Of a stretch of 64,000 nucleotides of DNA, positions 1-64,000 are shown one piece after another; positions within the stretch are counted from its first letter, which is position 1, and the number at the start of each line of letters is the position of its first letter. The position numbers and the translations under genes were made by a program. Source of the stretch: Pocillopora damicornis. Taxonomy: Eukaryota. The notes below the pieces were generated by a model. It was not told where the DNA came from, ran no database searches, and was given only the letters and a program-made list of their open reading frames with translations. The stretch covers positions 682,001 to 746,000 of the forward strand of contig NW_020845264.1 of the NCBI RefSeq assembly GCF_003704095.1, given 5' to 3'.

Positions 1-132
1 TAGTTGTTTCTGTTCAGCGGCCTCGGGACTGTTTCCAGAGATTATAAGAAATCTTGTCTCATCGCAAACAGCTTTCTTCCTTTCCACAAAGCTCCGTCGA
101 TTTGATATCTTGGCTTTAAGTCGGGCGTTCAT
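1..132 (-). CDS. Possible first coding segment of an unidentified gene running off the left edge (MNARLKAKISNRRSFVERKKAVCDETRFLIISGNSPEAAEQKQL...)
   Basis: Minus-strand ATG at 132 (context agagcATGa) opens 44 uninterrupted codons to position 1. No domain recognised. Confidence 0.25.
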   Translation of the reverse strand, partial: MNARLKAKISNRRSFVERKKAVCDETRFLIISGNSPEAAEQKQL

Positions 133-1902
133 GCTCTTTAATTACCTTAATCAGCAAAAGAATAAAATCCAGACACAGTCTTCCTCTATCTATTCAGGAA
201 TACGGCTCAGCAAAGCTCCAACGGTCAGCTTCTCCTAGACAGTTTCAAGATACCCTCAGCTGGACAGATCGAAAAAAGTTTTAGTAAAAGTTCTTTCCTG
301 CTGAGGTTCACTAAAGGTTGTAATTCATCGCTCTTTTGTTTAAGTCCACTTGCTAAAAAATATGAAATCTTTGGTGTAAAAAACAAGTCGTGATTCTCGC
401 GAACACTTTCCTTGCAGTCGAGGTGATCGATGACTGACCTTGTACAATTAAAGCAAAGCTTGCTTTGATTACCGGAAATAAAAAGATGAGTCGATACCGA
501 CACGTTATTATTATGCGGAATACTTCAACTGTAAACAAACAGGAACCGACTTCGCTACAAAGTCAGTTGAAGGTTATCTTCAAATTTTCTTATCGGCCCA
601 AGAATGTGAAACAACTGGCCGTAATGCGAATTTAAGAGGACTGATTATCTTCATCCGGTATTTTATTCGAAAAGGTAACCACTTGAGAAACACTGTCATA
701 CAAAAGAATATTTGCAAATCTTTTCAGGGAAAGATATCCGCAAATAAGCAACTCACAGGGTTACTTACAGAAAAACTGTTATCTCAATAAAGGTTTTCAA
801 CAGATTTTTCTCTTCTTGGTGTGGTTGTGTCCGTCAGTTATCTAAATCGCACCGCAAGTCAATAACATAATCTCGACTAATTAGTTATCACTCCCAACCA
901 TGTGACCACTTTCAGTTACAGTGTGAAAAAAGAAACAGAAAATACGTTCTGATATCCTTGATGAACTGGGTCTCCCGAGAAATTTGTCATCGAAGGTCTT
1001 CTACATACCTGATATGTCCCAATTGCCTCGATTTACTTCGTGTTTTAAACCTCAAAAAAGTGTCATACAACAGGATCTTCAGTCAAACTGACATTCTTTC
1101 TATTCCATCACGCTACGGTTATTCTCTCAAGGGGGTTTTCTGCTCACGTCACGAAATCAACGGTTCACGTATGTAAACAACTCATTGTGCCCACTCAGCG
1201 CAGCTGAACTTGAAATTTGCATTGTTTGTTTTAGTTCCACTTCCATCTGTTAAACGAAAACAACTCCAGTCTTATCTCTAAGCAGGAATGCGTCTTTACG
1301 TTGTTAGAGAACTCGTAACAAAGCATGACGTCATTCACGTTATCAGAAAACTCCCGGGCTCAGTCTATCAACATCTGTAACCCAGTGATAGTGAACTAAC
1401 GCTTTAATTTTTTTGCCTCATAGGAAGCATTCCATCCTGTATTTCAATAATGACGTAGGAAAATTTCAGACCTCGACGTAACCATGATAAACAACTTTCC
1501 ACAATTATGAACATTTGAAGCAGTATTTAATTTGATTCAGTATCTTTATATTTTGTCATCAAATACTGAGGTTGTAATCAGCCTATCCGTATCCGCTTGG
1601 AGATTGTGAGTATTTTATTAAAATCTCGTGTATTCCTCAGAACCGTTGATTAACTACACATAAAGAGGATCAATTTACAGAGATATTTTGCAAAATATAA
1701 TAATTGAAGCTCTTGGTGGGCGCTGCCGCAGGGGTTTTTGAACAGTGAGTGAGGCTGCAAGAGGGAAGTTGTTTATAGACCAATCATCTGGAACATCAAC
1801 AGCTTTGTTTCAATGTCATCTGCGTATAGAAGAGATACTGTGTGGGTACTCCTCGTTGTTTTTCTTTTTTTTTTTTTTTGGTAAAACACAAACCGTTTGG
1901 CT

Positions 1903-1912
1903 AGAGAGAGAG

Positions 1913-1955
<43 letters not shown>

Positions 1956-1956
1956 G
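1903..1956. repeat. (GA)n/(GACA)n microsatellite
   Basis: agagagagagagacagacaaacagacagacagac... read directly. Confidence 0.95.
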
Positions 1957-2059
1957 ACTGTGCAATAAATACCCCAATCACACCAAAGCTCAAACATGCA
2001 TCAAAGCCGTTTTGTCAATCACTGTTAAAAATTGTTTTCTTCATAGAAGCTGCTTAAAG

Positions 2060-2412
2060 CACAGGCGGCCCAAGCTCACGTCTCGAGAAAAAGCCAACGA
2101 TGAATTCATGAAATTCAAAAGACATGGATAACAGTGATAGTAAAGCAAGCTTAAAACAGCAGAAATCGCCAGAAACTACGACGGATACACGGGGCATGAG
2201 TAAGTTTTTATTGATTTTACGTGTAAAATATTCATATTTCGAAATATTTATCGTTGTAAATCGACCATATTTCGTTCCCCATACTATTCCTTATAACGTG
2301 TTCAAATTTTCAACGGTTCCTCCCGTAACTTAACACCGAGTCACACAACGCGTGACGCGTTCATGAATTCCTCGTTGGCTTTTTCTCGAGACGTGAGCTT
2401 GGGCCGCCTGTG
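2060..2412. mobile_element. MITE (about 353 bp) with 53-bp terminal inverted repeats and target-site duplication
   Basis: Left cacaggcggcccaagctcacgtctcgagaaaaagccaacgatgaattcatgaa matches the reverse complement of 2360-2412 with 1 mismatch. Flanked on both sides by cttaaag (7 bp), or gcttaaagc (9 bp) if the ends are shifted by 1. Confidence 0.9.
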
Positions 2413-2748
2413 CTTAAAGCGATGTTTGTCGACTGTAATTTAGAACATTGAAAATACAAGTTAGTGATTGCTTGAAACCTATGGAAGATTCAGTGTTTCA
2501 GTTCTCTGTTTCTGATTTTCATTAAGTTAAATCTGGTTTAACTAAACATGTTTTTGCTTGTGTGAATAGGGCCTTAAACTCTAACGCAGTATCATGCAGG
2601 GTTTTTACCTTCCGTGACCTTTGATATCCTATGTACGTCACGCAATCTTAACGTGACGTTACATAACGTCAGACGGACACTGGTAACTACTTCTAGAATA
2701 CTTCCGCTTACAGCAAGTACTGCAGCAACACAAACGATGTGACTGGAG

Positions 2749-5700
2749 ATGGCTTCCTCTGATAAGGTAAACTCTAAGTAGTATCACATCTCAAACCTTG
2801 TGGTTCTTCTTTCTGACAGACAAATGTTTTCTGTGTTTCAGCAATTCCTCCTGACAGGGGCTCAGACCGATGGTAAGTCAGAATTGTTTATTTTACTGAT
2901 TTGATGAATCGTTTTGTGTTGTTACTATTGATTCGTTCCGCAAATGTATACATTCTTGGCCCTTCGAACAAGGCTTAAAAGCATTCCTTTGCGCTTACTT
3001 AGAGCATCTCGTTAACATGTCTAGACTGATAATTCGCTTTTCACGAATAGTTATAGCTTTCCTCCGTTATTTCACACTAGGTTAGGCTAACCCTGCAAAT
3101 ATTCCAGCCACTATATATATTGCAGTTTCATTTTGTCTTTTGCAGTATTGGAATTACTTATGCATGTACGTGGTTTTTGATAGCACACAACATGATTAAA
3201 TCGTTATTGTTTAAAAGCGCTTTAAACTTTTATGAAGATTTGCGACAAATCGATTGGCTCTTTTCTCAAAATAAAACCATTGTTTTCTGTTTGACCCGTT
3301 TTGCTTTCAAAGCAATCAGTTCTTTTAACTCATGCTCTACGTGTGTTTTTCCAATAATTATTTGGTTATTTCACTTTAAAAACTACTCAATGGATATGGA
3401 ATTTCCGGATCAATCCGCCTTTCGTGATTGTGAGTACTGTGTACACTTTGCTGGAGGCGGGAATCATTTATAATTCACGCGCTGAAGGATTTAAAGTTTT
3501 CCATTCATCACGAGTGAAAATGTTGAAAGAAAAGCGTAGTTTATAATCATTGAAAATTTCCGCAAAAAAAGCTTATTCTGTAACTCAGAAACTAACGAAT
3601 GACTAAATGTCTCTCATCTTGAAAAATGTGTGTTGTTTAGGGGGTTCTTCTCGTTCTGTTACGGATTTTTGCGTTGAAAATGTGAGACCATACAATAACC
3701 ATTTACGTTCAAATGTACTTGTGATATTTTATCAACGATAAAAAAATCTCATGTACGACGCAGTGAACTTTTGGAGCCAATTAAAATAAAGAAGTTGCTC
3801 TGGTTAAAAGGAATCCTTGTTTATAAAATTCTAGCAAATCTTGGATAAATGTGAGGCAAAAAATTTGGCTCTTAACCAAATTTATTGTGGTAGGAAGGGA
3901 GTGTCCCTACAAGAGAGCTTTCTTACCACCTGTCAAACTACTGCTATTGTCTTGTGTCACATGGAGTCAATCAGTAGAATGGAATAAGCACTTGAAGTTG
4001 TTTTTACAGTATGTACTGGCTTCAAAAATGTTGTTTCATTCATAAATCTTAAACTGTATAGAGTGTTTTAGTTTAATTGTTGTTCAGTTCTAATTTCAAA
4101 TTGTTGACATTTTAACTTTATTGCATTAAATTTGTTATCAGTGTCCATACTATTGTACTGATGTGTGCTAGAGATTTGAAGTTCTTAAGTTTTAGTCACA
4201 ATATTTTTTTTTGTGCCAGCCTGTTTTCCTGATATTTTTAGCATCCAAATACTACAAGTTACTTGACATCCATGTAAATTCTGATAAATAAGGTCTTTGT
4301 TGTACAGGTGATAACTTAAAGTTTCCTTCTCCCTGTCTAAATAAACAGTGTTTGTCTTATATTCCTTTCATTTTGTAAAATGCACTCCACTCTGTGTATT
4401 TTATGAAGAGTTATTGTCACAGTGAGAGTTCCAGTTTGAAAGAATTGTGTTTGATCTGTTACTCCAAATATATCTTTTATCAACCCTGTTTTTTGAAATC
4501 CTAAGGGGGAGAAGATGGGAGGGGAAGGGATCTCTAGGATGGTATGTTATAAAAGGGACATTTCCAGAGGGGACTGGGATTGAAACCAAGCCAAATGTCC
4601 TTGAAGGTGAGTGATGAATATTTCATCCATGGATAAAAATATAACTTTCTGTATGTTTCAACTCAATGTTGTGTTTAATTTTTCCAGCTTTGTCTAAGGT
4701 GTTTAAGTTTGCTGATGTTGAGGAGACTGGGTATGTTGATGTGGCAACAATCTCAACTCTTGCAGTACAACTGCTGGGAGCTCAGCTCAGTGAAAATGAG
4801 AAAGAAACAATAAACAATAAAGCAGAAAGCAAGGCTGAAAAAGGTGCAACAAAGCATTTTATGGTTTGATTTTACTAGTTGAACAGCTCATTGTGATTAC
4901 AGCTGCCTAAATTAGAGATGAGTTGGAGACGTAGCAACCCTTAGGTTTTAGCTATCCATTTTTACCAGACACCTCAGATTATTAAGGTATCAAGTGCCAG
5001 CCACATGCATCAAGATCACATTGAAAGTGAGAAACTAGCTAAATTATTGTACATGATAAAGGATACTCCATCTTGATTTGAAAACATCTTTTTAATACAC
5101 AGTCATCCTTGTCATTACTTCCTCCATCGTGTTTCTTAATTTTTGTCTTCATTTTAAGAAGAAAAACATGAATCATATTCATTAATGGTTCCAGCTACAT
5201 GCAGAATCATAGTTTTGGCCATGATACTTGTCTGTTTAGAAGAAACATCATTGAACAAAGGATCAATTGTAACAATCATGACTGTTTTCCTGTTTGCTTT
5301 AGGGTTGCTTTCTTATCAGAACTTTATAGAGATCATGATGGAGACAATGCAAGCTATGACACATTGGGGAAAGTTGAAGACAGTTCTAGAAGGTTATGTT
5401 GGATTTGATACAGTGCAGGAGCAAATCCGCAAAAAATCTCTCAAAAGAGGATTTGAATTTAACCTCATGGTTGTTGGTAAGTTTTGTCTTTGCCATTTGT
5501 GGTTTGATTTTTGATACCTTTAATTCTACTTTTCATCAAGAGAATTTAGTTCTAGTGTGACTACTATAAATGAATACAAAATGTTTTACCAGGTCAAGTC
5601 AGTGTATAATACATTTAGCATTAGTTTGATACATGAAAAAAAATTCCTGTCATCTTTTCTTACTTGACATATAGAAGAAGTATTTTTCTTTGAAAAAATT

Positions 5701-8209
5701 ACAAAAATTATTTCCTAATTCAAAGTTATGAAGAACATAAAACCATAAGACTCCTTTCTTGTGTTTTCCAGGTGCAACAGGCCTAGGTAAATCAACCATG
5801 GTGAACACTTTATTTAAAGGAAGATTGAGTAGGATATCTTCCACTGGAGCCACTCCCTGTATTCCCAAGACTGTTGAAGTCAAATCAGTTAGTCATGGTG
5901 TGTTTGGTTTCGTTGCTATCTTATACTTAGCTTTGTTTTTTCTTTGTTATTTTTTTCTTTTTGGGTGAGATATGGTACCTGGAATGTTTATGGCAGCAAT
6001 AACGTAAATCCTTATAAATATCATTATAAGCTTAAATTTTATTTCTTAATTTTCAGTTATTGAGGAAAAAGGAGTCAGATTGAAACTTACCATCACAGAC
6101 ACACCTGGGTTTGGTGATCAGATCAATAATGAAAGTTGGTAAGGCTGTTGTACTGTTCATTACCTAAGTATGGTTTTGTACTTGCACATCATGTACTCTA
6201 ACTCTTATGGCAAATCCTGCCAGTTGGTTGTAAGTATTTGAGCAGCATTTCATGGCATATGTTCAATTTATTTAATCTATGAGATTTTACTCATATTTAC
6301 TCAAACTTGAATCACTTGTATTTAGTGGAGTGGGGAATTCTTTAGACAAAAATGAAGGTAAAAGAGGGAACATTTGAAGGTCTGTTTGATAATGACAATA
6401 GTTATTTCATGTGTTTTTGTATAATGTTGTAACAGCTGGGACCCAATTCTGCAGTACATAAATGAACAGTACAACAAATATTTGAAAGAAGAAACTAGCA
6501 TCAACAGAAAGCCTCGAGTCCCTGACAGCAGAGTTCACTGCTGTCTGTACTTTATTGCACCAACAGGTCACAGGTGGGTTCATGTTAAGAACAGAAAATA
6601 TATCTATTAATTCTCTAACAAATCATCAAAAGTCTTTGTTGTAAGTTACTGGAATACTGAAAAGTTATGGACAGCTTTATATGTAAAAGTTTGACCAAGT
6701 ACTGAAGTGTCTTACTTCCAATTTGCTTTTTGTACATTTAGGTATGGAATGTATGTGAAGTTTCTTTTGCAAATGTTAATAAACACCTTTACATGTACAT
6801 CTGCCATAACAACTGTTTGCAATGCACATCAAGAAAAGCATTCGAGGTGTTAAAAATGAAGTGGCTGGCCTACTGATAGGTGATGTGCATTTGTTCATTC
6901 CAATCAGTGACTTATGTCTTGAAATTTTTACAGGTTGAGGCCTATTGATGTGGAATTCATGAAACGACTAGACAAGTGCGTTAATATTGTGCCAGTGATT
7001 GCAAAGGCAGACACTCTAACTGTTGAAGAACGTGAAGCCTTCAGAAGGAGGGTACAGGCAAACTTATGTGAATTTTCATGTATTTCCTGGTTGATTTAGT
7101 TTTCCATTTTTGGACAACTGGAACTAAAATGAAATTATCACATATGTTCATATTGTAGTTACGGGAGGATATAGAAAAAAACCGCATTAACATCTATCCC
7201 GTTCTTAATCGACATGACCTGGATGAAGAAGAAGCCCGGACAACGTCCAGAATAAGGGTCAGTAAGTAATGGAATTTATTTTCATTGTTACTGTTACACA
7301 ATTAACTTAATACATTGTTAAGTTCTCCAGAAATTGTAATTATCATTAAATGAGATGCAGTGAAATACAACATATGTTATTTGTGGTGTGTTCATAACTT
7401 AATCACTACTTTTACATACATTATTAGACGTGATGCAGATAAAAAAATTTTGTTGAGTTCGTTTTTCGGCTTTTGAGCTACAAAGCCTGAAGGAATAAAT
7501 ACTGATGTAGTTCACATTGCCTGGCAGTGGTCTATCTCAACGTTAGCTTGTTCGCTTTTCAAAACGCTCTGTTTGCGCCATGTCTTTTTAGGATCAGCTG
7601 CCTTTTGCTGTGATTGGTAGCGATCGTTACGTTACTGTGTCAGGAAAGCCAGTTCTTGGAAGGAAGACAAAATGGGGTCTGATCGAAGGTAAGGAGAATT
7701 TGCAGACATTCTGGCTAGTGTTAAAAATGTTTCTGTTATTGTTGTTCATTTTCTAGAGGTAATTTCTTTTATTATTTCTTTTCAGTTGAAAACAAAAACC
7801 ATTGTGAATTTTCTCAGTTACGGGACATGTTAATCAAGTAAGTGAAATTAGTGGACGAGCATAAGCTTTTAGAAGATAACCACCCGGGTCCAGTTTGTCA
7901 CGGTCACGGAAAGAACGTGTGGGGACTACTCAGAGCAACCGAAAGCCAGGATGGTGAATAGCTTAAAATAGAAGACGCTTTTACTTTTGGAGATTTGTAA
8001 TTCTGTAAAAGATTCAACAAACTGATAGGTTTTTTTGTTGTCTTTTTTTCCATAGAACACACATGCAAGATTTAAAGGAGGTCACAGACAACATTCATTA
8101 TGAAAATTATCGCCGCACACATCTGACAGAGGAGAAACATGAGCAAATAGTTTTAGAAAACAATGTGGTGAACATGGATGACGTGATGGGTCAGGAAAGC
8201 AAAATTTAA
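2749..8209 (+). CDS. Septin of the SEPT3/9/12 group with an N-terminal calmodulin-like (two degenerate EF-hand) lobe; 12 coding exons
   Basis: Exons 2749-2766, 2842-2872, 4688-4843, 5303-5476, 5772-5897, 6057-6138, 6436-6573, 6934-7051, 7159-7257, 7592-7688, 7786-7837, 8056-8209. All introns are GT-AG and phase-consistent. Septin motifs: [30 protein letters not shown]-loop [42 protein letters not shown], septin unique element [19 protein letters not shown]...[10 protein letters not shown]. No C-terminal coiled coil, typical of the SEPT3 group. Confidence 0.93.
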
Positions 8210-8694
8210 ATAAAGCATGAAGGATAAGCAGAATAAATTTTTTACTAGAGATTCTCGGTCTTATCAGACTCAGTCAAGAAAGATTCAATACTATGTAAGT
8301 TGTTTGCTACTCCATATATGAACAATTTAGTCTTTGTTACAATTATCAATGTCGAAAATTTACTTCTTTGAAAGTTTTCATGGTGCACTATGTATTGAGA
8401 AACTCCATCGTAAAGGTTTGTTCGAAATGGTGCGGCTAACTTTTCTCCATCCCTATTATATTATGCGTAGGAATTCATTAAGATTTGGAATTCGTATCCT
8501 TTGGCTGCCTGGATTAAAAGAGTTATTGATATCAACAATTTCAAACATTATAAGCTTGTTATGAATAGCAATTTGTTAAAATAAATTAAACTCAAAGTTG
8601 TTTCTTCAATAAAACGTAAGTGACAATACGTAGCCATTGTTGGTGTCAGTGGCCTGGTGTTAAACGGTATACGGGGATGTGAATGGCGTTCCCG

Positions 8695-9341
8695 TCAAAC
8701 GCTTGTTTCGGCAGAGTGAGGATGATATATCCACATTTTGTGCCATCAATGACTCGAAGTCCTAGTTGTCCCAAACTGTAGCCGCTTGTCTACTGAGTTT
8801 ACTTGAAGGAAATTTTAATTCAATCACACCACGTGATATCCCTGAACAAAAAATCACCCACGCTAATCCAGGGCGGCGCGAATGGCAAGTTGTTGCAACA
8901 TTGCAAGGAATGGGGATTTTAATCAGTTTTTTATCTCTCTTTTTTAAAAAACGCTTCAAACTCAATGCCGGAGTTTGTGCGCTCTTAATCAATAAAACAG
9001 CAACTGTGCTCGGATTCAAAACAACATCAAACGCTTGTTTCGGCAGAGCGGGGATGATATATCAACATTTTGTGCCATTAATAAATCAAAATCCCAGTTG
9101 TCCCAAGCTGTAGCCGCTTGTGGACTGAGTTTACTGGAAGGAACTTTTTATTCAATCACACCACGTGATAGCCCTGAACAAAAAATCACCCACGCTAATT
9201 CAGGGCGGCGCTAATGACAAGTTATTGCAACATTATAAGGAGTGGAGATTTTAATCTGTTTTTAATCTCTTCTTAAAAAACGCTTCAAACTCATTGCCGG
9301 AGTTTGTGCGCTCTTAATCATTTAAACAGCAACTGTGCTCG
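8695..9341. repeat. Two-copy tandem duplication, period about 332 bp
   Basis: tcaaacgcttgtttcggcagag... begins at 8695 and 9027. Both copies end aaacagcaactgtgctcg (9012, 9341), with scattered substitutions. Confidence 0.9.
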
Positions 9342-10370
9342 AGCCCAAAAAATCTTGATGTCGATCAGAGATACGGTCAAGTGAGGGCTTGTCATCCCTG
9401 AGGCTTTGTATTATTCCAAAGCACGAATGCTTGAACAGGTAAGAAATGATTAAAATTTCCTATATCAAGTTTAATTATCAACCCCTACACCGTCTGACAA
9501 TTTTCGTCTACCTTCTCAGGCCTGTTAAATTTTTTAAGGCCTTGATTCTTATTGTAACAATCACGGTACCAGCTGACAGAAACAATAGATTGACATCGCT
9601 ATTGAAAAGAGAAGGAAAATGTGATTCTTGTTTTCGACTCAGTCACGGGTTTTTTGAGACCCAAAAGTAGTCATCGTTATTCTTGCTTTGTAGGAATAAA
9701 CCGATACCTTATCACCGAGCCCGGTTTCAGTCTTTCCAGAAGTTCCGAAAGAGAAGCGCCCTTCCTTCATTCAGTGCGTCATGTTAATATGTGACCACGT
9801 TGTCGTGGGCCCTGGGGAGATCTTTGCATTCTTCTCAGTTGGTTTTTTGTTGTCAGTGCGCCCCTGTCGGTGTGAAACTTGAACTTTAACTTTTTGTATC
9901 CTTAGCAACGAATTGTGCACGCAAATCATCCCTGAAAAACAACGATAGTTTCTAGAAAATTATCATGATCGATTTGTTCTCCGGAGCGGAAAGTCGTGAG
10001 TATCATTCCCAGGTAAGGCTTTTTTATTGTTCAATGGACACCGCAGTTCAAAGGACATCAACACCAGTCCCCAATGCTAAACCTGTTCATATAACCTTTG
10101 TTTTGGTATCTCGTTTGAACAAAGTCTTGGCTCTCGGTTCTTCTGTATTCGTAATGGATCACTTTTATGACTTGCGAAAATATTTGTTTATGTTGAAACG
10201 CAGCTGCCGAGAAGTGCTCTCCTCAGTGGATTTAAAAACTGCGAACAGCAATGAACCGGACCAGTATTGAAAGACTGTGCCTTTAAACAAAACAAAACAA
10301 AAGAAGATTCGCAAAAGTGCCTTCGTTTTAACACCTTAAGTTGCATTGTCTGAAGTCTCGGACATCCTGG

Positions 10371-10622
10371 GTGTAACATGGTAATTTGGTATTATCAACT
10401 AAGGTGATAACGTAAATTGGCCACTATTAAGAGTTTCAAAGCTGACGTTTCGAGTGCTATCCCTTCGTCAGAGCGAAAAATGAAAATGAGTAAAGGGGGC
10501 GTTAGCACTTCGTCATTCGCTCTGACGAAGGGCTGACGCTCGAAATGTCAGCTTCACAACTCCTGACGGTGGCCAATTTATCTTATCAACTCAGTTGATA
10601 ATACCAAATTACCTTGTTATAC
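10371..10622. mobile_element. Palindromic element of two inverted Penelope-like terminal repeats, each with a minimal hammerhead-ribozyme-like core
   Basis: About 105-bp imperfect inverted arms (10371-10476 and 10516-10622). Cores: gctCTGACGAagggctgacgctcGAAAtGTCagc (+, 10519-10552) and gctCTGACGAagggatagcactcGAAAcGTCagc (-, 10441-10474). Confidence 0.7.
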
Positions 10623-11310
10623 TCTTTGTTGTCGCAAAAACGTAGCACCACAGTTTCCTTAGAAGCTTATACCCCCGTTATCCTTTCTGTAATTTTCCTT
10701 TTAATGTAGATCCAGAAGAATTGAAGTTTAGTTGCAATGGCCTTTGAAATCGCCGTATATATTGATTACTTTATAATAAAAGGATTAAACGGATTAAGCC
10801 TAGACATGATTGATCGCACCCGCACGGTCTTTTTTTCTATTATTATTATTACGACAGATACTGCCCCATAATATACGTAAGTGTAACTTAAAGCCCGTTG
10901 TATTATTAGATCCTCTTACCGGTAACATTTCAATACTACACGTGGATAACCCAGGATATTTACGTCACATGCGTTGTCATAAATGCTTAGAAACCTGTCC
11001 TCTTTGCAAAGAAACACTTTTGCCACAAGTCAACGACTACGAAACCTACTTGATAGGGAATAATCAGTAAAAAGCCTTTTATGAAAAAAAGTACAGGGGG
11101 CGCTGCTCAGTTGCAAAATTAGTAAAGGCGAAGGATTAAACATGACAGGTGAATATTGGAACAAAAGGTGGGTTAGGTGTCAAAGGTATTTAGGCCATGA
11201 AAATGCAATCAGAGATGCTTTGGAATTTTTTGGCTTTCACCGCGCAGTATCGTGCATGAGTTAAGAGAATAAACAGGATCCTTCGCTGAGGAAAAGTAAA
11301 CTGATTTAAC

Positions 11311-12354
11311 ATGCCTCGTTCATTCACAATTAGGAGACTGCCTGAGCCAAAACGTTCAAACACATCACAAACTGCTGGTAAGGCTTCATTTTACCGAAAT
11401 ATCGTGAGATTTTTCCGACCTTTTCATTGATACAGCATTCTTTAAATTTAAGTGACCGAGAAACGAGGAGGTAACCAATAAATGAAAAGAAAAAAAAGGA
11501 CCCTCTTTATTAGGCTTTGTATGTGGTGTTCCCCAAATAGATACCGAGCTTTAAACGTAATGGAGTATGTGAAACGCTACCAATAATTCGAGTTAAAAAA
11601 GTTCAAAATTCTTCCGAAACATCCTTTGTCCACAAAATAATGAAGTCTATAATGTTCACTGGCAGCTTCGGTTTTGAAGTCGTCCGCCTTTGAAGACCTT
11701 TAGAATACGCTGGTCATGAAACTTTCCTTATCATTTGTAGGAAAGGATAAAAGTGAACGAGAACCAAAAGTCCTGAGATATCCAGATGCAGATAACACAA
11801 CAGTGGGAACTGAAACTAGCCAAGCAGGAAATGACTGGAGTGTTACACAAGAATCAGTAGATAGGAGCCAATTACAGGAGAGTGCAAGGGAATCTGCAGA
11901 GGGTCTCTCCTTTTCCATAGAAAAAATCCTAGCGTGGCCTGCCTCTGAAGCAAAACGTACCACGCGGAAACCTCTTATTAAACAGCCCAGCAATAGGACA
12001 AAGTACCACTGCCCTCACTGCCGAAAAGTCTTTAAAACGAGTTACACTTTTGGAAAACACATGAGAATGCCCGAGCACACGAGTGACAAGCCATTTGCAT
12101 GTCGAACATGTGGTAAAGGTTTTCGTCTCTCCAGTACGCTGTGCAGACACAAGATCATCCATACCAATCAGCGACCCTTCAAATGTCCCGTTTGTGGCAA
12201 AGCCTTCAATCGTCAATCTACACTAAACACACATCACAAAACCCATAAAGGCCTAGTAACGAATGACAACAGTGTCGACCAGCAAAGCTTCGGCTGCGTT
12301 GAAGTCTGGTATATTAATCAAGGTGTTTGGTTAAATCAAGCATCATTGATTTAA
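11311..12354 (+). CDS. Fez/FEZF-like C2H2 zinc-finger repressor (3 fingers) with N-terminal SNAG-like motif and Eh1 motif; 2 exons
   Basis: Exon 1 11311-11377 ([22 protein letters not shown], donor G|gtaagg, phase 1) splices in frame to exon 2 11741-12354 (acceptor tttgtag|GA). Eh1 is LSFSIEKIL. Fingers [21 protein letters not shown] and [21 protein letters not shown] match FEZF fingers 2 and 3. Confidence 0.85.
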
Positions 12355-12454
12355 ATCTCGCATGAAAAACTTCAAATAAATTGCGTTAAACTTTATGATT
12401 GTTTCATCTCACTTTTCCATCGTGAATAATTCTTCAACTGACTACTGCAATTGT

Positions 12455-13460
12455 GAGGGGGCATTAGGGCCTTTTAGAAACCGCAAAACCAGAGAAAAAA
12501 TCATCCGAAACCGAAAAACCGAAAAAACAATTCGATCAAAACCGAAAACTGCATGAAAACTGTCAAAACCGATACATTTTCACATCCTAGTTGTTAAAAC
12601 CCTGATCGATCCGATACAGTGGTGACAAGTGGAGCGTAAAGAGTAAACTACACTAATTTCATTACAGTATTTGTGAATGCCATGGACTTGGCATTCGTAT
12701 CTTCTAGTACCTGCTTAAACTATAGACTTTATTTCAGCTGCTCTCTCGAGGACCTCGAGTGTGGTATCTGCGGACTCGGCAGCTGGTAATGGAGCCCAGT
12801 TAAACTTAGGAAATTTGCACCAAAGTCCTCTAAAGTCCTCTATAGGATTACAATTTTAACTTTGCATCTAAACTTGCCTTTCTCTCTGAAATTCTCACCG
12901 CCTTTCCCCTCTTCGTAAAAAACGCGATACAATCAACAATTGACCGTCTTCTGTTGCCGGCGCGTTTGGCACGTTGGAAGACATGGTTCGCAAACTGATC
13001 GACCTTGACTTAAGTGCTCCACATTGCAAGGTCAAAGTCTTGGGCGTCATTCAAGACGCGTGAACCCCTACGGATGGTCAAAGTCATGGGCGTCATTCAA
13101 GACGCGTGAACCCCCTAGGGATCCCTGCGATATTTCAATTGGTTTGTCACGCATTCCTCTCAATAACATTTGCGTCTCGCGAGATCAGTGGAGGCGCGTA
13201 ATATTGCCGCTCAGATCGAAGAGTAACTGAAACCCAAATACGGTAGGTCAATTAGGAAAAACTGAAAACCGCATAGAATTTCAATTCCGAAAACCTGTTG
13301 GTATTTTTCGTGAAAACCGAAAACCAAATGCTAAAAAATGGAAAATCCGCAAACCGCAATGAACACCAAAACTGAAAAAACGAAGGTTTTTGACACAAAA
13401 CCGAAAAACCGATATAAAAATAGCCAAAACCGCAAAACCAAAAGTCCAAATGCCCCCCTC
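12455..13460. mobile_element. Non-autonomous DNA transposon (about 1 kb) with short TIRs and AAACCG sub-terminal arrays
   Basis: Ends gagggggcatt (12455) and aatgcccccctc (13460). Flanks aattgt / aactgt are a possible 6-bp TSD with 1 mismatch. Dense aaaccg motifs at 12478-12572 and 13258-13440. Internal 45-bp tandem duplication at about 13030-13117. Confidence 0.75.
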
Positions 13461-14676
13461 AACTGTCATTGAGCACCATCAGGCCCGCTCGGAACTCATT
13501 TTAGTTTGTAATTCCTTCAAGTGTTACTTCTTTGAACCAAATATAGGTAGTTCTCATAAGTCATATCCAAGTTTCCCTTTTTCCCTGATACAACTCAGAA
13601 ATATACGACCTGCCAATGTATTTTGAGCAAATATTCGGTGAACTCTGGATGCATGTGTAGATTGGCTCTAAATTTTCACATGGTCAGTTTTACAAGTTCT
13701 CTCTTTTCAAAAATCACTGTGCATTTGGATCGAAGACACAAACTGTTTTCCACAATTTGCAAACTGTTAATTCGTCAGTGCTGGTTATATGAATCATCCA
13801 TAACCGCGATCTAAACCTCTTCTCAATTTAGCGGGAAATGTAATGTCCACAATATAAAAGTGCTATCAATTTTTTGACTTCAAGATGGCAAACCGCAAAT
13901 TAATTCACCAAAGAAAGAATCAACCATCTAGCGGTTTTTCTTCCTCTCCTCAAAGCAATTTCTAATTTCTGCCAGGCGATCCTAAAAATAAACACACAAC
14001 TAAAAGGGTTAACAAATAAGATAAAAGATATTCTTCCTCAGTGGGTGTTTCCATCGAGACAATTTCATATTTTTTTTAGGCAGTTTATTTTACAACTGGT
14101 AAGTTATGACAACTGACAATGAACGATTTTAGAACGACAACGAAACCAAAAAAAACGTCAAAACAGAGCAAAGACATTCAAAGAAAAGCGTCGGTTTATT
14201 TTGAAAATTTAACCTGCCAAGCATTATATATTAATGAGATTTTGTGTCTTTGACGTTAAAACAAAATGCGGAAAAACGTCGTCTAAAAAGTGAATCCTGA
14301 GAACGAACATCTGCCGTTTAAATCAGAAGAATCTACCTGGTTAATAGTTCTTTGTGTTTCCCACCAAAATTGTCATTCAACATCGGTATCAAACGACTTG
14401 TTTATAGCACCTGTTCGAGGAAACGCTGGCCATATCCAAGTCTCAATTGAATTAATAATTTACCTATTACCTACTTGATGTGCAAGAAAGCTAGCCAGTC
14501 AGTGATGTTCTTGTACGCCTATGGCAACATCTACCACTCAGTTAGCGTGTTACACCCATATTTACTAAGTCACGGAAAAAATCGTCGTTTATTTTGGTCG
14601 GGCGAGACTTCTGTCAAGAGGAGGATGTAACGTAAATTACCAACCCGAGGAATGTTTTCTCACAGAAATATCTGAT

Positions 14677-17600
14677 ATGCTGTATGAAATGTTCAGCATC
14701 GTGTATTTTTTATTTCTTCTTGGCACATCGGCGACAGTGAGCATGGTTTCATACCCAAACTGTGACCAGCTCTCATCGACCGAGCTAAGTTTTGACGTAG
14801 AGTTCTGGACGACAAGACCATACACAAATTGCCGAGCCACTTCAACAACAAAGCGGACGAGCTTGCAGTCCTGTACAGAGGGTTGAGTATAAATATTTTA
14901 ATTCTAAATATATGCAGTTATTACTGTTTCCAAATCTACCTTAAAATGCAAGATAACACAGAACAAACTGACTACGCGGAGCACTTCCCCACCATATCTG
15001 AAAGTACATCAACAACGTTTTTTTATTGCACCATACGATCAAATCCGTTTTAAGATTCCAAGAACAGTTCGCAAGCTCACTTTCCTTGCAACCCAATCAA
15101 CGACTGTCACTGCGGTCGATTCTATATTGTTATTCTCACTGTGGTTAATTTCATCCCTGAAATTACGAAGAGTAAAACCCAAATTACTGTCAGATAACGC
15201 ATAGACGGATCTTGCATAGGGCCGGCTTCTAAATTAAAACCTCAACGAAAATAATAGGAGATGTCGGTCTTCTTGTCTATATACACAGGAAGCGAAAAAA
15301 ATATGTGAGAACAAAGCCTGTTATCTAACTGAGAACTCTTCATTATTTTTTGAGCGTAATTTGTTCCCCGGAGAGTTATGTCTAATTTACAGTTTGTGTT
15401 TGAATCAGTCTACAAGCCAAGCTAAATACCAGTTCACGTTGTAAAAGCTATAATTTAGAATAACTTGCAGTGCGAAGAGCAGAAAGGGATGTTGGTTTAT
15501 GTTATACAAATAGTTTCTTAAAAATATTACTCTACAGCAATTTCTTTTTCTATTGATTAAGTTAATTTCAGTTTGAAAGGAAGTCTTTGTTCACTTAAGG
15601 GAAAAACGAAATAGGTATTGTTTCATAAATGTTATGCGACTTGAACAAAAACTGGTAATTGCGACGTTATGCAAAACTCGGGTAAAAAAGGTAATGTTAT
15701 TGAATGTTATTTCAAATTTGGGGGGGCGGGAATTTCTTAGAATTAGTTCACAATATAATATTACGGCTTTGACTTTGAACAACTTAGAAAGATATCAGCT
15801 AGAAATGGTATCCTAAATTTTCGTTCTCATGTTTTCATAGCGAATTACAACCGGAGCACTCTCACACTGNNNNNNNNNNNNNNNNNNNNNNNNNNNNNNN
15901 NNNNNNNNNNNNNNNNNNNNNNNNNNNNNNNNNNNNNNNNNNNNNNNNNNNNCCCCCCCCCCCCCCCCCGTTACTTTTCCGGGGAAGAGGCATCTTTCGA
16001 GGTGAGACGCCATAATGTCTCTCAGCGCAGTTCATCTTTTGAAAGTAGTAATGCTCTACCTCGAGCTGTTTTTACATTATCATTATAACTTTCATCCGCC
16101 ATTGGAATTCAAAACGTTCTTATTACAACGACATCATGTGGTAAAACTAGGTCTGCACTGCGCATATGTGTCTAAAACAAATTGAAATGAATGTAATGTT
16201 TGATAACTTCATGCTCAGAGCTGTGCGGCACTTTCAGTCTATTTGGAAGGTCTGCTTAACAAATATCAATGGGTGCATAGGTGTACCAAAGTGTATTAGT
16301 TTTCAAGGAATTTTTTGGATAAACTATGAAACAGTTAGATTGTGAGTTCCGAGTTTTCTAAGCAAATCGATCACGGGAAAGTTTCTAAACTAATCAGATC
16401 ATGACTACCGAAGGACAAAATTTTGCAAATATTTAAGGAATGACAAATAAAATTTAATATGAAATCAGTTTTTGGAAATACGGGAACGGAAAACAAAACA
16501 GAAAGATTTGAACATGAGGTTTCCGTAAAATATTATTACGACAGATCTTCAATTGGTTACCAATAAATTAAATGCCACTTCACTGGCATTCTTGTAATAT
16601 TTATGCCAGTGACGTGGCGTAACCAAATCGCTTACATCGTCACGTTCGGTTAACTTCCGTGGTGTCCAGTTGCTACACACTAGACGTAAAAACAGTTCCA
16701 GCTACAGCTAAGTACAAAACAAAAATAAAACTCAATTTTTTTTTACTTCATCTTAGTTAATAATATAGCAAGTGAATTCGTGAAGTCAAATTCAATTGCG
16801 ATTGTGCAAGCTGATAACGCATCACGTACGGAATTTCTCCCAACAAAACATTGCATCGACTACCGCTTTGAAACTCAGCATTATAAATAAATTGGCTCAT
16901 AGCCTGCTCTGCGTTCATCGAGCAATTCTTACGCAACTTTCGAGCTCTTCAAATCTCCCGCGCTCTATATATCTCGCTGAGTGTACGTTAACGCATGAAA
17001 CACTTGTCGATTTTTCTTAAATCCCTTTCTTAGAGGAGGACCTATATGCCCAACTTTCAATATCGAGCCCTATACTTTTAGGGTTAATCCCCAATGAGCG
17101 CCTCTTTTATTTTGTGGAGGATTATTACTTTGGTAAGTGATCAAAGCGTACTCGTACTTTCTAAACCTCATCTCTATCCATGATTGCAGGCCTTCTTGGT
17201 AAATTCCTTCGCCAGATGATCAGGCCCTCTAAAATATCCTTCAAACCAACTGGAAACATGTTCCAAAAGACTTCCTCGAACAACACTAAAAATGTAACCA
17301 TCGCCATACCTTTTATGATAAAAAGGAATACGAACGATCCATGTGAGATTAAAGTGCATCACTCCAAAGGACCAGCCTACATCGCTAAAAGAAATCAGAT
17401 GCGGCCATTGACACAACTTGGACGGTCGTTTATTAACGGAGGACAGATTATAGGTTTAACACTCATTCTGACGGTTATATCCGGGGTCTTTATGTGGGTA
17501 TTGGTAAGTGGATGGCGCATTTCAAGTGGTTCAGCCAAAATTTACACAAATTTGCCTCGAAATCGTCTGATTTTTGTACTGCTCTTAGTTGACTGGTTCA

Positions 17601-20040
17601 AAGGAATTAAATTTGGTAATTCTATCTCTAGGTAGCCCAATTTTGCGGCCGATAAGGTGGTAACATTGACCGACAAATAAATAAGTCGTCGTTTGTCCAG
17701 CATTTTGTTTTATAGTGTGAAAAATGAAACATTTCTTTCAACAGGATCGCCACAAGAATCCTGTGGACTTCCCTCCTTCATTCATCAGGGGTTCCTGGCA
17801 GGGCTTTTGGTGGGCTTTCGTCACAATGACTACTGTTGGGTAGGTAATATTTTTTACACTTAAATATTGTCATTTTTTTTCTAACTTCCATACTAATGAC
17901 GTGAAAAAGAAACTATTATAATGATTATCATGATGATATTGAGAATAATAATAAATTGATAATGAAAAGGATGATAAAGATTACGATAATTCTGTACTTA
18001 TATGAGGTGATGTCTGTAGGTATGGGGACACTTCTCCTAAGTCCGTGCCAGCTCGTTTGTACAGTATTCTGTGGATGTTGTTGGGTATGGTCGCCTTCTC
18101 GGTTCTTACAGCCAATTTCACGAGTTCTTTGAATTATGAAATTGAAGAAGACTTGAATCTATTTGGAAAAACGGTAAGTGGTGTCTATTGATCGTTTGGC
18201 ACATGATTTGCTGAGCAGCATCGGCAGTAAGTTTCTCAAAACGTCTTTTGGGATGCGTGTCTTGAAAAAAGTCAATGGAGTGTCTGAAGAATAGAATCAA
18301 TATTATTTTTGCGCCCCCGGCTTCAGGTTGCAGTTTTGAATGGAAGTTTGGCGAGGCAAGTGGCGGTGTCAGAAGGGGCAAAATACAAAGGTAGGCAAAG
18401 AGGAACTGATATTGTGAATCATATGTGAGTCCAGAAAAAAAAAAAAAGAGGCGAAAAATAGCGCCACAGTCTCACTCGTACCTCTGCATTCAGAATGAAT
18501 GGCGCTGGATTGAATCAGAGAAAATTAAATCTAAAAATAAAACTCTGCCCTTCGCACCCAATTTCGATTAAATTACCTCATGAACAACGCAAAAATGTAG
18601 CTTTTGAAGTGGTTCTTCCTTCCAAAACCTAACCGGCCGAGTTTGACAGGTTCCAGTTGTGATGACCGGTGAATAAGTTCGAAGAAGCGACTATCATCAG
18701 AATTCCACCACCACCAAGATAAGGTTTAAAGATGTTTTTCATCGTCTCTCTCTCTTTCAGAATACAAAGACCTAAATGCAATGATCGCTGCACTGATTAA
18801 ACAGAAAAACCCACCCATAAATGGTTTCTTAATTGATAGACATATGGCTGTAGCAAGTCTGGAGCAACTTAAAAACAACACCCTGGCTATTGGCCGGACT
18901 ATTGACTACGATTACTACATTGGAATGAGCATAACTCCTCCCTACAACTCAACACAGTTGTGCAACGTGATAAAGAAATGCGCAACGGATGTTCTAAAGA
19001 GCAAAGACTTTGAACTAACAGCGTTACAGGTAATGAACACATAAGACTAAAGTAAACCTAGCTTGTCAGTATAGAATCGTTTCGTTCGGTATAGAATTGT
19101 TTTTGCCTGAAAAGACAGATAACTTGTTATTTCTTGTAATATACTTTTCCAATCCTTTACGACATTAATAGCATTCATTTCTTATGCAATGGGAGAAATA
19201 GAAATGTCGATGAATTTTTCAGAGGTTGGTAGAAAAAGTTCTGCGGATTCTTCCCAAAGTAAACCGAATAACATCCTCCGTTGTTTGATTTTCCTTCCTC
19301 CAGGAAAACTTTTCTTATTATCACTTTTTTTCTCCCATTTTTCGTAGATTCTTTCTCATTCAGTTCCTGTGATAGAGACCGTAAAACAGACAGCCAGTTT
19401 ATTTGAAGATTACGAGTTTCTCATCATTCTACTTGCTTTGTTTGGCATTCTTGTGGGCGGTGGCCTTATCTGGGAATATTTTTATTATAAACCCAAAATG
19501 GAGCGAATAAACAAAGTAAACGGTGAGTCTGAGATTAACCATTCTGTTTTTTTCACTTTTTTCACACTTCCATCTATCTTTTTAGAAGAGAGGCCGTGAA
19601 GACTTTTGGCAATGGGTGAATGAAAATAGGGAAACAAACTAAAGCTTTGAAGCACAATTATCAGCACGCGATTCGAATAACCTGAGTAATCATGTCTTTT
19701 CTCACTTTCGTGTATTCTATATGAGGAAGACTTTGAAATGGAAGGAGATGACGGAAGAAAGGAATCAGAGAGGGCCATCCTGTACACAAATGAAGTTGAA
19801 GAAATGTGTGAGGAATGCAAGGCGAAGGTAGAGAACATCATGAAAGAGGAAGGAAAGAAAAGGTGGCAGAGCATGCAGACCATAATAAGTCCGTTGGAAG
19901 GGTTTTCAATTATCGGTAGTCAGTTGAGTTCTATCCCTGGTGTTTCATCCATCAGAAGAATTGGTTCAGAGATTCCCCACAATGTTCAAAACTTGACGAG
20001 AAAATCAAAAAAGAACAAAAAAGATGGAATGCAACCGTAA
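14677..20040 (+). CDS. Ligand-gated-type channel with iGluR architecture (signal peptide-S1-M1-P loop-M3-S2-M4) and a K+ selectivity filter TVGYGD; GluR0/AvGluR1-like; 8 predicted exons
   Basis: Exons 14677-14881, 17190-17503, 17745-17839, 18020-18173, 18327-18390, 18761-19029, 19348-19522, about 19730-20040; phases are consistent. Signal peptide MFSIVYFLFLLGTSATVS. M1 IIGLTLILTVISGVFMWVL. Pore helix and filter GFWWAFVTMTTVG|YGD, split by intron 17840-18019. M3 ARLYSILWMLLGMVAFSVLTANFTSSL. PBP-like S2 VAVLNGSLA...YKDLNAMIAALIK...INGFLID. M4 FLIILLALFGILVGGGLIWEYFYY. An extra exon could be hidden in the gap at 15870-15952. Confidence 0.85.
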
Positions 20041-21447
20041 AAGCCGACAATTAAAAAAAAAACATTGATATCTTTCCGTATTTCAGTATTTGGAGAGTAT
20101 GGCTCCGGAATTGTTCCAGGAGACTGGACTAACAACTAAATTCCATGTGATGTTCATAAGGAATTAGTGCATGTGACCAAATGAACTGATTTTTTCCTAA
20201 GTAGAGTAGGAGGTTCAAACCATATTGAACACGTCTTGGAGTGTAAACGACCCAAACTTACACATACTGAATGATTTCGCCTGAGCAGATTTATGAACGG
20301 CCAAGGGCTGCCATTTAAGCTTTCATAGAACCCGGCGTCTCTTTAGAAATATAGTATAGTATAATATAGTATAATCTAGTGCAGAGAGATCACATTAAGT
20401 TCTTGTCCCAATTTTTTGGTCCTAGTTTTCTCAGTTTTCTGAATTCTCCTCTCACCAAATTGCTCTTTAAATTCGTTTTGATACAAATAACTTTTTTCAC
20501 CTCAAATCCATTTCAAATGATCAACTAACTGTGAGACAATTTTGTCATCCATGTAACTATCTTAAAACTAATGCCTTCAACTAAATATTTTGTTAACGTT
20601 TTTCTTATTTAGTAGTTAGAACCGATGCCTTTAGTTAAATATTTTGTTGACGTTTTTTTCTTGTTTAGTAGTGAGTCAATGAAGGTATTTTCTATAACAA
20701 TACTTTAAATAGTTTATTAGTCTCCACACAGTGGATGGATTACATTTTTCACAGATTTAACAACAGTGACTAAAAGAAAAGACTCTGCATAGCAAACAAA
20801 TTAGCTTTCTCATAAACGTAAGGGGATTCGTAACAGAGCAGCACTGTCATGGTGTATTCTAGAACTACGATCGTAAGTAGCTATATAATTTTGTTATGCA
20901 AATCGTTAAGTGTCCCTGTGGAAATATTGTAAAAAATTTGGTAACAGCTGTAATAAACACGCCATTGACAGACTTAATCTGGGAAAAATACAACGCGACT
21001 CGTAAAATAATGTCAGATAATGGAATAAGGTGTATGTATCTAATGGAAACAGCGTAGATGTTTGTGTCTATTATTGACTGGACAGTGTGGATAGTTGTTT
21101 ATACTGTAGAGAGAAAAATATCCACCGTAGACAGTGTAGCTTAATCTGACCAGTCAAAGTGATCCATAAACTTTTTCTTTGAGTCTCCTTCACACCATCC
21201 ATCTAAGTATCTAACGACAATATCACATCTGGCAAAACTGAACACAAGCTTTAATCCACCGAGAACTAAATCATCTCACAAAACTTTTGTGCAATCGACC
21301 GTACATGAATGACGCATCAAAAGTGTTACACCATTATATAAAATAGAATAATGAAACAGAGGAAGAGGCTGATATTTGCTGTGTATCGGGCTCTTTATCG
21401 ATAAATGTCGGTCTTTTTTTGCTCACCCTCCCCGGTCCCTAAGACGG

Positions 21448-21800
21448 CTGTATCACCTGTAAACGGTATTAATATCTACTGGACAGTGTAAATAGTTGTA
21501 TTTACCGCAGTATGATCCACTTTTGACTGCATCACCTGTAAACGGTATTAATATCTGCCGGACAGTGTAAATAGTTGTATTTACTGTAATATGATCCACT
21601 TTTCCTATAGACAGTCTAAGTGTGGTAAACGCAAACTGTTACCGTCCTTGTATTTATTGTAGTATGATCCACTTTTGACTGTATCACCTGTAAACGGTAT
21701 TAATATCTACTGAACAGTGTAAATAGTTGTATTTACTGTAGTATGATCCACTTTTTCCTGTAGACAGTCTAAGTGTGGTAAACGCAAACTGTTACCGTCC
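21448..21800. repeat. Composite tandem repeat (about 79-bp unit plus about 45-bp unit) just upstream of RRS1
   Basis: tcacctgtaaacggtattaatatct...cagtgtaaatagttgtattta occurs 3 times. tagacagtctaagtgtggtaaacgcaaactgttaccgtcct occurs twice. Confidence 0.9.
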
Positions 21801-21924
21801 TGGCATGAAGGATAACCCTCACATTGTGGCTAAGGAGACTATAGTTAGTAGGACTGGGAACTACGCTGTGTAACCTAGCTTGCTTAAAATCACCCATGAT
21901 GCTCTAGGTTATTTGTATTTCAAC

Positions 21925-24900
21925 ATGGCGGACGGCATGGATGGTGACTTGGATTCGACTGTGGCGTCAGTTTTGTCCTTAGCAGAGAAAAGCAATAAAG
22001 AGAAATATAGATCAATAGAGGTCACAAAGGATGTAGAGCCAGACCTAGATATTGGGAATTTATTAGCTACAGATCTTCAGCCTGTTGATGGACAAGAATT
22101 TAGGTGAGTTTACAACCATTAATTTACTTCTTTTGTGCACGTGGAAAATTGGACGGGAAATCTTGAAATGGTTTCAAATTCATCCGTAATCAGAAGAAAA
22201 ATTTATTTAGGCTTGGCTTTGCTTTTAAAACTCCTGTTCATTTATAGGAAAAATAAAGAGGACTTTCTTAGAAATCTTGCCAGAGATAATACGCAGCTGC
22301 TGTTGAATGCTATTTGGAAGGTATTGTATCACGAAATAATCCTATGAAGTTTTTCAGTCATGAATTTACAATTTTGTTGCATGTATGTAATATAACTAGT
22401 ACGAGGCTGGGTAAAATTTCTGCACAGCCCCATACTATTGTAAAACAAATCTGTTCCCAATGGCAATGTATTGTTTTTGTCACTGTTTTCTCTCTCCAAG
22501 AACTGAATGTATAATATAGGATGGGGCTGTGCAGAAATTTTACCCAGGGCTGTCAGGGCTGTTATGAAGGACTTGTCATAGTGTTGTGTAATTTAACATC
22601 TAACCAAGTCGACCAAAAATCTAAAATATAAAACGATTAGCTTTATGTACCACAGTATTGTTTGCCTCTACTAGTCTAACTTAGACAACTCTGATCCTGC
22701 CTTTGTTCAAATAAACCGGAAAATGCTGTTAATGTATAGAGTTAACTAGCTTTCATGCAAGTTGAAGTTTTCACTCTTTCAATGTGATTCCTTTGCAGCT
22801 TCCGCACGAAAGATCTGAAGGAGTTGTTATTGTAAAGGTATGTCCATTTATAACATTCATCCTAGAAGTTGCTATTTTCAATTTCAATTCATAGAATTAG
22901 GCTTTTTGTAAAAAATATCTAGCACTTTTAATTTCATCTGTTTTTCACACCTCACATCAACAGAAAGCAAATTTTCTTTTACTTATCAAGGTGCACGAGA
23001 GAGGAATTGTTAAACTATTTATTACCTGGAGGGGTAGTGTAATCCTGAATGAGCCATCTTTAATGAGGTCCAATGATAGTTAGACTCTATCATACATGTA
23101 TATCTATAGCTGACCATGATAGTTGACAACAAGTGAAAACGAAGCTGTTTTGTTTATAGTCAAATGTATTAATTTACATTACTATCAGAATGACATGAAG
23201 CACTCATTATGTATTTCTTTTTAATTTTTATTCATGGAAGCTACCTGAGCCATATACGGTTATTCCCAGAGAAAAACCAGTAAGTATGTTAACTAAAAAG
23301 TCGTGTGTGTAGGACCAGTAAGCATGTTTAGAGTCATCAGTATGTGTAGGACCAATAAGTATGTTAAACAGTCATGTGTGGGTGTGTGTGTATGTGTATG
23401 TGTGACTGGTAACTATGTTTAACAGTCATGTGTACATGCAGGATGTGTAAGTATGTCTAATAGTCATGTGTGTGTGTTATAGGACCGGTAAGTTTGCTAA
23501 ACAGGCATGTGTGTTTAGGACCAATTCATTAATTTCTAATGATAATTGGAAGCTAGTTAATACTTGCAATCTACCTTTTTTCGTTGTTCCAGTTTATATG
23601 TATTATAAGTTCATTTTTTTTTTGGATAATTGTCATCATCTCTTGACTTTTCAGATCCCAAAACCAAAACTGCCCTCAAAATGGGAAGAATTTGCCAAAA
23701 GAAAGGTACTGACAAAGAAATCATCCACCTTTGAGTTGTTCTAAATGTTATGTTAATGTTGATATTTTCTTAAGCTTCAAAAGAGTTTAAGCTATTGAGA
23801 ATCTGGAGGATTTACTCACTGCTAGGAGGCATTATAATATGTCTTGTTTGCACCAGCAGGTTTATGTTTGGAAGTATCACATGCAGTTATGAATAACAAG
23901 TGATTTAATTGTTGTCTTACAGGGCATCACAAAAAAGAAACGTGAGAGGATGATTTTAGATAAAAACACTCAAGTTAGTATCAGTTTGTATAATGATTGC
24001 AATAAGGGCCAAGTTGATGTACCTTTTCAGCAGTAGTGCATTGATTTCCCATGGACATCTATGTGAAGTTGATTTCATTTTGAAACTGGTGCATAATGTA
24101 TTCAGTGTTGACAATTCAGATACATCTATTGTGTTGACATAAGGGATAATGAAATTAAATCCAATTCTCAGCAAATTTCAGTGTTTGTGTTTGCAATTTT
24201 TATCCTGGAACATTTTCAAGTCTAAATATATACTTTTGTATCTACTTCAACTATAGAGTTGTCTGTTGTACAGGTATCTGTACCTATTTAAATGTATCTT
24301 CAGGAATGGAAGCCACGTTTTGGATACAAAAGAGGAAATGATGAAACTCAGGAGTGGCTTTTGGAGGTTCCTCAGAATGCAGGTACTGAGTATCATAAAT
24401 TCACAAATTTGTGATGGTGACTCCAAAATATTACATGGTTTAGCTTCCTTGTCTTTGTCAAGTTGTCCATGTGTGTAAATAGTGAAGAAGGGGTTTGCAG
24501 TCAGGTATGGTTAAAGAAAAATATTGTTCACTGGAGTATCACATTTCTTGGAAAAATTACAAGCAGCACTCAATTTATCCATGGATGAACTGGCCCCAGT
24601 GTTCTCTGACCAGACTCCTGATTCCATTTATTGTGAGCAGCCATCACCTTGAAAGAACATGGTTCCCTTCTTTTTCAAACACACTCATTGTTTAGCTCAG
24701 TATTGGTGCTCTAATGTAAATTTTAAGAGTAAGAAAAACTTCTATGGAGTGATAGAGACCAATGCTAAAAGTAAGAATTTTAATTTTAGATCCATATGAA
24801 GACCAGTTTGAGAAAAAATTTGAAGCAAAGAAGGAAAGAGTTGCTAAGAATGAATACCAAAGGCTGAGAAACATAGCAAGAAACAGAAAGATTTCTGGTC

Positions 24901-27270
24901 AGTGGAACTGCTCATGGTTTTGTTGTGAAAGCTTACTTTTATTGAATTGTGATGGATGGTGTTTTCTTTCTAAAGATATAATATTATGTCCTTAGTTATG
25001 TTCTTTTTGATTATTTGATTCATTTTTTACTAGTTCCAAATAAAGATCTTGCCCCTTCATCTGGACGACAAAGCAAAGAACAGGTAATTTCTTGATTCTG
25101 TATGTTTGAAATCCTTTCAAAGTCAACATTTCAACTTCCAAACTTTCATGTGTTAATTTTAGGAGAATAATGGCACTTAAACAAACATGCACATCAAGGA
25201 TTGTTCTTTTTGTGTTAAAAGTGACTTCTTTTATAATAATTATTTTGGAAGGAAGAAAGAGTGCATATTCTTGGTTCTTTTGGGTTTATGTTGCCTTAAG
25301 TGATTTACTAGTGTAAACAAATTTTTTTCAGATCTCAGAAAAGTTAAACATCAGCAGACTCTCTACTGCATCATTGGGAAAATTTACTGAAAAACTGGTA
25401 AGAAATTTGTGCAAGAAGCACACTTGAAAGTACAAGTTTGTATCCATACTTAAGTTTATGACAGAGGTATTTGTTATGTCTGACAGTAAACATTGGAAAA
25501 AAAAGACTGACCCAGATATCAAAGTTTTAATTGCATTTATTTAATCTTCAGCGTGATGAAAAGATTTCAAGGAAAACTGGAAAGAAGCGAAAGGTAAAGA
25601 AATATACTAGCTAATTGATAATTAGGGTAAGACACTACCACTACAATCAGATTCATTGGCATTCTTCTTATGCGGACTCACTCAAAGTGTCATTCTACAG
25701 ATTATTTGATCTTGTAATTTCACTTTGGTCTCACCAACTGTGAGAAAATTTGCAATAGATACACAGTCATCCCGTTTCTTTGGCCCTTGCGGGGTGCTCC
25801 AATTAAATTTTTTGGCCATATCACACAGACTTGCGGTGATGACGTCCCCATTCATGTGTGTTGACCTGAATGGGATTCATCTTACTTGGCTTTCGCCGGA
25901 AAAGTATCACAACCAAGATTGTGAAAATGATTTGAATGATTCATCTTACTTGGCTTTAGAGAAGTGTCTCAACCAAGATTGTGAAAATGTAGGTAAGTGA
26001 CTATCATTGTCCGAATAGATCTTCTTAAATTCCTTGTTGTTGTAATTGCAGTTCGAGCCTGTTGTGGGTGACTTGTCAAATGAACGAAGCCGAAGCAGAG
26101 AACTGGCAGAGAAAATAGCCAGAATAGGTCCCCTTGATGTCAATAAGGTAACTGACACGAACATGTGCAAAGCAACAGTAAAGTCACTTTTGAATAAAGA
26201 TTGCGAATGCATGCAATAATACGGCCCAGTGAAAGCTGATGAGGAAGCAGTGCACGTGGCACGTGGCACGTGGCACGTGGCACGTGGCTGTCAATCCTGC
26301 ATCGTATTGTTTCCCTAACTGTTACTTTATGTGTCAATGGCCCAATCGCTAAAGCTTGGTTTTCACTAGCAAGCACAAGCGCAAGCACAAGCGCAAGCAC
26401 AAGCGCAAGTACAAACTCAAGCATAAGGTAATTGTGCCGAGTGAAAACGCCAATAAGGCGGTAGACACTTTAAAGCGTCGAGTTCTGTTGTTTCTTCTAC
26501 TCATGCGTCGAAGAAACAGAGAGCGGTTACAAAAGAGGAGGAGGAAAAAACGCGTTTGGGTTAGGGATATTTTTAAAGAAAGGTGAAGCCAATGTGATTT
26601 TTCAACCACCAAAGTTAGTTCACGCCGCAAGTTTATTATAACTTAAGAGTGGTTTTAACCGAGACCATTTTCTTGCGGTACGGTTTGAAAGTAGTCGTGA
26701 TCTAGTGCGTGATGATTTTTAGGGAAAAAAAAACCCTGGTACACCTCGTTAATATGATCGGTGCTGGACTTACTGCATCAGAATGAAGCGACAACAACTT
26801 AATATCTGTAGTGTCGATATTGTGAAAACCCACAGGACAGACAGAGTCAAAACTCTCAAGGTGTCGCCATCTTTATAAGATGATCCGAAGTGTTCTCTCT
26901 ACGGAGCCAGGGTCATCATGTGATACAAATATAAATTGTTGAATTGCTTTAACTCTTCCAGGCAGTAAACCAACACATAACAGAAGTACAGAAAAGGTAG
27001 GCAAACTGCCACCAGAGTTAAAGTGTAATGTAAAAGAACCGATTTATTTAAGTATCGGTCAAAGGTAACATGACAGTCTCCACTCGAAAATTAAATTAAT
27101 ACTTGAACAGTTAGAGGATCAAGAGTTGAGTACGGAGACTGACCCACGTTNNNNNNNNNNNNNNNNNNNNNNNNNNNNNNNNNNNNNNNNNNNNNNNNNN
27201 NNNNNNNNNNNNNNNNNNNNNNNNNNNNNNNNNNNNNNNNNNNNNNNNNNAAATGGAGAGGCAGAAGTAA
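21925..27270 (+). CDS. RRS1: Ribosome biogenesis regulatory protein RRS1; at least 13 exons, last exon probably in or just after the gap
   Basis: Exons begin at about 21925, 22248, 22799, 23241, 23655, 23923, 24304, 24790, 25034, 25332, 25552, 26052, 26962. Diagnostic peptides: [111 protein letters not shown]. The 3' end (TAA at 27268-27270) is tentative. Confidence 0.93.
22407..22547. mobile_element. Small MITE-like inverted repeat in RRS1 intron 2
   Basis: Perfect 27-bp inverted repeat ctgggtaaaatttctgcacagccccat at 22407-22433 and 22521-22547. Confidence 0.75.
23276..23525 (+). repeat. Degenerate minisatellite (about 35-bp unit) starting at an RRS1 splice donor
   Basis: About 6-7 units of the form aggaccagtaagtatgtttaacagtcatgtgtgt. 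Confidence 0.75.
26253..26287. repeat. (CACGTGG)x5 tandem array, i.e. five canonical E-boxes
   Basis: cacgtgg at 26253, 26260, 26267, 26274, 26281. Confidence 0.95.
26351..26640 (+). mobile_element. Truncated PIF/Harbinger-like element in an RRS1 intron
   Basis: TIR-like aaagcttggttttcactag, then (aagcac/aagcgc)n sub-terminal repeats, then an ORF fragment VLLFLLLMRRR...RRRKKRVWVRDIFKER* resembling the N-terminus of Harbinger transposases. No matching right end was found. Confidence 0.6.
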
Positions 27271-28446
27271 CAACTACATAACCATATGGTTTTTATTATT
27301 CGTTCACGAGGCATTATTTTCAACACTGTCAAGAGATTACGTTTCATTCTTCACCGTGTAATGTTTCGAGATACTGCTGTAGAAAAAGGTACTAAAGGCG
27401 CGAAGAATGTTACGCATGTTCAACAATGTCGCTCAAATGGCGTCAGTTCGCAGTAAAAGTGACACAAATAAAGGATACGAATTATGAATAAACAATCTGC
27501 TTATGTAGTACAATGAAATTATATATTGTGTTAGTCGTTTAGCATTGTTAAATAGCTGTAATTCTTAATTTTGTATTCACCTTCATAGGTGAGGGGTAAA
27601 GGTATGTTTTTAGCCCACTTAAGCATTGGACTGAATGTAATACTTTTGCCTTTTCCGCGTGAAACTAAAGAGGTCTCTCCGTTTAAATCGAATAGAAATC
27701 TAGACCTTAGTTTTTGGCGATACAATGAACTGCCCATTTCCACTGAACTCGCCCCGAAAATAGAGGGAATCATTACTTCGCGAGTAGGCCCTCATAATCA
27801 GTGCTCAGAAGACAGAGGGAATCATTAGTGTGCGAGTAGGCACTTATTATTGGTGCTTAGAGGGAATCATTAGTGTGCGGGTTGGCTCACATAAATGATG
27901 CGCAGAAGATAGAGGTTACCTTGAGGCGCCGTAATAAATAGTAAACACGTCCAGTAATTCGCGAGATTCCAACTAAAAATATAAATTCTTTTATAAATCG
28001 ATGTCTGTCTTGGCGTTGTCGTCCTCACTGCCAAAGGTTTCTAATATGAGGCCAGGAAGAACGCGAGCCCGCTGGGACCGTTTTGGCAAACACATGGCTA
28101 GATAATAGACCTCTGCTCGACCCCCGGCAAATCTCTCCCCAACTCGTCTGAAATCTTCCCGCGGGCGGAGAAACGTGCGTCCTTTAGCACTAATATGGAA
28201 GGGCTAACCGTAAGTTAGGGGATTGTTTGCAGTCTAACTTGATCATGCTGAGTTACTGCGGGAAAAATGTTTGATTTGTATCTAAATGGCGATTTTCCGA
28301 GTAAAAGCAGCTTCTTAGACCCAGTCCAGCTCAACTACTATTGGCCAGCGCAGGGATGGACTGGGCATGTTGGTTTCGATAAAAATGGCGAAGCTGGTAG
28401 AATGTGCAAAACCAGGAAGAAAACTCGTTTGAAAAAGCTATAGAAT

Positions 28447-31400
28447 ATGGGAAACGTAACAGCTGGAGGCGTTAACGACGGAGAAGACGATGAAAACGAG
28501 TACTATGAGGTATTATTTTATGTTTCTTCGGCTATATGTTGATGCAACCAGCTATGGGATACAGGTCACATCTGACCTCGACGAAATGCACCGACTTAAA
28601 AAGTCCTACCGAAAAATTGATTATGACATCCTTAGAATTGATAGGACTAATTTGATTTAACATTTTATAACCAGCAGATTAAGCGACAAGTGTAGCAGTT
28701 CTTGAACTCATTGTGCCTCAATTGATACAAACACAATTAATTAGCCTTAAAAGAACCTACATTTACATAACTCATTGCACGTAGTGACTACCTTTCTCGA
28801 GTGAACGGAAGCTGTTCCCAACAGCTGGGTGTAGGGTTTACAGTAGCGAATATTTCCAGAAGTTTAGCAACCCTGGATACCACTAGCTTTTCAGAACGCT
28901 TCAACCCCAAGTTATTGATCCGAGATTATTGTGATGATCCATTGGTTCCTTACGTTATCTTCAGTTTCTCTGAGTCAGGCTAGAAGTAAATAGTGTCAAC
29001 ATAATGTATGCTGTCAGTCTATTAAGTCTCTGATAATCTTTGTAAACTAGCAGTTTTCTAATGTATCATATTAAAGTTGGATCTTTTTACATCAATGGGT
29101 AGAGAAACCTTGAAATGCCTAAGAAGATCACAAGGCTTTCACTAGCTAATCAACACTGTAGACTCCTTGTCACTGAAACCTTCCATTACTAGAGCCTCAA
29201 GCCTTATTTTTCTTCAGGCCATTTTCCATGTTCAGGTAGCCCTCATTAGCTCAAATTCTTGATGAGGTTTACCTCCAAAGTGACTTTGGCACATACTGGA
29301 GTAGTCAGAAGTCAACTGTCTTTCATTATTTATTTATCTGACATAAAATTGAAAGTCATCCTTTAAGTGCTCATTGTTTTGTCAGATAATTTACAATTTC
29401 TATTTCTGTAGGATGGAACAGAGACAAGTCCATCTTCAGGTAATTGTGTTTTTTCTTTGTATAGCAAACTCTATTACTTTCTCTTTGAAATTTGAATGTC
29501 ATACAACCATTTGATGGGGTTATGTCACTATTAAGGAAGTTGTCACACTTCCATTTTATTAAGTGCATCTTTAGTTTTTACTTTCTAATAGTAATTTATG
29601 CACTTATTGAGGATAATTATTTCTTGGGACTTTAGGGGAGATCACTGATGGAGCTTTAGACCTTTCTGTGTTATTTGATCATGGTTTACTGCGTGAAGCT
29701 GCCTCAAAGATCAAGTAAGACATTAATTTAGTTTTTTTTTATGTTTGGTATATTTTTTAATTGTTCCTCAGTAAATATACTTTATTTTCTTTCACTGCAC
29801 TGCACAAGTGAAGCAGCATAGCTTCACATTACAAACTCTGTGTATTCAGTTATTGTTTTCTTTTATAGCATTTCCAAAATGTATGTAATTTTTTAAGTTG
29901 TTACTGATGTGAGATCATGCTCCAACAAAACAGTTCAAAAAGAATATATCTGCAATTGTTTTTTCTTTTTCACTTTTTCCCTTTTTATTTTTTTTTGGAA
30001 GGGAGGGATATTCTCTATGAATTTAATCTTTCTAGTTTTGGTTTGACATAGCTTAAATAAACACTAGTGAGAAATTCCTGTGACACTTGGTTGTTTTAAA
30101 ATGAATTGATTGTTACCAGTTATGTCCTCCATGCTATATAGATTTCATGCTATTTGTTATAACTGTACCCTATGCAGTATGCAGCTTTATCTTTTAGGGT
30201 ACTTGAGTAATAATTTAGGTTTACTTAAAAAAATAAATTTTATTAACACTGTACTTGTGTTGTTTGTTTAGAGAGGAACCAAATGAATCCTTTATGCAGC
30301 AACATTCAGGCAGTATTATACGGTGGCTGGAAGAAAGAAATTCCAGACATGAGGTTTGCTCAGTGCACTCTTTTAAGTAAATAGTGTGATATATTGAGGT
30401 TGAGCAATGATGACTTAGTCCTCACTTAGGCAATTAAGGGTGAAAGTTAGGTAAAACTTGTGGAACTCATATAGCAGAGCTCTATAGTTCAAAAGGAAAG
30501 TGTAACCAGTTAAGTGCCTGAAGTGAGCATGGACAGTTCATAAGGGGAAAAGTGGCAAATAATTGTATATTTTCTGTTGAAATAATTTTCTGGTTTATTA
30601 CTTTGTTTTCACTTGTAAAGGAATATGTCAGTCTATCACAATTCACTGACATGCTGACAGGAAGGGGAGCCAGTAAGGAGGAGTGCATAGAGGTTAGGTT
30701 CTGAGAAATACAATAATGTAACATAAACATGTGTTTTAAGATAAATAATCCATGGATCAGTGTGCCTCTGATTTCCTTTTTCAATTTGATCGTTTATTAT
30801 GTACAGTAGGTAACTAACTCAACAACATGGAATCCATTTGGTTTGGTAAATTCCTGTGAGAAAAAATTAAACAGTCATGGCATCAACTACAGGGCCTGTC
30901 TAGATTACTGAGAATCTTGAAGGACATTGAATTCTGCAAAATATTTCTCTGGACCTGAATAGTCATGGAATTTTGGTTTGGGTCATGGAAAGTCATAGAA
31001 GATGACCAAAAATGATTGTGTTTTGTCTAAGTATAGAATACTGTAAAGTACTGGTGCCAGGGCTTGAGTTTAGCCGTTTCACTCTCTGCTTACCAATTAG
31101 GCCCAAAAAATGGCTTGGTGGAGTCAAACATAAATTGCATTTCACTTAAACTTTGAACTAATGAACAGTTAGTAATGAGTTTCATCATAAAATTGATATT
31201 TTTGTTCCGTATTTCAAATTTATTTGTAGTTATTCAGTCAGTTTGATGCTGATGGAGAAGGCTTTGCAGATGTAGAAACATTTTTAGAGGTTTGTTTCTA
31301 AATGAATAATAATTACTAGGAAGCAATAAGGTATTAATTGAGGAAATTACATAAAATGTATTATTAAACCTCGTACACATTGTTTAATCTCTTAGCAGGC

Positions 31401-34400
31401 AAGCTTTTATTAGTTTAATCAGTCATGTATATAATCACAGATTTTTCTCAAAGTGGTCTGATTTAGCCAAACTCAATCAACAGTTGTAACATTTTAGTTA
31501 AATTTTTATCACAGACTCTTCAAACCCTTGGAGGTGGCCTCAGTGCCAAAGGAGATTTAAGGACTTCCATCAAGACACTGCAAAACTGCTGTCTAACACC
31601 AGGTACAGAAGTGAAAAATTTCCCCTTTGCCTAGGGGACCAACTCTCCCTCTTTGTTTATTGGACAGAAAGATTGTTGGGAAATTAATTTTGAGTTCCAC
31701 TGGGATTCCAGGAATAGCTTGGATCAAATAGCAAATAAAATATTAACCTTTAAAAATCCTTGTTACCAGTAATGATCATTTTCTTGTAAATTTTAAAACA
31801 ATATGGAAGTTGGTGTACTTTACATGTGTGTAATCAAATCAATATTGAAAAAGATGAGCTGTTTCCCAGCTTTAACTTAGTACATGTCCTCTGTATGTAG
31901 GATTTTTGGATGCTTTTGCTGACAATAAGGAGGCTGTTATGAATCACGGTCAAAAACTCCTGAAGGTAAAACTTTCAATACTTTAAATTCCAGATGTGTT
32001 ATTTCTTTTCTCACCTGTTAGAGTAGCCTATTCTAGCTCTTGACTTTGATGGTTAGGTTTTCAAAACTTCAGTCACTAATTGTAACAACCCAGCCACTCG
32101 GGGTTCCAAACCAATTTTTTGTATTTAGTAAATTACTTTGTTGAGAATGATTACTGAAAAATCAGTTTACTTCAATGTATTGACTTGACATTTTTGGATG
32201 TTCTAGTTCTTGCTGCGAAACAGAGCAAGTAGTACATCTCTTCCTTTACCAGCCTTGGATGGATTCTGTAATACATCTGAGATGAGACTGAAAGTTTTAC
32301 AAGCACACATAGAGGCACTAAAGGAAAAAGGTACAACATTTAATGTCCATTCCTACAAACATATATTACCAGTACATTTTCATTGATTTTATTGCATAAA
32401 GATGTTTGGAATGCTGATTTCTCAACTGCAGCTGCTCTATTTCTGCATACAATTCAGTTAAGTCTAATGTTTTAGTGTCATTTGCAATAAAATGATTTTT
32501 ATCTTATCTTGTCAGCTGAAGTAAAGAAACAGGTTCCCTCAGTTGAAGAAGGTGAAGTGCTCAGGCCTTTAATGAAGTGTTACATGACTCTTGAAGTTTC
32601 CAGTAACAAGGGAGATATATCCAGGTAGCACAGGCTTTCAGATAGGAAAAGCACTCTTTCTTCAGGTTCTTATCCAATTTTGTTGGTGAAAAGAAACAAA
32701 CAAAAAGTATAGTTGCATTCTATATTCTGTCTTGTGAATGTTTCAGGTTAACTAATGGGGATGCAAGTTCATACTGGCAGTCAGATGGACCTGCAAGGTC
32801 TCACTGGATCAGGTAATGTTCATCCTACTAAACAGGAAAAACTATCATTTTTATTACTGCTGCATTAATGCTGCTTATACTATTTCCAATTTTAAATCCT
32901 TGTTATTTGAGGGTTAGTGATGATGCAATGATGAAATCACAGGTTTGATGATCAACCCCTGATGTCAAATGAGGGTTGAGTTTGTTGCTTGAACTCCTGT
33001 CAATTAGCCAGGGTTTTATCTAGGGTCTGTTATCTTCCTCAGTCCATAAAACCCAATACACAAAATTTGAATGTGACCTGGAATCAACACAGAAATAGCC
33101 AACTCATGAAAGTTCCACTGCAGAATTCCAATATGTTGCCATTTCTCTTCATGTTTTTTTTTTTGTTATATTGCCTGTTCTGTAATGTGGTTCAGTCTGT
33201 TGTTTCATATTATTAAATATGTGTAGGTGTTAAGATTTAACAAGGGCATCCAAGAATTTCTTGACTTTTGTGGTGTTCTCCTGTTGTATGTTTCAGGTTA
33301 CGAATGCGGCCAAATGTTGTTCTCAAACAGCTGTCAATAAATGTAGGTTCTTCTGATCAGAGTTACATGCCACAACATGTTGTTGTCACAGCAGGACGAG
33401 ATGAACAGAATTTGAGAGAAATTAGTGACTGCAGAATTCCAAGGTATTACAAATGAAAGTGTCATCTGTCCTCAATTATATCTTCTTTTTATAACACAAG
33501 TTAAAGAGCATTCTCAGTACTGTGAATAAAAACATCTGATTCCAAATTTTGAAATCAAGGAAGAGAAAACTTTTTATAATTATTAGATATAACAAAACTC
33601 AATTCTAAACTGAGAGTTTTATACTGATCATTCTCACTTGAACCAGTATGGTATGTAACAATTACTGTCAAACCAGATGTTGGGGGTTTTTATTAATTAG
33701 AATACATTTGGTCTAAGGAAACATTTAAATGCTAGTGAAAGGGGATCTAGCATACTTTTTAAACTGTTTCATCTAGTTACACTACTCACAGTTATATTAG
33801 TAATGTTAGAACATTTGACAATCACTGAGAAGCAAACAAACACTACATGTATTTCAGAAATTATGATAAATGAACTTTGAAATTTTCTATTAATTTTAGC
33901 CAAGTCAATGGGGATTTTGTTTTAGTAGAAAATGTAAAAATTCCATATCCAGGTGAGTAATAATGAACATTTGTATAAACACATTTACTAGATAATGAAG
34001 TAACATACTCTTCATAAGTTGATTGTTTCATAAAAGGAATTTAGCTGTTCCTTACTTACCTAAGAACCTCCATACACTTTATTGAAAAAAGAGTTGTTGT
34101 TTTTTGTGCACATTTCAAGTGATACAGATCAATATTAGAAGATGTCACAGTGATGGTTGTGATACAAGAATTCGTGGAATCAAAGCAGTTGGATACAGGT
34201 GACACCTTTTTTTCAACACTAGGAAAGGGAGTTTGACTAATTTTTTCTTCAGAAAATCATTCCACCTTTTCATTCAGTCAGCCAGTGCAAATTAATAAAC
34301 ATGATTTTGTTAGCTTTTGTTAACCCATCTCAATGGTTTGGTCCATCATACACATGTAAGGAAAAGCATATGGTTCACTTATTGTCGTATTTTCTTGAAA

Positions 34401-49400: not shown

Positions 49401-52400
49401 TAAAGGTATTTTATTTTAAGTTGTACGAAGAAGATCAACAGAGGAAAGTAAAATTTTTGTTTTGTTAACTTGTTTGTTTGTTCATTTAGTTTTATTTTGT
49501 TAGTTGTGAGTTTAGATTATCTCCGTACCGCTGGCCATCTTCACATGGACTGCCTGTCTTTGGTGACTAAGTGCCTAAGCCATGCCTGCTTTAAAGCACA
49601 GACCGGTATGTAAATGTTACGTTTGAATAAATCTCACCTTAGTTCACTTAAATTTCCGTTTAACCCTTTAACTCCCAAGATCTCATTAGTAATTCTCCTT
49701 GCTGTCTACCATATAGTTCTTGTGATGTTAGTATTGCGAATTTGGAATTGGATCATTGATATTTTCCCTTATTCTCATTACTTGACTGCTTGACATTGTA
49801 CTGATGGTGAAAGGAGAAATTCTGCCCAGGTCACTAGTGGGACTTAAAGGGTTAAACACCCGCATGGTAAAAACAAAAGGAAAGGATTTTCTCGACAATT
49901 AGTTTCAATTAGCCCCACTCAAACTTACCTACAAGTAACGTCTGTAGTAAGATTTTTTTGTGACATCAACCTCTTGGGTTGTATTAAAACCTTAATGCCA
50001 AAAGATCCTGACTTGTATCTCTGTGTCCACCAGTGTTTTTTTTTTCTTTTTTCGCGTAGTGTGGCATTTATTATGTTTTCATCTTGTAGGTGAGGATGGC
50101 ACGGAATGTGGGGCATCCTCTGGGAAGGAAGTTGTTTCTGTTTCTGCTCATGAATCAATTCCAGAAGGAGAGAGTACACATGACGTTGAAGGAGCGGCGA
50201 CCATAAATACGGCTGCTGTAGCTACCGCTGTCGCTGCTACTGCATCTGCTGATGTTATGGCGATAGATAAGGATGCATGTCGATCATCAGGAGATGAACC
50301 TCACCAAGCTGAAGCCAAAGATCATAAGGATACGGCTGCTGTAATGGAAGAAAAGGTACTTACGGAAGGAATTTCTGAGGTGGACACAAACACAGCAGGT
50401 GGTGATGGGACAAATGAAGGTGTGGTGATTAACGAAGGGCCTTCATCTGAGAGTAAAGTGGAAGGATCTGCTACACGGCAAGACATAATAACACAAACCA
50501 TTGAAGATGTTGAAACATTGTTTGCCAGCAAAACGCACGAAAGACTATTAGGACTTCTTGGGGCTGTTCTTCCGCAGGATTCAAAGGTGCAAACATGATG
50601 TTATATCTACTGGGTTATCTTCTTAGAGAAAGCTACTAAGAATCGGAATACTTTTAACTCGTTGATCAACGAATGCTTCTTGATTTTTATTTCGCTGAAG
50701 AGTTTGATAGTTAGTTACCTTTTTCTCGTAAAACGTTTGTGCCTGCAATCGTTAATCATTCTTCACCATTGGCGAAAAAAGCATTAATGATTTAGTTTTA
50801 TTGTTTCTTATGTTATCAAGTCGTAAGAGGATAAGAGTCACTGATGTAACTGGGATAAAAATATACTCTGAATTTTCTTGTTATGTAATCGCTGTATGTT
50901 TTTTCCTCTCCTCAGTTCAATCGCTGGACATCTTACTGCTCTGGAGTTGAAGAGTTTATATCGGACAAATTTCTTCCAACGTTGTTTAAGATTATTAGGT
51001 GCGAGCCATTTTTAAATCTCGTCACGAGAAGATTGAGAAAAGTAATGCTGAAGTGGTGTTGTTTTTTTTTTTGAGCAGGGACGGCGAATGTGACGACAAA
51101 ACGAAAGCTCTTGCCCTTGGAATTCTTGGAAAGTTTTTGCAGTGCACCAGCCCTGTGGTGAGTGTTGTTTCTTTTAATGGGTGTGTTTGTTTGCCATTTG
51201 AGGCTGCGTTTCCATGTTGTGATGATTGCAGTGTACACTCCACCAAACAAGCATTCTTTACTTTGTAAGTAAATTCTTTTAGATACCTCCCAGAAGACAC
51301 AAAACAGAGATATCGCCAGGCAAAGTTTTTGCCTCGTCCCACTAAAGGGTATATGTTGTTACAACCACAGTCAGGGTTACAGCACCACCTACCCTTTTGA
51401 TTTATTGTATTTTATCCCAGTGTGGTAATATGTTTTATCTTGGTGATTCTGACTTCTACGTTATCGATAATTCGACAGTCTCCATTACTGACTGAATTAT
51501 TTCTTACTGTGGTATTCAGGTGTCTGATCGTGGTGTATCGCTCTTTTACACTTTACCTGTCAAGACGGAAAGTGAGATCAGCAATAAAGAGGGATCATCA
51601 GGAAACGCCACTGTTGAGTTTCTCTTTCACCTTGGAGCAGAGTATTTAGCGAGGTGGGTATTATCATCAAGGCTTCGAAATGGTATATTTTCAATCTTTG
51701 GCGAACTCGCTTTGTTATTATTTTCTTTGGATATAACGAAAGAGGCGAAAGGATTAACAATCGAATTTGTCCGTTAATTTGTTTGGTTGGTTTGTTGCAG
51801 ATCTGATCTTAATGCGTCCTCGTGTATGGCATCCACATTACAACAATTGGCAAGTTCATCTCACTGGCAGCCAAGTGTAGCAGATTATGTTGGAATGTGT
51901 CTGGAGCGTTTGGCTCAACCGACTGAGGTAAAAGATTCACAAAGTTTTCGGCCCTCAAGTAATGTAACGTTTTTATGCTAACGTATCTGCTGATTTTCAA
52001 GTTATCCTACTTATTTATTTGCAGAACGTAGATTTAAGTGCATTGTTTGGACTGCTTGTCTTCGCAAGATTTCCTGATGTAAGTCTACTTTACTTGAAGG
52101 GCGATAAGTTGGGACAATAAATACAACTTTTATATCAAGACTGGATGAGAAGTGACTGACGGAGGGGAAGCTCGATACTGGTTCAACAGGGCTCTTAAGC
52201 GTATTTTCTTTTATTATTGTCATTTCAGTTTGTTCGTATGGGGTCCGTGGTTGAAATGAAGGATCCAAGTGGAGAGAAGCGGAGAGCGGTTGTGTTCAAA
52301 TATTACCTTGATAAAGGAAGTGTTACAGTAATTGATGTCAAATCTCGTAAAAGGAAAACGGTAAGAAACTCTTCTCACTTGCTCTCGAACCAAACACTTC

Positions 52401-52658
52401 GCTTTGACGCACAAATTTTTATTCATTAACAGGTCAAGGAGCACCTTTTAGAAGAATCCTCTTCTCTAAGTGAAACTTTCAAGACTTCAAGGTTTTCTGT
52501 TCTTCTGGACATCGTCGTAAAAATTCTTCATCTTCTTAAAGATAGTAAGTCTTCAAGCCTTCACATGCAATTGCTCTTTAGGTTAATTTCTGTAGTTGGC
52601 GCTGCATTTGTTGGAGCCACTTTCAACCAAGGAACCTTCCAATCTAAAGAATTTGGTG

Positions 52659-52707
<49 letters not shown>

Positions 52708-55700
52708 AGAAAAGACTGTTCCAGTGGAGAGAATGTGGGTTCTATATCTTGGACTGAAGGGCCTACTTGGTAACATTAAGGTATTCTGATATTTAACACG
52801 TTTTAATTTAATTTAAATGAATATGAAGGAATGTGCTGACCCAGTCAATCGATTTTGAAACACGTTAGTCAAGGAAGAAGTCGTGTCTTTCGAAATAATC
52901 TTGCGCCAACATCTGCCACAAAGTAGCTCAGTTTGGGAAGTTTCTATTATTATAGTTTAGAGAAGCACTATCTACAGCTTGATTAGAACTCGTAGCAAAA
53001 GCATCCAATGCATAATTGTTTCCGTATAGGTATAAAAACTCTCATAATTTTCCAGGCAAATTCAAGTTTAAGTCTGAATTCAGAGATGGTGGCCAGTGGT
53101 ATCGTTCCTTTGCTTGTTAATATCGCCTGTCAAGGGACTACATTCAGCAGTCAGTGGATTTTACGAGATTTGGAGGCGAGTATAGCCATTAGCAACAATC
53201 ATTTCTTCAGAGCGTTCTACTACAAATTACAAAAAAGCAACATACAGTTGCTAAAAAGATCAGGTCTGAACACCGACTGGAGAACTATAGCGAGTTAGAC
53301 CTACTCGCAGGCAAGGTAACACGCAGGGGGGGTGGGGAGCAGATATAGCACAGTGATGAGTATGCTTGTCCCCATCACTCAGGTTCGGGTTTGATTGCTG
53401 GAGTTTCTCGTCAATCTTGATTGCTCGGAGGTTTATCTTTAGATACTCCGGTTTTCCTCCCTCCCAGAAACCAACACTCCGAGTTCCACTTCGACCGCTG
53501 ATAACAGTGGACTTAGAACCACCTCGTGAATTTGCCAAAATTTCATATCCCTGTCATTTATCTTTTTTGTTATCGCTGTTATTCATTCTTATGGTTAAGA
53601 TAGTGACATTTTCTGCTGAACGAAGCCAGCCTTTTTAATACCAGCGGAATTCTAATCCAATTGCTATCTGTTGTCACTAAAACAGGTGTTGTCTCTCAAA
53701 TTGTACAAGTCAGAGCGATTCACCACACCATCTCCATCTAAACCGGCTGAAAAAGATGAAAGTAAAACGCCATCGAAGACTTCACAGGAAGCTGAACCAA
53801 CAACAAATGATACCTCTGCAACGGTAGAGACAACAAAGACAAATAATTCAGTGAAAGAAGAAGAAGAAGGCGGGGGTGATCCCTTTGAAGGGCTTGATGA
53901 TATCACCAAGACATGCTTCGAGGTTTGTACTCTGTTAATGCGAATCTTGGCTCACTTATCTTGATAATAATTCATAATTTTTATCTTTATTTATGGATTT
54001 GGACTTCTTTTCACCTTTCATAGACTATCTACGAAGCGATGAATGTTCCTTGTTCCGTACTTAGAGCCATTTATGAGAATGTAGAACATGATCAAAGCCG
54101 GCTGCTGGAAGAAGTGCAGAGAGGGTCAGTAACTTAATGGGACAAAAATCTTCGAATTCTAAGCGATTGTAGAAGATATTTAACAATCTGATTTTTACTT
54201 TGTGGTGCGTGGTTTTCTTGCTCTTCTTATCCTGTTCTATCAAGAAACACCAGAATTCACTTTCGATTAAGACGTTCGCGAAGTTAGGTAGGTAGGATGA
54301 TTCTGTGATGAATAATGATTGACTCATCACGCAACATTCGTTCCACTCAAAAGAAGAGGGGAGCCTGGAGCCTTGAGCCTGGAGTAACGTTTTGGAAAAG
54401 GAGAATCGCTTTACCCAGACACAAGCTAAGACGGTCAAAATGTCTCGTGACCCGCACATGGACTGATAAACAATACTGCCATGTTTTTTTTAATATTCCA
54501 GGTTTGATGGCGCAGGTTTTCAAGTATCGGACGAGGTTAGAGAACAAGCTAAGAAGTGGTAAGTAAGTATTAATTCATTTTGCCCATTATACGCACTTGG
54601 TTCGAAGCCTCTTTCAATTACTCGGTTGGTTGGTTGGTTGTTCATTTATTTGCTTCATTGCCTTTTTATTCTTCGGTTAGCTAAAATGTAAAATGCTCAG
54701 ATTTGTTTTTAATCTCTGCACGATTGTTTTCTTTTTCTTTCTGAAGTTTTGCTTCTCTCATCAGGGTAGCTATCCAAAAGAAACCTGATGTGAACTCGGC
54801 GCCAGGCCCTGTTGTTGACGTTGGAGTTGTTCGTTATACGACCAGTGAGATATTACCAAAGAATGTCCAGGCCAAAGCTGAACAAAGCGAAGCGGCTCAA
54901 AAGTTGATTCCTTCGCTTAGTGATGCGGAAATTGAAGAGGTAAGTATTACTGCGTCAGGCCACGAAGGCGTTTCACACGATAAAAGAAACTTAAAATAAA
55001 TACTTTTTTTTTTTGGACATCTTTGATTCTTTTAGACTCGCGAGAAGCAGGCTCGCACTAAATCAGCTGAGTTGTTAAAGAAGGAACTCGAAAGTGAAGA
55101 AAACTTGGGAAGTACAGAGTATCTTACCAAGGTAAGGATGTCTTTGCTGTTTTACTCTCATTGCTGGTGTTGCAACTTGCCTTACCGGCTTCTTTATTTG
55201 TAAACAGTGATAGTAACAAAGATAAATTCAAAGAACCCGAAAGTGTTGAATTCGTCATACAACCTCAAAATCAAAAGCGTCCACGCAGCGTTAGCGATTC
55301 CATTCCCTTTTCAGCAATTACGTGTCCATAATAAGATTGCGTGATCTCAAAACTAATCACAACATTCTTAACGAACTGTAGTCCTTCACTAATATACATT
55401 AACAAGTGGCTACTTATTTGTTTATAGTTTGAAGTATGATAATATTAAATAATTTTTATTATTTGTAACGCTCTCTGATGCTTTTATTCCTGATATAGGT
55501 TAATCTTGCTCTGTCAGTGATCTACTCGCGGCATTTGATCGCCATTTTGCTGGGACAATGGCCACAGGGTCATGTGATCACATCTGAGCTGATGGACAAC
55601 AGTGATGAAGTACAGTTCATTGGTTTGCTGGACATATTACAGAGACTAGAGAATAAAGAACTGTTTGAAAAGGTATGAGACCTGCCTATCCACTCTTACA

Positions 55701-58700
55701 ACCTCAGTTCTTTACTAACGGTATTTGTTTTACTTTAGTAGAAATAAAGATGTTTGTGCTTCTTATTGACTTAAAATCTTTGAGAATTTTATATGAAGGA
55801 ATAATCCCTAAGCCTCTTGAAACAATATATTTTAAAATGCTTTCTCTTGCAAAGACGACATAATGTTTGCATAAATTTCTTCACTTTCATGCTTTCTTTC
55901 TCCAAGGGCATGTTACATTCCTCCCAAGACTCCATCCTACACTATCCCCCCCCCCCCTCTCCCTCCTAAGGAAGCCTCCGCTGGTCTAAGCCTCACCCTT
56001 GTAAAATTACCCCTGTTCCACTGCCTGCCACCTGGCTGCACCCACCAAGTGCTAAACAACACTGTATCTGCTATGTCAGGTGGTGAGTTCAGTTGTACGG
56101 TGTGGAGACCCTAAACTGGTTCATCCTTTGTCTCTTGCTGCCGCTCACTGCATGGGTGAAGTGACCCTGTCAACTGAGACCAGAGAGTCTGAACATAAGT
56201 ATCCGAATGATACAGTGAACGAGGTAAGACTCCGCACTCAATTTTTTGGGTAATTTTTTTACTGGTATTATCTTGATAGGAACAACTTTATGTATTTCCG
56301 AGAATCTTTTTATGGACATCATCTTAACTTAAGATAAAACAAATCTAAATACAACATTATACAGATATGTGAAAGTGACAAACGCATCTGCTGCCCTTTT
56401 TTGTTGTTTATTTTTACGCGCTTTTTCCACGTTGCCCAGAGATGCGCTTGGCCTTGAGAGACAGTCAGTTAGTGAGTAGGCTCTTTGCTGGTCCCATCTA
56501 AGTCCCCTACTAATGGACTTAGTGTCTCGAGACACTTCTATATTTCCACGTTTCTTTCGCGTTTAAGCAAAGGCGAGTTACAGCCGCCTCTTCTTATTCC
56601 ATACACAGGGAAAAGTACACATTCCTGGCGCTGCTACCCTCTTTGTCAAGTTTGATCCAAGGTGTGTGACCTTAATGTATTGTTCTTTAACTTTTTATAA
56701 GTTAATTTTTGATCAAATCCAACGTGAATTTGTTTCATTATTGCACAACCATCAAATTGTGAAACAAATTTGTCATTTTTGTTCCCTTTCTTGCCTTTTC
56801 AGATGTTCCACCGAGGATGGATGCGATGAACTGCGGATTGCATCCTCAGCTGACTATGAACAAAACAAACACGTGTTTTCTGGTCCCAGTAGTCGATGGA
56901 TTGATTTGGAAATACCAGGTTTGTAAAGCATCATGGACCAGACACAGATGATCCGATCCTGAACATGAGGAATAAATACATTTTTAAAACTTTATGTTTT
57001 GTTTCAGGTGACACTTTGTATTACATATTCACTTCCGACAGCAGCACCAACGACTGGGGCTGGAAATTTGTAGTCACTGGCGGCCAACTGGGAAGGTAAC
57101 GGCACTGACACATTGCAAAACAACACCTCAAGGAGTGACTCGCACTTTGAATAGAAATGCATCTGTTCTAGAGTGCTATCTGGCCATTGAATAATTGGAT
57201 GAAAGGTTTTTTTTTCCTTTTTTCACGTATGTCTAAACTTAAGAGGGGTTTTGTTTATGCTTTCGTTTAGATTCAAGACTGGCTTTACAATGCTGAATGC
57301 TATGCTGTCACTGGATAACAAAGTTGCCAGGTATTTCTTGATGGAGCCAAATTTTTGTCATCCAGCAAACCCCGTATGTGCTTTCATTCTCTTTAAGCAA
57401 ACTGATGTTAACATGGGTGGTTTTTTTTTATCATTGAATTGAATTTCTGTCACTGATGGGCTGATTTTGTTCATTCCCAGGTCCTTGCCAATCAAGACGT
57501 TATGGGTTTGGTTGGTATCAGTAGCCTGCTGCCAGACTGGTCAGCAGCGTCTCATGGCGACTGGCTTGCTGCTGCGACTACTGTTAGTCGTGTCAGGGTA
57601 AGACATGTATCATAGATCGGTCTTTAGACACGGAGCAACTCATTTTAATATCACAGAACAGTTAATAAAAATAAGGTTACTACTTGTAGAGTTGAGAACT
57701 CTGCATGAACAGATGATACGATTATGTAATATCCGTGGTTCGTAATTTTTTTCCATGGCAGACAAGTGTTGGAGAGAGATGGGTCGTGTTCAGTTCCAAT
57801 GGAGACAAGTGATCGGCCAGACCTGAGTTTGTTGAGGCCCCTGTGGTCTCTTTATACCAGCATGTTGGAAAAGGAAGGAGGTCGGTATACACAACGCCTT
57901 TTTAATTTTTTGATTAATCACTTATTTGTACCAATTCTTTAAGAAACCTTTTTTAACCCTATTTCTAATAGCTTATACGACTAGAGAACTTTTAATTACG
58001 TATAATATATTACTTTTCGACGTGTAACGCATCAACCCGGTGTTGTTTTCCAAACTGTTGTATTTTTGTATTTATCCCTTTAAGCCAATCAGTGTTGGCC
58101 ATTGAATGATGTTCCTCTTCTATCAATAGGTTCTGGATCAGTTCCTACTTTGGTGTCTCCTGTACTTCGAGGACTCACTGAACTCTTTTTGATGGTGGAA
58201 AACCTCGCACAGGTCGCTGTAACAATTTACTGATTATCTTCTTAATCTACATATGGTTATATAACTGTAAATATTGTTCTTTCTGCAAAGTTCTTTACTT
58301 TCTGACTGATTTTACATTTTACTTTCCTCAATTAGGACTGGGGCACGGCTGAGGACCTCGTGGTTGGTTTTACAACAAATGAAAGTTTGAAGCGATGCTT
58401 CTCACAGGTAAATAAAGATAATTAGAAAAGTTACCGGCTTTAAACTTTTTCATCCTAAGATCAGTATGCACATTCTCCATACTGTTTTCTATATATTTCC
58501 CAAGGTGCTTACGTGGAGAGTTTGCTTAATAATCAAAAGCTCCGGTATTTGTTGATCGTTTCCATTATTCTCATGAATTTAATGTTAGATTCAGGGGGGA
58601 TACTGTGAGGAGAAATTAGAGGCTAGTCACTCTTAGGGGTTAAAGGGTTAAAAGTAAATACAATAACTAACAAATTACTTTATTATCTCGAAACTCTTGG

Positions 58701-59505
58701 AAGGGAGTTGCTTACCACTCAGAAATCCTCATTTACAGTCTTATTTTATCGATGTTTGGAGAAATCAACGCAATGCTCAGAAATAAATTTGTGACTTCGT
58801 TGAAAATTTTTAAAGGGACACAGCTGTAGTAAATAATTACACATTAGTTGTCTCACTCGCCATAGGCCGTGCAAAAGGTTGGTCTCATTGGTCTTGCTAT
58901 TGGACAAACAAACAAGGCCTCTGAAGCCCTTATCAAGGCTGCCTCTAATCCACAACCGAAGGCGGATGAATCCAAAAAGGTACGGAAATCCGTTCTGTAT
59001 TCAGACTTTGTATGTTGATAAAAGTTGAGCAAGTCATACATTTTCATCTTTCTCAACAGGAGAAGTCAAAGGTAGACTCCTCTGTAAGGTGAGTCAGCGA
59101 TCTCCTGGCTTTTGAAGGATTTCGCTATATTATCTCAGTGACTTTGTTGAACACAACTGATATGTTGTATAGTTATTCTAATTATGCAGCTGTTTCTAGA
59201 TTTGATCTTGAATATTAAAGAAGGATGCTCTATGGTGTTCACTTGATGAAATCAGTTTTAGGTCCTCGTTATCTCACGAATCATAGAAATGAAAACCTAA
59301 CTTTTAAGAATTATATTGACATTCCACTTCACTTGAATTGGCACAAATGTAGTTTCCATCCTGTTACAAGTTATTTTCTGTGATATTCAGCTTCCAGCTA
59401 CCTTTTCCTATCACCATTGGCGGGGATGATAATGAAGATGACACGACAGGAGATGGATCCAGTGATGACTCGGACGATAGCAGCTCCTCTGACTCCTGGA
59501 ACTGA
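28447..59505 (+). CDS. ZZEF1: Zinc finger ZZ-type and EF-hand domain-containing protein 1 orthologue; roughly 85 short coding exons
   Basis: Start MGNVTAGG (28447). EF-hand LFSQFDADGEGFADVETFLE (31230-31289). APC10/DOC domain LTNGDASSYWQSDGPARSHWIRL...DQSYMPQHVVV...IRRCHSDGCDTRIRGIK (32516-34198). CUB-like ESAHNYENN...FDARCETERRYDYLEF...FHSDGSNNEWGYKF (about 41490-42240). Two ZZ fingers CDGC..RYRCLNCMDVDLCNTCY and CDEC..RFHCNECTDFDLCFGC (about 47850-48870). Second CUB-like ESEHKY...FTSDSSTNDWGWKF (about 56180-57080). Stop TGA at 59503-59505. The junctions I checked are phase-consistent. Confidence 0.93.
39221..39588 (+). mobile_element. Probable solo LTR in a ZZEF1 intron
   Basis: Termini (a)gttacga...tcgtaaca, an inverted TG..CA-type pair with the first base altered. 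Length about 368 bp, internal TATA-like gtatataat (about 39418) and aataaa (about 39509). No clean TSD. Confidence 0.55.
42580..42804. mobile_element. MITE in a ZZEF1 intron
   Basis: Imperfect TIRs caggacccggttcttcaaag ... ctttgaacaactgggcccag. Confidence 0.65.
45260..45726. mobile_element. hAT-type MITE with 14-bp TIRs and 5-bp TSD
   Basis: cagggcgtgaaatt ... aatttcacgccctg. acttt lies immediately on both flanks (45255-45259, 45727-45731). Sub-terminal tggcgac/gtcgcca motifs. Confidence 0.85.
49664..49851. mobile_element. TTAA-specific (piggyBac-type) MITE
   Basis: ttaa|ccctttaactccc ... gggacttaaaggg|ttaa. Confidence 0.8.
52660..52703. repeat. Poly(T) tract of 44 nt immediately before a ZZEF1 acceptor
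   Basis: T-run followed by aaacag|AAAAG exon start. Confidence 0.9.
53336..53480 (+). mobile_element. Degenerate tRNA-derived SINE remnant (an older copy at about 32930-33060)
   Basis: Box-A-like tagcacagtgatgag, gggtttgatt and core tactccggttttcctccctcccagaaaccaac, as I recall from cnidarian SINEs. Confidence 0.5.
58440..58651. mobile_element. Second TTAA-type MITE with a degraded left end
   Basis: Right end gtcactcttaggggttaaaggg|ttaa. Left part cctaagatcagtatgcacattctccatactg parallels the 49664 element. Confidence 0.65.
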
Positions 59506-61879
59506 TCACGTGACTCAATGTCACAACACCGACTGGCTGTCAATTCGTTTATTTGAAGTCACGTGAACACTATTCTGAGGAAAGTGAAATGATTCAAGAA
59601 TTAAACATGATCATTCTGAGGATCACGTGTACTCAAAGGATGAACAGAACCATCAAGTAGTTCAATTTCTCTGATCTATTGGGTAGTGGCTTGATTTGGT
59701 ATTTTAATCACTGCCTTAAAAACAGATAAGTATGGATGGACAGTGATTCTTAATGGAAACTGAAATCCTAGGTTTGAATGATGCTATTAACTGTCAGAGA
59801 CTGAAAAAACTGGCAATCATTTTCGCAGGTTAAACAGGAGTTTTAAATCCTGTTTTTGTCAACATAGACATTCAATATTGCAGTTTTATAACGTCAATCA
59901 GGTTATCGGCCCTGAATCATCTTTAATTTTCAAAAGCGCAGACTAAAATTGAAACTCAAGTGTACCACCTCGGCATGGTACGTCGACCGATCCTCTGAAC
60001 TTAAATTGGCTATTATTGTTACTTCCACTGTTACTGTTACTGCGCGGGGTCAAGTCACGTTTACTCGCTTTGGCAATGTGTAACTCGATGAATGTAATTC
60101 ATACCCTTATCTTGAGACCTAAAGATGAAAGAAGTTTCGAAGAGTAATCTGCACTTAGTCAAATCCAAGATTAGTTCTTATGCTAGAGCGCTTTAGTTGA
60201 GAATATAAAGAAAAACTGACGTAAAGCGATGAGCTTTTCAGGCAATCACCCCAATAGAATTTTATTAACGCTACTTCTCTGTATTGAATGACGTACTCAT
60301 TTGGCATTCAGTGTAGTACAATATTTCTGAATAAAGACACTTCGTTGGTGAAGAAAAATTCTCGCTTGTTACGTTTGTTATGGAAAGGAAATCAGGTTTT
60401 CAGTTTGCTGATGAATTCTCTGGTAAGCACGTCGAAACTGTTCAAAGGAATAGTGGAGGCTTTTGAAAACGCCTGATAAAAATGTGTCACATGCTGTTGC
60501 TTCCATCTTTTCTTTATAAGATAACGAACACTTATGAAAACACTTTATTGTGAGCGTGTTTTGTTTGCCCTTTATAATAGAGGTTGCACCAGTGGAATCG
60601 CCTTTTGTCACCTGTCAATCAATTTTTCAGGACGTAAGTTTCCTGCGCAAATTTGTTAGCAACTTTCATTGAAGTCGGCGGATATGGCAAAGAATTCGTT
60701 TCGTGCAATCCCACAGAAAGAAGTTGGGAAGTGAATCTGAGTGTTTTGATTGTTTGATAACCTCGCCTGGAAAGTATGAATAAATTTTCGGAGAGAATTC
60801 CGACGATGTTACCGGAAAAAAGCTTCATCCTCTAGCAGTGGACATACGAGAAAACTCTGAGTACAGCGAGTTGTGGGTTTGTAGAAACGTATAACCTGAT
60901 TACCACCATCTAATACTATTCATCAAAGGAGTTCAAAGAAATTAACTGAGGAATTAAATGAAATCTTTAATAATTTGTTTGAGAAAACTGGAAAGGTTGA
61001 TGTTGAAAACAGATCACTCACCCAACTAAAGACCACCTATGTTTGATTGACATTGACATTCTTCAGACATTCTGTTTCAACAAGAACTACGTTTGGAAGT
61101 TTTCCCTTGCTGGATCCTTTGTCTTCAAACGCAGAAGCAAAAAATGGGTGCAAGCTCATCCGTTAGGGATATCGTTTGAGAAACTAGTCAACAAATTAAA
61201 AGGTATGGTTAGGGGAGGAGGGGTTACGAAAGGAGGCGGAGGCTGATGGGTGCATGTGAAGCATGCCGGAACTGATGTTATTCTTTGGGTTTCATTTATT
61301 TTGTGGACCAAACACTCTTAAAATGGTATCCCGCTCTTTATGTTAAGAGCTGTGTTCCCTCCATACTTACTACTGTTATTTCTTTAATTAATTTTTTTTT
61401 AATCGTCCTAAACAATTCACGTTAGTATAGATTAGACTGCACGTTCCAACGTCGGTGTTACCGTGATAGCATGGCATGTTCTCAACGCTTATTTCACGCT
61501 GTGGTTTAAAATATGTTTATTCATGACGTTTAGGTCTATTTTATGTAAACTTAACAACGCTAAACTAAGTAAGTACTTTTAGCAGCTCATTAATGAATCA
61601 AAATGCTACATAACTGCGTTAGTACTATGGTATACTCCACATTAAGGTTAAGGGAACTTAAATACTCAAGTTACATCGCAAAGGGTGAAAGGCAACGATC
61701 TAACCATGCAAGTGCCGTGAGAGAAAAGTAATATATGCAAAGCTTGGTTTCAGGCATGATAATAGTTGAATTAAACAAGGCAGCAGTCACGCCATCTTAC
61801 AATGAGAAAATTTCCTAAATTACAAAGGTTGTTACTCCACTTAGAAACCCAGAAGAGGAAATTTAAATCGAAAGGAATG

Positions 61880-62656
61880 TTACTTGAAATCCATCAAATA
61901 ATAATGCATCACTATCTTCATATCTTGATTGTTTGGACCCGGTTCCTGTTCCACAGCTCCTTCGTCTACAGACCCCGACCATGCCGGCATATCTTGTTTC
62001 CCAAAGTATCGAATGGTGCACCTTTCGCCAAAATTCTCAGTTATACTCTTCTCGGAAAGAAACTTGAATTGCGTCGGCGTATTCTCTGGAGACTCAGGAG
62101 CAAAGAACTCAAGAAAATAACGGCCATCTGGCTTGAGGCAGCTGAGCATGATGTCTGTGTACTGCTTGAGTCGACCTTCCCTCATCATGTTGATTGCGGT
62201 CATGGATCCGCGATCCCAGATAAAATCAAATTTACCTCCAGCTATCTTGGCCGAGAAATCGAAGATACTACACTCGTACAGTGTGATATTCTTTCCATTG
62301 TTTTTGAAAACGGTACCTTGATTCTCAGGAGACAATGACACGGATTTCTCGTTGTAGGTCAACTTGTTGTCACGAAAAAATAACTCGATTCCCTTCCGGA
62401 TCAGTTCAACACCTACAACTGAGTGTCCTTGATCGGCTAACCAGATCATGTCCAAGGACTTTCCACAAAGAGGCACCAGGACTCGGAGATTTTTTCTTCC
62501 ACGCGTAACTTCGTCATGATGTTTTGTCAACATGGCGTTCACTTCGTCAGTGTGAAATTCAGGGTTGTCGGTTTCCCAGTCTTGAGCCCATGTCTCTTTA
62601 CTTTCCATGTCAAATGAAGCAATGTGTTCTAAGTTTTCTTTAGCATCCATTTCCAC
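61880..62656 (-). CDS. TPMT: Thiopurine S-methyltransferase family protein (intronless CDS)
   Basis: 258-aa ORF with W..DW....EFH...VN, RVLVPLCGKSLDMIWLADQGHSVVGVEL and FDFIWDRGSMTAIN, all TPMT-family motifs. One-to-one orthology is not established. Confidence 0.9.
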   Translation of the reverse strand: MEMDAKENLEHIASFDMESKETWAQDWETDNPEFHTDEVNAMLTKHHDEVTRGRKNLRVLVPLCGKSLDMIWLADQGHSVVGVELIRKGIELFFRDNKLTYNEKSVSLSPENQGTVFKNNGKNITLYECSIFDFSAKIAGGKFDFIWDRGSMTAINMMREGRLKQYTDIMLSCLKPDGRYFLEFFAPESPENTPTQFKFLSEKSITENFGERCTIRYFGKQDMPAWSGSVDEGAVEQEPGPNNQDMKIVMHYYLMDFK

Positions 62657-63772
62657 CGCTTATTTACTCCAGGCACAAAGATCGAGCTTTCTGGAGTTTT
62701 CCAACGAAGACGCTGATAAAAATACTCAGTGCTGGTTGAGACTTGAGTCAAAGAGAAGACTGGAACCAACCAACCAACCAACATTTACGCATCTTCTTAC
62801 CGACGACCAAGTCACGAAAGAAGCCATTTTTCTTTCTGTGATTGATAGCGGTGGTGATTGCGTTGGTGATTAAGGGAAATTTGCTTTCTTGTATCTTCTG
62901 GCGTGATTTTTATTGCGTGTCGTTATATTCGTGACTGACTGAAAACGGATGTAGCCAATGTCACGCGACGATACTGTTAGAAACGTTCGCACTACTGAAT
63001 GAATAGTAGATTTTATGTGTGTGCGTAAGTTAAAGCACAGCTCTGGCTATGTCAACTGAATGAAGTATTGGTGTTTTTTGAATAAAAATTACGTTTACAT
63101 GGGAAGATTAGGTTTTCCTAGCCCTTTTATTTGGGTTTAAAAGTCAAACTTCGACAACTACACGAGTTTCTTTGGATTATTTTGACTTTTGGAAGAACTT
63201 TCAGAGAATTGAGTTTAGAAATTAAGTAGGCTATTTCCAAGGTGATTTTTCATACCAAATCTGAAGTGTGGAAAATTGACGTTTCATTGTAGTCTCGTAT
63301 ACCATTGTTCAATGATTGCATACGATATCTTCAATTTGACAAGAAACGTCATCTTTCGGAAAGCTTTATTAATATGAAAAAGTCGGTAGAAATTAATATC
63401 ACTCATGGCGGAATATAAAACATTTAATTTACTGCGCTCGCTTCTACCTCTTTATAGGCTAAATTAAGGCAGTTTTTCTGTTTTTTTTAATCTTTTTTTT
63501 TTTTAACTCATACTTAGACACAATTTTCAGTTTTCATCGGCTGTTGAAATAGCGCTTTTGCTCAATTTACATTGCATCAGAGAACAAATAGAAATTTTTT
63601 CTTTTAATTCAAATAGCAATACAATAACGAAAAAAATTATGTCTGTCTGGAGATCAACACGATAATGAACCTTGGTAAGGGAAAATTCTATTTACTCTTG
63701 CTTTATGAAATCTTTACAAGGAAATAGGTTTACCTGCGCCATTTTTTTTATGTGAAAAATCTTACGAGGGTC

Positions 63773-64000
63773 ATGAGGGAATTCCTGTGTGACGCGTTTC
63801 TGCTATTCTTATCCTCAGGCGATGATGTTGAGGGATTTTACTCGACTATTGTCACTAATTGTGTTTTGAACAGCTTCTTATCTTACACTGCTGTTATGCT
63901 GAACTTTGTGACAATTTATGCAATAACCAAAACTTCGTCACTATTAGGACCTTTGAGAATGTTACTGACAAGTCTTGTTGTTTCTGATCTTGGTGTGGGT
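63773..64000 (+). CDS. Rhodopsin-family (class A) GPCR, N-terminus to TM2, truncated by the window end
   Basis: MREFLCDAFLLFLSSGDDVEGFYSTIVTNCVLNSFLSYTAVMLNFVTIYAITKTSSLLGPLRMLLTSLVVSDLGVG contains TM1 with the conserved N and TM2 with LxxSD. The frame is open to the window edge. Confidence 0.85.
   Translation, partial: MREFLCDAFLLFLSSGDDVEGFYSTIVTNCVLNSFLSYTAVMLNFVTIYAITKTSSLLGPLRMLLTSLVVSDLGVG

What the first reader, a model, noticed from the sequence alone, without database searches (positions are those of the whole stretch)
2749..5476. Calmodulin-like lobe fused in frame to a SEPT3-group septin
Seen: exons 1-4 encode [81 protein letters not shown]. This aligns along the calmodulin N-lobe (LTEEQIAEFKEAF..D....G.I...LG...TEAE...G.IDF..F..MM) with two 1-residue insertions. 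Exon 4 (5303-5476) holds both the end of EF2 and the septin GYVGF motif, so the fusion is not a gene-model artefact. Established: canonical septins have no EF-hands, and the SEPT3 group occupies the centre of septin octamers through the N-terminal (NC) interface. Inference: the lobe sits next to the polybasic helix and could regulate filament assembly. EF1 lacks the position-12 Glu (has Thr) and EF2 is degenerate, so it may be a Ca2+-independent peptide-binding module.
Basis: partly seen in the sequence, partly recalled or inferred. Interest (0 to 1): 0.8.

Follow-up and report, generated by a model that had tools for sequence, protein, structure and literature searches.

The report
Septin with a calmodulin-like N-terminal lobe
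This coral septin gene really does carry a small calmodulin-like (EF-hand pair) domain in front of its GTPase core; the same arrangement occurs in comb jellies, sponges, cnidarians, echinoderms, amphioxus and spiders but not in vertebrates, and the septin literature I could search does not describe it.

Summary
RNA contigs from public coral RNA studies show every GT..AG splice of a 12-exon gene (2749-8209, + strand). The exon 1-2 and 2-3 joints appear in three studies, and the exon 3-4 and 4-5 joints in four. The exons match the public RefSeq protein XP_027043484.1 ("neuronal-specific septin-3-like", Pocillopora damicornis, 414 aa), so the gene model is not new.

- **Fold:** residues about 12-86 form an EF-hand pair. 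Pfam EF-hand_7 covers its whole profile at E 0.0034, below Pfam's cut-off, but 25 of 43 orthologues also hit it. AlphaFold gives helix-loop-helix twice, with the small loop-loop sheet, at pLDDT 84-89. For the hydrozoan lobe modelled alone, all 50 listed Foldseek matches are EF-hand proteins (best: calmodulin N-domain, TM 0.73).
- **Septin group:** the rest is a SEPT3/9/12-group septin.
- **Spread:** the fusion is not a coral oddity. It occurs in ctenophores, all four sponge classes, cnidarians, echinoderms, hemichordates, amphioxus and chelicerates. The 45 vertebrate proteins among the 120 best hits lack it.
- **Calcium:** both loops lack canonical calcium ligands almost everywhere, so the lobe is probably a calcium-independent binding module.

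Its proposed action on the neighbouring α0 helix is untested. The domain reading appears undescribed in the searched literature. Interest: moderate to high.

The parts
2570..2748 (+). 5' untranslated part of exon 1. An AG acceptor at 2568-2569 is used by some transcripts that carry an upstream non-coding exon ending at 2199. Contains a minimal uORF ATG-TGA at 2737-2742, whose TGA is in frame with the main ATG.
   Evidence: loose ends 'before 2570' in X1 and X5 match window 2170-2199. Sequence.
2749..2766 (+). Exon 1 coding part: MASSDK (residues 1-6), start codon at 2749.
   Evidence: Joint 2766|2842 in X1, X5 and X16. Identical to the N-terminus of P0051.
2842..2872 (+). Exon 2: [10 protein letters not shown] plus the first base of A17. 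It forms the N-terminal half of helix E1.
   Evidence: joint 2872|4688 in X1, X5, X16.
3390..3429 (+). Alternative first coding exon 1b: [13 protein letters not shown] plus T, followed by a GTGAGT donor. Spliced to exon 3 it would give ...RDS-LSKVF.
   Evidence: the same N-terminus is annotated in Oculina isoform X2, Montipora isoform X3 and Pocillopora verrucosa isoform X1. No joint from this exon was seen in the four runs.
4688..4843 (+). Exon 3 (residues 17-69): end of helix E1, EF1 loop [12 protein letters not shown] (4714-4749), helix F1, linker, helix E2, and the first five positions of the EF2 loop.
5303..5476 (+). Exon 4 (residues 69-127): rest of the EF2 loop (to 5322), Met-rich helix F2 (5314-5355), conserved linker with invariant W90-G91 (5365-5370), septin α0/polybasic helix (about 5395-5457), and the start of β1.
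5772..5897 (+). Exon 5: P-loop GATGLGKST and the start of the septin G domain.
6057..6138 (+). Exon 6 of the septin G domain.
   Evidence: (joints 5897|6057 and 6138|6436).
6436..6573 (+). Exon 7 of the septin G domain.
   Evidence: (Pfam Septin, E 3.8e-18).
6934..7051 (+). Exon 8: septin G domain, including the AKAD (G4) motif.
   Evidence: (Pfam Septin, E 6.4e-14).
7159..7257 (+). Exon 9.
7592..7688 (+). Exon 10: septin unique element.
7786..7837 (+). Exon 11.
8056..8209 (+). Exon 12: the last helix and a short C-terminus with no long coiled-coil extension. Stop codon at 8207-8209.

Best explanation
**What it is.** The gene is the Pocillopora orthologue of the animal SEPT3/9/12-group septin. 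This is the subunit that, by established knowledge of human octamers (2-6-7-9-9-7-6-2), sits at the centre and meets its twin through the NC interface.

**Anatomy.** The N-terminal extension is not disordered:
- Residues about 12-86 fold as one EF-hand pair, like a single calmodulin lobe.
- A conserved linker follows (TTxWGxLKT, with W90 and G91 invariant).
- The α0/polybasic helix ([16 protein letters not shown]) comes directly after.

**Calcium.** Both loops lack the canonical ligand set. EF1 is [12 protein letters not shown], with Thr at position 12. EF2 is SKAEKGLLSYQN.

**Inferred mechanism (not shown).** The lobe most likely works as a calcium-independent, Met-rich helix-binding module placed at the central NC interface. 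There it would either clamp an amphipathic basic helix (its own or the neighbour's α0) or recruit a partner, and so tune assembly or membrane binding.

**The lobe is optional.**
- Corals have two alternative first coding exons (1a and 1b) that swap the first ~15 residues.
- Other phyla annotate short isoforms that start right after the lobe.

**Evolution.** The module is ancient in animals and is absent from vertebrate SEPT3/9/12.
For: **Shown here**
- Splicing and frame.
- Septin domain: Pfam Septin E 1e-113 over residues 117-393.
- SEPT3-group affinity:
  - The α0 part of exon 4 hits a chain titled septin-3 best (9bhw_B, E 2.5e-10).
  - The full model best matches Ciona SEPT9 and human SEPT3, SEPT12 and SEPT9 at 56-62% identity, against 49-52% for human SEPT7.
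- EF-hand homology:
  - Exon 3 alone against the PDB: all 7 hits are EF-hand proteins (centrin-2, E 0.014).
  - Exon 3 alone hits a multi-EF-hand protein at E 7.7e-8 among 1.84 billion proteins.
  - Pfam EF-hand_7 matches residues 17-81 over profile positions 3-67 of 67, E 0.0034.
  - 25 of 43 orthologues hit EF-hand_7 (best 9.3e-7) and 9 hit EF-hand_1.
  - The protein-language-model search returns 10 of 10 family-bearing hits in the EF-hand families.
- Fold:
  - The AlphaFold full-length model gives H12-25, β32-34, H35-46, H52-65, β70-72, H73-86 at pLDDT 84-89.
  - The lobe-only model has pLDDT 87.8.
  - All 50 listed Foldseek matches are EF-hand proteins; the best is a calmodulin N-domain (3uct_A, TM 0.73, rmsd 2.2 Å over 69 columns).
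  - The search independent of Foldseek (VIA-align) gives Z up to 8.1, led by troponin C, calmodulin-containing entries, CaBP1, the α-actinin calmodulin-like domain and centrin.
- Conservation:
  - F22, D26, G31, G47, F76 and M80 are nearly invariant, and W90 and G91 invariant, in 43 sequences from 7 phyla.
  - Lobe identity to the coral is 59-91% within Cnidaria, about the same as the G domain. It is 25-43% between phyla, with no length change.
- Loops are degenerate in 42 of 43 sequences. Only a glass sponge matches the PROSITE EF-hand pattern.
- Isoforms.

**Inferred only:** what the lobe binds and what effect it has.
Against: - For this protein alone the Pfam EF-hand_7 score (18.2 bits) is below the curated cut-off of 30. 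PDB sequence hits are marginal (E 0.014; profile search best E 0.001).
- Foldseek E-values for the 76-residue model are only 7e-3. That model is of the hydrozoan orthologue and lacks most of helix F2.
- Nothing here shows binding to α0 or any effect on polymerisation.
- In the full-length model the linker and α0 (residues 101-120) have pLDDT 59-69, so the placement of the lobe is unknown.
- Non-canonical EF-hands sometimes still bind Ca2+ or Mg2+, so calcium independence is not proven.
Confidence: 0.85

Rival explanations
1. The lobe is a working calcium (or magnesium) sensor. Ion binding opens the EF-hand pair, which then grips or releases the α0 helix, making septin assembly at the central NC interface calcium-dependent.
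For: - Position 1 Asp and position 6 Gly of EF1 are nearly invariant. Positions 3 and 9 are usually acidic.
- Many non-cnidarian members keep Asp or Glu at position 12 of EF2.
- A glass-sponge member has a canonical EF1 loop and reaches Pfam EF-hand_1. The ancestor may therefore have bound calcium.
Against: - In the coral, EF1 has Thr at position 12. EF2 has Ser, Ala and Lys at positions 1, 3 and 5.
- 42 of 43 orthologues fail the PROSITE loop pattern.
- The best structural matches are apo, Mg2+-bound or trapped-intermediate calmodulin N-domains (TM 0.63-0.73). The Ca2+-saturated N-domain 3b32 scores only TM 0.45. This hint is weak because the model lacks helix F2.
Confidence: 0.2
2. The upstream exons are not part of the main protein. 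Most septin is translated from Met80/Met81 in exon 4, or from transcripts that start downstream. On this reading the lobe is a minor or untranslated upstream reading frame.
For: - Short isoforms starting at the equivalent Met are annotated in Ptychodera, Saccoglossus, Argiope, Diadema, Asterias and ticks.
- One hydrozoan transcript contig (L009) has the lobe and the septin in different frames, because of a T5 run where T6 would keep the frame.
- Run X15 showed no exon 1-2 or exon 2-3 joint.
Against: - In the coral the lobe and the septin share exon 4 in one open frame.
- Exon 1-2-3-4 joints are present in three independent RNA studies, at depths similar to the downstream joints.
- The lobe is conserved in frame and at constant length in 7 phyla, with lobe identity to the coral equal to that of the G domain within Cnidaria. 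An untranslated region would not show this.
- Other hydrozoan sequences (Clytia, Hydra) are in frame, so the L009 shift is best read as a homopolymer error.
Confidence: 0.04
3. The lobe is a folded but functionally passive spacer, or a dimerisation knob that only stabilises the homotypic NC contact. It would have no peptide-binding or regulatory role.
For: - EF-hand pairs often dimerise (established knowledge).
- Two lobes would lie side by side at the central NC interface.
- No partner was identified here.
Against: - The Met-rich F2 helix ([12 protein letters not shown]) and the conserved hydrophobic core positions resemble target-binding lobes.
- Regulated inclusion through alternative first exons and short isoforms suggests a switchable function.
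- Neither point is decisive.
Confidence: 0.15

Closest known systems
Vertebrate SEPT3-group septins (SEPT3, SEPT9, SEPT12)
   Same: - The G domain and septin unique element are 56-62% identical to solved human SEPT3, SEPT12 and SEPT9 G domains.
- The α0/polybasic helix ...[11 protein letters not shown] is shared.
- There is no long C-terminal coiled coil.
- From established knowledge of human octamers, the expected position is at the centre, with a homotypic NC interface.
   Different: - Vertebrate members have either a short N-terminus (SEPT3, SEPT12) or a long basic, disordered one (SEPT9).
- None of the 45 vertebrate sequences in the top 120 hits has the EF-hand pair or the TTxWG linker.
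- Their α0 starts [IV]L instead of [ILVM]Q.
Calmodulin N-lobe, centrin and troponin C lobes (EF-hand pair, Pfam PF13499)
   Same: - Four-helix, two-loop topology with the short β-bridge between the loops.
- TM 0.73 and rmsd 2.2 Å to the calmodulin N-domain.
- Conserved Phe, Asp1, Gly6, linker Gly and Met-rich last helix.
   Different: - It is a single lobe, covalently fused to a GTPase.
- The loops lack the canonical ligand set (position 12 of EF1 is Thr; EF2 positions 1, 3 and 5 are Ser, Ala, Lys).
- The Pfam score is below the gathering threshold for this protein.
Calcium-insensitive EF-hand modules built into cytoskeletal proteins (α-actinin calmodulin-like domain, spectrin and ACF7/plakin EF-hands, myosin essential light chain, EH domains)
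   Same: - They appear among the structural matches (2n8z Z 7.3, 8iah, 5ve9, 2os8, 6yet). Pfam EH is a weak hit on the lobe of P0008.
- From established knowledge, several of these use degenerate EF-hands to clamp a neighbouring helix of the same or a partner protein without calcium.
   Different: No sequence-level membership in any of those families was found. The bound helix, if there is one, is unknown here.

Membership tests
Septin (Pfam PF00735), SEPT3/9/12 group | Septin-type G domain with G1 (GxxGxGKST), G3 (DxxG) and G4 (AKAD) motifs and the septin unique element | tested here: met
   - Pfam Septin E 1e-113, residues 117-393 over profile positions 1-277 of 280.
- GATGLGKST and AKAD are visible in the exon translations of the window. 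TDTPGFGD stands in the consensus of the 43-sequence alignment, where D183, P185 and G186 are invariant.
Septin (Pfam PF00735), SEPT3/9/12 group | Closest to SEPT3/9/12 rather than to the SEPT2, SEPT6 or SEPT7 groups | tested here: met
   - Best solved relatives are Ciona SEPT9 (9bhw) and human SEPT3, SEPT12 and SEPT9 at 56-62% identity. Human SEPT7 is at 49-52% and SEPT2-group entries at 46-48%.
- The α0 segment is best matched by a septin-3 chain.
- No formal phylogeny was built.
Septin (Pfam PF00735), SEPT3/9/12 group | No long C-terminal coiled-coil extension | tested here: met
   The protein ends 21 residues after the Pfam Septin match (residue 393 of 414). The model has a single terminal helix to residue 398, then a low-confidence tail.
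Septin (Pfam PF00735), SEPT3/9/12 group | Central position in the hetero-octamer with a homotypic NC interface | not testable with these tools
   Inferred from human and yeast complexes. No cnidarian complex has been reconstituted here.
EF-hand pair (Pfam PF13499, EF-hand_7) | Sequence match to the family profile above the curated threshold | tested here: inconclusive
   - P0051 scores E 0.0034 and 18.2 bits, against a cut-off of 30. The match spans the whole profile (3-67 of 67).
- 25 of 43 orthologues match at E <= 0.05, best 9.3e-7.
- Precomputed PF13499 hits are recorded on P0069, P0073 and P0147.
EF-hand pair (Pfam PF13499, EF-hand_7) | Two helix-loop-helix units packed face to face, with a short antiparallel β-bridge between the loops | tested here: met
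   - Predicted structure only.
- Secondary structure and pLDDT 84-92.
- Foldseek TM 0.73 to the calmodulin N-domain, and all 50 listed matches are EF-hand proteins.
- VIA-align Z 8.1.
Canonical calcium-binding EF-hand (PROSITE PS00018 loop) | 12-residue loop with oxygen ligands at positions 1, 3, 5 and 9, and Glu or Asp at position 12 | tested here: not met
   - EF1 [12 protein letters not shown] has Thr at position 12.
- EF2 SKAEKGLLSYQN lacks ligands at positions 1, 3 and 5 and has Asn at position 12.
- Pattern scan: only the glass-sponge member P0147 matches.
IQ motif (Pfam PF00612) as the lobe's target in α0 | [FILV]Qxxx[RK]Gxxx[RK]xx[FILVWY] profile match | tested here: not met
   - By eye, [14 protein letters not shown] fits the pattern except for Lys in place of Gly.
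- No Pfam IQ hit at E <= 0.05 on P0051.
- This remains a lead only.

The most novel reading that the evidence does not exclude
The ancestral animal septin filament carried a calmodulin-like lobe at its central NC interface. The lobe docks on the IQ-like α0/polybasic helix of its own or the neighbouring SEPT3-type subunit. In doing so it gates end-to-end pairing of the tetramer halves, or exposure of the membrane-binding helix. Originally this happened in response to calcium; a glass sponge keeps a canonical loop. Vertebrates replaced this switch with the SEPT9 N-terminal isoform system.
Probability: 0.15. Interest if true: 0.8.

Novelty: new variant of a known kind. Interest (0 to 1): 0.6.

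Why it matters
- **Textbook view.** Septin N-terminal extensions are treated as variable and largely disordered. The main model organisms cannot show this module: Drosophila and C. elegans lack this septin group (from memory, not tested), and the vertebrate sequences examined here lack the lobe.
- **What this adds.** A folded EF-hand pair sits directly before the α0/polybasic helix and is conserved from ctenophores and sponges to amphioxus. That helix is thought to control the NC interface and membrane binding. This gives a concrete, testable handle on how the central interface of septin octamers was regulated in early animals, and on what vertebrates lost or replaced.
- **Annotation.** Dozens of 'neuronal-specific septin-3-like' entries carry no EF-hand family in their precomputed Pfam annotation.

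Tried and rejected
- **Joined model not searched.** Exons were searched one by one by reference. The full-length analyses used the public protein P0051 returned, which is identical to the exons.
- **Exon 3 against 1.84 billion representative proteins.** Apart from two long proteins (P0018, P0028), this returned only short fragments from unspliced gene calls. It did not show the architecture directly. It did lead to the hydrozoan cDNA contig L009, which opened the full-length search.
- **Contigs for the 45%-identity fragments.** These probably come from demosponges, judging by similarity to P0070 and P0073. The contigs were too short (1.4-2.3 kb) to show a septin downstream.
- **Profile of exon-3 fragments against the PDB.** It gave no better significance than the single sequence: best E 0.001 (radial spoke protein 7), then calpain EF-hands and centrin.
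- **Complex prediction, lobe (residues 8-88) against linker plus α0 (92-125).** No verdict (score 0.01). This is neither support nor evidence against binding.
- **Depth difference in run X15 between exons 3-5 and exons 7-12.** I considered this as a sign of a downstream-starting isoform and rejected it. The exon 3-5 contig also contains the 1.8-kb intron 2, so its single mean depth is diluted.
- **Correlation of the α0 start with the lobe.** α0 starts [ILVM]Q in 53 of 56 lobe-bearing sequences and [IV]L in 45 of 45 vertebrate sequences. This rests on essentially one clade contrast, and ctenophores are a counter-example, so it is only a lead.
- **Literature.** No paper in the held library mentions an EF-hand in a septin. 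Subscription journals are not covered.
- **Own genome.** There is no second copy of the lobe. The four other septin loci match only the α0 part of exon 4.
Full report
**1. What is in the sequence**

The + strand between 2749 and 8209 holds a 12-exon gene.
- The start codon is at 2749, directly preceded by an in-frame TGA at 2740-2742. The reading frame therefore cannot extend upstream.
All have GT..AG borders.
- Exon 4 alone encodes residues 69-127. It runs from the Gly at position 6 of the second EF loop, through the last lobe helix and a linker, to [29 protein letters not shown], the septin α0/polybasic segment and β1. The fusion therefore does not depend on any splice.
- Downstream exons (5772-5897, 6057-6138, 6436-6573, 6934-7051, 7159-7257, 7592-7688, 7786-7837, 8056-8209) carry the septin G domain (Pfam Septin on single exons).

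**2. Is it expressed as drawn?**

Contigs of four RNA-seq runs from four different studies were laid on 2300-8290.
- All eleven introns appear as GT..AG joints.
- The exon 1-2 and exon 2-3 joints are present in three of the four studies. The exon 3-4 joint, the exon 4-5 joint and all later joints are present in all four.
- In X1, X5 and X16, contigs that retain introns have far lower depth than the joints (36 against 917 for intron 2 in X1).
- In the fourth run (X15) intron 2 is joined with exons 3-5 in one contig. This explains that contig's lower mean depth, and I do not read it as a separate isoform.
- These are assembled contigs, not raw reads, so they show that the spliced form exists. 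They do not give its abundance or its transcription start.

**3. The gene model is already public**

- Exon 3 alone, searched against 1.84 billion representative proteins, returned mostly short fragments.
- One fragment (P0008) lies on a hydrozoan metatranscriptome cDNA contig (L009), immediately followed by a septin reading frame.
- In L009 the two frames are offset at a run of five T, where six would keep the frame. In-frame sequences from Clytia and Hydra suggest this is an error.
- The septin part of L009, used by reference, found P0051. P0051 is RefSeq XP_027043484.1, 'neuronal-specific septin-3-like [Pocillopora damicornis]', 414 aa.
- P0051 maps to the window's exons at 100% identity for exons 3, 4, 7, 9, 10 and 11. 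The mismatches elsewhere arise where the tblastn alignment runs past exon ends.
- The exon lengths add to 1245 nt, which is 414 codons plus a stop. All full-length analyses below use P0051.

**4. Is the N-terminal piece an EF-hand pair?**

Sequence evidence:
- Exon 3 alone against all PDB sequences gives seven hits, all EF-hand proteins (centrin-2 E 0.014, calmodulin, NCS-1).
- Exon 3 alone also reaches a nine-fold EF-hand protein at E 7.7e-8 in the large library.
- On P0051, Pfam EF-hand_7 aligns residues 17-81 to profile positions 3-67 of 67, with E 0.0034 and 18.2 bits. This is under the curated cut-off of 30.
- Among 43 orthologues, 25 hit EF-hand_7 (best 9.3e-7) and 9 hit EF-hand_1.
- A profile of exon-3 fragments against the PDB did not improve on this.

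Structure evidence:
- AlphaFold on P0051 with the 43-sequence alignment gives H12-25, β32-34, H35-46, H52-65, β70-72, H73-86 at pLDDT 84-89. This is the EF-hand pair topology, including the small sheet between the loops.
- The lobe of the hydrozoan orthologue, folded alone, has mean pLDDT 87.8.
- All 50 of its listed Foldseek matches are EF-hand proteins. The best is a calmodulin N-domain (3uct_A: TM 0.73, rmsd 2.2 Å, 69 columns; E 7e-3).
- A Foldseek-independent scan gives Z up to 8.1 for troponin C, calmodulin-containing entries, CaBP1, the α-actinin calmodulin-like domain, centrin and a myosin light chain.
- The language-model search gives EF-hand families for all ten best family-bearing hits.

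Each line is modest for such a short domain, but together they leave little doubt about the fold.

**5. Is the rest a SEPT3-group septin?**

- Pfam Septin scores E 1e-113.
- The best solved relatives are Ciona SEPT9 and human SEPT3, SEPT12 and SEPT9, at 56-62% identity. The SEPT7 and SEPT2 groups are at about 42-52%.
- The α0 piece is best matched by a septin-3 chain.
- There is no long C-terminal extension.
- I built no tree. The group assignment rests on these similarities and on the names given by NCBI.

**6. Distribution**

The same ~75-residue lobe, the linker TTxWGxLKT and the α0 helix precede the septin domain in the following groups:

| Group | Examples |
|---|---|
| Hydrozoa | Clytia, Hydra |
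| Scyphozoa | Sanderia |
| Anthozoa | Nematostella, Actinia, Exaiptasia, Acropora, Montipora, Stylophora, Porites, Oculina, Paramuricea |
| Sponges, all four classes | Amphimedon, Dysidea; Sycon; Oscarella, Corticium; Vazella, Oopsacas |
| Ctenophore | Bolinopsis |
| Hemichordate | Glandiceps |
| Echinoderms | Lytechinus, Diadema, Apostichopus, Amphiura, Asterias |
| Cephalochordate | amphioxus (Branchiostoma) |
| Chelicerates | spiders, scorpions, ticks |

- The 45 vertebrate SEPT9/SEPT12/SEPT3 sequences among the best 120 hits have neither the lobe nor the linker.
- Lobe identity to the coral is 59-91% within Cnidaria, about the same as for the G domain. Between phyla it is 25-43%, with no change in length.
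- F22, D26, G31, G47, F76 and M80 are nearly invariant. W90 and G91 are invariant.
- Only 120 of over 7000 hits were listed. Molluscs, annelids, tunicates and unicellular relatives of animals therefore remain unexamined.
- In this coral genome the lobe is single-copy. The four other septin loci match only the α0 part of exon 4.

**7. Calcium**

- EF1 in the coral is [12 protein letters not shown]. Asp1, Glu3, Thr5, Gly6, Val8 and Asp9 are acceptable, but position 12 is Thr.
- EF2 is SKAEKGLLSYQN, with no ligand at positions 1, 3 or 5 and Asn at position 12.
- Across 43 orthologues only the glass sponge Vazella matches the PROSITE loop pattern (DPDENGVIELEDL).
- The best structural matches are apo, Mg2+-bound or trapped-intermediate calmodulin N-domains. 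A Ca2+-saturated N-domain (3b32) scores lower, at TM 0.45. This hint is weak, because that model lacks most of the last helix.
Weak or non-canonical ion binding is not excluded.

**8. How it may work (inference)**

- By established knowledge of human octamers, SEPT3-group subunits pair through a homotypic NC interface at the centre. The α0/polybasic helix takes part in that interface and in membrane binding.
- Here a Met-rich EF-hand lobe (helix F2: [12 protein letters not shown]) sits about 15 residues before α0.
- The simplest model is a built-in light-chain-like clamp that binds an amphipathic basic helix (α0 in cis or in trans) or a partner. It would modulate closure of the NC interface or exposure of α0.
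- α0 reads [14 protein letters not shown], which resembles an IQ motif by eye, but no Pfam IQ hit was found.
- The [ILVM]Q start of α0 goes with the lobe in 53 of 56 sequences, and is [IV]L in all 45 vertebrate sequences. That is essentially one evolutionary contrast, and ctenophores break it.
- The single complex prediction (lobe against linker plus α0) returned no verdict. It counts neither way.

**9. The lobe is an optional module**

- A second first coding exon (1b, 3390-3429: [13 protein letters not shown], then a GTGAGT donor in the right phase) lies in intron 2.
- Its product matches annotated isoforms of Oculina, Montipora and Pocillopora verrucosa.
- It would replace the first 16 residues, which form the N-terminal half of helix E1.
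- No joint from exon 1b was seen in the four runs laid.
- In hemichordates, echinoderms, spiders and ticks, annotated short isoforms of about 325-344 aa begin at the Met equivalent to M80/M81, just after the lobe.

**10. Known or new?**

- The gene, its exons and the protein are in RefSeq.
- Three of the 120 related entries already carry a precomputed EF-hand_7 hit.
- Searches of the held literature for septin together with EF-hand found only papers on STIM or unrelated proteins.
- Four septin-evolution papers (PMC11238149, PMC6323724, PMC8801916, PMC13081904) contain no mention of EF-hand or calmodulin.
- I therefore rate this as a new variant of a known kind: a septin subgroup whose N-terminal extension is a folded EF-hand pair. 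Subscription journals and InterPro pages could not be checked.

**11. Verdict**

- Observation: confirmed.
- Interpretation as an EF-hand lobe fused to a SEPT3-group septin: supported.
- Mechanism: open.
- Confidence in the fold and the fusion is about 0.9.
- Confidence in calcium independence is about 0.65.
- Confidence in a direct action on α0 is about 0.2.

Noticed in passing
window 2052-2420: A MITE-like element sits just upstream of the septin's first exon. It has 61-nt terminal inverted repeats (2052-2112 and 2360-2420), 97% complementary and 247 nt apart. RNA contig depth is very high at 2300-2499 and many different loose ends fall around 2316-2418, which suggests a repeated, transcribed family.
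   Followed up: partly
window 2124-2199 and 2570: An upstream non-coding exon ends at 2199 with a GTAAGT donor and is spliced to the AG acceptor at 2568-2569 in contigs of two runs. It lies inside the MITE-like element. It carries an ATG at 2124 that would give a 27-codon upstream reading frame, ending at a TAA just after the splice.
   Followed up: partly
window 2737-2742: A minimal upstream reading frame (ATG followed directly by TGA) lies 7 nt before the main start codon. Its TGA is also the in-frame stop that fixes the start of the septin reading frame.
   Followed up: no
window 3390-3429: A conserved alternative first coding exon 1b ([13 protein letters not shown]) lies inside intron 2. 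It matches annotated isoforms of other corals. No joint from it was seen in the four RNA runs laid.
   Followed up: partly
L009:270-300: The hydrozoan metatranscriptome contig has a run of five T where six would keep the lobe and the septin in one frame. This is probably a homopolymer error, but it is the only contig of that exact sequence.
   Followed up: partly
window 1900-1950: A simple (GACA)n / (GA)n repeat follows a T-run, upstream of the MITE-like element.
   Followed up: no
window 11704-12351: A long open frame with C2H2 zinc fingers (HCPHCRKVF..., [10 protein letters not shown]..., [10 protein letters not shown]...) is the next gene downstream on the + strand. Another first-stage note covers it.
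   Followed up: no

What the first reader, a model, noticed from the sequence alone, without database searches (positions are those of the whole stretch)
11311..11940. Hidden first exon gives a Fez-like factor a SNAG-like N-terminus in addition to its Eh1 motif
Seen: ATG 11311 encodes [10 protein letters not shown], ends at a strong donor (G|gtaagg) and joins the zinc-finger ORF in the correct phase. The ORF-track start at 11716 is then intronic. LSFSIEKIL follows at about 11905-11931. Established: SNAG (MPRSFLVKK in Snail/Gfi1/Insm) must be N-terminal and binds LSD1-CoREST. Eh1 (FSIxxIL) binds Groucho/TLE. Bilaterian Fezf proteins use Eh1, not SNAG. Inference: a dual-corepressor factor, either chimeric or retaining an ancestral Gfi/Fez state.
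Basis: partly seen in the sequence, partly recalled or inferred. Interest (0 to 1): 0.7.

Follow-up and report, generated by a model that had tools for sequence, protein, structure and literature searches.

The report
Coral Fez-like repressor with two motifs
A stony-coral, three-finger relative of the Fez transcription factors keeps the short SNAG-type first exon that is normal for cnidarian Fez genes and, unlike its sister genes, also carries an Eh1 motif, so it would likely recruit two different gene-silencing complexes, although the spliced RNAs seen here skip the SNAG start.

Summary
The exon is real but neither hidden nor odd. ATG 11311, donor 11377 and acceptor 11741 join in phase 1 into a 226-aa protein that differs at 3 positions from a public Pocillopora model. 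An MPRSF-x-[IL]-RR start is kept in five named coral genera. All four other Fez-family loci found in this genome also have a SNAG-type start upstream of the finger frame, and SNAG in cnidarian Fezf and Fezf-like genes was published in 2010 (PMC2942887). What looks new: this gene lies in a three-finger clade in which 16 of 29 clusters have an Eh1, against 0 of 154 other rows, an exception to the published SNAG-or-Fezf-box pattern. Convergent gain of Eh1 fits better than a chimera or an ancestral state. They showed an upstream non-coding exon (ending 10012) joined to 11741 or to 11334, both removing the SNAG start. Binding to LSD1 or Groucho is untested. Verdict: new variant of a known kind, modest interest.

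The parts
11311..11377 (+). First coding exon (67 nt, phase-1 donor G|gtaagg)
   Evidence: Sequence. Same exon in public models P0121/P0122. A 64-nt phase-1 counterpart in 4 of 4 orthologous loci examined (L006, L008, L009, L011). Joint to 11741 not seen in RNA contigs.
11311..11337 (+). SNAG-like start MPRSFTIRR (T and I where SNAIL1 has L and V)
   Evidence: Codons 2-9 against each of 4 related orthologous loci: 5 synonymous and 1 non-synonymous difference; upstream 60 nt only 15-20 identical.
11334..11377 (+). Part of exon 1 used from an internal acceptor (AG 11332-11333); excludes the ATG
   Evidence: Joint 10012^11334, GT..AG, one contig in polyA run X2.
11378..11740 (+). 363-nt phase-1 intron, with an in-frame ATG at 11716
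   Evidence: Sequence. Acceptor 11741 is used in RNA (X16 record 18).
11741..12354 (+). Second coding exon (linker, Eh1, three C2H2 fingers, stop)
   Evidence: Covered by contigs in all 7 runs laid.
11905..11931 (+). Eh1-type motif LSFSIEKIL, about 35 residues before finger 1
   Evidence: Score 25.6 against a profile of 12 distinct Fezf-box-type motifs, 0 of 2000 linker shuffles as high; present in 16 of 29 clade clusters.
12010..12078 (+). Zinc finger 1, Fezf-like type (five residues between the histidines)
12100..12162 (+). Zinc finger 2 (STLCRHK type shared by the Fez family)
12184..12246 (+). Zinc finger 3
12375..12395 (+). AATAAA and likely poly(A) site at 12395
   Evidence: Sequence. Run of A behind 12395 in X2, and an X6 contig ends there.
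9906..10012 (+). Upstream exon, closed in the finger frame (CAG|gtaagg donor; alternative acceptor 9694), spliced to 11741 or 11334
   Evidence: X16 record 18 joins 9874-10010 to 11739-12229; X2 joints. Stop in the finger frame a few codons before the donor. One match in the genome.
9300..9438 (+). Further upstream exon (5' end not mapped), spliced to 9694 or 9906
   Evidence: Two GT..AG joints in X2 only.

Best explanation
This is a three-finger, stony-coral paralogue of the cnidarian Fezf-like genes that kept the family's SNAG-type first exon and likely gained an Eh1 motif on its own, so the full-length protein would be a DNA-binding repressor predicted to recruit both LSD1-CoREST and Groucho/TLE. 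Shown: exon geometry, conservation of both motifs, three fingers, clade membership, and spliced RNAs from an upstream exon that skip the SNAG ATG. Inferred: after loss of the first Met, the Pro-Arg-Ser-Phe start would enter the LSD1 pocket as in SNAIL1; FSIEKIL would bind the Groucho WD domain as in vertebrate Fezf2; the full-length form would come from a start just upstream of 11311 in few cells or in a stage not sampled, while the upstream-exon RNAs would give little or no repressor.
For: Exon: joined product equals P. meandrina CAH3137106.1 except at 3 of 226 positions. SNAG-like starts in 5 of 5 named coral genera with full models in this clade (Pocillopora, Stylophora, Oculina, Desmophyllum, Orbicella). 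5 synonymous to 1 non-synonymous codon differences while flanks do not align. Family default: 4 of 4 other Fez loci in this genome have a SNAG start; PMC2942887 section 5. Eh1: 14 strict, 16 relaxed of 29 clade clusters; 0 of 154 other rows. Both motifs together only in three-finger rows (5 of 215 rows: L001, P0121, P0135, P0186, P0348). Separate gain: finger-1 spacing of five in 29 of 29 clade clusters and 135 of 136 Fezf-like rows, three in 32 of 32 true-Fezf rows; motif 32-55 residues before finger 1 against 140-479 in true-Fezf loci; Eh1 is described as often convergent (PMC1310626 passages). P1 and R2, reported as crucial for LSD1 binding (PMC5453194 passages), are kept, as is F4.
Against: No 11377^11741 joint in 7 runs; contigs in X1, X2 and X8 run unbroken across the donor. 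The spliced forms seen have no AUG frame with SNAG or Eh1, only a 97-aa frame starting inside finger 1. Positions 5-6 differ from SNAIL1 and from sister genes (F-L-L or F-L-V). Eh1 is degraded in 11 of 29 clusters, the group holding Orbicella, and out of reach in 2 short predictions. Exon 1 could not be read for the clusters around P0015, P0017-19, P0024, P0032, P0051, P0355, P0359, P0360, which have the cleanest Eh1. The tree is unrooted, quick, 92 columns, with a very long stem to this clade. No binding was tested.
Confidence: 0.62

Rival explanations
1. Hand-over in progress: the SNAG is a weakened relic and Eh1 has taken over. The working protein would start at the intronic ATG 11716 or a non-AUG codon, and upstream exons bypass the SNAG, as reported for amphioxus Fezf.
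For: Spliced RNAs skip the ATG, one by an acceptor inside the SNAG codons. Positions 5-6 drifted. Contigs in X6, X8 and X11 run from the intron into exon 2. Amphioxus has a genomic SNAG absent from transcripts (PMC2942887).
Against: SNAG codons show protein-level constraint. The group with degraded Eh1 keeps the SNAG (P0151, L006, L008, L009, L011), the opposite direction. The spliced upstream forms do not encode Eh1 either. An intronic in-frame ATG sits at different places in 3 of 4 loci and is absent in L009. Intron-covering contigs may be DNA or pre-mRNA.
Confidence: 0.17
2. Ancestral state kept: the first Fez gene had both SNAG and Eh1; this clade kept both, bilaterian Fezf lost SNAG, all other cnidarian copies lost Eh1.
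For: The motif with its flanks scores within the range of the Fezf-box-type motifs themselves (25.6 against 16-35). The clade's place among Fez genes is not resolved.
Against: Needs repeated losses: 0 of 154 other rows have it, including coral true Fezf. Named members of the clade are stony corals only; Nematostella, Exaiptasia, Hydra, Rhopilema and Dendronephthya hits are 5-6-finger types. Motif position differs.
Confidence: 0.1
3. In this lineage the gene is mostly unproductive: transcription comes from an upstream exon or read-through from the septin gene, and little full-length protein is made at any stage.
For: All spliced joints seen give no full-length frame. 7 of 10 exon-2 variants checked are non-synonymous, none of them in the fingers or Eh1. 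A septin gene ends about 3.1 kb upstream on the same strand.
Against: Frame, fingers and both motifs are intact in Pocillopora and Stylophora models; the two checked variants inside fingers are synonymous.
Confidence: 0.08
4. Chimera: a SNAG exon from a Snail/Gfi/Insm gene was shuffled onto a Fez-type finger exon.
For: Only the likeness of the first five residues to SNAIL1.
Against: The same 64-nt phase-1 first exon is in coral true Fezf (L005, L074, L079) and a similar one in a Fezf-like paralogue (L003); SNAG is ancestral for the family in PMC2942887.
Confidence: 0.03

Closest known systems
Cnidarian 'Fezf-like' genes (NveFezf3/12/30; Irimia et al. 2010, PMC2942887)
   Same: Fez-type fingers with the TKYT..H.KMP.HT-type first finger, SNAG-type start in a short first exon.
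   Different: Three fingers instead of five or six; has an Eh1, which the paper says Fezf-like genes lack (as 'Fezf box'); SNAG positions 5-6 changed.
Bilaterian Fezf1/Fezf2/Earmuff
   Same: Eh1 that binds TLE in Xenopus Fezf2 (PMC4299278 passages); shared STLCRHK finger.
   Different: Not the orthologue (L005 is); three fingers, different finger 1, Eh1 close to the fingers, SNAG kept.
Amphioxus Fezf (PMC2942887)
   Same: SNAG coded in the genome next to a second repression motif, and transcripts examined lack the SNAG.
   Different: True six-finger Fezf; here the SNAG codons are demonstrably constrained across genera.
SNAG proteins (SNAIL1, INSM1, GFI1)
   Same: N-terminal P-R-S-F; predicted LSD1 hook.
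   Different: T/S/A and I/L at positions 5-6; different fingers.
Repressors with several corepressor motifs (Drosophila Snail, Schnurri; PMC9890238 passages)
   Same: One factor with motifs for different corepressors is an established arrangement.
   Different: This SNAG plus Eh1 pair in a Fez protein was not found in my searches.

Membership tests
Canonical Fezf | Six C2H2 fingers | tested here: not met
   Three fingers, then a stop at 12354 and a poly(A) site at 12395.
Canonical Fezf | Groups with Fezf orthologues; NAHYNL-type finger 1 | tested here: not met
   Separate clade; finger-1 spacing differs; L005 is the genome's true Fezf.
Cnidarian Fezf-like | Fez-type fingers outside the Fezf clade | tested here: met
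   Finger-1 spacing shared with 135 of 136 Fezf-like rows; exact position unresolved.
Cnidarian Fezf-like | N-terminal SNAG | tested here: met
   Variant SNAG kept in five named genera.
Cnidarian Fezf-like | No Fezf box | tested here: not met
   Eh1 present. That the paper's 'Fezf box' is the Eh1 is my reading: its Figure 2B was not visible; support from PMC1310626.
SNAG motif | Lies at the very N-terminus of the protein made | tested here: inconclusive
   True for the gene model; RNA contigs seen skip the ATG.
SNAG motif | P1, R2 and F4 as in SNAIL1 | tested here: met
   Sequence; P1 and R2 crucial per PMC5453194. Basic residue at 7 also kept (its importance is recalled, not read).
SNAG motif | L5-V6 as in SNAIL1 | tested here: not met
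   T-I here; T-L, S-I, A-I in orthologues. No Pfam or PDB hit for the 22-aa exon.
SNAG motif | Binds LSD1-CoREST | not testable with these tools
   No LSD1 sequence obtained; no complex job sent.
Eh1 motif | F-S-I-x-x-I-L core, conserved among orthologues | tested here: met
   FSIEKIL; 16 of 29 clusters; 0 of 2000 shuffles.
Eh1 motif | Binds the Groucho/TLE WD domain | not tested
   Needs a binding assay; a fold would pass by likeness to solved pairs.

The most novel reading that the evidence does not exclude
Stony corals have independently started the SNAG-to-Eh1 corepressor swap that bilaterian Fezf completed: a three-finger Fez paralogue holds both motifs, one coral lineage has since lost the Eh1, and choice of first exon switches the repressor on or off, with one acceptor cutting through the SNAG codons. 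It would be a living, testable intermediate for the published idea that SNAG is lost once another corepressor motif is gained.
Probability: 0.25. Interest if true: 0.6.

Novelty: new variant of a known kind. Interest (0 to 1): 0.33.

Why it matters
PMC2942887 reported a clear inverse relation between SNAG and the Fezf box and proposed that one replaces the other. A coral clade with both, plus a sub-group that dropped the Eh1, is a natural test of whether the motifs are redundant or additive. It is of interest to people working on transcription-factor motif evolution and cnidarian neurogenesis. It is not a new mechanism: both motifs, multi-corepressor factors and the SNAG exon in cnidarian Fez genes are known, and the gene model is public.

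Tried and rejected
The search of protein representatives with alignment A1 was swamped by long multi-finger proteins and gave nothing usable. Pfam and PDB searches with the 22-aa exon found nothing; too short to be informative. A SWIRM search of the genome gave 3 hits, none recognisable as LSD1 (MYSM1-, SMARCC- and ADA2-like by my reading), so no complex prediction was sent; it would also pass by likeness to solved pairs. The careful tree did not finish; the quick tree was used. Baron et al. 2011 (PMC3059804) is not held, so tolerance at SNAG positions 5-6 was not read. Two look-ups in earlier findings returned nothing. blastn and tblastx of window 6001-11740 against 7 orthologous loci gave no hit, so conservation of the upstream exon and of septin synteny is not shown either way. 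Rejected: that the N-terminus is a second Eh1 (the last hydrophobic positions are not kept across orthologues); that the upstream exon is a common repeat (one match, with that tool's caveat); that the upstream exon supplies another coding start (closed frame). Contigs of four RNA-type runs begin at 11067-11150, which could mark a start for the SNAG exon, but runs were chosen by words from 11150 on, so I do not count it. Not-in-print claim rests on 8 searches of open papers, read as listings; subscription papers, figures and supplements were not seen.

Full report
Observation. The protein has three C2H2 fingers. The joined frame gives 226 aa and differs at 3 positions from Pocillopora meandrina CAH3137106.1 and at 6 from P. 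verrucosa XP_058958794.1, named 'fez family zinc finger protein 1-like'. The exon is therefore already in public gene models; whether those models rest on RNA I could not see.

The exon is conserved. Full models in the same clade start MPRSFTLRRL (Stylophora), [10 protein letters not shown] (Oculina), MPRSFAIRRN (Desmophyllum) and MPRSFSIRRN (Orbicella). Of 8 three-finger metagenome loci, 5 show the start upstream of the finger frame; L007, L010 and L013 have little or no upstream DNA. In the 4 examined in detail the exon is 64 nt with a phase-1 G|gtaagg donor. Over codons 2-9 each differs from the window by 5 synonymous and 1 non-synonymous codon, while flanks do not align. These four are related to each other and count as about one comparison.

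SNAG is the family default. The genome search found four other Fez-type loci, all with a SNAG start upstream of the finger frame. L005 is the true Fezf, with a 64-nt phase-1 first exon. Irimia et al. 2010 (PMC2942887; passages and section 5 read) state that non-bilaterian Fezf and cnidarian Fezf-like proteins have a SNAG, that bilaterian Fezf has a 'Fezf box' instead, that the two are inversely related, and that amphioxus has a genomic SNAG left out of its transcripts. A chimera is not needed.

The Eh1 is the unusual part. Three protein searches converge on 29 three-finger clusters, one clade with SH-aLRT 100 on a long stem in a quick unrooted tree of 161 rows and 92 columns. Named members are stony corals; the other members are unnamed. 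An Eh1-type motif is in 14 (strict) or 16 (relaxed) of the 29, degraded in 11 and out of reach in 2 short predictions. It is in 0 of 154 other Fez and Fez-like rows; 17 true-Fezf loci that carry such a motif were set aside to build the profile. In the 215-row tally only 5 rows have both motifs, all three-finger, from four genera. Many rows are unspliced predictions that cannot show a SNAG, so that count is a lower bound. Finger 1 has five residues between its histidines in 29 of 29 clade clusters and 135 of 136 Fezf-like rows, and three in 32 of 32 true-Fezf rows. The motif lies 32-55 residues before finger 1 here, and 140-479 in true-Fezf loci. With Eh1 known to arise convergently (PMC1310626, passages), a separate gain in this clade is the simplest reading. 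It is an inference: the tree does not place the clade. That the 'Fezf box' equals Eh1 is my reading; the figure was not visible.

RNA runs against the simple model. Seven distinct runs were laid, all as contigs. None listed the 11377^11741 joint, and contigs in X1, X2 and X8 cross the donor unbroken. Instead, X16 record 18 joins 9874-10010 to 11739-12229; an X2 contig joins exon 2 to letters mapping to 9985-10000; and X2 shows GT..AG joints 9438^9694, 9438^9906 and 10012^11334, the last landing inside the SNAG codons. Contigs in X1 and X14 begin at 11739, as the 10012 joint predicts. None of these spliced forms has an AUG frame with SNAG or Eh1; the first in-frame AUG is inside finger 1 and gives 97 aa. 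One weak hint that donor 11377 is used: in X2 a joint of depth 27 enters at 11334 but the contig that continues through the intron has depth 11.3, like the background, so those molecules probably leave at 11377. Contig depth is a poor measure, contigs drop rare forms, and 16 joint rows were hidden. The full-length mRNA is thus neither shown nor excluded. The life stage of the samples is unknown to me.

How it most likely works. Inferred, untested: the full-length protein binds DNA with three fingers; its exposed P-R-S-F start docks in LSD1 as SNAIL1 does (P1 and R2 crucial; PMC5453194 passages); its Eh1 binds Groucho as Xenopus Fezf2 binds TLEs (PMC4299278 passages). A CoREST complex exists in Nematostella (PMC9400249, listing and passages; no mention of Fez). 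The constraint on the SNAG codons argues that this form is made somewhere, probably in few cells or a stage not sampled. The changes at positions 5-6 leave the LSD1 step the least certain.

Novelty. Known: the motifs, SNAG in cnidarian Fez genes, factors with several corepressor motifs (PMC9890238 passages), and this gene model. Not found in 8 searches of open papers: a description of this three-finger clade or of SNAG with Eh1 in one cnidarian Fez protein. PMC3342872 (passages) repeats only the SNAG-loss view. Verdict: new variant of a known kind, interest 0.33.

Noticed in passing
window 5741-8209 (+): Multi-exon septin gene ending about 3.1 kb upstream on the same strand; four exons hit PF00735. 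Read-through into the upstream exons is possible but was not tested.
   Followed up: partly
window 10390-10625: Very abundant repeat with inverted parts (summed contig depth above 15,000 in RNA-type runs) inside the intron that follows the upstream exon.
   Followed up: no
window 12457-13460: About 1-kb element just downstream of the gene whose ends look like inverted repeats by eye; repeat-like. Probably a non-autonomous transposon.
   Followed up: no
window 8700-9350: Tandem duplication of roughly 300 bp, seen as near-identical translations.
   Followed up: no
window 61883-62659 (-): 259-aa open frame matching thiopurine S-methyltransferase, PF05724, E 5.8e-40.
   Followed up: no
L002-L005 (G000 contigs C4119, C2377, C770, C3420): Three 5-6-finger Fezf-like paralogues and the true Fezf, each with a SNAG start and no Eh1.
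   Followed up: yes
L042, L044: A divergent six-finger Fezf-like type on a long branch, with a finger 1 resembling the three-finger clade and no SNAG found by my pattern.
   Followed up: no
P0151, L006-L012 group: Sub-group including Orbicella in which the Eh1 is degraded and the following residues deleted, while the SNAG exon is kept where it could be read.
   Followed up: partly

Follow-up and report, generated by a model that had tools for sequence, protein, structure and literature searches.

Does an animal genome encode a channel with the build of a glutamate receptor and the selectivity filter of a potassium channel? According to a survey of 2010, binding domain and K+ filter are combined "only in bacteria" (PMC2950845). 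The question arose from a locus in the window analysed here, a stretch of 64,000 nucleotides from the coral Pocillopora damicornis, where a preliminary description made from the letters had recognised a glutamate-receptor architecture with an intact K+ filter and a fourth transmembrane helix (M4), the ATD being missing.

Gene structure and transcripts

We compared the locus with RNA contigs from four runs of four studies (X2, polyA; X3; X14; X1). They link eight exons through seven joints, all GT..AG (14881/17190, 17503/17745, 17839/18020, 18173/18327, 18390/18761, 19029/19348 and 19522/19730), and all seven occur together in a single contig of 2742 nt (X14). Transcripts therefore do join the exons as had been proposed, with one of the seven introns splitting the filter. 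The introns and the mRNA also rule out bacterial contamination, in agreement with the earlier assignment to an animal. The gene (LOC113671558) occupies 14677-20040 on the + strand; after joining, its coding sequence of 1587 nt gives a protein of 528 residues, identical letter for letter to XP_027043587.1 / RMX46374.1 (P0139) of P. damicornis, which bears the database label "uncharacterized". Since the NCBI annotation is already present, this is not a missed gene. Its features are as follows.

14677..14881, + strand: exon 1; start codon, signal peptide (14677-14742) and start of S1 with RPYT; RNA contigs cover 14506-14880
14882..17189, + strand: intron 1; GT..AG, 2308 nt; joint 14881/17190 in all four runs
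17190..17503, + strand: exon 2; remainder of S1 (R114 at 17324-17326) and most of M1; RNA joints
17745..17839, + strand: exon 3; end of M1, predicted cytoplasmic loop, pore helix and first half of the filter (…FWWAFVTMTTVG); joints 17503/17745 and 17839/18020
17840..18019, + strand: intron 3; interrupts the G205 codon within TVG/YGD; joint in all four runs
18020..18173, + strand: exon 4; YGD, M3 (…SVLTANFTSSL) and M3-S2 linker; RNA joints
18327..18390, + strand: exon 5; start of S2 (VAVLNGS; S263 at 18345-18347), aligning with the bacterial 'VGTVxGS' motif; RNA joints
18761..19029, + strand: exon 6; core of S2 (D303 at 18835-18837; conserved C345 and C351); RNA joints
19348..19522, + strand: exon 7; end of S2, M4 (19402-19482) and start of the predicted cytoplasmic tail; RNA joints
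19730..20040, + strand: exon 8; predicted cytoplasmic tail with conserved CxxC (19807-19818), stop codon; joint 19522/19730 in X2, X14 and X1

The interior of intron 1 yielded just low-depth unspliced RNA pieces, and an exon-like ORF within it (17034-17132) is unused. An assembly gap (15870-15952) also lies in this intron; because the mRNA passes from 14881 to 17190 and splices the gap out, the frame across it is irrelevant to the protein. At the last acceptor, 19730 is the main site, and 19726, seen in one low-depth contig (X3), is a minor one that shifts the frame. The 3′ UTR extends beyond 20300.

Domain order of the product

The protein consists, in order, of a signal peptide (residues 1-22), S1, M1, the pore FWWAFVTMTTVGYGD, M3, S2, M4 and a tail of 116 residues. 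It contains the motifs RPYT, EG/LLGKFLRQMI, GFWWAFVTMTTVGYGD (with its G205 codon split by intron 3) and LTANFTSSL, so that every element listed in the preliminary description (signal peptide, RPYT, pore, LTANFTSSL, a further transmembrane helix and the tail) was found. M4 corresponds to a transmembrane helix at 386-412 (hydrophobic stretch 383-413; helix 389-427 in the AF2 model) and is followed by KPKMERINK and then the tail; both M4 and the tail are kept across the family, and homology of this M4 to that of iGluRs was undetectable by sequence (E 0.6). Pfam found no ANF_receptor domain (ATD) in the protein, whose S1 begins ~12 residues past the signal peptide; the coral's own canonical iGluR, L050, does give an ANF_receptor match. 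These results bear out the architecture from which we started.

The protein shares the LBD-TMD layout, M4 and a predicted cytoplasmic C-terminus with canonical animal iGluRs (AKDF, NMDA and epsilon types; the 966-aa kainate-like L050 of the coral). In contrast to them, and to eukaryotic iGluRs in general (lambda receptors and plant GLRs included), it has no ATD, a K+ filter (TVGYGD) replaces the Q/R/N-type non-K+ pore, and SYTANLAAF is absent, M3 ending in SVLTANFTSSL. The TAN of this segment had been taken for a remnant of the iGluR gate, a reading that we had to abandon: it belongs to the GluR0-type motif FTAxITSSLT rather than to SYTANLAAF, and its N is not conserved in the family, paralogues ending M3 in FTAT, FTGV, FSAH and similar.

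Four observations agree with an inverted, iGluR-like topology: the signal peptide, a positive-inside charge pattern, N-glycosylation sequons in S1 and S2, and the extracellular domain types (CUB/Ig, by Pfam) that paralogues carry N-terminally. S1 and S2 would thus lie outside, and the pore loop would enter from the cytoplasm.

The pore

Pfam matched the protein to Ion_trans_2 (4.3e-12), Ion_trans (5.4e-10) and Lig_chan (PF00060; 33.3 bits, cut-off 30.8, residues 159-245), and exon 4 alone to Ion_trans_2 (2.4e-5) and Lig_chan (1.8e-4). SBP_bac_3 and Lig_chan-Glu_bd were not found, with E values up to 10 allowed.

The pore helix and filter are nearly identical to those of Shaker/Kv1 channels (FWWAVVTMTTVGYGD in Kv1.3). 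The protein is, however, not a voltage-gated K+ channel: it has no S1-S4 voltage sensor, consisting instead of three transmembrane helices and a P-loop with a binding-domain lobe as its N-terminal part, and the Ion_trans match spans the pore end of that model alone. It further differs from Shaker/Kv in its binding-domain flanks, its GluR0-type M1/M3 motifs and a probably opposite orientation. Four copies of residues 138-250 scored 0.67 (best control, 0.00), with contacts via residues 198-208; this is above a mark that 21 of 30 proteins with structures solved as one-chain pairs attained, against 0 of 23 with structures solved as single chains, although the pass may be a memory of solved K+ pores.

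Of 72 family members, 52 share an identical filter string, and GYGD is present in all. Judged from these residues, the coral channel would be selective for K+. The filter motif alone is insufficient for such selectivity, because rotifer AvGluR1 has TXVGYG and yet is permeable to Na+, according to a passage in PMC3483616 that cites Janovjak 2011. The coral protein might, then, form a non-selective cation channel of the same architecture, that is, an excitatory receptor like AvGluR1, and an inverted orientation together with an extracellular gate could change how the filter behaves. We consider this distinctly unlikely, as the likeness to Shaker/Kv1 takes in the whole pore helix as well as the filter, and the M1-P-M3 piece shares 39% identity with bacterial GluR0-type channels (E 6.3e-38 against the profile of the bacterial proteins, including the M1-end motif W(I/L)LDRxxNPxDF). 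The prototype of these, GluR0, is K+ selective (Chen 1999, as cited in a passage of PMC12226733).

The binding domain and its cleft

In the AF2 model of the monomer (pLDDT 79 overall, >90 in the core), S1 and S2 together form a bilobed binding domain. The best Foldseek matches of the whole model were LBD-TMD chains of AMPA, NMDA and kainate receptors (~440 columns). With VIA, the best match was the GluR0 core 1ii5 (Z 18.7, rmsd 3.1, 209 of 221 residues, model range 34-370), and the LBD of AvGluR1 (4io2) scored Z 17.1. S2 alone matched the S2 of bacterial GluR0-like proteins (E 1.8e-8); S1 alone gave no significant match to bacterial S1 (E 0.31), and its fold assignment depends on the predicted model. 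The earlier expectation that the flanks fold as a PBP-II clamshell is thus supported by the model for both lobes and by sequence for S2.

The amino-acid-binding motif had been reported as unrecognisable, and the family-wide comparison agrees. The carboxylate-clamp column holds Arg in 4 of 72 animal members versus 39 of 46 bacterial ones, and the Thr column, which is T in 43 of 46 bacterial proteins, is mostly M, T, S or Y in animals. Hence two ligand-clamping residues conserved in the bacterial GluR0-like proteins are lost in most members of the animal family. Contact positions in lobe 2 are kept (Ser/Thr in 64/72 and Asp/Glu in 68/72 animal members). The ligand is, therefore, probably not a standard alpha-amino acid. 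We also noted that N261-G-S263 forms a glycosylation sequon sitting on the cleft motif.

Might the channel nevertheless be gated by amino acids exactly as GluR0 is (glutamate, glycine, serine and similar)? R114 fills the clamp column in P. damicornis and Stylophora, D303 and S263 are present, and the nearest structure is the GluR0 core with L-glutamate. However, R114 is unconserved, being K, T, A, G or E in other orthologues, Met replaces the Thr of the T-x-x-x-R motif in the coral protein, and neither binding-domain family was matched by Pfam, all of which makes such gating very unlikely.

A cleft that has no conserved Arg and Thr could also mean that the domain is ligand-free or senses something other than a small organic ligand. 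The K+ channel would then be constitutively open or gated otherwise: by ions, by pH, by osmotic or K+ stress (as proposed for cyanobacterial GluR0), by a protein partner or by its own cytoplasmic tail. The loss of both residues fits this reading, as do the fast divergence of S1 and S2 between anthozoan orders (21-33% identity), the conserved tail with its CxxC, which suggests intracellular regulation, and the demonstrated physiological role of GluR0, a response to high K+ (PMC13099474). We nevertheless regard it as unlikely, because the clamshell fold is retained across the family with high model confidence, the lobe-2 Ser/Thr and Asp/Glu positions are kept in ~90% of members, and a large expansion of paralogues with divergent binding domains is the pattern of a chemoreceptor family.

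An animal family

Members of the family were found throughout Cnidaria and in annelids, the brachiopod Lingula and hemichordates. A search with exon 2 returned 19 relatives, among them full-length proteins of Nematostella and Actinostola. The genome of P. damicornis contains at least 49 loci that have the filter-splitting intron in common; all 48 other pore-exon matches begin at YGD, one base past the AG acceptor. Branching within the orthologue clade agrees with the species tree of Anthozoa, and at anemone or octocoral distance the transmembrane core is 72-95% identical, in contrast to 21-33% for S1 and S2.

The profile of the animal family aligned with 46 bacterial GluR0-like proteins at E 2.2e-42 over 321 collinear columns (hhalign). 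In the comparison with canonical iGluRs the values were E 1e-42 for the bacterial channels and E 6.6e-5 for the iGluRs, where S2 and M4 were unmatched. By sequence, then, the family groups with bacterial GluR0-like channels, far from canonical iGluRs. The preliminary description had called the protein an intermediate: this holds for its mix of features (no ATD, M4 present), but the evolutionary sense of the word is not established, as the family sits with the GluR0-like channels.

Searches of the literature turned up no paper that describes this animal family, and it is unmentioned in the metazoan iGluR phylogenies of PMC6307864 and PMC12226733. Database names of its relatives are misleading ("Cubilin", "Kv subfamily F member 1").

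Discussion

The above results describe an expressed coral gene, and on balance we favour the view that its product is one subunit of a tetrameric P-loop K+ channel of the GluR0/iGluR superfamily that is gated by an extracellular ligand and is inhibitory. In this mechanism, cleavage of the signal peptide would leave a small bilobed S1+S2 domain of the bacterial SBP_bac_3 type outside the cell, with M1, a re-entrant pore loop and M3 inserted into it; M4 would take the conserved 116-aa tail into the cytoplasm, and the K+-channel pore helix and filter would sit in the inverted orientation of iGluRs. An extracellular small molecule would shut the clamshell and so pull the M3 bundle open, and K+ efflux through the open channel would hyperpolarise the cell, making the protein an ionotropic inhibitory receptor.

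GluR0 and bacterial GluR0-like channels (Synechocystis slr1257, PDB 1ii5) have the same S1-M1-P-M3-S2 order, lack an ATD and share the TVGYGD filter and the M1-end and M3 motifs (WLxxRxxNPxxF and FTAxITSSLT); common to both sides, by hhalign, is an SBP_bac_3-type domain split by a K+-channel pore. In contrast, the coral gene has seven introns and encodes a eukaryotic signal peptide, M4 and a conserved 116-aa tail, predicted to be cytoplasmic, whereas GluR0 is without M4 and CTD, and its bacterial relatives (~350-385 aa) stop after S2. AvGluR1 of Adineta vaga (PDB 4io2) resembles the coral protein as a eukaryotic iGluR-type subunit with the TXVGYG signature and M4. The rotifer protein carries an ATD and a canonical amino-acid site, polar amino acids being its gating ligands; an ATD and a conserved Arg are both absent from the coral protein, a comparison made by structure and description.

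Insect and protostome Ionotropic Receptors (IRs) are derived from iGluRs, mostly lack an ATD, no longer have the glutamate-binding residues and have grown by expansion into large, divergent repertoires of chemoreceptors (PMC2924276). IRs, however, come from canonical iGluRs and are excitatory with non-K+ pores, unlike the present GluR0-type family with its K+ filter, and the likeness would be one of functional analogy only.

In the textbook account of iGluR origin, a K+ channel fused with a periplasmic binding protein, after which M4 and the ATD were gained and K+ selectivity was lost. This account leans on bacterial GluR0 and one rotifer protein. The present family adds an expressed, conserved animal lineage that has a binding domain and a K+ filter and, in addition, M4. 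It occurs in cnidarians as well as several bilaterian phyla, with ~50 loci in the coral, and makes the order of these evolutionary steps directly testable. We tentatively suggest, as a possibility still open to doubt, that the family preserves, in living animals, a lineage from the stage that separates GluR0 from modern iGluRs (K+ filter, no ATD, M4) and that the ~50 coral loci form a chemosensory or transmitter repertoire of inhibitory K+ channels, gated by extracellular ligands, for non-amino-acid cues, overlooked by surveys of both iGluRs and K+ channels. Such cues could be amine-like, since Asp/Glu is kept and Arg lost.

With this family, animals might also possess a fast and direct inhibition, mediated by K+, in response to extracellular ligands; a light-gated, potassium-selective glutamate receptor is an engineered tool of such a kind. 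For the coral itself, the family supplies candidates for chemoreception.

The gene is spliced, transcribed and animal

RNA contigs from four runs, one from each of four studies, were aligned to 14500-20300 of the window and connect the exons of the coral gene through seven GT..AG joints, so the exon structure read from the sequence alone holds. The splice model was first built by hand from 14400-20400 and then settled by these contigs.

Splice joints of the coral gene (window positions on either side of each intron)
14881 to 17190, + strand, joint 1, GT..AG in RNA contigs
17503 to 17745, + strand, joint 2, GT..AG in RNA contigs
17839 to 18020, + strand, joint 3, GT..AG in RNA contigs
18173 to 18327, + strand, joint 4, GT..AG in RNA contigs
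18390 to 18761, + strand, joint 5, GT..AG in RNA contigs
19029 to 19348, + strand, joint 6, GT..AG in RNA contigs
19522 to 19730, + strand, joint 7, GT..AG in RNA contigs

All seven joints are found on a single 2742-nt contig (run X14), which also includes the 5′ UTR and over 260 nt of 3′ UTR. Across eight studies, some 18 RNA or RNA-like runs contain about half the words of 17034-20040, matching the exonic share. The coding sequence of 1587 nt gives a product of 528 amino acids identical to a database protein (P0139; XP_027043587.1 / RMX46374.1; UniProt A0A3M6TYK5, "Potassium channel domain-containing protein"); the gene is thus already annotated yet uncharacterised. Bacterial contamination is excluded by the introns, as the preliminary description had argued, and also by polyA RNA and by orthologues that track the species tree; the observation of that description as a whole is confirmed.

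An assembly gap (15870-15952) sits in intron 1 and is spliced out of the mRNA, so continuity over it is irrelevant to the protein. Directly after the gap comes a run of about 17 C (15953-15970), and contigs (RNA or DNA) from two runs stop at its other edge, 15869, with loose letters. Intron 1 also holds a 99-nt in-frame, stop-free segment (17034-17132, + strand) with a good acceptor (ttcttag) and donor (gtaagt). As an extra exon it would add 33 amino acids between exons 1 and 2; we rejected it, since no RNA contig uses it and the orthologues have no insert there. It could represent a relic, or else a cassette exon that is seldom used. Joint 7 has two acceptors in tandem, separated by 4 nt (19726 and 19730, + strand), of which 19730 is the main one in mRNA. 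Acceptor 19726 was seen in one low-depth contig (run X3), with the frame shifted; its use would stop the protein three residues past the joint, losing nearly the whole cytoplasmic tail. Donor 19515, considered as a frame rescue for 19726, was dismissed because the mRNA splices 19522 to 19730. In run X1, one contig (depth 27.9) links position 20064, which falls in the A-rich 3′ UTR, to the earlier position 16714 of intron 1 through a single intervening A. It most probably arose as a chimera during assembly of A-rich sequence and not from a genuine RNA.

Architecture and topology of the protein

The architecture proposed for P0139 is very strongly supported.

Segments of P0139 (residues)
1-22, hydrophobic signal peptide
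23-146, S1, first half of the binding domain
147-174, M1
186-208, pore helix and filter, WQGFWWAFVTMTTVGYGD
214-243, M3, ending in SVLTANFTSSL
244-384, S2, second half of the binding domain
386-412, M4
413-528, charged tail with a conserved CxxC

The codon of G205 is split by intron 3, between TVG and YGD. Basic segments follow M1 (DRHKNP), precede M3 (SPKSVPAR) and follow M4 (KPKMERINK), the acidic flanks are EDLN and EDYE, and S1 and S2 hold N-glycosylation sequons and conserved cysteines. This pattern suggests that the pore loop enters from the cytoplasm with S1 and S2 outside, as in iGluRs and in GluR0, for which this topology was shown experimentally (PMC13099474). The N-terminal part carries CUB and Ig domains in one cnidarian subfamily of the animal relatives, which also argues for an extracellular N-terminus.

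The cytoplasmic tail is conserved between octocorals and stony corals, notably over residues 447-476. There E447 and C452-x-x-C455 (window 19807-19818, + strand) hardly vary and lie in a long predicted helix, followed by a GFSIIGxQLSSIPGVSSI motif. No Pfam family matched the tail, whose role may lie in regulation or in assembly.

Homology to GluR0

Pfam matched Ion_trans_2 (4.3e-12), Ion_trans and, barely over the cut-off, Lig_chan; no domain was assigned to S1 or S2. Exon by exon, a search too weak for S1 and S2, Pfam matched only the YGD-M3 exon. A profile of 16 orthologues was collinear over 321 columns with a profile of 46 bacterial GluR0-like proteins of SBP_bac_3 + Lig_chan + Ion_trans_2 composition (E 2.2e-42). 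The membrane core alone gave E 6.3e-38 at 39% identity, with motifs beyond the filter also shared, and S2 alone E 1.8e-8; S1 alone did not match bacterial S1 significantly (E 0.31).

Against the canonical AKDF iGluR profile the animal family reached only E 6.6e-5, and S2 had no match. Neither M4 nor the end of S2 with M4 matched canonical iGluR M4, so a shared origin of M4 is neither shown nor excluded. The canonical profile comprised relatives of the coral's own kainate-like gene (locus L050:187-3087; G000:C2500:195008-197908, + strand), an ORF of 966 amino acids with ANF_receptor, Lig_chan-Glu_bd and Lig_chan, whose database cluster has 312 members and is 99% identical. That gene is intronless, whereas the K+ family gene has seven introns.

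Among PDB sequences, Kv1.3 and Shaker came first, because P0139 nearly matches them in pore helix and filter. The motifs flanking these in P0139 are, however, of GluR0 type, and on the strength of the M1 and M3 flanks and the whole-length collinearity we rejected a Kv-derived pore. A non-selective pore has a precedent in AvGluR1; with a pore helix and filter so close to those of Kv1.3 and Shaker, we consider it quite unlikely here.

Predicted fold and assembly

An AlphaFold2 model from a 72-sequence, eukaryote-only alignment had a pLDDT of 79 overall and above 90 across S1, the membrane core and S2. The top Foldseek matches were LBD-TMD chains of AMPA, NMDA and kainate receptors (about 440 columns, E near 1e-10). 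VIA-align ranked the GluR0 ligand-binding core 1ii5 first (Z 18.7, rmsd 3.1 Å, 209 of 221 residues, model range 34-370), followed by Nostoc GluR0 (Z 18.3), class-II amino-acid-binding proteins (Z about 17-18) and the AvGluR1 LBD (Z 17.1). The flanks are thus predicted to fold as the bilobed PBP-II domain first proposed for them.

Four copies of residues 138-250 were modelled as a tetramer held through the filter and pore helix (score 0.67, best control 0.00), with at least 58% of contacts agreeing between runs and a partner pLDDT of at least 74. Among proteins solved as one-chain pairs, 21 of 30 reached the same threshold, against none of 23 solved as single chains; the pass may reflect memory of solved K+ pores.

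The binding site

Canonical ligand contacts were placed through profile alignment in the bacterial GluR0-like proteins and in 72 animal members.

Conservation of ligand contacts
S1 Thr: bacterial 43/46; animal column mostly M, T, S or Y (72 members)
S1 Arg: bacterial 39/46; animal 4/72
S2 Ser/Thr: bacterial 45/46; animal 64/72
S2 Asp (Asp/Glu in animals): bacterial 37/46; animal 68/72

The S1 Arg is rare in animals but the S2 Ser/Thr and Asp/Glu are kept, so the half of the site that would hold an amino group is retained and the carboxylate clamp is lost. This pattern makes a standard alpha-amino acid less likely as the family's conserved ligand and hints at amine-like ligands. P0139 itself has R114 at the Arg column, where its orthologues carry K, T, A, G or E; a plain GluR0 analogue gated by amino acids, which would suit R114 and the retained half-site, appears improbable, as the Arg is not conserved. 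Among anthozoan orthologues the membrane core is 72-95% identical, and S1 and S2 fall to 21-33%. A K+ channel independent of ligand, or gated otherwise, might accommodate such divergence; set beside the predicted bilobed fold and the retained contacts, it is unlikely. The best explanation, which we favour with modest confidence, is that P0139 would be an extracellular-ligand-gated, K+-selective, inhibitory channel with a non-canonical ligand.

In stony corals an Asn precedes the lobe-2 'G-S' ligand-contact motif, giving an N-G-S sequon at the cleft mouth (18339-18347; N261-G-S263).

Distribution and history of the family

With the Nematostella orthologue and an Owenia member as queries, relatives were found in cnidarians (hexacorals, octocorals, sea anemones, the scyphozoan Rhopilema and the hydrozoans Hydra, Hydractinia and Clytia), annelids (Owenia, Dimorphilus), a brachiopod (Lingula) and hemichordates (Saccoglossus, Glandiceps, Ptychodera). 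In databases they are listed as "uncharacterized" or under misleading names ("Cubilin", "Kv subfamily F member 1").

In the 234-Mb coral assembly, where the window lies at G000:C1899:682001-746000, 49 matches to the YGD-M3 exon were found. The other 48 all start at YGD, one base past an AG acceptor, indicating that the filter-splitting intron is shared and that there are at least 49 paralogous loci, some of them possibly pseudogenes. Five matches (loci L002, L003, L005, L009 and L018; 45-56% identical to the exon of our gene) lie within 30 kb of a single contig, all on the + strand (G000:C2502:470222-499505), and form a tandem cluster of paralogues.

In a maximum-likelihood tree, animal and bacterial members were split with 100% SH-aLRT, and orthologues of the coral gene formed a clade tracking anthozoan phylogeny. 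Bilaterian members were nested among cnidarian paralogues, so the family would have arisen before cnidarians and bilaterians diverged. When canonical iGluRs served as outgroup, the animal family grouped with the bacterial channels, beside one long bacterial row. Its apparent nesting inside them was not significant, as the tree with all bacteria together was not rejected (AU p 0.358), and a recent transfer from bacteria is therefore not established. Two histories would fit: the family may have come from bacteria by an ancient transfer and gained M4 later, or a pre-iGluR form may have survived by vertical descent. The term "intermediate" describes the architecture rather than a proven history.

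Place among glutamate receptors

Ger et al. 2010 wrote that a binding domain and a K+ filter occur together "only in bacteria" (PMC2950845). A 2021 preprint describes NTD-LBD-TMD-CTD as common to all eukaryotic iGluRs; the two links it names are GluR0 and AvGluR1. Ramos-Vicente 2018 mentions neither of these nor potassium, and in a 2025 eukaryote-wide phylogeny GluR0 appears only as the bacterial prototype. Full-text literature searches turned up no description of the animal family, though an earlier mention in Janovjak 2011 or Stroebel & Paoletti 2021 is possible. P0139 is a member of the GluR0/iGluR superfamily in animals that combines a K+ filter and the absence of an ATD with M4 and a cytoplasmic tail.
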